A stretch of 64,000 nucleotides of DNA, taken from positions 33,367 through 97,366 of the forward strand of contig MCFE01000314.1 in the NCBI GenBank assembly GCA_002104905.1, in the 5' to 3' direction. Positions 1 to 64,000 of this stretch are shown here, in pieces. The stretch comes from Basidiobolus meristosporus CBS 931.73. Its lineage: Eukaryota > Fungi > Basidiobolomycota. The position numbers were made by a program, and so were the translations under genes. Within the stretch, counting starts at the first letter, position 1; every line of letters begins with the position of its first letter. The notes beneath the pieces are model-generated. The model saw only the letters and a list, made by a program, of their open reading frames with translations, had not been told where the DNA came from and did no database searches.

Positions 1-511
1 CCCATTTCACCCGAATCCACTATCATGGCTAACCTGCTAAATCTCTCGATTCCTGTAGCTGGTGTAAACGAAACTCTCACGATCGGCCAGGCTGGATTTC
101 CATTCACGAAAACAAAGAAAACGATCCGACATTGTCAGGAAACCAGACCCATACCTGGACCAGGAGAGTGGACGATTGATACTTCACTTCCGCGGCGCCA
201 AGGCTCCACCACAGGCGCTTGAGTGTTTGTACATTTCGCATTTGCGTATGTCTTCAGCGTGTACATATATTGATAAATCATTGAACATGAGGCATCTTCC
301 ACTAGAGTTGGATACTGCTGTTCCACGTTGGTACATGTTACATAATGCTTTAATTGGATATATTAGTCAACGAACACAGATTCCACCAAAGGATTAATGA
401 GAATGAATACAAGAATTAGGCTTCCCCCCCCCAAGAACATGTAGTAGTAGTAGTAGGATATGTATAACTGAGTGGGAATCAAAACTTGGGTGGGTGCCGA
501 AGTTATGGAAA

Positions 512-1764
512 TTAATACCGGCTGGGATAGTAGTCCGACTCTGGGTCTTCCAAGAACCCCTTGACCTCCCATTGATCTGGCTTGTAATCCACGGTATATT
601 CCAGGTCATCTTTGGTGATGGAATCCCAGTACTTGTAGACCATCATGACTGCGAACAGGGTGCACAGGACAGTGAAGAACAGCCCATCAATATAATGGGA
701 GATCAAGGAGCACACATCGTTGGTAAACACCAACAGAATAACCTGCCCTATGGCAAATGATAAACCGGCCATCAGCATGTCCCCTAGGATAAAGCAGAAT
801 TAGTATGGACAATCAGGCGACTTGTGGTTGGCATCGGTCTACCTAGAGGCCAGCGGTCGTTTAGGGTGTTAACGACCAGGATGATTTGAAGAATGAAATA
901 GATCAGGAGAGCAGCGCCGTTAAAGATGAAGTAAATGATCCAAAGTATCAATGGATTTCCAGCACTAAGCACGCCGGAACTACCGAACATGTTGCGGAAA
1001 GTTGCGACTGACACGAAGAAAGTCAACCCCCAAACAAGCAAAGAAGTGATACGGATTGACTAGAAGTTTCGTTAGGATCGGATTGAATGCAGATCAACAG
1101 CAGTGTAGTGTTTACCCAGAGCGATAAAGGAGTTCCGTCCTCGGCAAACTGAAATCCGACGAACCCGTTCAGAAGCAAGCACCATACCGAAGCGGTTATC
1201 AATCCAATATGTGCGGCTACAAACCACTATATCATCACCGGAACATGTAAATAAATGGAATGGCCAAGTGAGAGGAATTGAAGGGAACTAACGGGATATA
1301 CGCTTGAAGAGATGGGGATAAATCCTCCAATTAGCAAGAACTCTAGAAGCACCGTCACCGTGTACAAGTAGAAAAAGGACAGCATTTCCTGACGACCTGG
1401 TAGCTTCTATTAGTATCCGGACACCAGTTGGCTCAGCTTTGCCTTTTTAACTTGCACTTACCGACTGCGGTGTATTTAACTCGAATATTGTAGATCATTA
1501 CCACCGTCATAAGTATCGCGATAATGTACGCGGCCAGTGCACCTTTAACATAGCAAGAAGTCAATCACCCTGTTGTTGGTTTAGCCCGGTAGGCCAGTGA
1601 ATTCACATACCAGGTTGGAAAACCAGAAACCCGCCGAAGTCTAAATTACGCGAAAAGCATACGGGAATGGTGCGAGAGGCCTGTGGGCCAACCAAAGGGC
1701 ATAAGGGAAAGGCCAGAGTGCCGCAAAACTGGTCAAAGCTGCCAAACTTTAGTGTTGTCAGCAT
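512..1764 (-). CDS. CHS7: Chitin synthase III export chaperone Chs7 family, multi-exon
   Basis: Manual splicing gives [15 protein letters not shown]...[16 protein letters not shown] / [24 protein letters not shown] / [11 protein letters not shown]... / [17 protein letters not shown] / ...[18 protein letters not shown]. These are hallmark Chs7 motifs joined across GT-AG introns. The 3' end could extend through a further intron. Confidence 0.9.
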
Positions 1765-2869
1765 TGGGTATTATGTACGAGTTGTGTGAAGAGTAAGTAC
1801 AAAGTGAGAATGAAAGGATGAAGGCGAAACTGGAATAGTTCCTAAAATGTGGTTGCAAGAATCAAAAACGCTACAAGGAGAAGGGTGAGAGTTGCCGAGT
1901 GCTGGATGTTAATATATATTGAGACGGTTGAAAATGGAGGCAGACGCTACAATAAGAACAATATGATTCAACTGGAATTCAACCCAGATATTCGATGGCG
2001 CATCCTAAGACTTGTTTGCACCTGCCATTTTGGGACTCAATCAGACTTAAGAACATGCCTAGCTATAGATTACCAATTTCCCCTAATTAGACAATAGTGG
2101 TGTGGATGCCCAACGACAATAACCAACAAAGGACTGGAATTTTCGGTTGTCAACCACCCACTACAATGCGAACAATCTCTTCGTTGGCAGCGAGAATTGT
2201 GAACAACTCCATTGTGCCGACGGTCAGTTGGGATGACAACTAGAATATCACATATTGGCCAGGTTCCGTTCTCTGCATTGTTAACCAAATTTGTCTCGAC
2301 ACACAAATGATGTTAGGTTTTTTTTCCATTTTCGGCCACAATTGTCCCCACAGAAGGACCAGTCAATGAGATTGATTGGTTGCATATTAGATTAGATTTA
2401 AACTTTTAAAATCACCCATGATAGTAAGCCAGTGTGCGCTCTTGATTGGCCGATATTCAGGAATTCATTCTTATTTTTAGCTTTTATCAAAGCTCGAATT
2501 GTACAGGCGAGATTATTCAGGTTGACGTATTGGGCATAACCCGCGCTCACCGTGTCACCAAGCGGAGGTTACTTCTTCGAAATAGTGCATAAATTATGTT
2601 CAACTTTGTGACACAAAACGGATTCATTCCAGCCAGAACACTCGAGTTTCCATATGTACTTCGTTTCATCTGAACTTCTTTATGAACACCACGGGGATTG
2701 AAAAGCGAGGTAAATGAAAACTAGCATTTGAGCATCGTCAGCGAAAATGACCAGGGGATTTACACCGAAAATCTGTGACCAGTGATGGGTTGTCTGGCCA
2801 GTGGGTCTAAGCTACGCAATGTAGAGCCCAATCAGTTCCCGTGCTATGCATTAATCAACACCACATGAT

Positions 2870-4121
2870 TCATCTGATGGAATAGTGAGAGATGCGCGTA
2901 TTTCCGGAGTCTCGTTTGGATGCTGTCCGTCTTGGGATGCTACTATTGCTAGTTCGTGAATAGACGGTTTCTTCTGATAATGCCTTGGGCTTATCCAAAC
3001 ATGCAAGCGGCAATGCTCCCTCGCCGCCACGAGTGAGGTTGCGGCCCACACCCCAGCCATCTTCGAATGACATCAATATGGCTACTCTATCATTTGGTAG
3101 GATATGTAGTTCGTCGGGTAGTATAGGTTCGTAGGGATATATACATGTATATACTGAGGGGAGAGATGCCATGTGATCGGTATCTATGGTTGGACTTCTT
3201 GTATCTGAGGGCGATGTACTCGGATTGAGGTTATCGATGCTGCCAGTGATCTGGGTATGCTGCCGCTTCTTTTTGAAATAATACCATAGACCGGCAACCA
3301 AACCAATCATGCCCAGACAGCCCAGTACGATGGGTAGGATTAATATGAGCTGCTTTCTAGATGTGTTATTGTTGGATATGCACGAGCGGCCGCTATCCGA
3401 GTTGCAGCACGCCGCTTGTGGGTTATTAGCGCAGTAAATACAAAAAGCCGTGCGATCCAGGGTAAGCGAATAGCCTTAATACAAGTCAAAGAGTAAGTAA
3501 ATGTATACTTTGATGAAAAAGGATAAACATACCGCAAACAGTATCTGGGGAGTCCTTAGGCTGTACACAATCTGTCTGAGTACCATTAAATGGAAAAGAA
3601 CCGCACCAGCCTTGGGTAATTGTGGCTCTTTTTGTTTCCAGGTCACCAGGCGATTTACAAAGTGTCTGGTTGCCCCACAGGAATTCCCACTGCTTTACGT
3701 TGGCAACACAATCCGTTAGACAAGTTGGTGGTACTGGATTGTTCAAATTGCACGTTTTAGAGAGGGGATTTTCCAAAAGCGTTCTACAATAAAATAGCGA
3801 ACGAAATGGCGGGAAATAAACACCGTCCCAAGTGCTCAGTGGGTTGCAATTGAAGTAGCTCGAAATCCTCATAATGTCCTGTGGCGAACCAAAATAATAC
3901 TCCATAGCCCGGTCAAGTGCGACCGCATTAGTGACTACGTTCCCATCTATCAGCATTTTGTTGGAGAGATAATAGTTGCCGTAACTTCCGCCACAGTATT
4001 TGGAACTACTTAAGGCGTAACAACCGGGGGGAGCTTCAGTTTCCTTGGACTGACTATATGTTTGTGGGGTTGAATCTAGAAGCAGCAGGAGAATTGGAAG
4101 AAGGTAGCGTTTTACCTTCAT
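2870..4121 (-). CDS. Single-pass membrane protein: signal peptide, Cys-rich ectodomain, TM helix, cytoplasmic SH3 domain (2 exons)
   Basis: ORF 3486-4121 (hydrophobic N-terminus, many Cys) splices at ~3533 to an exon giving ...AFCIYCANNPQAACC...LILILPIVLGCLGMIGLVAGLWYYFKKKR (TM plus basic stop-transfer). It then reads YTCIYPYEPILPDELHILPNDRVAILMSFEDGWGVG...GALP, an SH3 consensus. Confidence 0.85.
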
Positions 4122-4637
4122 GTGATTAAATAATAGGTAGAGAAATGCAGTGTGGGTTGAAAAGAGAGGAGGTAAAGACTACAGAATATATAATGCACAC
4201 TATTTTTAGAAAAGGAAAAGGTGGCGAGGGTAGGGAAAATAAAGGAATTATCTGAGATGGTACATGAAATAAGTATCTGAGACTTCCAAGTAAATGTCCA
4301 CTAACATTGAGAAATGGAAGGTGATTGGTTTGGCTGATATTGAAGCTAAACGTGCCAATTGACACAAAGTGGGCGGTTTGCAGCCACCGAAAGCAATATC
4401 GAATATTCCATTTGTACAAATTGTTTGGCTGAACGGTCTCTAACCTAACCCAAAATCATTGAACATTCTCAAAAACCATCGACTTGTTGACCCCTCGGCG
4501 TCGGTAGCGATATTCTTAGTACAATGGATCATCGAATAAAATGGCCCGTCAGTCTGGATAAAGTATATTTCTATGAGTGAATATGGAATGGAGAAAGTAT
4601 ATTTCTGAGTGAATGCGGAGTGGTCGAGTGAATGCAG

Positions 4638-5099
4638 CTATTTCTTCATCGATTTCTCCATTTCTAAAAACGCCTTCATGGCAGGATCTATGTCGGATTC
4701 CTTGCTCAACTCCTGCTCTAAATCTTGGGGCAGTGATTCACCTCGAGCTTGATAACTACTCTTGATCTTGTTGACTGCCGCGTTGAATTCCTTCATATCA
4801 TCATTGTATATATCCCATACGCTAGAATCACTTCAGCACGGTTGTTATAAGCATATGTATAGAGCACCGTGGCTTACCAGTTCACGCATCCACTAGAAAG
4901 CAAGCGGGTTAAATTTGCGTTTGACTGAATCGAGCAAACTTGCGCTTTACCTCATGCAGCAAGTAGTTGGTTCTTGCGGTCTTTCCGGAAGTCCATATTT
5001 CTTCAGAACCGCCGAGGTGAACAACCTGTGGAAGGGTCTGTTATGCAATAGTCTAATACAGGGGTGTGGGAAATTCTTGCTAACGGAGAGGGCAAGCAT
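4638..5099 (-). CDS. Oxidoreductase-like domain protein (Oxidored-like/OXLD1 type), probably mitochondrial; 3 exons incl. a 15-nt micro-exon
   Basis: Not in the ORF track. Splicing 5099-4950, 4892-4878 and ~4823-4638 gives MLALSVSKNF...PERPQEPTTCCMSGCVNCVWDIYNDDMKEF...IDPAMKAFLEMEKSMKK*. The P-x-x-CCMSGCxxCVWD motif defines the family. Confidence 0.85.
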
Positions 5100-5171
5100 G
5101 ATTGTCAATGACGGAGGGATTGATTAGCTATGCCAGTTAAATAATCAACTATGCCCCTCTGCTCGCGAGAA

Positions 5172-5184
5172 CACGTGACACGTG
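5172..5184. promoter_or_regulatory. Tandem CACGTG E-boxes (RTCACGTG, bHLH/Cbf1-type) upstream of the OXLD1-like gene
   Basis: CACGTG at 5172-5177 and 5179-5184, ~75 bp upstream of ATG 5099. The same motif recurs at 8905, 15899 and 24086. Confidence 0.45.
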
Positions 5185-5550
5185 CCTTTTGGGGCATCGG
5201 TGGCATTAGTCAGAGATTTGTAATCATCTGCCGCAGAGCTGTCTACAATATATTTATTATATTTTTTCATCGGTTTTCTTGCGAAAGTGGGAAGATTGTG
5301 GTGGACAGATGAAAGTATTCACAAAGAGACAAAATAACTAAAAAGTATTGCGCGTGTTCGAATGGTGATGAAATAAAGATAAGAATATCGGGATAGGAAG
5401 AAGCCATAGAATCAATTCAACCGGTCTTGAAAAATCAGAGAGGTTCTCTCTAATATCTATATAATAGTGGGATTATATTGGGTGGAAAGCGAGGGAGAAA
5501 CGTTTATACTTTCTAACTACATTTCTCTGTTGCATATCCTTTCTACCAAT

Positions 5551-7185
5551 TTATTCTGACTTCTTCTTCTTCTTCTTATCCTTCTTCTCCTTCTTGTCCG
5601 ACTTCTTCTCAGCCTTTTCTACCTTCTTCTCTCCCTTCTCAGTCTTCTTCTTTTTCTTCTTCTTGTCAGCGTCATCTTCGGCATCACGCTTCTTGGCAGG
5701 GGCAGCGACTTCCTCATCCTCATCATCAAGGTTGTCCATAACGGACTTCATGACATCAGCATTCTTGGAGGGGGCAGCTCCAGATTCGTAGAAAGCCAAT
5801 CTGTCCTCAACTTGTTGCTTAAGAGCCTCACCAAACTTGGTGGTGGGCTTCTCGAGGAAGCAATCGATACGGGAAGCAATGGAACATTTGTTGGCAAGGA
5901 AACGAGAAACGCGTCCCTTGTTCTTGGTTCCAGCACGACCAATGAAGGAGGAGTGGTAGATGAGACCGTACTTGGGGGTGTTGCCCTTGGTCTTGAGGGC
6001 TCTGAAGAGGGCCTTTTCGGCACCGAGGATTTGAACAGTGGAGGCAGGGTACTTGGCAAGGTTGGTCAAGGAACCGGCGTGGGAAATAAGACGAGCACCA
6101 ACAACTTCACCAATAAGTTGGGAAAGATTGGGAGCAATGTGAGACATCTTGCTGTTCAAGTAATCGTGAAGCTCCTTGCGGTAGTTGGAAAGGGAGACGA
6201 CACGAGTAGCGAAGTTCTCGATGTTGAGCATGTCAAACTCGGAGATGTCGGTACCCATGGAGGTACGGGCAGCATCCAAGATTTGCTTGGCCTTGTCGGC
6301 ATCACCAGTGATCTCCTCGAGGGCTTCGAGGCTCTCCTCACTCAAAGAGCTCTTGTTCTTGACAAGCTTAGCAACCTGAGCGAATTGGGCGTTGTCGTTG
6401 ACAATCTTGGAGAGTTCGGGGAAGTGCCATCCGTACCATTCTCTGACGCGCATGGAGAATGTGTTAAGATCTTTGTCAAGTTGATCGAGCAAAGCAATGG
6501 CTTGGATAACCATGTTGTCGGAACGGTTGACGTTGAACTTAACCTTGGCACGGGAGTAGGAGTGACCCAAACCCAATTGTGCTTTCTCCAAATCGCCCTC
6601 CTTCAATTGCTTGAGGAGCTTATCAGCGTGGAATCTGATACCACGAATGAGCTCTTGGGCAAGCTCACCAGTGGAGCACTCAATACCGAGTTCGGCCTTG
6701 ATGGAACCGGCAAGGTTCTTCTCGGTAACGCCCAACTCAACCTTGGACTTCTTGCTAGATTTGGGGAGGTTCATCTCGAGGAAGGCCTTCAAGGTCTCGT
6801 TACAGATACCTGATAGAGAAGGTTTAGCTAGGGGTCCGGAGCACACGCAATATTATCCACGATTTACCTTCGGAAACGTCGTTGGCGTTTTCCAAAGCGT
6901 GAGCGGCGTTCTTGAAAGGAACGAATGACTTGAGCTTGATCATTTTGCCGAATTTGGCGAGATCCAAGAAGCTTTCTTGAACCTCGTCAAGCTTTGAACC
7001 GATTTCCTCGGATTCGAGTCTCTCAAAGAGAGCGTAGCCAGAAGCACTTTCGAACAAGACGTAGTTGACCTAACAATATAAGAACAGCCTCGGTAAGTAA
7101 CAGGTATCATACGCAGGGGAGGCATAGAGGACACTAGGATAAAACTAGAGGGAGGATAGATAATAGAAGATAGGACGCTAACCAT
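5551..7185 (-). CDS. NOP56: Nucleolar protein 56 (box C/D snoRNP core)
   Basis: [16 protein letters not shown] start; Nop domain ([43 protein letters not shown]); [21 protein letters not shown]; K/E-rich tail; two introns; strong codon bias. Confidence 0.96.
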
Positions 7186-7670
7186 GACTGAAAAACAGAA
7201 CTCTCGGTATGTGGTTAGTTGGTAAGGAGAAACGCACGACCAAGTTAGAAAAGAGACTGTTGGTAGTTGGTTTTTCTATTTCATGAATACCAAACTCTCG
7301 GTCACTACCTTTTTTCCAACATTTTCAGTCAAGAAAAAAAAATCACTTTTTTTCTGAATTCACTGATCATTGGCTCCTACACACCATTCTAGTATTAGCT
7401 TTTGATTTTTCTCTTTTTTTTCCTAGTCATTTTTTTTTCCACCGAGAGTAAAAAAACGAGCCATTCTCTGGGCATTTGGTGTATACTTTGGGCAAATTAG
7501 TGTTTACTTTATGTAATTAGACTAGATGAATGGGGTAGGGATAGAGTAGCGCTTGAGGTAGATTGGACTGTGACGGGTATAGGGAACGGGCTATTACATA
7601 GGACTGGCGACTGAGATTAAGGCAAGGTTGGGTAGAGAGACGCCGATGTATATACAATTTATGTGTATTA

Positions 7671-8564
7671 TCATACAATCAAATTGGGATCCGGCCATTC
7701 GACACCGCTCATAAGCTTGTGAAAATTATACATGCACTGCCGCTCGTTTTCGTTCAGCTTCTCTTCGCTTTCGAAGCAGTTTTCGATACACTCCCGGGAC
7801 AGCTGGACCAGCTTCACTACATCTTCTGTCTCGAGGTCTCCAGGGAACACCGCATTCAACGCATAATGCACCGCAAAAATCGCCTCGCGACCGCCCTTGA
7901 ATTCCAAGTACTTTGGGTTGAAAGCCTGTAGCTCCTGCTCAAACTTGGCCACAATGCTCTCTTGTTTTTCCCCATGTGGCATGAAGAAGTTGACATATGA
8001 GTAGGTGTATATTCTATCCGCAATGGTGTGGTACAGTCGATCAAGGTTATCAGGATCTTCGCCGGCACCGGACTTCGTTGGGATGTAGTCGGGCAAGTGG
8101 CTCATGAGCCTGACTGCGAAGTAGATAGCTCTTGCCTTGCATATACCCTGCTCAGGGAAAAAGATGTCGTATATATCCGATCCCTGGGCTCCTTCCTTTC
8201 GTTGTTTAATCAATAAACGCATGGTACGGACAAAGTTTCCAGAACTTCGTGGAGTGAGGGTGGGGTTCCGGCGTAGAGTGGTAGGCTCGGTTTGCTTTGG
8301 GCTAGGTTGGGGTGAATGAGGGGGAGTAATGGGCCGCTCTGGGTATGTTTGGGGAAGGTAATTAGTGTGTTGATAATATTCTCGCTCAGAGTCATCTAAG
8401 TCTAGGTCATCCTGGAAGCGGTGATAACTGTTTTCTACAGTTGTGGAGTGGGTCCCTTTGGGGAGATGCGCTTTGGTTTTCTCAGTTACTCGACGAATGG
8501 CTTTGGTTAAACGCTTATTCAACATTACGTTTTGGATGGGACGGTCAAGTGTATGTTGAAACAA
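7671..8564 (-). CDS. Hypothetical protein, 297 aa, intronless; disordered N-half and helical C-half
   Basis: Long ATG-initiated ORF with plausible composition. An RTCACGTG element lies upstream at 8905. No family recognised. Confidence 0.7.
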   Translation of the reverse strand: MFQHTLDRPIQNVMLNKRLTKAIRRVTEKTKAHLPKGTHSTTVENSYHRFQDDLDLDDSEREYYQHTNYLPQTYPERPITPPHSPQPSPKQTEPTTLRRNPTLTPRSSGNFVRTMRLLIKQRKEGAQGSDIYDIFFPEQGICKARAIYFAVRLMSHLPDYIPTKSGAGEDPDNLDRLYHTIADRIYTYSYVNFFMPHGEKQESIVAKFEQELQAFNPKYLEFKGGREAIFAVHYALNAVFPGDLETEDVVKLVQLSRECIENCFESEEKLNENERQCMYNFHKLMSGVEWPDPNLIV

Positions 8565-8954
8565 TAATGTGCGCAGAGTAAAATGGGGGGGGTGTACTTC
8601 GAAAGACTACGGATACGATAAATCGGATAATTCAATAAGGTTAACAGCCACCTGGATCTATGAAGTGATATGCTGTGAGGTAAATAATAGAGGAATGATG
8701 GAGATGTAGGCCAAGATTGGTTCAAAGCGTCAGACAGATATATAAAAGCGTGCCTTGTGAAGCCAGCCTGTGATTTTATATTCAATAAACGCTCACAACA
8801 AAATTATCCGATCTTTATCTGAATAAATTTGGTGAACCCTACATAATCGAAGTGGCTGTCTTCATACGCACACACGCATCAAAATAAAGGCAAGGTCACA
8901 TCAATCACGTGGCTGATTATCCAGATTGTTTATCCAACACAGTTAATTCCATGG

Positions 8955-9897
8955 CTAAATATCGCCCCACACACGAACATCGGGCCAGGAAGAGGCGACT
9001 TGCTGAATGAATGATTTTGCCAGTAGGCGATGCATGTGAAGAGTTACATGCACAGGATCCCAAAATAGGTAGTCATCTGTGTTCTCACATTGGCTAGCGT
9101 ACCCTTCTGGCACGTGGAATATACAAGGCCTGTGAGTAACCGGGAAGGTCCCATCCTCCATGGCTTTAACGAAAACCCGGTGTATGTCCCATAGGACAAC
9201 TTTGCGCCGCGCGGCAAAGAATGCTGCCAATGAGAGAATCTGTCTATTGTAAGCGTCAACAACCGTCCGAAGCCGGTCTTGTTTAATTCGATCGAATCGA
9301 GCCCCTGGAAAGCGATCCAAAGGTGGAAGTGTGGTCAGGATGATATTATGGACCCCATTTCTGGTCAGACGATAGATGGACTCTCGGAACGCTCTGATCA
9401 TCTGATATGGGTTCGCCTCTGGATCGTCCAAAAACTCCAGTCCGTTGAAAAAGATCACCACCAACGCGCGTAGAATTCTATCAGGCGGCACGGCCAAGAA
9501 GTCCTCTACTTGCTGTGTGATGCTGGGGATTGCGAGGCTTTCCGTGACGTTGGGGGCTTGAGTGACTTCATCAGCTTAACCAATAGTAGTTAGCAGGAGT
9601 TAATCATCGGGGTTTGGCATGAATACCTCGACATCCACCGTAGGCATACATCAGGAGCGGAACATTTAGCGGTGGTGATGCAAGCTCAGACCATACCTGG
9701 TCATTGGAAAATCTGCCTCGGAAATATGGTCTTTGAGGCCAATGATTGCTGGTTGAGGTGAACGTGTTTCCAGTGTCGCTGTACCCATCTCCGATCACAA
9801 CTAAACTTTGGATGGACGGCTGCCTTTGTGCGGTAATAAGACATGCGAAGTGCCACGCAATTGAGACATAGCTTAGGGTTATGTAAGTTCGTCTCAT
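8955..9897 (-). CDS. Secreted SGNH/GDSL hydrolase-like protein (CE16/thermolabile-haemolysin-like), catalytic motif altered
   Basis: Signal peptide; VVIGDGYSDTGN, GRFSNDQVWSE, YAYGG, then one intron, then TLPPLDRFP and YLFWDPVHVT (DxxH). Confidence 0.85.
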
Positions 9898-10334
9898 CGT
9901 GCTTAGCAGTCACCTGTCCCACTGGAGGGTTTATATTTAATTTGATTTCTAAGCCGAATCCATATAGGTTGATTAATTCAAGCCCGCAGCTTGATTGGCT
10001 ATGCGGGCGCCTTACCCCACCATAATATGCTTAGAGATACCAAGGTTACATGGGGGAAAATATATCCACAGAACTACCAATTATATTCAGAATTGGTATA
10101 ATGAAGTTGGGCTATGTGCTTTGGTGCCTGCGGTCCAATAAGTTAGGCAAGCAAGAGTTCAAAAAAATTTCTTCGTCCAATCAACCAAATGTGGAAATCT
10201 GCTTATGATAAGTCAAGTTATGGATGCGCACATGTGTGGAGTCGGTGCTGTTAAATTTTGCACTGTGGGTGGCATTCTTCTTTGTCTAGTTCACTGTCTT
10301 GTATATCCCGTCGAGTGCTTGATATTTGGCAGCC

Positions 10335-12415
10335 ATGTTCGCTTTAAGACTACCTTCGATGGCTTGTCGAGCCCCGCTCAAGCCCAGTTATGGCCTGTTT
10401 GGTCTACGTACAAGTGTGGAAGCACCTGTCCTCAACAAGTCCCTTGGCCAGGCCACTTACCGCTTCCTACGCGCCTATTCCAGTGCCGCTGCGGACCCAG
10501 AGAACAAAGAAGCCGCTGTCAACACTCTTGGTACCCTTATTGACTCGAAATTCATCCGAAATATTGGTATTATTGGTAAGTGCCACTGCCCAGGATACGT
10601 TTCAAAGACCGCTTCTAACGGTTTTGGTTTTGTGTAGCTCACGTCGATCACGGAAAAACCACCCTCGTCGACAGTTTGCTTCGCCAGTCCGGAACCTTAC
10701 AAAACCTGTCTGATGTCCGTGTCATGGATTCCAACGCGCTCGAGAAGGAGCGTGGTATTACCATTTTGTCCAAGGTGACCAGCATCATGTACAAAAATCA
10801 CCGTATCAACATCGTCGATACCCCTGGTCACGCTGATTTCGGCGGCGAGGTCGAGCGTATCCTCTCGATGGTTGATGGCGTTGCTCTGGTGGTCGATGCC
10901 ACCGAAGGCCCCATGACCCAAACAAAGTTTGTCCTCTCGAAAGCCTTGGAGGCTGGCCTGAAGCCCTTGGTGGTGATCAACAAGGTAGACAGACCTACCG
11001 CACGGACCGCCGAGGTTGACAGCGAGCTCCTTGACCTTTTCATGACCTTGGGTGCCAATGACGACCAGTTGGAGTATCCAATTGTCTACGCATCTGGCAA
11101 GGATGGCTGGGCCGTGGAGAATGTGGGCGATGAGCCTCAAAACATGAACCCCCTCTTCGATCTGATTTTGGACCGCGTCCCCAGTCCAAATGTAGACAGA
11201 AGCTCGCCATTTTCGATGCTTGTTACACAAATAGAAAGCAACCCATACTTGGGTAAATGCTTCTTGGGCAAGATCACATCTGGCACCATCAAGGTGAATG
11301 ATCGCCTTCACGCACTCGATCCCGAGGGTAATGTCACCGACGAGGCTCGTGTTACCAAGCTGTTCACTCGTACTGGCCTTGAGCAGATCATCGTGGACGA
11401 GGCTGGTGCTGGTGACATCATCACCATTGCTGGTGTCAAGAATGCCACCGTCAACTCAACTCTTTGCAATCCAGAGGTCGTGACCCCTCTTCCATCCACT
11501 CCAGTTGACCCACCTACGGTCTCCATGTTCTTTGGCGTTAATGACTCCCCCATTGCTGGACAAGAGGGCAAGTATCTCACCTCCACCATGATTCGCGATC
11601 GTCTCCTCAAAGAAGCCGAGACCAACGTTGCTCTTTCCGTGTCCCAAACCGCCGGCCAAGAGGGCGTGGAGGTGTGTGGAAGAGGTGAATTGCAACTTGG
11701 TATTCTCATTGAAACTATGCGTCGTGAGGGCTTTGAGCTGTCCATCTCCCCACCACGAGTGGTTCTTCGTAAAGACCCCAAGACCGGAGCCACCCTTGAG
11801 CCAGTGGAAGAGGTGACCATCGATGTGGATCACGAGTTCACCGGAACCATCATCGAGAAGTTGGCCCAACGTAAGGCTGAGATGAAGATCTTCACCGAAG
11901 CCGGAGACAAGGCGCGTCTCATTTTCCATTGCCCAACTCGTGGTCTCTTGGGCTACCACGCGGAGTTCAAGAACGATACTCGCGGATTGGGTGTGTTGAA
12001 TCATATCTTCCATGCTTGGGAGCCATACAAGGGCGAGATGGAGAAAACTCGTAAAGGAGCCTTGGTATCAACCGCGGTCGGTGATTCAACCTCGTACGCG
12101 CTTTCCTTGATCGAGCCAAGAGGAAAGCTCTTCGTGTTGCCCGGCAACAAGATCTACACCGGCATGGTGATCGGCGAGTACAGCAAGGACACCTCTGACC
12201 TTGAGGTCAACCCTGTGCGTGCCAAGGCAGTCAACAACATGAGAGCTGCTGGTAAGGACGACGCCATCAAACTCAGCCCTATCAAGCCCATGTCTCTCGA
12301 AGAAATTATCGCCTACGTTGGCAACGATGAGGTGGTGGAGGTCACCCCCGAGTCGATCCGCCTTCGTAAGAAGGAGCTTGATCCTACCAAGAGAAAGCAA
12401 AGATCCAAGAAATGA
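10335..12415 (+). CDS. typA: TypA/BipA translational GTPase with N-terminal mitochondrial-type presequence
   Basis: Intron 10576-10637 joins IRNIGII/AHVDHGKTTLVD. Also MDSNALEKERGITILSK, IVDTPGHADFGGEVERILSMVDG, GRGELQLGILIETMRREGFEL and a BipA C-terminal domain (EVVEVTPESIRLRKK). The N-terminus is Arg/Ser/Ala-rich and lacks acidic residues. Confidence 0.93.
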
Positions 12416-12704
12416 AGCTGATTCGACTCGCACTCAATAGTCTATTGCACGTATTATCATAGCAACCCTCCATTCATTTATCACATAATCAACATTGAAT
12501 AGACCCACTGAACCGCACCACTTCTCACATTCAATTCCATTCTTCTGTAACTCTTGTCGTTTAGTGATACTTTGTAGCAGCATATAAACCGTTTTCCCAT
12601 TGTTGAGTGGTGTTTATTTTTTCGATTATATTACAGTACTCTAGCTTGTAAATACCCAACGCTGAGGTGAATCTAATTGATATGCTACAATCGCCAGTTC
12701 AGAG

Positions 12705-15700
12705 TCAACGGGGAGCTTTGGGCATCTTTCGCTTCGTGTCCTCCTCAATGTCCTTCGCTTTGTAGTAATGTGGCGCCAATTCCAACAACCATTCAGGCTT
12801 GATCTCTGTCACCTGTCTCATAAACTCCCGGGTGGTAAACACCAGTTCGAAGTACATCACCCATTTTGGTCTTTCCTCGAATAATCCACTGCTAGGATGA
12901 ATGTTGACAGTTTGATTGTGCTTGGCGGTGCGGTAAGCATCGCCGGAGCGTTGCAGCCGGGCGGCGTTGCAGAAAAACCCTGCCGTGAGTGCCTTCTTAA
13001 TGGGAGTGGTGTCGGACGAGTTGGGGTTCGAAACAGGGACAATCTCGATTCTCTCAACCAGCCCAATCAGCTGATCACGAACATCTCGAGCTTTTGTCAT
13101 GGATCGATACTGAATGAAGTTTTCGTAGCACCACTGCATGGAAAAGTTGGTTTCTACCCATTGATTCCAGACGTTAAGTAATGTGAGGTGATCGCCTTCG
13201 GGATGGGTGAGGTTTTGGCGTGCTTTGTCTGCGTGGAACTTCTTGTCTTTTGGTCGATAGAACACCGAGTTTTGAACAGTCAACATGGCACAAATGGACA
13301 ATATCTCTTCGGAGCAATTGAAGTCCTCTGAGGCAACGATGGTCTTTGCCAGCATTGGATCAGTTGGTAACTCGGCCATTCTTCTACCAAGCTTCGTCAG
13401 TTCGCCACGGTCGTTTAGAGCACCTAGCGCATAAAGCTGTTCCAGAGCACGGATTAATGTCTCCGCGGGTGGGGGATCCATGAAGTCAAATTCAATAAGA
13501 TCATTAATACCCAAACTCTTGAGCAGTAAAACGGTGTTTCCTAGGTTGGATCGTTGGATTTCTGGAATGGTGTTCATCTCCATCTCGTTGAAATATGACC
13601 ACTGAGTGTAGAGACGGAAGCATTTCCCTGCTCCGACTCGCCCAGCTCTTCCAGCTCTTTGATCCGCTGAAGCTCTGGAGCATGGTGAGACAACGAGCGA
13701 CTCCATGCCATTTCTTGGATTATAGCATTTTTGTTTAGCAAATCCAGGGTCAATTACATACACAATCCCGTCAACGGTGATCGAGGTCTCAGCAATATTA
13801 GTTGCCAGGATGACTTTGCGGGCACCTTCAGGTGTGGGCTCGAAGATCTTCCCTTGCATTTCGGATGGCAGAGATGAGTAGATAGGGCAGATGATGAGTT
13901 CTTTGATTTTGCTTCCCAAGACACGACACGTTTGCTGGAGGCTCTCGTGAGCGCTCTCGATCTCTTCTTGACCCGTGAGAAATACAAGGATATCTCCTTT
14001 GCCTTGAGTAACGTGGATTTGCATGATAGTAGTGATGGCGGCCTGCAAATAATTGGCTTCGGGAGCCTTGGTATAATACACCTCAACAGGAAAGGGACGG
14101 CCAGGAATCATGAAAATGGGAGCATTGTCAAAGTACTCCGAGAACTTCTGTGCGTCCATGGTAGCGCTGGAAATGAGAAGCTTTAAATCGGGCCGATATC
14201 TAGCAATATCCTTCACCAATCCGAATAAGATGTCAGTATGAAGCGTTCTCTCGTGGGCTTCATCGATAATGAGTGCACTATAGCTGGACAAATCTGGTTC
14301 GGTCAGGAACTCACGGAGTAGCATACCGTCTGTCATATATTTCATAACAGTTTTATCGGAAGTGCAGTCTTCAAAACGAATTGAATAACCAACTTCGTAG
14401 CCGAGTTTGACTCCCATTTCTTCTGCTACACGAGCAGCAACACTCATAGCCGCTACTCTTCTAGGCTGCGTACAGCCGACTTTCTTGCCACCTTTGGTGT
14501 ACCCTTCTTCATAGAGATACTGCGGAAGCTGTGTAGTTTTTCCAGATCCAGTTTCTCCAACGATGATGAGTACTTGATGCTCAGCAATTGCGTCAACAAG
14601 CTGCTGTCTATAACTATAGATGGGAAGCGATTTCCGGACCTCTTTGATAGACATCTGCTTTCGTTCCCACTCACTTATCTTCTCTCCCTCTTCTTCTTGT
14701 GCCTTCTCGTTGAGGGTTGACTGTAGGATGAAATCAATCTGTTGCTCATCAAACACATAGTCATAATCGTCTTGCTCGTCGTGCCGGGGTCGATCCTTGG
14801 CGCCAACTTTAAGTTGGGATTTGTTGATTTGACTCATCTCCCATTGATCCTGCTCAGAAACGAATTTTTGATTTTGGTCTTCTTCGTAGCGTTTGTAAAG
14901 CACCTCCTCTTTCTTCTTTCGATCTATTTTCCCCTTTTCAGTTATGTAGTCTTCGGGCATAACATATCCGTCAACCTTGTCATCAATCTTCAGACGCTCT
15001 TCAGCAAGCCTTAATACCTCTTTGTTGTATTCGTGGGCTTCAATTTCTTTCTTGGTTAGTTTTTCATCTCTGAATAGAACTTCTTCATCTTCGATTTTCC
15101 TTCTTAAGAGCTCCAATCGTTGTTCTTCGCGTAGCTTCAAGTACTGTTGACGGGAGCGCTCACGAATATTAGGGAGAGCGGATTTTCTGGCTTCCGGATC
15201 GTCGGCGAGATTGCGGCGCTTTGCTGCCTCGGCTTCATTTTTACCAGATCTATCTTCAATCAACTTTTTGGTTTTCTCGAGATCCTTATTCTTCAGTCTT
15301 TCGGCAAACTCATCTCGTTCCTTAAGATCTTGCATTCTCTGTTCTTCTGCATTTTGGAATTCCGTTTCAGGATCAACGGAAGAATCCTCTGTTGGTTGGT
15401 ATCTGTTGATTTGCTCTTCGTCGCTATCCCATTGACCGTCATCTTCCCGCTTTCTGAGTTGCTTTCCTTTATTCTTTTTGGAAGAAATGTTGACATCAAT
15501 CAATGTTGTGTCTTCGGAGATGACACCGACTTTCGGGAGACTAGTTTTCGAGACTTTGCTGGAACGCGGCTCTTCAGCTCTTTCTACTTTTCTCTTTGAG
15601 CTTGGCGCTTGATGGGGAACGCGTGAATATAACTCAGAAGCAAAGTTTTTCGCTGCATCGCTTGCGGAAAATCCTTCGTTTTTCAAGGTACTATAGAGTT

Positions 15701-15836
15701 GCTCTGGGCTGCTGGATTTTTTAGCTGAGCTAATTAGATACTCCACTACCTCCTTGGAAGATAGGCCAAGAAATTTGAATACATTATCCGACACCCAGCT
15801 CTTAAGATCCATGATTCTTGGAGTCGTGAAATCCAC
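12705..15836 (-). CDS. PRP2: Spliceosomal DEAH-box RNA helicase, Prp2/DHX16 (Cdc28) type
   Basis: 1043-aa ORF with GETGSGKTTQLPQYL, TQPRRVAAMSVAARV, DEAHERT, SAT and QRAGRAGR motifs, HA2/OB-fold C-terminus, and a DHX16-like charged N-terminus (RQQYLKLRE..., YVMPEDY). Confidence 0.93.
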   Translation of the reverse strand: MDFTTPRIMDLKSWVSDNVFKFLGLSSKEVVEYLISSAKKSSSPEQLYSTLKNEGFSASDAAKNFASELYSRVPHQAPSSKRKVERAEEPRSSKVSKTSLPKVGVISEDTTLIDVNISSKKNKGKQLRKREDDGQWDSDEEQINRYQPTEDSSVDPETEFQNAEEQRMQDLKERDEFAERLKNKDLEKTKKLIEDRSGKNEAEAAKRRNLADDPEARKSALPNIRERSRQQYLKLREEQRLELLRRKIEDEEVLFRDEKLTKKEIEAHEYNKEVLRLAEERLKIDDKVDGYVMPEDYITEKGKIDRKKKEEVLYKRYEEDQNQKFVSEQDQWEMSQINKSQLKVGAKDRPRHDEQDDYDYVFDEQQIDFILQSTLNEKAQEEEGEKISEWERKQMSIKEVRKSLPIYSYRQQLVDAIAEHQVLIIVGETGSGKTTQLPQYLYEEGYTKGGKKVGCTQPRRVAAMSVAARVAEEMGVKLGYEVGYSIRFEDCTSDKTVMKYMTDGMLLREFLTEPDLSSYSALIIDEAHERTLHTDILFGLVKDIARYRPDLKLLISSATMDAQKFSEYFDNAPIFMIPGRPFPVEVYYTKAPEANYLQAAITTIMQIHVTQGKGDILVFLTGQEEIESAHESLQQTCRVLGSKIKELIICPIYSSLPSEMQGKIFEPTPEGARKVILATNIAETSITVDGIVYVIDPGFAKQKCYNPRNGMESLVVSPCSRASADQRAGRAGRVGAGKCFRLYTQWSYFNEMEMNTIPEIQRSNLGNTVLLLKSLGINDLIEFDFMDPPPAETLIRALEQLYALGALNDRGELTKLGRRMAELPTDPMLAKTIVASEDFNCSEEILSICAMLTVQNSVFYRPKDKKFHADKARQNLTHPEGDHLTLLNVWNQWVETNFSMQWCYENFIQYRSMTKARDVRDQLIGLVERIEIVPVSNPNSSDTTPIKKALTAGFFCNAARLQRSGDAYRTAKHNQTVNIHPSSGLFEERPKWVMYFELVFTTREFMRQVTEIKPEWLLELAPHYYKAKDIEEDTKRKMPKAPR

Positions 15837-15898
15837 TATTCACCTTTGTCTGTGAAGACCTCAATTGTATCCTAACTATTGCGGAAAAATTAGCATTC

Positions 15899-15907
15899 AT
15901 CACGTGA
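15899..15907. promoter_or_regulatory. ATCACGTGA E-box in the PRP2/CUL4 divergent promoter, with a nearby CCAAT
   Basis: Palindromic TCACGTGA lies ~64 bp upstream of the PRP2 ATG. CCAATCAAT occurs at ~15940. Confidence 0.45.
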
Positions 15908-16155
15908 AGCATTCATTCCGTAGCGCTGATCGATCACGACCAATCAATGACTAATTTGATTGATTGTGACTTTACGCAGTCCTACAAATCAGATGTTTTA
16001 TTTCATCATGAAGTGTTCGTCATCTCCCAAATTACTCGACATTTATGCAGAAAAAAAATCAGAATAAATACATTAATAACATCCGTAACTAAACAGATGC
16101 TGAAAGTATTTTGAGGCACTTCGTGTCTTCTGGATGAATACCCCCTCTTTTTTAC

Positions 16156-19100
16156 ATGCCATCCGATAAAAGCAGCCGGTCCACGAAGTCGACCCACTCA
16201 ACAAGGACCAGCGTTGGCAGAACCAACAGAGCGAATATCAACAAGAATACAACAGGACAAAACAACTCCTCGAGTCTTACTCGACCCTTTGAAGCCAGCC
16301 TTGATTCCGATTCTTATCCTTCGCCAAAGAGGCAACGTACAATAGCAGAAATGTTTACTACAAACGGACAAACCTCCACTGGAAAAGCTCGTGAAGAAAA
16401 CCCAAAGTTGACTGTCCAGTCCAGTCAGCAGTCATATCACTCGTCTAATGGTTCCACGTCTGCTGGAGGCTTTGGGTTCTCGATACCTAGTGGTTCTTCA
16501 GGTTTCAACACTAATAAAGAGAATATAACCTCCTCCAAACATGACCAAACGTTCGGGAAGAACCTCAGTCAGAACGGTTCGTTTAACTCTTCGAATAACT
16601 CCCGGATTGGCTTGGGCAAAACCCCAGTTAAGAAACTAGTCATCAAAAGCTTCAAAGGTCTAGTTGTTTATACAAGTGCTTCGGATATAGTATCATAGGA
16701 CCTTTTTTACTAATACTACCTTATTTAGTCAAACCCAAGCTTCCTGAAAATTACGAATCAGACACCTGGGAGAAGCTTAAAGGAGCTGTCAAAGCTGTAC
16801 ATGAAAGCCAGCCGGTTCCTGATAGTCTGGAAGAGCTTTATAAAGTCTGTGATGGTATTTTCCTTCGAACCATTCCGTTTTCTCATATTAATGAGCCTCA
16901 TTTAGGCTTGTGAAAATCTATGCCATCATAAAATGGCGAATTCATTATATCGAAAGCTTAAAGCGGAATGTGAATCGCATGTCGTAGAGGAGCTGGGAAA
17001 ACTCAAAAAGTACAGTACCTTGCTCATTATAACCGCCTTTGCACTCTTGTTCTGAGCATGTTTCTGAACAATTAATAGTAATATCACCACGAATGAGATC
17101 TTTCTAGCTGCTGTCGACAATTGCTGGAAAAACCATTGTCGTCAAATGGTAAATAGTCCTCCACAATCTTTTGCGAACTGAGTTAACATGCCATATCAAG
17201 ATCATGATTAGAAGTATATTTTTATACCTTGACCGGACCTATGTGTTACAGACCTCCGGTCTCTCTTCCCTCTGGTAGGCAACCTGGGATTACAGTATCC
17301 AACAACATGAGGCTAACCACGTCACGAACGAACAGGGATATGGGGTTGGATCTGTATAGGGACTACGTTATGGAGTCTAAAGAAATCCGCAAAAAAACAC
17401 TCGATGGACTACTTGGTTTAATAGAAAAGGAAAGATCTGGAGAATCAATCAATCGGGCTATCCTCAAATCGCTGTTGAGGATGTTCATTGACCTAGGAAT
17501 TTACTTCAGCGGCTTCGAAAGCGCATTCCTGGAATCTACGGAGCTATTCTACCGCAAAGAGAGTGACACCCGAGCCCACGGATTGGAGGTATCGAGCTAT
17601 CTTCTCTATGTTGAGCAGAAATTACAAGAGGAGAAAGATCGGACTCTTCATTATTTGGACAAAGAAACAAGGAAGCCTCTCATTGAGTTAATCGAAAGGG
17701 AGTTGATTGCAAGGCCTGTATCCTTGCTTCTTGAAAAAGGATTTGATGGCTTGGTTGCAAATGACCAAAAAGAGGATCTTTCGCGCTTGTATTCGCTTCT
17801 CGCTAGAGTCGGCCATCTAAACCAACTGAAAACTTTCTTTGGCGTTTACGTCAAGAAAGCAGGACTTGAGATCGTGACCGATGTCAGTAGAGACAACACT
17901 ATGGTGCAAGACCTGCTAAATTTCAAGCTCAAATTGGATGGGATCCTTGCGACCAGTTTCCAGCAAAACGAAAGCTTCTTCAACACTTTGAAGGAAAGCT
18001 TTGAGTCGTTCATTAATGTTAGACAGAACAAGCCAGCCGAAATGATCGCCAAATTTGTCGACTCGAAACTCCGCACTGGAAACAAAACTGCCACGGACGA
18101 GGAGCTTGAGAGCATTTTGGACAACGTTCTTATCTTGTTTAGATTTATCCAGGGCAAGGACGTATTTGAAGCGTTCTATAAACGTGATTTAGCCAAACGT
18201 TTGTTGCTCAACAAGAGTGCCTCTTTCGATGCTGAGAAGTCAATGCTATCAAAACTCAAGACCGAGTGTGGGGCTAGTTTTACTAGTAAATTGGAAGGAA
18301 TGTTTAAAGACATGGACGTATCTCGAGACATTATGATTTCCTTCCGTCAGACTCAGAAATACCAAGAGTTGTGCAAAGATATCGAACTCAACGTATCGGT
18401 TCTTACCCAAGGATACTGGCCAACTTACACCCCGACTGAGATCACTCTGCCAGAGCAAGTAAGTCAGATTGCTGGTATATTTTGCCCTAGGCACCACACC
18501 TCAACCATTCATCCAACTACAGATGACCGAATATCAAGAGGTGTTCAAGGCATTCTACCTGAGTAAGCATCATGGCCGTCGTTTGATGTGGCAACATTCA
18601 TTAGGTCATTGTGTTCTTAAGGCATACTTCCCCAAGGTGATTCTTATATGCATTGACCATGACGTTGGCCAAACGCTAATCTGCTTCATTCGATGATAAG
18701 GGGAAGAAAGAGCTTGCAGTATCGCTATACCAGGCTATGGTTCTGCTATTGTTCAATAGTATGGAAATCGACGCTAAACTAAGCTACAAGGAAATTTCTG
18801 CAGCGACTAATATAGGTTTGTCCTAAGATGATGTAGCGAATTTGCTCAGTCTGGCTAATCATGCAATGCTTGATCTAGAGCTGAAGGAGCTTGAACGCAC
18901 TCTGCAATCCTTGGCCTGCGGGAAAGTTCGAGTATTGACCAAGTATCCCAAAGGGCGAGAGATCGCTGAAACCGACAGTTTCTCCTTCAACAAGGACTTC
19001 ACTGCCCCGCTTTTCAGAATCAAAGTTAACGCTATTCAAATGAAAGAGACGGTAACATGGCTTTTGATCTGATTACGGGCTGAACCTCAAGTTAAAACCC

Positions 19101-19417
19101 TTCCCATTGTCAGGTTGAGGAGAACACCAACACCACCGAGAGAGTATTCCAAGACCGCCAGTATCAGGTAGATGCGGCCATTGTTAGAATCATGAAGACA
19201 CGGAAGCAGCTAAGCCACACCCTGCTCATGAACGAGCTTTTTGAACAACTCCGGTTCCCAGTGAAGGTATGTGTAGCGCGCTGGACATTGATTCGATGTA
19301 TGCTAATCTCATCCAATGCAGGCCTCTGATCTCAAGAAACGAATAGAATCATTGATTGATCGGGAGTATTTAGAGCGAGACAAAACCGATACGAGTGTAT
19401 ATAACTATCTGGCCTAA
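16156..19417 (+). CDS. CUL4: Cullin-4, multi-exon
   Basis: [27 protein letters not shown]-terminus; cullin homology ([40 protein letters not shown]); [17 protein letters not shown]; neddylation domain ([18 protein letters not shown]...EREYLERDK). Confidence 0.94.
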
Positions 19418-19914
19418 CTTGACCATGGAAGCCAGGGCCTAAATAGCTTTGGGACCTTTCCACCCTTCATTGTAACTAATGGCAATAAGGACTGATCTCC
19501 AAGCCTGACTTGATTGACTAGCCACCATAGACTCTCCACTTTTGCCACTGAATATCGTCACCTCCTGTCCCCTTTATCATGATTCTTCTATCCCTTCATA
19601 TGATTTGTGTGTCGAGTCATGAACCACTGTAGCGAACGAAGACTATGATAAATGCACAGTCCAATGATGCGTCATCAATAAGAAATATGCCCGTCACAAA
19701 TCATTGCTCTGATCGAGACCATGGTCGTAATCTTTCAATCTATTAGTAATGGAAGGGGTCCATCATTTGACAAACTCACTGGCGCTGCGGATTCAATCCA
19801 GATTACACAATCGCGATTGATAACGTTCTATTGTGTGAGCCCATTTTTTTGGTTATTTTCGAACACATATACCGGCTACCCTCCAAAGCTTGAAAATCCA
19901 TATCCTCGCGAGAT

Positions 19915-21691
19915 ATGAACAAAGCGCCTCATTTACGTATTAAGCTTTCCCACAGAGGGGAGACCAATCTAGTTTTCGTTCAAGGTATTCCTCTAGCCTA
20001 TTCCCTTATTTTTGAAGCCCATTTTGCGGGAAACATTGACTTCTAATTTTTACACCGGATCACTTCATATAAATGCACATTGTTTGACCTTTTTACTTGC
20101 AACGTTTTTATCTAGAAGAGAATCTTAGCTTCGATCTTCTTGTGACACAGTTCCAGAAGGAGTATCCTGATTTTCAATTGAGTGATTACAGATTGCTATG
20201 GAAAGATATTGAAGGAGACTGGGTTTCAATAGCCGGTAACCTATCCAGCGCCCAGTTAGTTACGACATACTTATTAACAATGTTGTGATCCTAAAGAGGG
20301 CAACGATGCTTGGAAATATTTGAAAGAAACTGTCAAGCAAGGGCATCCAAGAATCCACGTCAAATCCCGAATTTCGGATGAAGTATAGCTTCACAGTCAT
20401 GTTGTCTCTACACAGAATCGTTTTCGCTAACGTCGGAGGGGGGGTTTCTTTGTAGAATTCGACGCCGGAGAACTGCGCCAAAAACCGCACCTGTGTTTCC
20501 AGCTTGATAAACAGATACTCCAAAGTCACCACCTCAATAAGTGAACTGAAGTCCTACTTGGTCGAGCTTGAGATAGTTACCACCATCGTAATAGTGACCA
20601 AACCCACGCCAGAGCTAGTAAAGCACACCAAACTGGTGGCGGTTTGGCTTTTGGAGAAGTACAAGAACCTAACCGTTTATGTGGGAGACACTTTCAAACA
20701 AAATCCAGCCTTCAGCTATGAGACTCTCTCTGCAGAAAGCCCCACCATCGTGGACAGATTGAAATTCTGGTCGCGGCAGGACTTCCCAGAATGTGTGGAC
20801 TTGGCCGTCACCCTCGGTGGTGACGGGACAGTACTTTATACCTCCCTGCTATTCCAGAGGAAGGTGCCACCTATCCTCTCGTTCCACCTGGGATCGTTGG
20901 GATTCCTGACCGTCTTCAACTTTGGACAATTCCAAGAGACTCTTGGCCATATCATTGATAGTCAGTCGATTCACGCAAACCTTCGAATGAGAATCAAATG
21001 CACCGTATACAAGCGAATCACCAACTGTGTGTCGGACATAGAGAATCTGACGGATCCCAGCAGTGAGCCAAGCATATGCAACCTCTGCCTTGACGACCCG
21101 GTGGGTGAGAACTCATGCTCGCTGTCGAAGTGTGGAGTGCATCATGTGTTGAACGAGTTGGTGGTGGACCGTGGGGCGAACCCCAACATGGTGATGTTGG
21201 AACTGTTTGTCGACAATACACATTTGACAACCATCCTAGCGGATGGACTGGTCATTGCCACTGCAACCGGATCCACCGCCTACTCATTGTCTGCTGGAGG
21301 CTCGCTCATCCATCCGGAAATGTGTGCCATCCTGGTGACTCAGATCTGCCCACACACCCTGACCTGTCGACCGATGGTGATTCCTGGATATAAAGAGCTC
21401 AGGATATGTGTGCCACCCCAAGCAAGAAGCACAGCATGGGTAAGTTCCACTCCCGACGATTTGCTCACCATCCAATACTAACCCCGCCAATAGGCCTCGT
21501 TTGATGGACATCACCGGGTGGAGCTGAATCGTGGGGACTCGATCACCATCACCGCCTCTAACTACCCGCTACCATCGATCTGCAAAGATGACCAGTCAAT
21601 AGATTGGTTCAACGGATTACGTAAGGTGTTGAACTGGAATGAAAGACAGCGTCAAAAACCGTTTCACTCCGACTCATGGGACATCGAATAA
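19915..21691 (+). CDS. ATP-NAD kinase with N-terminal PB1 domain (5 exons: 19915-19984, 20116-20235, 20297-20382, 20456-21439, 21494-21691)
   Basis: NADK motifs: VTLGGDGTVLY, FHLGSLGFLT, VLNELVVDRG, ADGLVIATATGSTAYSLSAGGS, LNWNERQRQK. Upstream exons splice in frame to give RIKLSHRGET...YRLLWKDIEGDWVSIA (PB1 basic Lys plus OPCA-like motif). The NADK call is firm; the 5' exon joins are manual. Confidence 0.88.
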
Positions 21692-21954
21692 ACCTCCTCT
21701 TTGATCATTTCCACAGTAGAGCTTTCGCTTTGAATGGGTTCTTTTATTGTTGAATGGTCTCGGGCGCCTCAAGAGACGCTCTCGAAAGTGGAGGAGTGAG
21801 AATGCATGCTTGTCCCTGAGGCTGGACATAGTATTCAACAGCATTGATCGGAATTAGAAAAGGAATTTCGAAATTATGAATACAGAGGGTCAACACGAGA
21901 CAAGCATCGTGTTAGGGTAAATAAGAAGTGAATGCTACATCTAGGCAAAAGGGT

Positions 21955-23504
21955 TTAAAGGGAGGTTTCGGACCGGAAGGCATTGGTGTTGTCCTGGAAG
22001 TTGGCGATATTCTGGGAGCATTCCCGCTTGATGTTCTCCGCCTTGGGCGTGTCCCATTCACCACGAGACAAGAAGTTTCTAAAATAGCGGAAACACGCCT
22101 CCTCCCGGAAATTCTTGTACACCTGCTTGTTGAAGTTGCGCTAGAGAAATGCGTTAGTCGCTGGAGGGGCTGTGCGTGATGGATTGTTTGCTCCTACCTC
22201 GATTCTGCGAGTGTTTTCAAGGTAATCATGATTTTGATGAATAATGAAATCCTGGGGCAAGACCCAGTAATCCACCCCCGAAAGATAGATTTCGTAGAGA
22301 CACGCGGCTTTGTTTCCTCCGTATCCGATGAAGCGCTCGTTGCACCTGGTGATCCAAGTTAATACGTGGCCATGGAGAAGGTACCTGAAATTCCCCTTAC
22401 CATGGGACTCCATCTTTCTTGACAATAACATAGGGCTCATAGCTGTAGTTGTAGTCGGTGACTTTGTATGGAGTAATGGCTTCATACCAACGGGTATAGT
22501 TGGTGGACCCATGTCCTCGGACCCAGCTTTTATGGAACATGGAGATTTTCCCTGCTCCCACCAAATCAACCAGGCTGGACTTCACTCGGGGAAAGACCTC
22601 GGCGTCACGTCCCTCATCCAGGACATCGTATTCGAATGCTGGCAAAACAATCGCCGCATTCCCCTCCCTCAGTCTGTTCATCAGCTCGGGGTGCTCTTGC
22701 AGGCTCTGGCGGAAATCAGTGCACAAATAAAAGTCGATGTCCAGGAGTAGGAAGTAATCGGTTCGGGTAAAGAACCGGGCCACATTTCTCCAATAATTGA
22801 ACTGTCTCTCGTAGGTGTCGATGATCAGGTGGACATCTACATGCTTCTTCATGAGCGGATTGGAAGTGTACATCTCCTCCAACTTGTTGAGGATTTCCAT
22901 TTTGTTTTTGTCGTCTGAGACGTGAAGTGCCACCGAGACAGGGCCTATACAAAGATGGTCAGTAGGTTGGAGCAAAATGGGCGTGTGTCGGAGGAACCTA
23001 CCTTTGTAGTTGTTCACCAGCTTCTCAAAGACATGGAAACGATCGGCGGTGATCAAAGTGGCGACAGTAATGTCTTCTTTAGGAGGAGCCGGCTCCATTC
23101 TGTAATAATAAGGCTTGAGGTTGGTGGGCTGCATTGCTTCCGAAAACAGCTTGGAGTAGATGTATTCTTCGGGGAAAGGTATAGAAGAACCTAGAAACCT
23201 GGGTTAAACTCCGCGCGGCATGACAACCCCCTCCCAATACTACTCTACCTTTCTCACTCGTCAACAAGAAATTCTCAGTGTTGGTTTTGGGAGCAGGCTG
23301 AGCGGGCTTGCTAGGGTGCTCAACCTTCTCAGGGGTGTGATAGGGCGGCCTAGTCACTTGCGGGGCGTGGGTGGAAGTGGAAGTGGAAGGGGGCTGGGCA
23401 TGAGGAGATGCGTAGAAAGAGTGGAATATGTAGAAGATGGAGAGCGCCAGGTAAGCCAGAAACAAGAATTTGAAGATGCGGGAGTAAGAAAACTCGACTC
23501 TCAT
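21955..23504 (-). CDS. Glycosyltransferase family 49 (LARGE/B4GAT1-like), type II membrane protein
   Basis: N-terminal TM; DITVATLITADRF; YWRNVARFFTRTDYFLLLDIDF (DxD); VLPAFE; YEPYVI; ...YLSGVDYWVLPQDFIIHQNHDY; FREEACFRY. Confidence 0.88.
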
Positions 23505-24354
23505 CCTATTCGAAGGTCAGAAGGAAACAAACGGGAAACTTGGGTAAAGAGCCACGAGAGTACGGAGAAGTCGACCAAAAAGCAGGTATAAAAGTACACG
23601 CGAGATAGACAAAAAAAGTTGGATCGAACGAGGGGTGCTAGCGGGTCAGCTAGATAAATGATGCGAGCAGATTGGTAGGCGGATGGTGTATATGAATTAT
23701 TGGAAACGCACTGAAAAGGAAGCTGAATATTGTCACTTAAGAGGAAGCTGAATATTAAAACCTTTCAAGTCACACCAAACGAATTCGTTGGTGATATATT
23801 AAGCTCTCGTGTCGTACAATGGGATATATGAGGATCTGAGCCCACGAATCACGCCCAAATATTTATAGAATCTTGAGTAGAATCAACAATGAAAGATCGA
23901 CCCCATTCTTTAGTGCTTGACATCATTTTTCTGTTCCAAGTCCTTCACCCTCGTATATATCCATTTTCGTCTGGATTTGCCCATATTTGCCCATATTTGC
24001 CCATATTGGCTCACGGTGGCCTTTCTGTCTGCTAGATTAATTTCGCTACGCCCTGATGACGGTGCTGGTATCTAGCTGACGTAAGGTCACGTGGACAAGG
24101 GCTGCCAGAATATAAAGTTGCATTAGAATACCAGGATTCGCATCAATGTTGCATAGATTAGGGGATCTGGATATTCGCCCTATTTAGGGGCATTTGTTAA
24201 GTTATATTGTGATGACATGAGTGCTTAAATCAAACGATCGAAAGTTTGTCAGAGACGGTTACGACTGTTGTTTCTTTTTGTGACATATGAGTGACTATCA
24301 AAATCTTTCATCCTCTCCATCGTAAAACCCCAACCGCAAGCAAGCGCCCCTTTT

Positions 24355-25636
24355 ATGTTCACATCTGTTCCAATGGACCGAACAGGGATAAGAAACAGAT
24401 ACTTCCTGAACTCCCCAGCCAACAGGTCGGCCCCCACTTCGCCATACCTGGAAAGAGACAAAGCCAAGTTTTTCAGCAGAGGATTTAGGTTGTCTGAGCT
24501 GGGAGAGAAAGAGACTGAAGCTGAGCACGAGCACGAACCCCGAAGAGTTCTTGGTCCAAATCCCTCGCCTGACGTGGCTCAAACCTCCCGACATGGCAGA
24601 GCTAATCTCTCGGAGAACGAAGCCACTCGGTTCACAGCCTCCGGGTATAGCTGGCCGATCCTCTTGGTCATACTCCCTCCAATAGTGTCCACCTTTTACG
24701 GGGACACCCAGACCTGGAGTGATATATTGCTGCTGGTGTTGGTGGGGTTCTATTTATTTTTAATCATCAAAGGTTAGTAGGCCAATTTTCCACCTTGAGA
24801 GACACCCACATATCCATGCCTGTCCCCTAGTGCCCTGGGAGCTCTATTTCGTAGCTCGGCAGAGAAGATTGAATATGGTCTCCCTGGCCGGCGTGGCAAT
24901 GCAGCCGGGGAACGCGACACAGGAGACCCTGCGTATCGAGGCCGAGAAGAAACTCCGGCGTCAGGAGAAGTTGGCATTCTCCATCGTAGTCATTTCTCCA
25001 ATACTTGGTGGCTACCTACTGCTGATGTCGAGAAACTATCTGTCGCAGTTCGACAAGTATTTCTCCCAACTGAATATCACCATCTTCATCCTCGCCGCCG
25101 GAATCAAACCAATCACCTTCCTTGCCGGGCTGCTGAAAAAGCGCGCCTTGATGCTGCAAGAGGAGATCCATTACCCCGTAGGCGAGATCGAGGGCCTCAG
25201 GAGACGAGTGGGGCTGCTGGAAAATGAGCTGAACCAGCTAAGAAAAGCCTACGCAACGAAGCTAGAAGTGGGCCAGATACGAGACAGGGTGGAGCCCACG
25301 TTACTGCAAATCTCCACAGTGCTACAAAGATACGACAGACGAGAGCAAAAGATCCGAGCCAGATGCGAAGAAAAACTGAGTCGGTTGGAGAGGAAGCTCA
25401 ACGAGTTTGAGTTCGACGATATCTCCAACCAGATCGTCAACCCTGTGCAAAGACCCCCACCCACCCTGCTGGGAATTCTTTCCACAAGTCTGTCTAGGTT
25501 CGTGTTCTTGCCGGTGAGTGTTGCTAGCAATTCGTTCGATCTGGTGGGGCGCTTTCTATCAAACACACTGGAGCTAATGTCGTCCAGCAATAAACCCACA
25601 TCTCTGATTCAGAGTCGGGAGAGACACGCCGACTGA
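24355..25636 (+). CDS. Uncharacterised fungal multi-pass membrane protein with C-terminal coiled coil
   Basis: Two ORFs are joined by an intron at ~24773-24830: WPILLVILPPIV...WSDILLLVLVGFYLFLIIK/VPWELYFVAR, further TM segments, then a heptad region (IEGLRRRVGLLENELNQLRK). Confidence 0.75.
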
Positions 25637-25733
25637 CTGATATGTACTTTGACGGGTTGTAACGGTCATTCTTTATTCCATGGGATGAGCCACAACCAAC
25701 TCTTCTATGTAACAATAAACTTCTAAGGAACAT

Positions 25734-26968
25734 TCACTCGGGGATGGGGTTGTAAATCTTCTTGGGCTTGTCGAAGATGTCCGACACTATGGCGGACTTG
25801 TCGGCATAGTGTAAGCAGGAGGTGTTGCCGGAGAGCAGATCCTTGATGTGCTCGGTGATCAGGGAAATGGCCACGTGGTTGCCCGAGCCTCTGGGCATGA
25901 TCACATCCGCGCATTTCTTGGTCTAGAGTGGGCCGAGGGGTTAGCTTCGGTTGACGCACACCGCATCTCAACTACGTCCACATTACCGGGAAGATGAATG
26001 CCTCGAAGGTGGGCTTGCCCACGCGAGCATATTCGTGGAGGGTCTTGTCCAGGTTGTATTCAGGCTTGGCCAGCTGGGTCTTCACTGTGGTGGACGATGA
26101 ATGCACGTCTTGGTCGAGTGGCAGGAGGGAAAGTTACTCACCGAGCTTCACCAGTCTGGTATCGCTATCCACATCGGCGAAAATCTTCATCGAGAGGTAC
26201 TCACGTACTTCTGCGTCGAAGAGGATCAGGCAGCCCTGGATAAGGACCACATCCGGGGCCTCATTCCAATCCAGGGTCTCCTCCTTTCTGAAAATTGCCC
26301 GGGTGGCTTTAGTGCCCTACGTCCATCAAAAGTAAAGTGGGTGGTTTCTTGTACCTCTTGAAATTCTCCGAGTCGTAGATGGGGATCTTGACCGGCTCTC
26401 CCCGGCTCAAGGACTTCAACACGCTCTTCAAAAGATCGAAATCGAACGCATCTGGTTTGGATTCCAACCGAGGGTTAGCCAGGAGTGGTCTCGGAAACGA
26501 CGACTGGCCGAGGTCTTACCTGGATGATCCATGTTCAGGTGGCCAGACTTGGCCGCTTCAAGCTCTTCGCCTTCGAATTCCCGCATGAACTGGGTGAGGG
26601 TTAAGATGACAACCTTGTGAGTTTGGGAAGCGGTGGCTTTCAGGTGCTCGACCACTCTTTCACACACGACCCTCTACTTGAGCAGAATCCGAGCGAATCC
26701 AAATAAAAGGTGGTCTTTAGTAAGAACCGGTTGAGCTACAGAATAGCAGGTGCATTCCTACCTTCCCTGCACCAGGTCCGCCTGGAGGTGGAGGAGCACG
26801 CGTTCAGTAAAGAGAAAAAAAAACCCCGGACGAAAAAGGAAACTCACCGGCCACTCCGATGATGAAGGGTACCCGTTTGTCGGAGGTAAACTGGTCGGGC
26901 ACGGGAGCCAAGTCGGCTGGAGAGTATGGACGAAGTCCAGGTGAACGGTAGGATTCCAAGGTAGACAT
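25734..26968 (-). CDS. Uridine kinase-like protein (PRK/URK fold) with degenerate catalytic motifs
   Basis: Spliced product: [22 protein letters not shown]...[14 protein letters not shown]...[37 protein letters not shown]...[37 protein letters not shown]. It includes a 20-nt exon at 26762-26781. Confidence 0.85.
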
Positions 26969-27174
26969 GGTGAGAAGGCTGTCAACGTGCAGATTGAGCT
27001 TAGGGCTTGTCAAGTGACTATTCTATATTCGAGAGGTCCTGCCAAATTTGGTCCAGGCCTGGTTGTTCTGACACCTGATGGCTTTTTTTCTTCCATGATC
27101 TGGGATTTTGCTGTGGTAGGCCGAATCATTTGCGGTGTCCGAGAGCAAACTACATTGTATCCGAGCCAAACCAC

Positions 27175-27243
27175 ACATCCTAACCAGGTTTTACTTGTAA
27201 TTTGTTTGTATACATCCTAACCAGGTTTTACTTGTAATTTGTT
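27175..27243. repeat. Perfect 32-bp direct repeat (2 copies, period 37)
   Basis: acatcctaaccaggttttacttgtaatttgtt at 27175-27206 and 27212-27243. Confidence 0.9.
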
Positions 27244-27386
27244 CGTGCCCTACTTACTCTTGGCAATGCCATTTACCAAAATCCATTCAGTTTAATGAAC
27301 GGTCAATGGCCTCGATAGTTCTGGCCAAGTTTCTTGTGCAGATTTATTTCCAATACTTTTACCAAAGTATCAGGTACCCAGAGCAT

Positions 27387-27860
27387 TGTTGCAAGAATTC
27401 TGTAGATATCGGAAGTGATTGGGAGAACCAGTATATTAGATGGCTCTCACTTAATGATATATTGAATGTAAAAGTGATAGTTATACTTTTACATGGTCTT
27501 GGCAAAACAAACAAATACACTATATTTAAGATGACCCCAAGAGCATGTGTGCAAAGTTTGGGGGTGTTTGGACAACTTAGAATACATTCACCAAAGCATC
27601 AAGTACTCAAAACATGAAATTTCTCAAAGTAATTCCTGGCCAGGAATTTGCTCTGAATTCTCTAAGAATTGTTGGTAATGATCAAAGTGACTAAGTCAGG
27701 TGAATAGCTGGGTGTAACTACATGCTTTTACATCACTCCCACCTAACTAAATACTCATACTAACTAGTCCCAACTGTGACCTGAAATATTCAAATTTGTC
27801 CCTAGCTAATGGTTTGGTAAATATGTCTGCAATCAGTTCATCTGCAGAGCAGTAAGCTGA
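27387..27860 (-). mobile_element. Older Ty1/copia remnant: RNase H tail, PPT and 3' LTR (27387-27735)
   Basis: The minus strand reads ...DELIADIFTKPLARDKFEYFRSQLGLVSMSI*, then aggtgggag (PPT), then a TGATGTAAAAG... LTR that is a diverged homolog of the 27864-28212 LTR. Confidence 0.8.
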
Positions 27861-27863
27861 GTT

Positions 27864-28212
27864 TGTTGTAAAAGTCTTGGAGATATTGGAAGTGATTGTG
27901 AGGACAAGTTGATTATGTGGTTTTCACTTAATGATTTATTGAATGTAAAAGTAGTATTTATACTTTTACCTGGTCTTGGCATTACAAACACGTAAAATAG
28001 GTTAAGGAAGGTCCCAAGAACATGTGTGCAAAGTTTGGGGCTGTTTGGACAACTTTGAGAATTTTCATGTTCTGGGTACCTGGTATTTTGGTGAAAATAT
28101 TCCAAGTAAATCCCAACTAGGAGTTTGGTCAGTATTCTCTAGGATTTGAAGGTAATGATCTAAGTGACTAAGTTAGGTGAATATTTAGGTGGAATTACAA
28201 ACTTTTACAACA
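27864..28212 (-). repeat. Copia 3' LTR, 349 bp
   Basis: TGTTGTAAAA...TTTTACAACA ends, directly after the PPT. Confidence 0.9.
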
Positions 28213-31200
28213 CTCCCACTCAGCTAAATGTTCATACTGACTAGTCCTAATTTTGACCCAAGATATTCAAACTTGTCTCTAGCTAATGGTTTGGTAAATA
28301 TGTCTGCAACCATTTCATCTGAAGGACAGTAAACTATGCTAACTAGGTTATTCTCTACAGCTTCACATATGAAATGATGTCTAATAGCTATATTCTTAGT
28401 TCTAGCATGAAAAGTTGGATTTCTACCTAATTGTATACATCCTTGACTATCTTGAAATAAAGTAATAGGCATTTTTTGACATAGGCCTAAATCTGTAAAA
28501 AGCTTTCTTATCCACATTACTTCTTTTGTAGCTTCACAGGCTGCCATGTACTCTGCCTCTGTGGTAGAAAGTGCTACAGTTGGTTGCTTTCTTGAATTCC
28601 ATGAAATTGCTCCTTTACAGTAAAGAAAGGTGTATCCTGTGGTGGATCTTCTGTCTTCCAGATATTGTCCCCAATCAGCATCAGAGTATCCCACAAGATC
28701 CTGTTCTGAAACCTTATAAGTGTATCTTAAGCAGATATCAGCGGTCCCTTTTAGGTATCTAAAAATCCGCTTAGCTGCTGCAATATGATCAGATCCAGAG
28801 TTCTGATTATGTTGGCTGACAACTCCCACTGAATATGAGATATCTGGACATGTTCCAAGCATGATATACACCAGCCTGCCAACCATAGATTGATAAGGAA
28901 AGTCAGGGCTTTCAGATGGCACCAAGCTCTCTTGATTTGGTTGAGTTTTGACCAAGTTAAGGTTTGTCTCCATTGGGGTAGCTGCCGGTTTACAGTCTTC
29001 CATTTGGTTCTTCTTTAGTATATCTTGAATATACTTGGATTGGCTTAGGGTAATAGTTGGGGTATTACTGTCTATGGAGAACTTAATCCCTAAGTAGTAA
29101 CTGAGCTCTTCTAGATTGGGACATCTTGAACTCCTTAGATAGGCAGGATTTAGTCTCTTCCAATGTTTCTAGGTTATTGGCAGCTGTAATGAGATCATCC
29201 ACATAGAGAGCTAATAGAGCTGTATTTGCTCCATCTGGCTTATAGTATATACTATAGTCAGCATTACTCCTTTTGAAACTCAAAGATTCCAAATAAGAAT
29301 CTATCTTGCAATTCCAGGCTCTTGGTGATTGTTTAAGACCATATGGAGACTTTTTAAGCTTGCAGACCAAATGCAGGTTATCTTGGTCAGCAAACCCATT
29401 AGGCTGGTCCATATACACGTCCTCATCAAGTTCTCCATTCAAAAATGCGGTTTTTACATCCATTTGATGAATAAGTAACTTATATTTGGCTGCAATAGCC
29501 AATATTAATCTGATGGAACTAAACTTGGTTACCAGTGCAAAGGTCTCAGTATAGCCAAGTCCTTTTGTTTGAGAGTATTTTTTGGCCATAAGTCATGCTT
29601 TGTATCTTTCAATTGTACCATCAGCCTTGTATTTTGTCTTGAAGACCCATCTGCATCCAATTGATTTTGGTTGATTGGTAATTTGACCAAGTCCCCAGTT
29701 TGATTTTCCATCAAGGTCTGATATTCCTCAGTCATTGCAGATCTTTAAAACTCTGTCTGAGGGCTATTTAGGGTCTCTTTTACAGTCTGGGGCTCATCAA
29801 TATGGACTGAATAGGCATAGGCTAAGTTTGTACCCTCATTGATATAGTAATTTGCACTATTTCTTGTCCAATTGGATCTCCAGGCATTTGATACTGGAAT
29901 GATCACTTCTGGGATATTCATGGGCACTGTTTCAGGCTGAACCACAGTTGTAGAGTCCTCTGGAGTGCAAAAATTTCATTATTTTGCTCTGATTCAATCC
30001 TGACTATTGGTGGACTTGAGATCAGACTTTTGTGATCATCTGATGCCATTTTTTGCAAACATTTTGGATATTCATCAAACAGCACATCCCTGGACTTGAT
30101 TAGCTTCTTTGCTTTGGTATTGTAGAGTCTGTATGCTTTACTCTCATTGCAGTAGCCCAAAAATATGCATTTTACACTTTTTGGCTCAAATTTTGACTGA
30201 TTTCCAGGCAGTTTCTTGGCATATGCTGTACACCTGGATATTCTTTGATGTTCTACACCTGGTCTGTATCCATACCATGCTTCAAATGGAGTAGAATCAC
30301 AAAGTATTATGTTATAACTCCTATTCTTAGGATATATAGCTGAGGCAACTGATTCCACCCAAAAATCACAGGATAATTTTTGATCATGGATCATAGATCT
30401 TGCCATATCAATTATTGATCTGCATGCACATTCTGCTACTCCATCTTGATGTGGGGAGTACAGTACAGTAGTCTCTTGCTTTATCCCATGAATTTAGCAG
30501 AAGTGGATGAAGAGTTTTTATGTATATTCTCCACCATTGTTAGAGCGTATTTTCTTGATTTTTTCACCAGTTTCTTCTCCACCATGGCTTTGAGCTCCCT
30601 GAACTTAGACAGAGCTTCTCCCCTTCTCTCCATGAAGTAGACCCATGTGTATCTTGTATAATCATCAATAAAAGTGATTAAATACTTCATCCTGCCTAAG
30701 GATAAATTTTGCAAAGGTCCATACAGATCTGAATGTAATAGATCTAATTTTTTTTTAGTTTTGATTAACCCAGAGCTCTTCAATGGTTGTCTGGCTTGTT
30801 TCCCATATATGCAGGCTTCACAGTGCTCCAAATTAGTGGGGGGATCAATTCTTACTCCACAAATTAGCTGATCTTTGAACATTTTGTGCAAATAATCAAA
30901 ATGGATGTGCCCAAATCTCCTGTGCCAAAGCATTGGTGTTTCTTCATTTAAGTTACTTATATTGGCTCCCATATATGATGGAATATAAGTCAACTTGTAT
31001 AAATTCTGATCTCTAATACCCAAAGCAATATGGGTGCCATTTTGATCAGTGATCCTACATCCAGAATTGCAAAGCTGAAACTGAGTCCTTCTGCAGTGGC
31101 CTTACTTACAGATAGTAGGTTTGTGGCTATTTCTGGTACATAGAGTACTTCTTTAAAAGTCAGTGTATGGCTTCCTTCACTGCTTCTAAGGTTGATTTGG

Positions 31201-31950
31201 ATAGTTCCTTCTCCTACTGCATCAAGTGTTCTATTGTCACCCATGAAAACCTTCCTGATTGGAATTTCTTGATATTGGGTAAAAAGTTCTTTTTGGTGTG
31301 TAATGTGTTGAGATGCTCCAGAGTCAGTATACCACATCTGAGAATCCTTGTTTGTGGTCATATTTAGCGCAGATATGAATAGTTTATCTTCAGTTGTTGC
31401 AGTATTTCCATATTCAGACTTCTTTTGCTGATTATCTCTCTTTCTGAGACACCAGTCTGATATGTGTCCTTTCCTTTTGCAGTAGTTGCAAAACAGGTTA
31501 CTGTTGCCTTTGTAGGGTCTTGGGTACCTCCTTTGTTGATTATCATTGCTTATTAAACCATTTTCTTCTTCAATCTTACTGGCACTTGATTTTCTTAATT
31601 CTTCATCCAGGAGCCTTTCATATATGTAATATAAGGTCAGGTCTTCAGTTCTGGACTCTAGGGCTGATACAAGGCCCTGAAACCTGTCTGTCAGGCTATT
31701 CAGGATGGCTACTATCACATCCTCATCAGTAGTTGGTATGCCCACAGATTCCATTTCATCTGCCAGCAGGGCAATTCTTCTAATTAGATTTTTTATTTCT
31801 TCTCCTGGCAGCATCGTTGTAGTAATGAGTTTTGTCTCAGATACATTATTTTAGCAGCTGAGCATGACTGGTAGGTGTCTTCTAATGCCTTCTGGGCATT
31901 CCTTGCTGTTTTTGCTCTTGAGCATTGAATTAGCAATTTGTCTTTAACAT
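27864..31950 (-). mobile_element. Ty1/copia retrotransposon, degenerate and 5'-truncated, with 3' LTR
   Basis: Domain order is gag (CNYCKRKGHISDWC knuckle), protease (WYTDSGASQHIT), pre-integrase (LWHRRFGH), integrase (HSDLYGP, ITFIDDYTRYTW), RT (QMDVKTAFLNG, LYVDDL), RNase H (GYSDADW). Several stops and frameshifts. PPT gagtgggag at 28213-28221. Confidence 0.95.
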
Positions 31951-32026
31951 TAAGGCACATGCAGTTAGTACTTCTCAGGCTTATTTAGATAGGTCTCTGT
32001 CCAACCGCATCTAGTATCCAATTGTC

Positions 32027-32375
32027 TGTTGTAAAAATTTGTAATTCCACCTAAATATTCACCTAACTTAGTCACTTAGATCATCACCTTCAAATCCTAG
32101 AGAATACTGACCAAATTCCTTGTTGGGATTTACTTAGAATATTTTCACCAAAATACCAGGTACCCAGAACATGAAAATTCTCAAAGTTGTCCAAACAGCC
32201 CCAAACTTTGCACACATGTTCTTGGGACCTTCCTTAACCTATTCTTTGTGTTTGTAATGCCAAGACCAGGTAAAAGTATAAATACTACTTTTACATTCAA
32301 TAAATCATTAAGTGAAAACCACATAATCTACTTGTTCTCCAAATCACTTCCAATATCTCCAAGACTCTTACAACA
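32027..32375 (+). mobile_element. Copia solo LTR (349 bp) with 5-bp TSD TTGTC
   Basis: Reverse complement of the 27864-28212 LTR. TTGTC flanks it at 32022-32026 and 32376-32380. It interrupts an older copia protease region. Confidence 0.92.
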
Positions 32376-33060
32376 TTGTCACCCATGAAAACATGCTACT
32401 GACAATTTCCTGTATTGGGCAAAGAGCTTGTTTTGGGGCATTAAGTGCTGAGATGCTCCAGACTCACTATACTATGTATCAGAATCTGTGTTTGTGGGCA
32501 TATTTAGTACTGATATTAATTGTCTATATTTGGTTGTTGCTGCATTTCCATATTGAGGCTTTTTCTGCTGATTATCTTTCTCAGTGAAGCTCTGGTCTCT
32601 TATGTGCCCTTTCCTTTGGCGTAAGTTATAAGAAAGATTGTTTTTACATTTCTAGGGTCTTATATACCTCCTTTTGTGGTGATCATTGCATGTAAAAGCA
32701 TTCTCTTCTTCTTTCTTTGTGGAAGTTGATTTTCTTAATTCCCCATCCATGAGCCTTCCATACATCTTTACAAGGTCAAATCTTCAACTCTGGACTCTAT
32801 AGTTGACACCAGGCCCTGAAGCTTGTCTGCCAGGCTATTCAGGAGGGTGACTGTCTCATCTTGATCAGTAGGTTGCACCCCTGCAGATTTGTTCTCATCA
32901 ATCAACAGGGTGGTTGTGTTAATTAGATTCCTCATTTCCTCTGCCAGGAGGATCCTGGTAGTAAATAAATTTGATCTCACACATATTTCTTTAACAGCTG
33001 AACACTAATGGTAGGGGCTTTCTAATGCCTTCTAGGCATTTGTTTTGTTTTGCTTGTGAG
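32376..33060 (-). mobile_element. Older copia gag/protease remnant
   Basis: Collinear degraded homolog of ~31230-31900 (e.g. LLNSLADKLQGLVSTIESRVEDLTL vs ILNSLTDRFQGLVSALESRTEDLTL). Confidence 0.85.
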
Positions 33061-33471
33061 CCTTGAGTTAGCAAGTTCTTTTAATTCCATCACAAGGCCA
33101 TCATAAAATATAAATCTGATGAATAAGTGGTATTAATGCTGGGAGAACACTGTGCACAGACTATTCAAAGAAATTGCACCACATATTTCACAAATAATTT
33201 GGCAAATATTTCTCATGACAACAACATATAAGTGGCTTTTAAATAGTTCTCAGACAGTTCTCCCACTTTGTAATCTCAGACACTCAATTGCCTCTTACAT
33301 TTGTGTACATCGATTGGCTATTTCCCCCTTTCACACTCCTTATATCCTGATTCAATCAATGTGGTTACTTTTCATGCATACAAATTGGTTTACTTCTGTT
33401 AAATCCTCAGTTGGTGCTTGATTGCCAATTGTACCAGCCTATACATGTCCCTATACCCAACACCAACATTA

Positions 33472-36400
33472 CTCTATCAAAAATAATTTGGTCCTGCCAG
33501 TGGATCCAAATCAGATCAGCCATTGTAATCTGTCAAGAGATCATAAAAATACCAGCAGCTTGGAATTAATGGCCCTCTGCATAATTAGTTGACCAGATCA
33601 TATGACATTTGGCCAATTTTACCGCCAAATAGGTTCAAAAACATTATGAAGCTTGAGCAGTGGTTTGCTGGGGGTGGCGTGACATAGTTGCAGTCTTAGT
33701 GCACTCTACAACTACTTGAGTGGATGTAACCAGCCAGTACATCCAATTTTCTTATAAGGCAAAATACATAATGGTGTTTTGACAGCCTCATTGCAAGTCT
33801 AATGATATTAGTACAGCATATTGGCAGACCACAGCTAGTTCTGTTAATGCTACCATACCAGTTTACCAAATGCTAGTTACATTTTACCTCCCCATACACA
33901 AATCATATATTCCACTGTAGTATCACCCCACTGTATTTGCTTTCCCATTACTGCCTTGGGTATCCCATGTATAGATTGGATCAAAAAATACTGTGGGCTC
34001 CTGTTTACTAAGTTCTACAACTACACACACCAGCTGCAATTGACATACTTTTATCACCTCAACTTTACAGCTTTTTAATGTGGTACTTACAGACTTGCCA
34101 TATACCTTGCATTGCTGGTAACCTATACATCTTGCATACATATGCTAGGTTGCGGCCACTTATGCCATGAATACCTTGTGAATATCCACAAAGAACTTTT
34201 TGGTATTTAACCAATAGAACTGTTCCATTTTGCCATTAATCATAGTGCCAGAAAGTGCTCTATATTTTGTTATTAATTTGATATTTTAAGGTCATATGCA
34301 TGTCAATTTTGATCCCAAATTGGCACTGTATGGCACCATCTGGCACTCTGTGGCATGATCAGGCACCATCTGGCATGCTATGGCACAATTGGGCACTATG
34401 ATCAGCTGGAGTGATGGAACAAGTTCAATATATTCCTTCTCCCTGCTGGATTTTAGTCCCCCCTATAGGTGCAGTCATGCTCTTCCTTGTGCAGATTCCA
34501 TGTTGAATGGTGTAGAAATGGGCTTGTGACCAAGAGAAACCTGGCACACTTTGGTAGAGTTTTCTAATAAAAATTAGGTGCTTGTAGCACCCAACCCAGC
34601 TTTATATCACTTATCTGATTACCCATGCATTAGGGCTGCTTAGCTTCTTAATGCCATAGGCATAGATGTCTCCATGTGTCAGTTGCCCTCAGTATTTCCA
34701 AACTCTTCCTGGCTGTCCTCCATGTGCCAACTCATTGCATTCATGACAGACTTGAGGGTAATATTCTTGATGAGATTGCAAGATGGTAGTACCTGCAACT
34801 TAACTTGTCCTCCTATCTCCCCACACATCTACTCCATAGGAAACTTCCAAAGGGTGGAGCAAGGCCTAGAATTATCCACACACTAAGCAAGATGGAGTAG
34901 AGAATGGATACAGTAGCAGCAGAGATCTATGTGTTCAGCTTTATGTTTGTTGTATAGCCACTCAACTCCCATTACAAACTCCTTGTACAAAAGCTGTAGA
35001 TGTGTCAAGATGGCATTGGTGATCCACTTATGGATAAGTATTCCTACAATACCCACATATGACTCCCAATGCTTTCAGTGTACTCTTGGTAGGAATGGCT
35101 TCAGAAGTTCACTTAAATAAATACATATACAGCTCATCCAGTCCTTGCACTTGAAGCATTGCATATGTATATGAATGTTGATTGGAGCCCATGTGAAGTA
35201 CTTAGAGTAGTGGATACTCTGTAATATCCTGCCAATTCTTTCAAATTTTTCCAGTATCTTGAAGGGCTCATATAGCTTGAAATGCCATATGTACAACTAG
35301 GTAATCAGTGTAGGGATATTACTGAAAAGTAAGTGCATTGCTCCCAGTCAAAAGCTTTTGCTCCAACAGATACCCTCTATCTTCAGCATCTCTGGTTTCC
35401 AATTAATTCCATATTCAGGCCAATGGCCTACAGCTTGCCAACCTTGCTGCAATTGCACACTGACTTTGGTACATTCTCTTTGCAGGAAAATGATGTTCTT
35501 AGTGCTGGTGCTTGGGTTATAATGTGTGTAGGCTACAGAGTAAGTCCCCTGGATCTCACACATTTGAAAGCAATACCATCCATTGTGTCCAGAAAAGCTG
35601 GCAATCTTTGTGATGGCTGGGGCATCTCCAATGAAGATAAAAATATGAACTTTTACATGATGGCCATTTACTGTTATCCCACTGGAAAGCATACCACATT
35701 CATCCAGCAAAGGATACAGGTAGCAGTCCTGGCTTGACAATGATTTAGGTTAAGATACCAGTGAGACTACCATCAGATTTCTGCTCTGATACTGTAAGAG
35801 GTGGCAGATTCAGGCTGATGAGAATTGGTGGCCAGCAGGATTTGCTGGTAGTGTACTTATTTAACAAGAATCCCTCAAGTGTCAAGGCAAAGGCATGGTC
35901 ACACATACCTTCAAAGTAGGTCTTGCCTCCTTGTTGTTTGTATTGTTTGCAATCAAATATTTTGCAAATGTTTGTGCTTCATTGATACTGAGTGCAGTAC
36001 TTTATAGCTTCACAATATTTGTTGGACTACAAGGGATTCTTTCAATGGGGTATCAATGGAATATATCTGGAGTGTGAACAGTGTTTCCCCCAATAGTGAT
36101 GGATTCCTGACAAATTGGACACCTTGCAATGGTGGCATTTTCTAATGTTAATGCCATGCAACTGTTAACACATGCAGGTATCAGGTCAGTCTCTAGGCCA
36201 TATATTGCCTGCTGTATGACAGTTGTCCTTTTGTACCATGTCCATAGTAATTTTCCACTTCTCTGGCCACAACATCACATCATTCACCATTAGATGGTTT
36301 ACTGGGCTTACTTGACTCCATAAAGTATCCTTGGCATTTTTTTTGATGGATGTTGTCTTATTGCATAGTGGGATTTTTTTGACCTCATCCAGAGTACTGC

Positions 36401-38300
36401 TTTGTGGGGAGCTATGCTCACAGTCCATCAGTGAGCCTGCTTCTTCAGAGCTATCACTCTGCATGCCATATTCAGAAGGCTGGGGTGAGCCTGAGGGCAT
36501 TATAAACTCACCTGACCCAGTTTGCGCAAGGTGACAAGTATGACCAGGTGCCATTATAGAAGTATTAAGTGGCCAGCAAGATATTGTTGGTACTGTATTG
36601 ACTAGTGAATGGTCATATATGCCTTGTGTGGCAAGTCACTGGCTGCAATCTTTGTAATACTTTATATGTTGTCTGCATGCTTCATGGCTGAGTGGCTTAC
36701 TGCAATAGCCACATGGTCTTTTTTCTCTTCTGTTACAGCATTGAATTAAGGTAGTCTTTTCTATGGAGCAAACTGTTTGGCACACAATAATGTAACACTA
36801 TTATATCACTTTTTTGTCAAAACTCGTGTGAGTTTAGTACAATCTTGTATTTAAGACACCATACCTACATGAATGTAAGTTTCAATGATGATCTGCCATA
36901 ATAAGCATTATAAATAAAGTGGTGGCACCACATACACACATATATGTAGCACCATTTTCCCATTGGTAGGAATCACCTCCAGAAATATGCCACCAAGAAA
37001 TAAAGCAAAGTTGTCTGGTTCCTAACCAAACCCCATCACTGACAGCAGTAGAAGAACAGTTGGACAACAGCTTGCTTTGACACTCAGTGCAACAAGAGGA
37101 GCTACCACCAAACAAAGCCATGTTCATAATGTGCCCACTGAAGGTAATAAGGCGGACTCCTCAGGCTCTCAGTAAAGTAGGCTATTGGGAATCTCTGCAG
37201 AGACACAAACTGACCATAATGCTCAAGCCAATGAGAATGTAGCAAAGGCAGTACCCTCAGTTGAGGACTAGCAAGTGGCCATCACAACATCACCACCGCC
37301 CATATTAGCAGTATGTTGTCAACTCATACCAAAGCATTACTGAGACAACTAGGTGCAGTGGCTGCTAGGATAGATGCATTAGCCCAGAGAAATCAGGAAA
37401 TAGTCCAGTAACACAATGAGTGGATAAAAGGTGTAGAGCAATTAATATCCCAAGTAGAGAAAGCAGGATCTTTGCTGCAAAGCAGGAGCTCAAGTAGTTC
37501 AATATCACAGCAAAGAATTGAGCCATTTTCCAATGTAGCAGCAGAGGAACACCATACAGTCTTTGAAGCACAATAATAGTACCCAAGGATAAAGCCCACA
37601 GTAAAGCCCATCACAGCATGGGAAGAAGAAAATGTAGTGTTTATACCAAAGCCTAGAAATCAAAAGACACTGAAGATCTATGAAGCTGCTGAGCATAATC
37701 ATGAAGAGTGGGTTAATAATCAAGAGGCTGTTAGAAGTCTAGCATGCCAACACATTAGGGCTGGCATACCAGGGGACCATTAAGAACTCAATGCCAAGCA
37801 GAATGCACTTGCTTGTTCCATGGGTATTATCCTGGATTCTTACAAGCAAGTGGATTTTGAGCCTGCTTTGGTGTGCTAAGAAAGTATCTCAAGAGTAGCA
37901 GAAACTATCAAAGGCAGAAGAACAAGGGTGCAATGGCTAAATCTAGTAGTTTCCTCAAGCCCCCATTAAAGGCAGGGCAGAGAGCTCCAACAAATGTTGA
38001 AGAGACATCAGGTAGATGGAAGAGTGCCAATAGGGAAAATCAGGTAGACACATATGCACTTTCACTACATTTATCAAGGAAAAAGTGTAGTTCAACTCAC
38101 AAAGCACTCAGTCAAAGTAGCAGTGAAGGACCTGCAAGTGATAAGAACCAGTGGCTATGTGAGGAGCCCATCACAGCATAGGCTCAAAGTTTGAAGCAGG
38201 CTGGAAAAAAGTGTCAGGCTGCCTGCAGAGTGCCAGCAAAGGATAAGCAGGCCAAAATAGTTACATCACAGCAGAGTTTATTAAGGCAAAAACACAGCCT
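33472..38300 (-). mobile_element. CACTA/EnSpm-like DNA transposon copy 1 (degenerate transposase on -, divergent ORF2 on + at ~37100-38300)
   Basis: Transposase_21-like fragment YLYPLLDE...IFIGDAPAITKIASFSGHNGWYCFQMCEIQG. Terminus CTCTATCAAAAATAATTTGGTCC at 33472. Collinear with copies 2 and 3. Confidence 0.8.
34217..34426. mobile_element. ~210-bp MITE-like insertion with TIRs, a 4-5 bp TSD ((C)AATA) and internal TGGCAC repeats
   Basis: Ends are GAACTGTTCCAT and ATGGAACAAGTT(C). The homologous transposase copies read ccaatatattcc uninterrupted, whereas here (c)aata flanks both sides. Confidence 0.75.
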
Positions 38301-39529
38301 GTTTATGGCACCTGTGTGGTGGTGTATAAGTCCAAGGGAGAGATACGTCCAACACTTCTCAAGTGTTTTGTGTGTGGGGTGTTCACTGGGTGCAATAACC
38401 TCTGGCAAAAGCTTGCTAGGAATACTTGGGTTCTGTCTCTAATCTAATGTGAAGGGGAATAAAGCCACAAGCTTGTCAAGGGAAAACTATTGAGCTACAA
38501 TCCCCAACTTAGTTGGCGTCTTAACAAAAGTATGTGCTGGGTTCAGCGTCCTTTGAGATGACAATGTACTAAAGCTTCCAAAGTCAAAACAACTGTAAAC
38601 TCCACCAGCAGGGACTTGATAAGAATGCAGCTGTGGTCAATAGTTACAAAGACAGAAAAGTATCTTTGCCTGTACAAGAACAAACTTGGGAAAGAATCAA
38701 ATATAATAAAAGATACCTACTCTGAGTATTCCTCACAAGTAGTGCCTCCAAGGTCAGTTGGCTGTCAGCGCGGTTTCCTGGGAGTGTCCTGTGGTCTAGG
38801 GTTGGAAGCTCAGGTAGCAGCAGGTAGCAGTGATCACACTAATCAACAAGTCGGTATATTGATAAAAGGGATGATGATTTATTGTTGAGGGAGAGCCTCC
38901 CTGATATACTTTTCTTACTGGCTAAGTGATTACTAATCATGGTGTTCCAGAAGGTTCCGGATATCAATAGAAATCTTAATGACATCAAAATGACCTAAGA
39001 ATGTTCTAAGTAGGTGCCGGAAGGTTCTAAGAGGCACAGCACATCCAACCAATCAGGAATCAGTATTCTGAAACCTGTGTAACATGGGGATACCATATAT
39101 GGTATGGAAATGGTAGGGATGGTGACACGGGCTGATCATGTGTCACGGGTACTGGCGCGGGTACTTGCCTAATATAGACGTACTTATAGCTAGTAATCTT
39201 ACATAAAGTGAGGGGTAACTTATGCAATAAGGTAAGCAGGTGTGATAGTCAACCGGCTTATGGGATAGTGCTGATTGGGTAAGACAAATGGGATAAAACT
39301 AAAATACATGTAGTAGAGATATAGGGAAGTAGAAAATAAGGGAATGAGCACATCTGTCAGTGGGTGTCACTGTCACCCTACTACACCGGATTGATCTGTC
39401 ACTATCTGGCACTATAATTTACTATAATGCCAGTGGTGGGATATAGTTACTGGTAATTTTACGCAATTTACTTACTAATGTTGCTCAGAATAGTGCTTTG
39501 CTTGCTTTAATTACCCTTCATAATGCTCC

Positions 39530-40470
39530 AGGCACATTTCTATTGGTGGTTTTTTTCTTCTATGAATATACCATACATTAACATGTATCTTAAGCATTTA
39601 CCTACTCTGCTGTTTTCTCCTATATATGACTTTCCTCTGTTTTTTCCTGCCAATAAGCTGAATCTCTTCAGATATCCAAATGTATGCTCTAACCCCACTC
39701 TGGAATGATTAAATATCTCATTGCAGAGCTTCTGCTTCCTGCTAGGCACACCATTCCTTGGCTTCCTGTAAGCTGTAGTACATCCTAATCTCTGACAAAT
39801 CTCTGTTATGTAAGCTAAGTCTGCCATATTTTTCTCACCGCTGCTAAATTCTGAATGATCCTCTACCCAGAGTGCTTTGTCATGCCTATTTCCAGCAAAT
39901 GGCCCACTAAACAAGATGATGTTACCCTCATGTCAGACAGTGCTAGAAACTTCACACTATGTGCCTTGTACTTGTCAGAATAAAAGTGCCTCTGCCCTCT
40001 AGAAGGTCAGTTAATCCTGACTGTGGAGGTATCCAAAATACTCCTGATATGGACATGTTGCTCAGCACACTGGGATATGGACGTCTATTGGAGCTTCTGA
40101 ACCTAGTATTCCAAGCTTGCTCTAAGTCATTCAAACCCTCTGCAAGGTGGTTCTCCATTGCTATTAGCTGGGAATGCAAGCTTCTAGGACTTTTAGTGCC
40201 ATGGATGGTGGGATAAAACCTTGTAGAGCAATAGTTCTTGTAATAGCAGAGAAGCTTAACAAGTGATCTCCTTGAGTAGATTGGGGTAGATAGTCCACAG
40301 TACTTGGTATAGATCTCCTCTGATGTGTCAAAGGAAATCCAGTGGTAGTAATGGAATTGATGAGACAAGACCATACTGATGAGTAAGTCATATTAAAACT
40401 GGAGGGTGATTGGGCTGAGGTAATGTGAATTGATTTGGCATGATCAGCTTTATTTATCTGATTGTCCATG
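39530..40470 (-). mobile_element. Degenerate DDE_Tnp_4 transposase (ISL2EU/PIF-Harbinger/IS5-like)
   Basis: Across frameshifts: LDTSTVRIN*PSRGQRHFYSDKYKAHSVKF / FSGPFAGNRHD...ADLAY...AYRKPRNG...NHSRVGLEHTFGYLKRF. Confidence 0.8.
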
Positions 40471-42224
40471 CAATATGATTAAATCTTCATCAATTGCCAT
40501 GTATCCCATCACTATGTTGCAAAAATAATCCTCAAACAATGACTTGGTATTTTGATCAATTCTTTGCTCACAGGTCTATAATCTGATAGGAAATCTGGAG
40601 TTGATATGATCTGATCTGTGTCAATGCAATCCAAGATGCATCATGCATAATATATGGAAAATTCAACAATTATATTAGTTTTTATATATATTTCATTTAA
40701 GACCAGGATGATGTCAATACACTATTGTATAAATATCCAGATCTGTACCTATGGTCCCAATACCAAGTCTCACCTCATCTTTAGTACAGCCCAGGCAAAA
40801 CCCATCCCCCAGCTCACAAACATGGTCCAGACCAGTAAAGTCAATTTTGTGTCTGTTCAAGTCTTGCAAGATGACTTTAGTATGACCCAAGTGTCTATGA
40901 TGAGCCTTCATACAGATATCTGGGCTCTACTCTCTAATCTAGCAGAACTAGATACCTCAGAGAGTTGACAGATATGGAAGAATCTGAGTAGAATGCAGTG
41001 GCATGAGTTCTGCATCAGGATGCCAGCAAATGTATGTAGGGAGATATATAACAAGACAAGTAATGAAATTCAGAGTGAGCTGAGATTTAGGGGATTTGAT
41101 GAGGAAGCTGCATGGGAACAAATTTGCGTGCAATTTGCTCAGTATGGGCCAGACACATCTGTTTGTGCCTCAGCTTTAGGAACCAAAGAGATTTTGAAAG
41201 GGTTTTTGCCTTAAATGACTAATATACTACGTGATATACTAATAGAGCTAAATACTAATGTACCGTGTAAAATATTAGTAGAGTTAGGCGGCTTCCAAGA
41301 GCAATACACCCAGGACTCACCAAGGCAATAGCTTCAAAGTATCAAACTGAGGGTGAGTGAATACCTTGAGCAATCAGAAACTGAGCTTCAAGAGGAAGAA
41401 TACAGACCACAAGCAAGAGTGTACAGATTGCACCAGCACACCATACTAGGCTCCTTACCATCATTTGCAGCTGCAGTGTGCCAGCACATGTCAGCCCAAA
41501 CTATGCCAACACCCTTCACAAGAGTGCCCCACATTGAGTCATCATGTGGAGGGTCAATGTGCACACTTCAGAGTAAAGCCACCAGAGCTTGCAAAGCTGC
41601 TCATTTAGACACAAACTCATTGGAGTGGGCTGAGTTGCATCAACAAGTGGCATCACATCAAACTCAGCTAAGGGTCATGCCAACAAATCAAGTAGCACCT
41701 GCACATACCATTACTCCTGACCATCAGCAGGTTACTTCTGGTGAACTGACTGATGATGACCCACATGAAGTGCCACCACCATTAGAGCCTTTGGCAAGTA
41801 AAAGAATGTGTTGGTGCATGCACTGCAGGCTGGTTCAGTAGCATCCTCCTGAGCAATTAGTGCAGCCAAGCTGTATTGCACTCACAAACTATAAGGCAAA
41901 ATAATGACTACAAATACACAAGTAGCCAAGATGGTAGTCCACAAGGAAGTAGTTTAGGTGTGCAAAGTGAATCACTACCAAAGGCTTCAGTAGTAATCCC
42001 TGTGAGAAAAAAACCTAGGGGAAGATGATGCAATAGCATTGAATTGCTATTATTTGTCATTATACAAATAACACATTTTTTTGCAATCTGAATTGAACCA
42101 TTGCAAGTTGGTAATCACTAAATATTTGATTTAAGTAATATTAAGGTTGTCTCACATTTGAGACAGAGCCCCTATAAATAAACACCCTGCATATATATAC
42201 ATCATCTATAACACCAGTGCAGCC

Positions 42225-42761
42225 ATTTGATCTGTTTTGCACCTAACCAATTGGCTGCATGCTAGTTCTGACACCTTGTTTGATCACTAGGATCAGGGAC
42301 TTACTTACTTAATGGGCAAATGGGAAATCTGATGGCAAATCAGGTAGCTTGTGTATTGGCCAAAGGGCCAATTGAGGGCTGACAGCTTCAGAATACTCTT
42401 GGGCCAATTAACCACTTAGATACCATCCAATTGGAGTAATGGGAACCAAAATGGTAAGTATTAGAGTAGTTTATATGCATGTATTTCCACTTACATTACA
42501 GAAACATATCCCAAATACTGGATTTTACCAACCATAATAGCAGTATCCAATTACACATGCAATGCAAACATCACAAGTTGAAGCAATCATCTGTGCCAAC
42601 CTCATTGTGACAGATTGTGCCACAGTGTGCAAGATTGTCCCATATAGTGCAAAATTGCCCAAGAGCAATCTTGCCTACTGATAGCTAAGATATTGCACCC
42701 ACCTGTTTTTAACAACAGCAGATTGCTCTGCACACCCTGGCACAGTATAATAGAATTAGTC
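42225..42761. repeat. ~540-bp non-coding transposon end (unclassified family X), CpG-decayed copy
   Basis: Reverse-complement homolog of 48397-48940. It ends in a degenerate copy of the GACTTGTTCCAT terminus. Confidence 0.75.
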
Positions 42762-42959
42762 AAAGAAGCACTCAGACTAAGTAGCAGTGAAAGACCTGGT
42801 GCTGATATATGAAAGGCTAAAGGGAAAGAAGTCTACCCAATCTAGAGACAGGGAAGCATCCAAAAAAGCTGCAGTTTGTGGCCAACCAATGCAGTAAGCC
42901 TGGAACCAACTTAAACCCATCAGATCCAAAAAGAACTGCCAACAAGAAAACTGTTGTTT

Positions 42960-45900
42960 TCACTTTGATGTTGACATTGCTGGTTTGTCTGTCAGTGGGA
43001 ACTCTATTCTGTTAGCAATGGAGGATACATAGACTTTGATAGATGAATTGCCTTTCCCTGCAAACTCATCTAACTCATAAGGGTGCAGCTCAATTGGCTA
43101 CACTTCCAACTCTTGAGAAAACAGTTGTTGTCTTGTGAATAAATCTTCTTGGTTAATATGGGATTTGGACTGTTTGGGGCTGATAGCAACTATTGGTGAC
43201 AAGTGCAGCTTATTGCTCATGATTCCCTGACTTTGGCTTAGGTAGACTTTGCTCCCTTGAGTTTTTTCTTTATCACTGCCAGGTATTTCACTGCTACTCT
43301 GTCTGAGTGCTTCTTGAAAAGAACTACATTTTCTCCTGGATAAATTCTGCTCTGACGCATCTGTTTTGGCCTGCTTGTCCCTTGCTGGCACTCTTCTGGC
43401 AACCTGATGTTTCTTTTCAGCTTGTTTTGAGCTCTCAACCATAGTTGTGACAGGCTCCTGTAAAAGTGGCTGGTTTTTATCACTGCCTGGTCCTTCACTG
43501 CTACTTTGACTGGGAGCTTCTTGAGTGGTACTACGCTTTTTCCTTGATAAATGTTTTGCTGGTGTATCTATGTCTGACTGCTTATCCTTAATTAGCACTC
43601 TTCCAGCTGCCTGACATCTCTTTGACACTTATCTGGAGCTTTTGGCCCTGCTTGTAACGGGCTCTTCAGGAAGCAACTGGTTTTTAGCCATGGCACCCTT
43701 GTTCTTCTGCCTTTGATAGTTTCTGCTATTCTTAAGATACTTTCTTAGCAAACCAATGCTGGCCCAAAATCTGTTTGCCCAATTGAATCCAGGATAATGC
43801 TTTTGAGACAAGTCAAGTGCATCCTGCTTGGCCTTGAGTTCCTGATGGTCCCATGGTGTGCCGGCCTTAATGTGATGGCATGCTAGACTTCTGACAGCCT
43901 CTTGTATATTAGCCCACTCTTCATTATTGCACTCAATGGCTTCCTGGATCTTCAATGTCTTTTGATTTTTAGGCTTTGGTATAAATGCCACATTATCTCC
44001 CTCCCACACTGTGATAGGTTTTCTTGTGGGCTTTATCTTTGGGCACTGTTGTTGTGCTTCAAAGACTGTACAGTATTCCTCTGCTGTTACATTGGGAAAT
44101 GGCTCAATTCTTGGCTGTGACATTGAGCTACTTGAGTTCCTTCTTTGCAGCAAAGATACAGCTTTCTCTACCTGGGATATTGATTGCTCCACACATGTTA
44201 TCTGCTCATCCTGTCTCTGGACTACTTCCTAACTTCTCTGGGCCATTGCATCTATCCTATGAGCCACTAAACACAATTGCTTTGTTAATGCTTTGGTATG
44301 AGCTGACAATATACTTGCTAATATGGGTGGCGGTGATGTTATCATGGCCACTTCTTGATCTTCAACTGAGGGTACTGTGTTTGCTACATTCTTATCTGCC
44401 TGAGCATAATGGTCAGCTTGTGGCTCTACAGAGGTTCTCAATTGCCTGCTTGACAGAGAGCCTGAGGAGTCTGCATTATTACCTTCAATGGGCACACTGT
44501 CCACAGGGCCTTATTTGGATGTAGCCCTGCTTGTTGCACTGAATGTCAAAGCAAGCTGTTGTCCAACTGTTCTTCTGTTGCCGTCAGTGGTGGGGTTAGG
44601 TTGAGAACCAGACAACTTTGCTTTTTTTTTTGGCAGCATATATTTGGAAGTTAGTCAAACCATAGGGGAAATAGTGTTACATATATGTGTATGTGGTGCC
44701 ACAACTTTCTTTATAATGCTTACTATGGCGGGTCATCATTGAGTTTTACATTCATGCAGGCGCAATGTCTCAAATACAAGACTGTCTTAAGTTCACATGA
44801 GTATTGACCAAAAAGTGATATAATAGCATTATGATGTTGAAGTTCAAATTGTTTGCCCCATGGACAAGACTACTTTGACTCAACACCATAAGAGAAGAGA
44901 AAAAAGACCATGTGGCTATTGTGGCAAGCCTCTCAGCCATGAAGCATGCAGACAGCATAGGAAGTATTACAAGGATCATGGCCAGTGTTTTGCCACCCAA
45001 GTCATATTTGACCATTCATTGGTCACCACTGTACCAACATTATCTTGCCAGCCAGTTGATACTTCTATATTGGCACCTGGTTGTCTTTGTCACCTTGCGC
45101 AAACTGAGTCAGGTGAGTTTGTAAAACCTTTAGGCTGACCTCAGCCTTCTGAATATGGCACGCAGAGTGATAGCTCTGACAATGAAGGTTCACTGATGGA
45201 CTTTGAGCCTATCTCCCCTAACAGCAGTACCACATATGAGCCCAGTCCAATCCCTATATGCAATGAGACAACACCCGTTAAAACAAATGCCAAGGATACT
45301 TTATGGAGCCAAGTGAGCCCAGTAATCCATCTGCTGGTGAATGATCTAATGTTGTGGCTAGAGAAGTGGCACGTTTCCACTAATATCAGTAATAGGGGCT
45401 TTGAGGATTTATTACTACTTCTTGCCAAAATCATACCGCAATGCAACTTACCATGTACATGGTACAAGTGGACAACTGTCATGCAGCTGGCAACATATGA
45501 TCCAGAGACTGTCCTGATTCCAGCATGTGTTAACAGTTGCATGGCATTCACATCCAAAAATGCTACCATTGCGACATGTCCAAATTGTCAGGAATCCACC
45601 ACCATTGAGGGAAAACATTGTTCACACTCCAGATATATTCCGGTCATACCCCATCTGAGGAAGCTGATGCAGTCCAACAAATATTGCAAAGCTATATAGT
45701 ACCACACTCAGTATCAATCAAGCACAAATATATCCAATATAATTGATGGCAAACATTACAAACAGCTAAGAAGCAAGGGCTACTTTGAAGGTATGTATGA
45801 CCATGCCTTTGCTTTAGCACCTGATGGATTCTCATTAAACAAGTACTCTACCAGCAAATCCTGCTGGTCACTGATTCTCATCAATCTGAATCTGCCATCC

Positions 45901-47792
45901 ATCTTATGGTATCATAGCAATAATCTGATGTTAGTCCCACTGGTATCTTAGCCTAAGTCACTGTTCAACCTGAATAGCTACCTGTATCCATTGCTGGATG
46001 TATGCTATCCAGCAGGATAACTGTAAATGGCTGTCATGTAAAAGCGCATATTATTATCTGCATTGGAGATACCCCAGCCATCAGCAAGATAGCAGGTTTT
46101 TCTGGGCACAATGGACGGTAGTGCTGTCAAATGTCTGAGATCCAGGGCATTTGCTCTATAACTCACATACATTATTATTACCCAAACACCAGCACTAAGA
46201 ACATCATCTTTCCACAGAGAAAATGTACAGAAGTAAGCATGCAATTGCAGCAAAGTTGGCAAGCTATAAGTCCCTGGCTGGAATATGGAATCAATCAAAA
46301 ACCCAAGATACTTTAGATAGAGCGTATCTGTTGGAGCAAAAGCTTTCCACTAGGAGCAATGCATTTGCTTTTTAACAGTATCCCTATACTGATGACCAAG
46401 ATGTATATGGGGCATTTCAAGCTAAAGAGACATTTGAGATACCAGAGAAATTTGAAAAAATTGGCAAGATTTTACAGAGTATCTGCTACCCTAAGTACCT
46501 CTCACAGGCTCCAATTAATATTCATATGCATATGTGACAATACAAATGCAACGACTGGATGAACTGGATATGTATTTATTCAAGCAGTGTTCTGAAGCCA
46601 TTCCTACCAAGAGTGCATTGGAAGCATTGGGAGTCATATGTGGACATTGTAGGAATATTTATCCAGAAGTGGATCACCAATGCCAACTTGATGAATTTAC
46701 AGCTGTTGTGTGAGGAGTTTGTGATGGGATTTGAGTGGCTATGCTATAAAAATAGAGCTGAATGCGTAGATCTCTGCCGCTACTGTATCCATTCTCTACT
46801 CCATCTTGCATGGTGTGTGGAGAATATCAGGCCTTGCTTCACCTTTTGGGAGTTTCCTATGGGGTGGATGTGTGGGGAGATAGGAAGATGAGTCAAGTTG
46901 CAGGTACTACCATATCCCAATCTCATCAAGAATATTACCTTCAAGTCCATCATGGATGTGGTGAGTTGGCACATGGAGGACAGCCAGAAATAGTTGGAAA
47001 ATACTGAGGACAAATGTGCACATGGAGACACCTACGGAATATATTGGCTAAATACCAAGAAGTTCTTTGCCAATATTCAGGAGGTATTCATGGCAGAAGT
47101 GGCAACAACCAAGCATATGTTTGCAAGATGTATATGCTACCAGCAGTACAAGGTATATGGCAACTTTGCAAGTATCACACTAAAAAGCTGCAAAGTTGAG
47201 GTGATAGAAGTATGTCAATTGCGGCAGGTGTGTGTGTTTGTAAAGGTTAATAAGCAGGAGGCCATAGTTTTTTTGGTTTGAACTACGTGTGGAATACCCA
47301 AGATAGTAGTGGGTAAGCAAATAAAGAAAGGTGATTCTACAGTGAAATATATGAATTGCACAAGGGGAGGTAGAAAAAAGAAATACCATTTGGTAAATGG
47401 TATGGTAGCATTATACAGAACCAGCGGCAGGCCGTCATATTGCCAAGAAAAACCATCAGAGTCTTACTGTGAGGCCGTCAAAATACCCTCAAGTTTCTTG
47501 CCATATAAGGCAATTGGAAGTCCTGACCAACTGAATCCACTTAAAATAGTAATAGAGCGCTAAAAGACCGCAACAATACCATACAAATATTGTCACAGTA
47601 CCAGTCAAAAATTGTCAAGTTTTATCCCTCTATTTGGCTGTGAAATTTGCAAAACACCGTCATGATCTCATTGTAAGATTGTCAGGAGGGTCACTAATTC
47701 CAAGCTGCTGTTATTATGACAGTCTCTTAATGGGATCCTGACAGATGATCCGGATTGAATCCACCTGCGGGACCAAATTATTTTTCATAGGG
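42960..47792 (+). mobile_element. CACTA/EnSpm-like DNA transposon copy 2 (ORF2 on - at ~42960-44520; transposase on + at ~44860-47560)
   Basis: KRPCGYCGKPLSHEACRQH; CVNSCMAFTS...TCPNCQ; HSLLHLAWCVENIRPCFTFWEFPMGWMCG (CACTA-type HL..GP..W.FPMER region). Right terminus ...CCAAATTATTTTTCATAGGG. Confidence 0.82.
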
Positions 47793-48396
47793 CTTAGGCA
47801 CTGTTGCTGTGCTTCAAGATTTTATATTGCTCCTCTGCTGATACATTGAGAAATGGCTCTTTTCTTAGCTGTGACTTTGAGCTAATTGGGTTCCTTCTTT
47901 GCAGCAGAAATACTGCATTCTCTACCTGGGATATTAATTGCACTACATGTAGTATCTGCTCCTCCTCTCCCTAGACAACTTCTTGATTGCCCAGGGTCAT
48001 TTCATCTATCCTATCAGCCACTGCACATAATTGCCTTATAAATGCTTTGGTATGGGCTGACAACACACATGCCAATACTAGTGGTGATGATTCCATGACA
48101 GATATGTGCAGGTCATTAGCTGGAAGCACTATATTTGCTGCATTTTCATCTGCCTGAACATTATGGCCAGCTTACAGGTCTAAAGAGAATTTCAATTGCC
48201 CACCCAGCTAAGAGCCTGAAAAGTCTGCAATAATACCTTCAGCAGGCACACTTTCAACATGGACTTTTTTTGGACATAGCCCTGCTTGTTGCACTCAATG
48301 TCAAAGCAGGCTGTTGTCCACCATTCCTTCTCTGCAGTCTGTGGTTGAGTGCGGCAGGGAACAAGAAAGCTTGATATTATTTTTTGGTGGCATATA
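47793..48396 (-). mobile_element. N-terminal fragment of another CACTA ORF2, probably the host of copy 2's insertion
   Basis: Homologous to 44040-44640. It starts exactly at copy 2's terminus and ends at the family-X terminus. Confidence 0.7.
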
Positions 48397-48940
48397 GACT
48401 TGTTCCATTGTACCGTGCCAGGGCGTGTGGCGTGATCCGCGGCTGTAAAGAACAATTGGGCGCAATATTATAGCTACCAGAAGGAAGGATTGTACTTGGA
48501 CGATTTTGCACTATGCGGGATGATCTTGCACACTATGGCACAATCTGACATGATGAGGTTGGAACGGATGATTGCGCCAACTTGTAATGTTTGCATCACG
48601 TGCGCGATTGGATACCGCCATTATGGCAGGTAAAATCCGGTATTTGGATATGTTTCTTTAATGTAAATGGAAATAAATGTGTATCACACTATAAACTACA
48701 CTGATACTTACCATTTTGGTTACCCTCACTCCAATTGGATGGTATCTCAGTGGTTAATTGGTCCAAAAGTATCCTGAGGCTGGCAGCCCCCAATTGGCTC
48801 ATTGACTACTAAAAAAGCTACCTGATTTGCCATCAAATATCCCATTTTGCTCATTGAGCAAGTAAATCCCTGATCCTAGTGATTGGACAAGGTGTCATAG
48901 CCAGCACGCAAGCGATTGTGTAGGTGCGAAACAGCTTTCA
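48397..48940. repeat. ~540-bp non-coding transposon end (family X), CpG-retaining copy
   Basis: Starts GACTTGTTCCATTGTACCGTGCC, immediately after catata in CACTA ORF2 upstream sequence. Inverted homolog of 42225-42761. Confidence 0.75.
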
Positions 48941-49049
48941 ATGCAATACTGGCAAAGTTGTTGTATGAAATTATTGCAATGATCATGTCAAAAGGTAGTC
49001 TCAGATTCAAAGTCCTCTGACTACAAGGTACTGATCCCATCAGAACACT

Positions 49050-52000
49050 CTGCCAAGGCCAATGAAAAATATTTGCACCCCAGATTTCACAAAAAATTAG
49101 TCAACATTTTTCATCACAACATTCTCTAAGTGGCTTTTGATTGGTTCCCTGCCAAGTTGCTCACTTTCTGATCCAGGACCCTCAATCACCTCCCACATCT
49201 GTGTAAGTTGATTGACTGTGGCCTCTTTTTCACACTCCTTGCTTCCTGACTCAACTGTTTATCTTACTTTTCATGCATACAAATTGATTTATTTCCATTG
49301 AAACTTTAGTTGTAACTCAATTGCCAATTGTATTCACCTATACAAGTCCCTATACCATACACTAACATTAAGCCCAACCTCACACTTAACAAGTAACTCC
49401 ATTAAAATCCTCCAGTCAATAAGTATTTCTGCTGTCAACCTCTGTTTCCATGGCTTTGACAGGAACCCAACAGCTTTATGCCACTACTCATATGCTGGTT
49501 CCCACATGTTCTAGTCTTCAGCTGGCACTACAAGGTCTAGCACCTCATCTGCCAGTCTTTGCAATGAATCCTTGCAATATTCAAGCACATTTTTTTGAGC
49601 ACTGCACTTGAAGAAGTGCCGCAACCTCTCGGTGTGCCTATCATTGTTCCAAAATCCCACAGAAGGCATTATAATAGTCTTTTGAGTTTCTTACATGGTA
49701 GCTTGTCTGTCAGTAGGATCTCTACTCTGTTGGCAATGGAGGATGTGTCAACTGTGCCAGATGGACAGCCTTTTGCTGCAAATCCATCTATCTTGCTGGA
49801 GTGTAGCTCAAATTCCTGCACTTCCAATTCTTGTTAATACAGCTATTTTCTTGTTGGTATTTCCTCCTGGACATGATGTGATTCAGTCTGTTCCAGCCTT
49901 GTGGCAATAATTGGCAGGCACTGCAGTGTTTTTGCATACCTCCCTGTCTCAGGCTTGGGTAAACATTTTTCCCTTTGCCTTTTCCTTTGTCACTTCCAGG
50001 CCTTTCACTGTTACTTTGTCTGAGTGCTTCTTGTATCAGACTATGTTTTCTCCTTGATAAATTTTACTCTGATAGATACATTTTGGCCTGCTTGTCCCTT
50101 GCTGGCACTCTTTAGGCAATCTGATGCTTCTTTTCAGCTTGTTTCACGCTCTCAGCAATAGTTGTGATGGGTACCTGAGAAAGCTGCTGGTTTTATCACT
50201 GCCAGGTCCTTCACTGCTGCATTGACTGAGTTCTTCTTGAGTGGTACAACACTTTTTCCTTGATAAATGTTGTGCTGGTGAGCCTGTGTCTGTCTGCTTG
50301 TCCTTATTTGGCACTCTTCCAGCTACCTGACATCTCTTTAATGCTTGCTCAGAGCTTTTGACCCTGCTTGTCACAGGCTCTTGAGGATGCCACTGGTTTT
50401 TAGCCATGGCACCCTTTTTCTGCTGCCAAGGATAGCTTCTGATATTATTTAGATGCTTTCTTAGCATACCATTACTGGCCCAAAATATGTTTGCCCAATT
50501 GGATCCAGGATAATGCTTATGGAGCAGGTCAAGCACATTTTGCTTGGCCTTGAGTTCCTGGTGGGCCCATACTATGCCAGCCTCAAGGTGATGGCATGCT
50601 AGACTTATGTCAGCCTCTGGAATATTAGCCCATTACTTGTGATTGCACTTAATGGCTTCACAGATCTGCAATGTCTTTTGATTCTTAGGCTATGGTTTAA
50701 GCACCAAATTGTCTCTGTCACATGCTGTGATAGGTTTCTCTGTGGGCTTTATCTTTGGGAACTGTTGTTATGCTTCAAAGACTGTACAGTGTTCTTCTAC
50801 TATCACACTGGGAAATGGCCCAATTCTTGGCTGTGATATTAAGCTACTTGAGTTCCTTCTTTGAAGTATAGATAATGCTTTCTCTACATGGGATATTAAC
50901 TATTTTACACATTTTTCTGCTCATCCTGTTTCTAGACTATTTCTTGATTTCTCTGGGCCATTGCAGTTATCCTATCAGCCACTGAGCCTAATTACCATGC
51001 TAATGCTCTGGTATGAGCTGACAATATACTTGCTGGAGCATCATAGCATATTTGCGGTATAAAGCAGTGGCTCAGCAACTAAAAGACTTTTCCTATAAGA
51101 AAGGCTTATCTGGGAGACAACTCTGCATTAGAATCTAATAGCTCCAACTATTGAAACTAAGTGGAAGATATGTTGTAGGAGGCTAGGACTTATTGGGGAG
51201 CAGCAAATGAGCCAACCGGTGAAAAATCAACTTGTTTTGGGCCTAAATTTCTCAATTCCAATCAAATTCAGTGTCTGTGAAGAATGTTCATATGGCAAAT
51301 AAGCTTGGCAATGTTTCAGAAGCTCAGGAGTCATTAATACCACTGAAGCATTGGCTATTCAGCAATCAGACATATATGGGCTCATGAGAACATTGTCCCT
51401 TGGAGCCAAGAGATACATTATTACATTTATTAAAGAAGAGACAAGATAAACAAGAGTGTACTTCCTTGAGAAAAAGGATGAGGCTTTAGGGACATTTAAG
51501 CACTTCAAGAACATGGCAAAAACACAATGGGTGCAAACTGAAGGTTCATTGAAGTTATAATTGAGGGGAAAACTGCTCAAAGGAGTTTGTAAAATACTAC
51601 TCATGCACTAATATACTTCAGCAGACCACTATTGCACCTACACCATAGCAAAGTGGAGTAGCAGAATATGCAAACAGAACAACAGTAGAGATGGGAGCAG
51701 TTCTGGACTAGTCTTGGCCACTATAGGACTAACTACAGCCTGAACTTTGCCACTTTCTTCTGATCTACAATCCTATAATTATTCTTCTAGAGTAAAGATC
51801 AAATTAGCACTATTATCAAGCATTACGCACTAACCCTGAAACTGTTGCTGAATGCCATAAGTGCTGAGAAGCTCTCCTTACATAGTGATACAGTTGTATT
51901 ACTTCTACAAAGGTATAAATATGGAAGTGAGTCAAACCAAGAGGAGCTGGAGTTACATATATGTTTGTATGTGATGTCACAGCTTTATTAATAATGCTTA

Positions 52001-55000
52001 CTATGGTAGATCAGCATTTAATCTTATATACATGTAGGTGTAATGTCTCAAATGCAAGATTGTCTTTGACTCACATGAGTATTGACTAAAAAGTGAAATA
52101 ATAGCATTACATTGTTGGAGGTCAAACTGTATGCCCCATGGACAAAACTACTTTGATTGAATGCCGTAAAAAAAGAGAAAAGAGACCATGTGGTTATTGC
52201 AGCAAGCCTCTCAGCCACAAAGCATGCAGACGGCATAGGAAGTCTCACAGCCACTGTTCTGCCACACTAGTTATATTCAACAATTCATCAGTCACTACTC
52301 TACCAACATTGTCTTGCTGGCAAGTTGATACATCTATATTGGCACTTAGCTGTCTTTATCACCTTGTGCAAGCTGAGTCAGGTGAGTTTGTGATGCCTTT
52401 AGGTTCACCTCAGCCTTATGAATATGGCATGTAGAGTGATAGCTCTGACAAAGAAGGCTCACCAATGGATTGTGAGCCTATCTCCCCTAACAACAGTACC
52501 ACATGTGAGCCTAGTCAAGTCCCAATATGCAATGAGACAATACCTGTCAACAAAAATGTCAAGGACACTTTATGGAGCCAAGTGCACCCAGTAATCCATC
52601 TACTGGTGAATGATGTAATGTTGTGGCTAGAGAAGTGGTGTATTTCCACCAATATCAGTAATTGAGTTCTGAGGATTTACTACTACTTATTGCCAAAATC
52701 ATTCCAGGATGCAACTTACCATGCACATGATACAAGTGGACAATAGTCATGTGGCTGGCAACATATGACCCAGGGATTGTCCTGATTCCAGCATACGCTA
52801 ACAGTTGCATGGCATTCACATCCAAATATGCCACCATTGCGACATCCGCAACTTGTGAGGATTCCACCACCATTGATGGAAAAAATTGTTCACACTCCAG
52901 ATAAGTCCCAGTAATCCTCTATCTAAGGAAGCTCATGTAGTCCAACAAATATTGCAAAGCTATAGAGTACTGTGCTCAGTATCAATCAAGTGCAAACATT
53001 TCCAATATATTTGATGGCACATATTACAAGCAGTTAATATGCAAGGGTTACTTTGAAGGTATGATTGACAATGGCTTTGCCTTAGCATTTGATGAGCTCT
53101 CATTTCACAAATACTCCGCTTGTAAATCCTGCTGGCCACTGATTCTCATCAACCTGAATTTGCCACCTATCATACAGTATCAAAGCAAAATCTGATGGTA
53201 GTCTCACTAGTATCTGGGCTTAAATAACTGTTCAACCTGGATAGCTACTTGTATCCATTGCTAGATGAATATTTTATGCTCTCCAGTGGGATAACAATAA
53301 ATGGCCATCATATCAAAGTGTATATTATTGTCTGCATTAGTGATAACCCAGCTATCAGAAAGATAGCTGGCACTTCTAGGCATAATCAATAGTATTGCTG
53401 TAAAATGTGAGGAATTCAAGGGATTTTCTCCATAACTAACACAAATTATTATTACCCAAGCACCAACCATGAGAACATCATATTCCTACAAAGAGAACTT
53501 GTAGAAGTCAGCATGCATTTCCAGCAAAGTAGGTAAGCTATAAGCCAACAGCAGGATTATGGAATCAAATGGAATCCAGGAACATTTAAGATAGAGGCTA
53601 TCTGTTGGAGCAATAGCTTTCCACTGGGAGCAATGCACTTACTTTTCAACAATACCCCTATATTGATGACCCAGTTGTACATGGGGCATTTCAGGCTAAA
53701 TGAGCCCTTGCAGATACTGGGGAAGTACAGAAGAATTGACAAAATATCACATAGTATCTGCTACCCTAAGTACTTCTCATGAGCTCCAATCAATATTCAT
53801 ATGCACATTCAACTATACAAATGCAAAGACTGGATGAACTGGATTTGTATTTATTCAAGTGCCATTCTGAAGCCATTCCTACCAAGAGTACATTGGAAGC
53901 ATTGGGAGTCATACGTGGACATTGTAGGAATATTTATCCAGAAGTGGGTCACTAATGCCAACTTGTCACATCTATGACTGTTGTGCAAAGAGGTTGTAAG
54001 GGAATTTGAGTAGCTACACTACAAATATAAAGCTGAATGTGTAGATCTCTGCTGCTACTGTAACCATCCTCTACTCCATCTTGCTTGGTGTGTGGAGAGT
54101 TTTGGGCCTTGCTTCACCTTTGGGGAATTTTGTGTAAACCATATGTGTGGGGAGATAGGAAGACAAATCTAGTAACAGGTATTACCATATCCTAATCTCA
54201 TCAAGAATCCTACCTTCAAGTCCATGATGGATGTAATGAGTTGGCACATTGAGGACAGCCAGTAAGAGTTGGAAAATACTGAGGACAGATGTGCACATGG
54301 AGACACCTAAGTCAATGGAATTATGAAGCTAAGCAGCCCCAATGCATGGTTAATCAGTTAAGTAATCAAAGTTATGCTAGGTGCATCAAGCCAGTAATTT
54401 TTATTAGGAAAGCTCTACAAAAATATGCCAGGTTTCTCTTGGTCACATGCCACCCACTACAGCATTCAATACAGAATTTACTCAGACAAGAGCCAGAGTA
54501 CTCCTACAAGGGGGACTAGAATCTAGCAGGGAGTAGAAATGTATTGGCTAAATACCAAAAAGTTATTTGCAGATATTCAGGAGGTATTCACAGTGATGTG
54601 GCAACAACCAAGCAGAAGTTTTCAAGATGTATAAGTTGCCAGTAATACAAGGTATATGGCAACTTTACAGGTATAAGACTAAAAAGCAATAAGTTAAGGG
54701 AATAGTAGTTTGTCAATTGCAGCAGGTGTGTGCATGTATAGAGGTTAGTAAGCAGGAGGCTATCATTTTTTTATTTGAACTATATGTGGAATACATAAGG
54801 TATTAGTGGGTAAGCAAATAAAGAGGGGTGATTCTACAGTGGAATATATGAATTGCACAAGGGGAGGTAGAAAAAGGAAGTACCATTTGTTAATTGGTAA
54901 GGTGGCATTATACAGTACCAGCAGTAGGCTACCATACTGCCATAACAATGCCATTGGAGACCCGCAATGAGGCCATCAAAACAACATCATGTTTCTGCCA

Positions 55001-55301
55001 TATAAGGCAATTGGATGTACTAGAGAGTTGGATACAGATAATATATTTGTAGAGCACATCAAGGGTGCAACAATTCCATGCAATTATTGCTACAACACTA
55101 ATCAAACCTTGTAAAGTTATATCAATCTATTATGGCAGTGAAGTATATATAAAAGTTAGCTTAGTGCTGCTGTGATCCCATTGTTAGATTGTTAAGAGGG
55201 TCACTAATTCCAAGCTGCTAGTATCATGAAGGTCCCAAACAGAATCCTGATGGCTGATCTGGATTGGATCCACCTGTGGGACCAAATTATTTTTCATAGA
55301 G
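49050..55301 (+). mobile_element. CACTA/EnSpm-like DNA transposon copy 3 (ORF2 on - at ~49050-51020; transposase on + at ~52140-55000)
   Basis: Collinear with copy 2 (MDKTTLIECRKKREKRPCGYCSKPLSHKACRRH...). Right terminus ...CCAAATTATTTTTCATAGAG at 55301. Confidence 0.8.
51140..51695 (+). mobile_element. Copia pre-integrase/integrase fragment inside CACTA copy 3
   Basis: Reads RLGLIGE...SVCEECSYGK*...SDIYGLMRTLSLGAKRYIITFI...VYFLEKKDEALGTFKHF; homologous to 30450-30950. Confidence 0.78.
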
Positions 55302-55364
55302 TTATAGTATCTTAGTATAGTAGCCCTTTATCTTATACTGCTTGTAATATATACTACTTGTGCA

Positions 55365-55790
55365 CTTATAGTAGGTTGCTACCACATTTGCCATGAGTAC
55401 CTCCTGAATATCTGCAAGACACTTTGGGTACTTGGCCAATATATTCATTCTCACCACCTAATTCTAGTCCCCCTGATAAGTACACTTTGACTCTTGCCTG
55501 TACAAAGTCTGTATTCAATGATGAAGAGATTGGCTTGTACCCAGGAGAAAGCTGCAATAGTTGTGTGAAGATGTCCAACAAAAATCAGTTGCTTGTTGCA
55601 ACCTTACATTGTATTATTTAACTGAAACCCATGCATTGGGGTAGCTAGCTTCTCAATGCCAAAGGCATCTATTTCTCCATGTGCACATATATCCACAGTA
55701 TTTTCCAAATCTTCCTAGTTGTCCCCTGTATGTCTACTCATTATATTCATGATGGACTAGAGGGTAATATTCTTTCATGGGTCCTCATAT
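55365..55790 (-). mobile_element. Fourth CACTA transposase fragment, inverted
   Basis: Same orientation as, and homologous to, ~34150-34760 minus the MITE. Confidence 0.7.
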
Positions 55791-55880
55791 GGGAGCTGTA
55801 GAGAATTAGGGAGCTTATCTAGCATTGTATTCACTAAAACTTGAGCTGAATTTTGTTGAGGTTTAAGCAGCTTGTTAAAT

Positions 55881-57678
55881 ATGATGCAATCAAATGAGTC
55901 ATCAGCCACAACCTAAATTACGAAATACAATTAGTCAGCAATTGATCTGGCAAAATGTATATAAGGAGCTGTTGGAACCTCAATAAAAATCAGTTCAAGT
56001 TTTAGTGAATACAATACTAGCTAAACTATGTATTCCTCTACAACTCTTATACCAAGATTTGTAACATTGGTGGCAGCAATAACCAGTAACCTCCCTCCTG
56101 AAGAAAGAAGAAACCACCCTCAAGATGTTGGACATTCAAGAATGGAAGAATGCCATGCAGCAAATCCTGGCCCAACAGCAACAGCTATTCCAGATCCTCA
56201 GCCAACAGCAACAAGGAATGACTACCATGGCTCAGAGCCAGCAAAGCCCTGTCAAGAGCAACTTTAGTGTGAAGATCAACCGGTACCATGGCAGAGTCAA
56301 TGAAAACCTGGGAACTTGTCTCTTTTAGATTGAAGAAGCTTTTAAAGCTAAAGGAATTGCGCCAGGGAGCAAGTTGCATTATGCAGCTTCTTACCTGGCA
56401 GATGCAGCTTTACAGTGGTACCACAACAAGATCAGGTCAGCTACTATGATGGGATGCTCTACAATCTCTACCTGGGATGAGTTTGTGTCAGAAATTCAGG
56501 ATGCTTTTGAACCTCCACACCAGCAGACACTACTAAGAAGGAAGTTAAAGACACTCAGACAGAAAGGAATGGTGCAAGAATACATCTATGAGTACAGATG
56601 TCTACTTGGACAGATTGAAAGAATGGACCCCTTGGATCAAGTTGAATACTTTATTGATGGGTTGAAAGAAAGAACTCGCAAGGAAATGAATTACTGAAGA
56701 CCTCAGACTATTGAAGAAGCCATCAAGATTGCCATTGACTATGACTCAGCTATGTTTGGAGTTGGGAAACCTGCAGTGACTAATCAGAAAGGCTACAATC
56801 ACTATGACAGAAGACAGTTGGAAGCAGTACCAATGGAAATAGATGCTATGCAGAAGAATCCTACCTTGGAAGAATGTAAGAAAAAAGGACTTTGCTTCAA
56901 TTGCCACCAGCAAGGACATATTGCACAGTACTGCCCTCAGATAAGAAATGGACACCAGCCAACAAGAACCTTCAACCATATTGAGTCTCATGAACACAGT
57001 AATGTGGAAGATGAGCTTGAAGAAGACTCAGAACTCACCTTCCACATGACAGAAGAATACCTATCCCAGATGACCTCAAACTCAGGAAAGCTATTATACT
57101 TGAATGGAGTAATCAATGGAGTACCTGCCAAGATCATGATTGACTCAGGAGCATTGCATGAGTACATGTCAGAGCAATTTACTCTGAAAGCTGGGATCAA
57201 CTCAGAACCTACCAAATCAACTTCAGTCTCCACAGCTGATGGCAAGTCTCACATAATCAACCATATTACCCAGCCAGTAAGAATGAAGATTAATGACTAT
57301 GAAGAAGACCTACAGGCTTATATATTTGGGAACTGCAAGTTTGACCTTATACTTGGAAAAACCTAGCTATTTTGTTGTAATCCATCAATCAACTGGAGAA
57401 CCCATGCTACTCAGATCCAAAAAGACAACAAGACCTATGAGCTATTACCTGCCAGGCTGGATTTCAACTTGGTTGATTCCAGTGTGTATGAGACAAGTGA
57501 ACTTAGCAAGACCCAGTTCTGTAGAGCGCTTAGAAAAGGTACTCAGATGTTCCTCATGGCGGTATTACAGAAGGATTCCTCTACCCCAGCACCCCAGCAG
57601 GTCCAGACTCTCTTGAAGAAATAATCAGACGTGTTTCCAGATGAGCTTGTAGCCTACCACCAGTCAGAGATGTGGATC
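55881..57678 (+). mobile_element. Ty3/gypsy partial copy: truncated 5' LTR (55881-56066), PBS, gag, zinc knuckle, protease; cut at the start of RT
   Basis: YAASYLADAALQWY...WDEFVSEI...LRQKGMVQEY...FIDGL; CFNCHQQGHIAQYC; MIDSGALHEY. It ends at ...ccagtcagagatgtggatc, abutting an LTR. Confidence 0.92.
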
Positions 57679-58046
57679 TGTTACAAGTCTTGGTATAAGA
57701 GTTGTAGAGGAATAGGGAGTTTAGCTAGTATTGTATTCACTAAAACTTGAGCCAATTTTTATTGAGGTTCCAGCAGCTCCTTATATACATTTTGCCAGAT
57801 CAGTTGCTGACTAATTGTATTTCCTAATGTAGGTTGTGGCTGATGACTCATTTGATTGCATCATCATCACCCAATAAGATCCTACTTAATATATCTATTT
57901 CTGTCTGATAAGGATCTGCTGATTCATTTGCTGACTAATGCTACTGATTTCATAGATAATACTGATATACTGATAACCTAAACATATACTAATTGATTTG
58001 ACTAAAAACTGATCTAACTTAAACATTCAAGCGGCAGATCATAACA
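57679..58046 (-). repeat. Gypsy 3' LTR
   Basis: TGTTATGATC...TTGTAACA on the minus strand, after the PPT. About 9 differences from the 5' LTR by eye. Confidence 0.93.
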
Positions 58047-61000
58047 TTCTCCCCTACTAAAGTTGAGAGGGTTCTCCTGAATCTCTTTTCTTGTGATACC
58101 AATATCTTGATGGTTCAGTATTATCAGCAAGTCTTGCAGGCTTGAGTCTATCCCTATGAACTAAGTCTTCCCAGATATTGCCTTGTTTGTCCACCAGTTG
58201 GTAAGTTGCAAATGGACATTCCCTGATGATCTTGAATGGTCCTGTCCATTGTGGCTCAAACTTCTTCCGAGTGTTGTTTCTTAGCAATACAAAGTTCCCA
58301 ACTGTCAATTCTTCTGGTGCTATAGTCTTATCAAATCTCTGCTTCATCTTTTCTGCACTTTGAGATACTTTGGTCTGTGCCTCTTGACATCTTTGTTCCA
58401 GTTGCTGGTGTCTACTTGGCTGACTGAGTTCATCTTCTAAGGTGTCTATAAGCTTTGGTTGTGTGAGATCTCCTGGAATTCTTGGTTCACATCCATAAAC
58501 TAAGTAAAATGGTGATTGCTGGGTGGTGTTGTGTACCCTGACTCTGCATGCAAAGAGTGCTTGGTCTATATACTCATCCCATCTACTGACAACTCCATTT
58601 GCATACTTGGTCAGCATTTTTCCAAATAATCCATTAAACCGCTCAGTGACTCCATTAGTTCTGGGGTGATATGCCAAGGTTTTCAATCGTCTGATCTGCT
58701 GCATTTCCAGGTAAGCCTCTAATGTCTTTGCCATAAATTTTGCACCTCTATAGGATAAGATCTCCACAGGGCATCCAAACTTCCTCAGGATCTCATGGTT
58801 AATGAAACTTGCAACTTCTTGTTCACTGGCTATTGGTACAGCTTTAGCAACTGGCCATTTAGTGGCATGGTCAATAGCTACTAGGATCCAACAGTGCATT
58901 TCCTGGTAGTTGGCAGTCTTCCAATAAAGTCAATTCCCCATCTCTTAAATGGTCTTACAGGCTCCAAAGGGAAGAGTTCGGCAATTCTTTGTGGCTGGCC
59001 TTGATTGATTTGGCAGTTTGGGCATGTTTTCACTAGCTTCTCAATATCTTGTTTCATTCTGGGCCACCATGCTCTGGCTTTCACAAGGCTATAGGTTCCT
59101 TCAATCCCAAGATGTCAATATCCATTGTGTAGCTTATGTATTAAATCCAGGTGAGCAACATAAGGACAATAGGCAATAGGGCTTCCATCAACAATTTGGT
59201 AGAGTGTTTCATCCTGACTACAAATTTGCTGGCTTCATCACAAATTATCTTCTTAATATCTTCATCCACCTCATTAGGAATGGCTTGGTCCTCCAAGTAC
59301 TTTGGTAATAGGCTAGGCCAATCCAATTCATGAACCAAGTTGAGTTGTGTAACTTGATCTAATCTTGATAGGGCATCAGCAACCATGTTGTTTTTTCCTG
59401 GGCAGTAGACAATCTCCAGGTCAAATTGCTGAATGTATTCACTCCATCTTGTCATTCTTCTAGAGAGTACCTTCTGAGTAAATATATACTTGAGGGAGGC
59501 ATGATCAGTCTTCACAGTGCATTTGACTCCTTCAATATAGCATCTCCATGTCTTCAAACAGTGTATTATAGCAAGCATCTCCTTCTCATGGACTGGATAG
59601 TTTTGTTCTGCTGAGTTCAGTTTCTTGGACTCAAAGGCAACAGGGTAGTCCTTTCCCTTGTGTTCTTGGCTCAGCACTCCACCAATTGCATAATCTGAAG
59701 CATCTGTGCACAGAGTGAACTCTTTTCTGAAGTCTGGTATTCTTAGGCTTGGCAGCTTAGCAAGTTCATTCTTGAGCATCTGGAAGGCAGTCTCACAAGC
59801 TATGTCCCACTTGTAGGTATTGTCTTTCTTGAGGAGATCAGTTAAAGGGGCTGCAATACTTGCAAAAGACTTGACAAATCTCCAATAATAGGAAACCATT
59901 CCAAGGAATGATCTGAGTTCTGATATGCTATGGGGCTGCTTCAAATTCTTGATTACTTCCACCTTCTTTGGGTCTAAGGTTACTCCTGTGCTAGTCACTA
60001 TGTGTCCCAGGTATTCAACATGCTCCTTGAAGAATTCACACTTGGCTAGCTTGCCATATAGCTTGTTCTCTCTTAGTTTCTTCAAGACCTTTTCAATGTT
60101 CACTACGTGATCCTCTTCTGTCTTGCTGTATATCAATATGTCATCCAGGTAGATTATCACAAACTTGTCTAAGTACTCCTGAAAGACAGTCTGCATCAGC
60201 GTCATGAATGTTGCAGGGGCATTGGTGAGGCCAAAACTCATAACTAAGTACTCGTAATGTCCATATCTGGTCCTGAATGCTGTCTTGGGGATGTCTTCTG
60301 GCTTCACCCTAATCTGGTTGTATCCTGACATGAGGTCAATCTTGCTGAAAATAGTGGCTCCATTAAGTTGGTCTAAAAGCTCATCAATCCAAGGTATGGG
60401 GTACTTATTCTTGACGGTAACTGAGTTCAGGGCTCTGTAGTCAATGCACATCCTAAGTGCTCCATCCTTCTTTTTCACAAAAAGCACTGGTGCTCCCCAG
60501 GGTGACTTGCTGGGCCTGATGTATCCTTGCTCCAATAGCTGATCAATTTGTCTCTTCATTTCCTCCAATTCTAATGGACTCATTCTGTAAGGTGTCTTGC
60601 TCACTGGAGGGCTATCTGCTGTGTCAATGGCATGATCCACGTCTCTGACTGGTGGTAGGCTTACAAGCTCATCTGGGAACACGTCTGAATATTTCTTCAA
60701 GAGAGTCTGGACCTGCTGGGGTGCTGGGGTAGGGGAATCCTCCTGTAATACTGCCATGAGGAACATCTTGGTACCTTTTCTAAGTGCTCAACAGAACAGG
60801 GTCTTGCTAAGTTCACTTGTCTCACACACACTGATATTGACCAAGTTGAAATCCAGCATGGCAGGTAATAGCTCATAGGTCTTGTTGTCTTTTTGGATCT
60901 GAGTAGCATGGGTTCTCCAGTTGATTGCTGGATTACGACAAAATAGCCAGGTTTTTCCAAGTACAAGGTCAAACTTGCAGTTCCCAAATATATAAGCCTG

Positions 61001-62245
61001 TAGGTCTTCTTCATAGTCATTGATCTTCATTCTTATTAGCTGGGTAATACGGTTGATTATGTGGGAGTTCCCATCAGCTGTGGAGACTGAAGTTGATTTG
61101 GTAGGTTCCAAGTTGATTCCAGCTTTCAAAGCAAATTGCTCTGACATGTACTCATGCAATGCTCCTGAGTCAATCATGATCTTGGCAGGTACTCCATTGA
61201 TTACTCCATTCAAGTACAATAACTTCCCTGAGTTTGAAGTCATTTGGGACAAGTACTCTTCTGTCATATGGAAGGTGAGGTCCAAGTCTTCTTCAAGCTC
61301 ATCTTCCACATTACTGTGTTCATGAGACTCAATATGGTTGAAGGTTCTTGTTGGCTGGTGTCCATTTCTTCTCTAGGGCAGTACTTTGCAATATGTCCCT
61401 GCTGGTGGCAATTGAAGTAAAGTCCTCTCTTCTTGCATTCTTCTGAGGAGGGATTCTTCTGCATAGCGTCTATTTTCATTGGTACTGCTTCTGATTGTCT
61501 TCTTTCATAATGATTATAGCCTTTCTGATTAGTCACTGTAGGCTTCCCAACTCCAAACATAGCTGAGTCATAGTCAATGGCAATCTTGATGGCTTCTTCA
61601 ATAGTCTGAGGTCTTCAGTAATTGACTTCCTAGCGAGTTCTTTCTTTCAACCCATCAATAAAGTATTCAACTTGATCCAAGGGGTCCATTCTTTCAATTT
61701 GTCCAAGTAGATATCTGTACTCATAGATGTATTCTTGCACCATTCCTTTCTGTCTGAGTGTCTTTAACTTCCTTCTTAGTAGTGTCTGCTGGTGTGGAGG
61801 TTCAAAAGCATCCTGAATTTCTGACACAAACTCATCCCAGGTAGAGATTGTAGAGCATCCCATCATAGTAGCTGACCTGATCTTGTTGTGGTACCACTGT
61901 AAAGCTGCATCTGCCAGGTAAGAAGCTGCATAATGCAACATGCTCTCTGGCGCAATTCCTTTAGCTTTAAAAGCTTCTTCAATCTGAAAGAGCCAAGTTC
62001 CCAGGTTTTCATTGACTCTGCCATGGTACCGGTTGACCTTCACACTAAAGTTGCTCTTGACAGGGCTTTGCTGGCTCTGAGCCATGGTAGTCATTCCTTG
62101 TTGCTGTTGGCTGAGGATCTGGAGTAGCTGTTGCTGTTGGGCCAGGATTTGCTGCATGGCATTCTTCCATTCTTGAATGTCCAACATCTTGAGGGTGGTT
62201 TCTTTGTTCTTCAGGAGGGAGGTTTCTGGTTATTGCTGCTACCAA

Positions 62246-62613
62246 TGTTACAAGTCTTGGTATAAGAGTTGTAGAGGAATAGGGAGTTTAGCAAGTATTG
62301 TATTCACTAAAACTTGAACTGATTTTTATTGAGGTTCCAGCAGCTCCTTATATACATTTTGCCAGATCAATTGCTGACTAATTGTATTTCCTAATGTAGG
62401 TTGTGGCTAATGACTCATTTGATTGCATCATCATCACCCAATAAGACCCTACTTAATATATCTATTTCTGTCTGATAAGGATCTGCTGATTCATTTGCTG
62501 ACTAATGCTACTGATTTCATAGATAATACTGATATAATGATAACCTAAACATATACTAATTGATTTGACTAAAAACTGATCTAACTTAAGCATTCAAGCG
62601 GCAGATCATAACA
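62246..62613 (-). repeat. Gypsy 5' LTR
   Basis: 368-bp direct repeat of 57679-58046, followed on the minus strand by the PBS. Confidence 0.93.
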
Positions 62614-64000
62614 TTAAATCCAGGCAACAAACATAAGGGCAATAGGCAATAGGGCTTCCATCAACAATTTGGTAGAGTGTTTCATCCTGACTACAAATTT
62701 GCTGGCTTCATCACAAATTATCTTCTTAATATCTTCATCCACCTCATTAGGAATGGCTTGGTCCTCCAAGTACTTTGGTAATAGGCTAGGCCAATCCAAT
62801 TCATGAACCAAGTTGAGTTGTGCAACTTGATCTAATCTTGATAAGGCATCAGCAACCATGTTGTTTTTTCCTGGGCAGTAGACAATCTCCAGGTCAAATT
62901 GCTGAATGTATTCACTCCATCTTGTCATTCTTCTAGAGAGTACCTTCTGAGTAAATATATACTTGAGGGAGGCATGATCAGTCTTCACAGTGCATTTGAC
63001 TCCTTCAATATAGCATCTCCATGTCTTCAAACAGTGTATTATAGCAAGCATCTCCTTCTCATGGACTGGATAGTTTTGTTCTGCTGAGTTCAGTTTCTTG
63101 GACTCAAAGGCAACAGGGTAGTCCTTTCCCTTGTGTTCTTGGCTCAGCACTCCACCAATTGCATAATCTGAAGCATCTGTGCACAGAGTGAACTCTTTTC
63201 TGAAGTCTGGTATTCTTAGGCTTGGCAGCTTAGCAAGTTCATTCTTGAGCATCTGGAAGGCAGTCTCACAAGCTATGTCCCACTTGTAGGTATTGTCTTT
63301 CTTGAGGAGATCAGTTAAAGGGGCTGCAATACTTGCAAAAGACTTGACAAATCTCCAATAATAGGAAACCATTCCAAGGAATGATCTGAGTTCTGATATG
63401 CTATGGGGCTGCTTCAAAATCTTGATAACTTCAACCTTCTTAGGGTCGAAGGTCACTCCTGTGCCAGTCACTATGTGTCCCAGGTATTCAACATGCTCCT
63501 TGAAGAATTCACACTTGGCTAGCTTGCCATATTGCTTGTTCTCTCTTAGTTTCTCCAAGACCTTTTCAATGTACACTACATGATCCTCATCTGTCTTGCC
63601 GTATATCAATATGTCATCCAGGTAGATTGTCACAAACATGTCTAAGTACTCCTGAAAGACAGTCTGCATCCGCATCATGAATGTTGCAGGGGCATTAGCA
63701 AGGCCAAAACTCATGACTAAGTACTTGTAATGTCCATATCTGGTCCTAAATGTTGTCTTAGGAATATCTTCTGGTTTCACCCTAATTTGGTTGCATCCTG
63801 ACATGAGGTAAATCTTGCTGAAAATAGTAGCTCCATTAAGTTGGTCCAAAAGCTCATCAATCCAAGGTATGGGGTACTTATTCTTGACGGTAACTGAGTT
63901 CAGGGCTCTGTAGTCAATGCACATCCTAAGTGTTCCATCCTTCTTTTTGACAAAAAGCACTGGTGCTCCTCAGGGTGACTTGCTGGGCCTGATATATCCT
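62614..64000 (-). mobile_element. Third gypsy copy: RT-RNase H, truncated by the adjacent LTR and by the window edge
   Basis: 448-aa ORF collinear with 59141-60490 at a constant offset of 3473. Confidence 0.95.

What the first reader, a model, noticed from the sequence alone, without database searches (positions are those of the whole stretch)
19915..21691. PB1 domain fused to an NAD kinase: candidate NADP(H)-supply module for a Nox/polarity scaffold
Seen: three small upstream exons missed by the ORF track splice in frame through GT-AG junctions to the NADK ORF. They give MNKAPHLRIKLSHRGETNLVFVQEENLSFDLLVTQFQKEYPDFQLSDYRLLWKDIEGDWVSIAEGNDAWKYLKE.... This has both the conserved beta-1 Lys and the acidic DxEGD (OPCA) motif of a type I/II PB1 domain. 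Established: fungal PB1 proteins (Bem1/BemA, Cdc24, NoxR) assemble the NADPH-oxidase/polarity complex by PB1-PB1 contacts, and characterised NAD kinases (Utr1, Yef1, Pos5, human NADK) are not known to me to carry PB1. Inference: this NADK could be docked on NoxR/Bem1/Cdc24, or self-polymerise, coupling local NADP+ synthesis to ROS production at growth sites.
Basis: partly seen in the sequence, partly recalled or inferred. Interest (0 to 1): 0.75.

Follow-up and report, generated by a model that had tools for sequence, protein, structure and literature searches.

The report
NAD kinase with a PB1 docking domain
This Basidiobolus gene really encodes an NADP-making enzyme (NAD kinase) with a PB1 protein-docking domain at its front; the design is old, conserved in early-branching fungi and apparently unstudied, and its proposed link to NADPH oxidase is untested.

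Summary
At 19915-21691 (+) lies a five-exon gene of Basidiobolus meristosporus. All four introns are GT-AG, and the product is 485 aa. Exons 1-3 encode a PB1 domain and exons 4-5 a complete NAD kinase. The public model for this gene (353 aa, "partial") lacks the PB1 exons.

Two B. ranarum proteins (485 and 490 aa) match the window exon by exon. A predicted structure of the closest one shows a confident PB1 fold, and its best structural neighbours are solved PB1 domains. The beta-1 Lys and the acidic OPCA motif are conserved across the family.

The fusion is not unique. Forty of 180 fungal NAD kinases retrieved carry it: chytrids, Syncephalis, Basidiobolus, Glomeromycota, Mortierellomycota and Calcarisporiella. 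In a tree of 69 of them, the PB1 carriers fall in one well-supported clade that holds no Dikarya or Mucorales protein. Databases name some members "PB1 domain-containing protein". No paper I could search discusses PB1 with NAD kinase.

The Nox/polarity docking idea is untested, and the family's distribution does not follow that of Nox.

The scan already reported the paralogue on another piece of this genome (s1-202318) with the same conclusion.

The parts
19915..19984 (+). Exon 1: start codon and PB1 strands beta-1/beta-2, with the conserved Lys (K10) and His (H13)
   Evidence: Sequence read; ORF from the first ATG after a stop; tblastn to P0001/P0003 residues 1-23
19985..20115 (+). Intron 1 (131 nt, GT..AG)
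   Evidence: similarity to the orthologues stops here; its length breaks the frame if retained
20116..20235 (+). Exon 2: PB1 helix alpha-1, strands beta-3/beta-4 and the OPCA acidic motif
   Evidence: Pfam PB1 E=0.007 on this exon alone; 71% identity to P0001
20236..20296 (+). Intron 2 (61 nt, GT..AG)
20297..20382 (+). Exon 3: PB1 helix alpha-2 and strand beta-5
   Evidence: 76% identity to P0001 residues 64-92
20383..20455 (+). Intron 3 (73 nt, GT..AG). If retained, the frame reads GAA GTA TAG, a stop two codons in
20456..21439 (+). Exon 4: linker helix (about 20495-20548), NAD kinase N-domain with GGDG, a Cys-rich insert (about 21023-21115), and most of the C-domain
   Evidence: Pfam NAD_kinase 3e-21 and NAD_kinase_C 3e-28; translation; 100% identical to public partial model P0002
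21440..21493 (+). Intron 4 (54 nt, GT..AG, holds an in-frame stop)
   Evidence: P0002 reads across it as ...STAW|ASFDG...
21494..21691 (+). Exon 5: end of the NAD kinase C-domain, C-terminal helix and stop codon

Best explanation
The gene encodes a catalytically intact, probably cytosolic NAD kinase. An N-terminal PB1 domain is joined to the kinase through a disordered stretch and a conserved helix.

Shown: the exon structure, the PB1 fold and both canonical PB1 interaction faces, the intact kinase motifs, and the age and conservation of the fusion.

Inferred: because both the basic face (beta-1 Lys) and the acidic OPCA face have been kept across phyla, the domain most likely makes front-to-back PB1-PB1 contacts. 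The simplest reading is head-to-tail self-association. NAD kinases are already oligomers (solved as tetramers), so this would link them into higher-order assemblies and control where, or in what state, NADP+ is made. Heterotypic docking is the close second.

I put about 0.9 on the fusion being real and about 0.4 on self-association as the main role.
For: - Gene model.
- Pfam. P0001 scores PB1 E=5e-4 over residues 7-75; 9 of 60 homologues reach E<=0.01, best 1e-5.
- P0003 has a precomputed PF00564 hit and the UniRef name 'PB1 domain-containing protein'.
- A language-model search of P0001 residues 1-92 gave PB1 clusters for 26 of 30 hits, top score 0.92.
- In a profile search against PDB sequences, most non-kinase hits, and every one on the N-terminal part, are PB1 domains: Cdc24 at E 0.1, then NBR1 and PKC zeta.
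- AlphaFold2 model of P0001 with 29 homologues: the 10-residue blocks spanning residues 11-90 average pLDDT 90-96, and strands and helices run beta-beta-alpha-beta-beta-alpha-beta.
- Structure search, residues 2-90: NBR1 PB1 Z 10.6, MEK5/MEKK2 10.2, PKC iota/Par6 9.8, Cdc24 9.8, p62 9.3, p40/p67phox 9.2. Other ubiquitin-like folds score 8.2 or less. The kinase part matches human NADK at Z 31.9.
- Conservation in 29 family members: position 10 is K in 24 and R in 4; D54 in 28; an acid at 56 in 27; D/E58 in 23.
- A local HMM finds the domain in 40 of 180 retrieved NAD kinases.
- Tree: one clade with SH-aLRT 100 holds all 35 PB1 carriers placed in the tree.
Against: - No transcript data are available, and the orthologue models are themselves predictions.
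- The window's joined protein was not scanned. PB1 scores of exon 2 (16.7 bits) and of P0001 (20.3 bits) lie below Pfam's 23.6-bit cut-off.
- Sequence matches to solved PB1 domains are weak (E 0.1-2).
- Self-association was never tested. No multimer prediction and no inter-domain confidence were available.
- Spizellomycete members have an OPCA one residue shorter, and it is degenerate in S. palustris.
- aPKC-type PB1 domains also keep both faces yet use them for two different partners.
Confidence: 0.6

Rival explanations
1. Heterotypic docking: the PB1 domain tethers the kinase to another PB1 protein such as Bem1, Cdc24 or NoxR. NADP+ would then be made at growth sites, next to NADPH oxidase or other NADPH users.
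For: The domain has both PB1 faces. The best sequence match among solved PB1 domains is Cdc24 (E 0.1). The p40/p67phox PB1 pair is among the structural neighbours (Z 9.2). In plants a regulated NAD+ kinase sustains the Rboh oxidative burst (bioRxiv 10.1101/521658, abstract). NoxR and Nox exist in at least one chytrid (PMC4206789).
Against: No interaction data exist. The match to Cdc24 is not significant and no better than those to NBR1, PKC or MEK5 by structure. The family is absent from all Dikarya hits and from Allomyces and Blastocladiella, although those lineages have Nox and NoxR (PMC4206789). So Nox function does not need it. A single partner would require only one conserved face.
Confidence: 0.25
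2. Intramolecular regulator: the PB1 domain folds back on the kinase, or on the conserved linker helix, and gates activity. This would resemble the autoinhibitory N-terminal region of human NADK, with no PB1-PB1 partner.
For: The solved NADK chains match the model only from about residue 119-134 onward, so the N-terminal region is the variable part of the family. That human NADK is regulated through its N-terminus is from my own knowledge, not tested here. A conserved helix (residues 106-123) links PB1 to the kinase.
Against: Residues 93-102 between the PB1 domain and the helix are predicted disordered (pLDDT below 50). Conservation is concentrated on the canonical intermolecular faces.
Confidence: 0.1
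3. Not a fusion: exons 1-3 form a separate small PB1 gene, or are chance ORFs, and the kinase starts elsewhere.
For: The public model P0002 omits these exons. Retaining intron 3 would end a 94-aa PB1-only product.
Against: Exon 4 has no Met before the kinase core. Only 73 nt separate exon 3 from exon 4. The three exons line up with orthologues in three frames, exactly at GT-AG sites. Forty gene models from independent annotations in several phyla join the two domains.
Confidence: 0.03

Closest known systems
Eukaryotic cytosolic NAD kinases (human NADK, PDB 9cr3/8kgc/3pfn; yeast Pos5, PDB 3afo)
   Same: Both Pfam domains are present, along with the GGDG, NE..DRG and TGSTAYSLSAGG motifs. The fold matches at Z 31.9 and 30.8.
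   Different: None of the solved or Dikarya enzymes has a PB1 domain. Their N-terminal regions are unrelated. This clade also has a variable insert between the two kinase domains.
Type I/II (AB) PB1 domains that polymerise or bridge partners: p62/SQSTM1 (4uf9), NBR1 (2g4s, 6tgn), aPKC (1wmh, 4mjs)
   Same: Same ubiquitin-like beta-beta-alpha-beta-beta-alpha-beta fold, a Lys on beta-1 and an OPCA acidic motif in the beta-3/beta-4/alpha-2 region. Z is 8.9-10.6 over 80-85 residues.
   Different: Here the domain is attached to a metabolic enzyme, not an adaptor or protein kinase. Sequence identity is only 7-19%. A family-specific His replaces the usual aromatic residue three positions after the Lys (the comparison to the usual aromatic is from my own knowledge).
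Fungal PB1 polarity/Nox scaffold proteins Cdc24, Bem1, NoxR (Cdc24 PB1: 1pqs, 1q1o, 2kfk)
   Same: Same domain family. Cdc24 is the top PB1 hit by sequence profile (E 0.1) and scores Z 9.8 by structure.
   Different: Cdc24 and Bem1 each use one face (from my own knowledge), whereas this domain keeps both. No evidence of interaction. The distribution does not follow Nox.
Plant CaM-dependent NAD+ kinase NADKc (bioRxiv 10.1101/521658)
   Same: A functional analogy only: an NAD+ kinase with a regulatory N-terminal module that feeds an NADPH-oxidase burst.
   Different: It has an unrelated catalytic fold (zeta-toxin-like P-loop) and is regulated by calmodulin, not by PB1.

Membership tests
NAD kinase (Pfam PF01513 + PF20143) | Both Pfam domains above their gathering scores | tested here: met
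   Exon 4: NAD_kinase 76.3 bits (cut-off 25.5) and NAD_kinase_C 98.3 bits (cut-off 23.7)
NAD kinase (Pfam PF01513 + PF20143) | Catalytic motifs GGDG, NE(L/V)..DRG and the Gly-rich TGSTAYSLSAGG | tested here: met
   All three are present in the exon 4 translation. They are invariant or nearly so in 60 homologues
NAD kinase (Pfam PF01513 + PF20143) | NAD kinase fold | tested here: met
   Model of orthologue P0001 (90% identical): Z 31.9, rmsd 2.3 over 294 residues to human NADK. This was done on the orthologue, not on the window's joined protein
NAD kinase (Pfam PF01513 + PF20143) | ATP-dependent phosphorylation of NAD(H) | not testable with these tools
   Needs an enzyme assay
PB1 domain (Pfam PF00564) | Match to the PB1 profile above the gathering score (23.6 bits) | tested here: inconclusive
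   Exon 2 alone scores 16.7 bits, E 0.007. P0001 scores 20.3 bits, E 5e-4. P0003 carries a precomputed PF00564 hit. The joined window protein was not scanned
PB1 domain (Pfam PF00564) | Ubiquitin-like beta-grasp with beta-beta-alpha-beta-beta-alpha-beta order, closest to solved PB1 domains | tested here: met
   Ten PB1 entries at Z 8.9-10.6 rank above UBX and ubiquitin folds (8.2 or less). Done on orthologue P0001
PB1 domain (Pfam PF00564) | Type II/B face: conserved Lys on strand beta-1 | tested here: met
   K10 lies in strand 6-13. K or R in 28 of 29 family members. Present in window exon 1
PB1 domain (Pfam PF00564) | Type I/A face: OPCA acidic motif D-x-(D/E)-G-D followed by a later acid | tested here: met
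   The window reads D-I-E-G-D and then an Asp nine residues on. D54 in 28 of 29, an acid at 56 in 27 of 29, D/E58 in 23 of 29. One residue shorter in Spizellomycetales
PB1 domain (Pfam PF00564) | Binds another PB1 domain | not testable with these tools
   No multimer prediction or binding assay was available
Nox / polarity complex component (partner of NoxR, Bem1, Cdc24) | Physical interaction with a complex member | not testable with these tools
   None
Nox / polarity complex component (partner of NoxR, Bem1, Cdc24) | Occurs together with Nox/NoxR across fungi | tested here: not met
   No PB1-NADK among the Dikarya, Allomyces or Blastocladiella hits, although Nox and NoxR are reported in filamentous Dikarya and Allomyces (PMC4206789). 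The sample is limited to the best 120 hits of two searches. Nox status of Basidiobolus and Mortierella was not checked

The most novel reading that the evidence does not exclude
A metabolic enzyme is placed or switched by a signalling-type scaffold domain. PB1-driven head-to-tail polymerisation, or docking at polarity sites, would organise NAD kinase tetramers into filaments or foci. Early-branching fungi would then control NADP(H) supply in space, a layer of regulation that Dikarya lost.
Probability: 0.35. Interest if true: 0.7.

Novelty: new variant of a known kind. Interest (0 to 1): 0.5.

Why it matters
NAD kinase is the only route to NADP(H). How cells regulate it is known in only a few cases, such as calmodulin in plants and sea urchin and N-terminal phosphorylation in humans.

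A PB1 module kept on one NAD kinase paralogue since before the chytrid/terrestrial fungal split points to a different mode of control, by assembly or localisation. PB1 domains are otherwise typical of adaptors and signalling kinases, so a PB1-bearing metabolic enzyme is unusual.

The family offers a clean test system: point mutants of the Lys and OPCA faces, and tractable species such as Mortierella alpina or Spizellomyces punctatus.

The finding also corrects gene models. The public B. meristosporus models of both paralogues, and probably several zoopagomycete and Mortierella models, lack the PB1 exons.

Tried and rejected
Orthologue DNA, intron positions in other species and a PB1-only reference sequence could not be obtained.
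- A word-based search with only the PB1 region of P0001 found just P0001 and P0003. It is too insensitive for this short, divergent domain, so it says nothing about absence elsewhere.
- phmmer of exon 2 against PDB sequences gave only chance hits such as P450 and glycoside hydrolase.
- Foldseek on the full-length model listed only NAD kinases. The PB1 neighbours came from the exhaustive VIA-align run.
- A metagenome scan with Linnemannia P0006 returned four contigs, none reaching the N-terminus.
- Literature: no paper holds both 'PB1 domain' and 'NAD kinase'. The seven holding 'PB1' and 'NAD kinase' appear unrelated by title and abstract (influenza PB1, metabolic engineering, reviews).
- Exons were searched one by one by reference, and the full-length B. 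ranarum orthologue P0001 served as proxy.
- The large representative search (search of protein representatives) was not used. It gives no names or taxa, so it would not settle the distribution.
- I rejected the reading of the domain as a generic ubiquitin-like fold. PB1 entries outrank UBX and ubiquitin entries, and the PB1-specific motifs are conserved.

Full report
**Origin of the window**

The window comes from Basidiobolus meristosporus CBS 931.73. The 353-aa public protein 'ATP-NAD kinase, partial' (P0002) is 100% identical to the translation of the long ORF at 20504-21481 and its continuation.

**Observation**

Exon 1 (19915-19984) starts at the first ATG after an in-frame stop. Exons 2 (20116-20235), 3 (20297-20382), 4 (20456-21439) and 5 (21494-21691) follow. 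All four introns begin GT and end AG. The phases fit: 70+120+86 = 276 nt gives 92 codons, then 328, then 65 plus the stop, for 485 aa in all.

Introns 1-3 are 131, 61 and 73 nt, so retaining any of them breaks the frame. Intron 4 carries an in-frame stop. Exon 4 has no Met before the kinase core, so the kinase needs the upstream exons.

tblastn of the two B. ranarum proteins against the window gives colinear matches that end at the proposed junctions. Exon 1 matches residues 1-23. Exon 2 is 71% identical, exon 3 is 76% identical, and exons 4-5 are 87% identical. P0001 has exactly the predicted length of 485 aa.

Exons were scanned separately by reference, and P0001 (90% identical over exon 4) served as the full-length proxy.

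**What the two parts are**

Exon 4 passes both NAD kinase Pfam models. It contains the GGDG, NE..DRG and TGSTAYSLSAGG motifs.

Exon 2 alone hits Pfam PB1 at E=0.007. Full-length P0001 hits PB1 at E=5e-4 over residues 7-75. That is 20.3 bits, just under the 23.6-bit cut-off. P0003 carries a precomputed PF00564 hit and the UniRef name 'PB1 domain-containing protein'.

A language-model search of P0001 residues 1-92 returned PB1 clusters for 26 of 30 hits, with a top score of 0.92. A profile of 29 family members searched against PDB sequences finds the NAD kinases first. Most of the remaining weak hits, and every one on the N-terminal part, are PB1 domains: Cdc24 at E 0.1, then NBR1 and PKC zeta.

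AlphaFold2 on P0001 with that alignment gives a mean pLDDT of 80. The 10-residue blocks spanning residues 11-90 average 90-96. The order of elements is beta(6-13), beta(16-23), alpha(29-39), beta(48-53), beta(59-62), alpha(67-77), beta(82-89), which is the PB1 topology. Residues 93-102 are disordered, and a helix at 106-123 leads into the kinase.

Foldseek on the whole model saw only NAD kinases. The exhaustive VIA-align search gave these neighbours for residues 2-90:

| Solved structure | Z |
|---|---|
| NBR1 PB1 (85 residues aligned) | 10.6 |
| MEK5/MEKK2 PB1 | 10.2 |
| PKC iota/Par6 | 9.8 |
| Cdc24 | 9.8 |
| MEKK3 | 9.7 |
| p62 | 9.3 |
| p40/p67phox | 9.2 |
| AtNBR1 | 8.9 |
| UBX, ubiquitin and other beta-grasp folds | 8.2 or less |

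The kinase part matches human NADK at Z 31.9.

**Binding faces**

K10 lies in strand beta-1. The D-x-E-G-D run lies in the beta-3/beta-4 hairpin, with a further acid before alpha-2, which is where the OPCA motif sits in known PB1 domains.

Across 29 members from five lineages, position 10 is K in 24 and R in 4. D54 is kept in 28, an acid at 56 in 27, and D/E58 in 23. F36 is invariant, and a family-specific His (H13) is kept in 26. Spizellomycete members have an OPCA one residue shorter.

**Distribution**

A local HMM of the PB1 part finds it in 35 of the first 120 NAD kinase hits and in 40 of 180 after a second search seeded with the Synchytrium protein. The carriers are:
- Chytridiomycota: Synchytrium, Spizellomyces, Gaertneriomyces, Powellomyces, Geranomyces, Thoreauomyces, Rhizophlyctis, Phlyctochytrium
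- Syncephalis
- Basidiobolus
- Glomeromycota: Rhizophagus, Glomus, Funneliformis
- many Mortierellomycota
- Calcarisporiella

In a quick maximum-likelihood tree of 69 proteins, a branch with SH-aLRT 100 separates two groups. One is a 25-protein clade with no PB1, which holds all the Dikarya, Mucorales and Blastocladiomycota hits. The other is a 44-protein clade with all 35 PB1 carriers placed in the tree.

Nine proteins in the second clade lack PB1. Six are short or truncated models: the window's own P0002, its paralogue P0004, and the Podila, Thamnocephalis, Piptocephalis and Borealophlyctis models. Three are chytrid proteins with a different N-terminus.

The window gene pairs with B. ranarum P0001, and its paralogue P0004 pairs with P0003, so the duplication predates the two species. 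The tree is unrooted and was made by the quick method, so a single ancient fusion is the parsimonious reading, not a proven one.

No non-fungal carrier appeared, but both searches list only the best 120 hits. I do not claim absence elsewhere.

**Literature**

No paper in the searchable library holds both 'PB1 domain' and 'NAD kinase'. The seven that hold 'PB1' and 'NAD kinase' appear unrelated by title and abstract.

The scan itself had already reported the paralogue on another piece of this genome (s1-202318) with the same conclusion. The same stretch was also read in an overlapping window (s1-197667).

**Mechanism**

Shown: an intact kinase tethered to a PB1 domain with both canonical faces, conserved since before the chytrid/terrestrial split.

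Inferred: keeping both faces is what one expects of PB1 domains that bind front-to-back, either to themselves (p62, plant NBR1) or to two partners (aPKC). NAD kinases are oligomers (solved as tetramers), so a self-binding PB1 would link them into larger assemblies. I take this as the most likely role, at about 0.4.

Nothing here tests it. The match to Cdc24 is not significant. The family is also missing from Nox-bearing Dikarya and from Allomyces in my sample, while NoxR occurs even in Mucorales that lack Nox (PMC4206789). The plant NADKc case shows that a regulated NAD+ kinase can feed an oxidative burst (bioRxiv 10.1101/521658), but that enzyme is unrelated.

An intramolecular regulatory role is a third option, at about 0.1.

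**Context**

The end of a cullin gene lies upstream on the same strand, with its stop at 19417 (Cullin and Cullin_Nedd8 hits). This leaves about 500 bp before the start codon. A GT49 glycosyltransferase lies downstream on the minus strand.

**Limits**

- No transcript evidence is available.
I therefore could not compare intron positions or fold the PB1 domain alone.
- The large representative search was not used.

**Verdict**

The architecture is a conserved, database-visible but unstudied family, not a one-off. The Nox link is speculation.

Noticed in passing
window 21023-21115 (residues about 282-312): There is a low-confidence insert between the two kinase domains. It holds C-x2-C plus two more Cys in this gene (C-N-L-C ... 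C-x5-C). A C-x2-C with an upstream Cys recurs in chytrid members, whereas Mortierellomycota have a long acidic insert instead. It may be a small metal-binding loop.
   Followed up: partly
window 20383-20388: If intron 3 is retained the frame reads GAA GTA TAG, so a 94-aa PB1-only product is possible as an isoform.
   Followed up: no
P0002, P0004, P0011, P0033, P0056, P0067: Public models of both B. meristosporus paralogues, and of the Podila, Piptocephalis, Thamnocephalis and Borealophlyctis members of the PB1 clade, are short or start after the PB1 region. They are probably truncated annotations, not losses. P0067 still shows what looks like the tail of the PB1 domain.
   Followed up: partly
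P0054, P0089, P0062 (Chytridium, Dinochytrium, Blyttiomyces): These chytrid members of the PB1 clade have no PB1 domain. In the first two, the N-terminus is Arg/Ser-rich and looks like a mitochondrial presequence. This suggests the N-terminal module was swapped.
   Followed up: partly
P0122 (890 aa), P0126 (811 aa), Mortierellomycota: The PB1 domain sits at residues about 296-399, behind a hydrophobic, membrane-protein-like N-terminus. These are probably merged neighbouring gene models.
   Followed up: no
P0163 (766 aa, Logan assembly, organism unknown): This is a PB1-NADK relative with a roughly 90-residue N-terminal extension before the PB1 domain. Its source organism is not identified.
   Followed up: no
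window 18842-19417 (+) and 22397-23134 (-): The neighbours are the C-terminal exons of a cullin (Cullin and Cullin_Nedd8 hits) upstream, and a Glyco_transf_49 family gene downstream on the opposite strand.
   Followed up: partly
P0121 (Drosophila willistoni, 860 aa): An insect NAD kinase isoform ranked third (493 bits) in the search seeded with the Synchytrium protein, above most fungal relatives. It has no PB1 domain. The reason for the high score was not examined.
   Followed up: no
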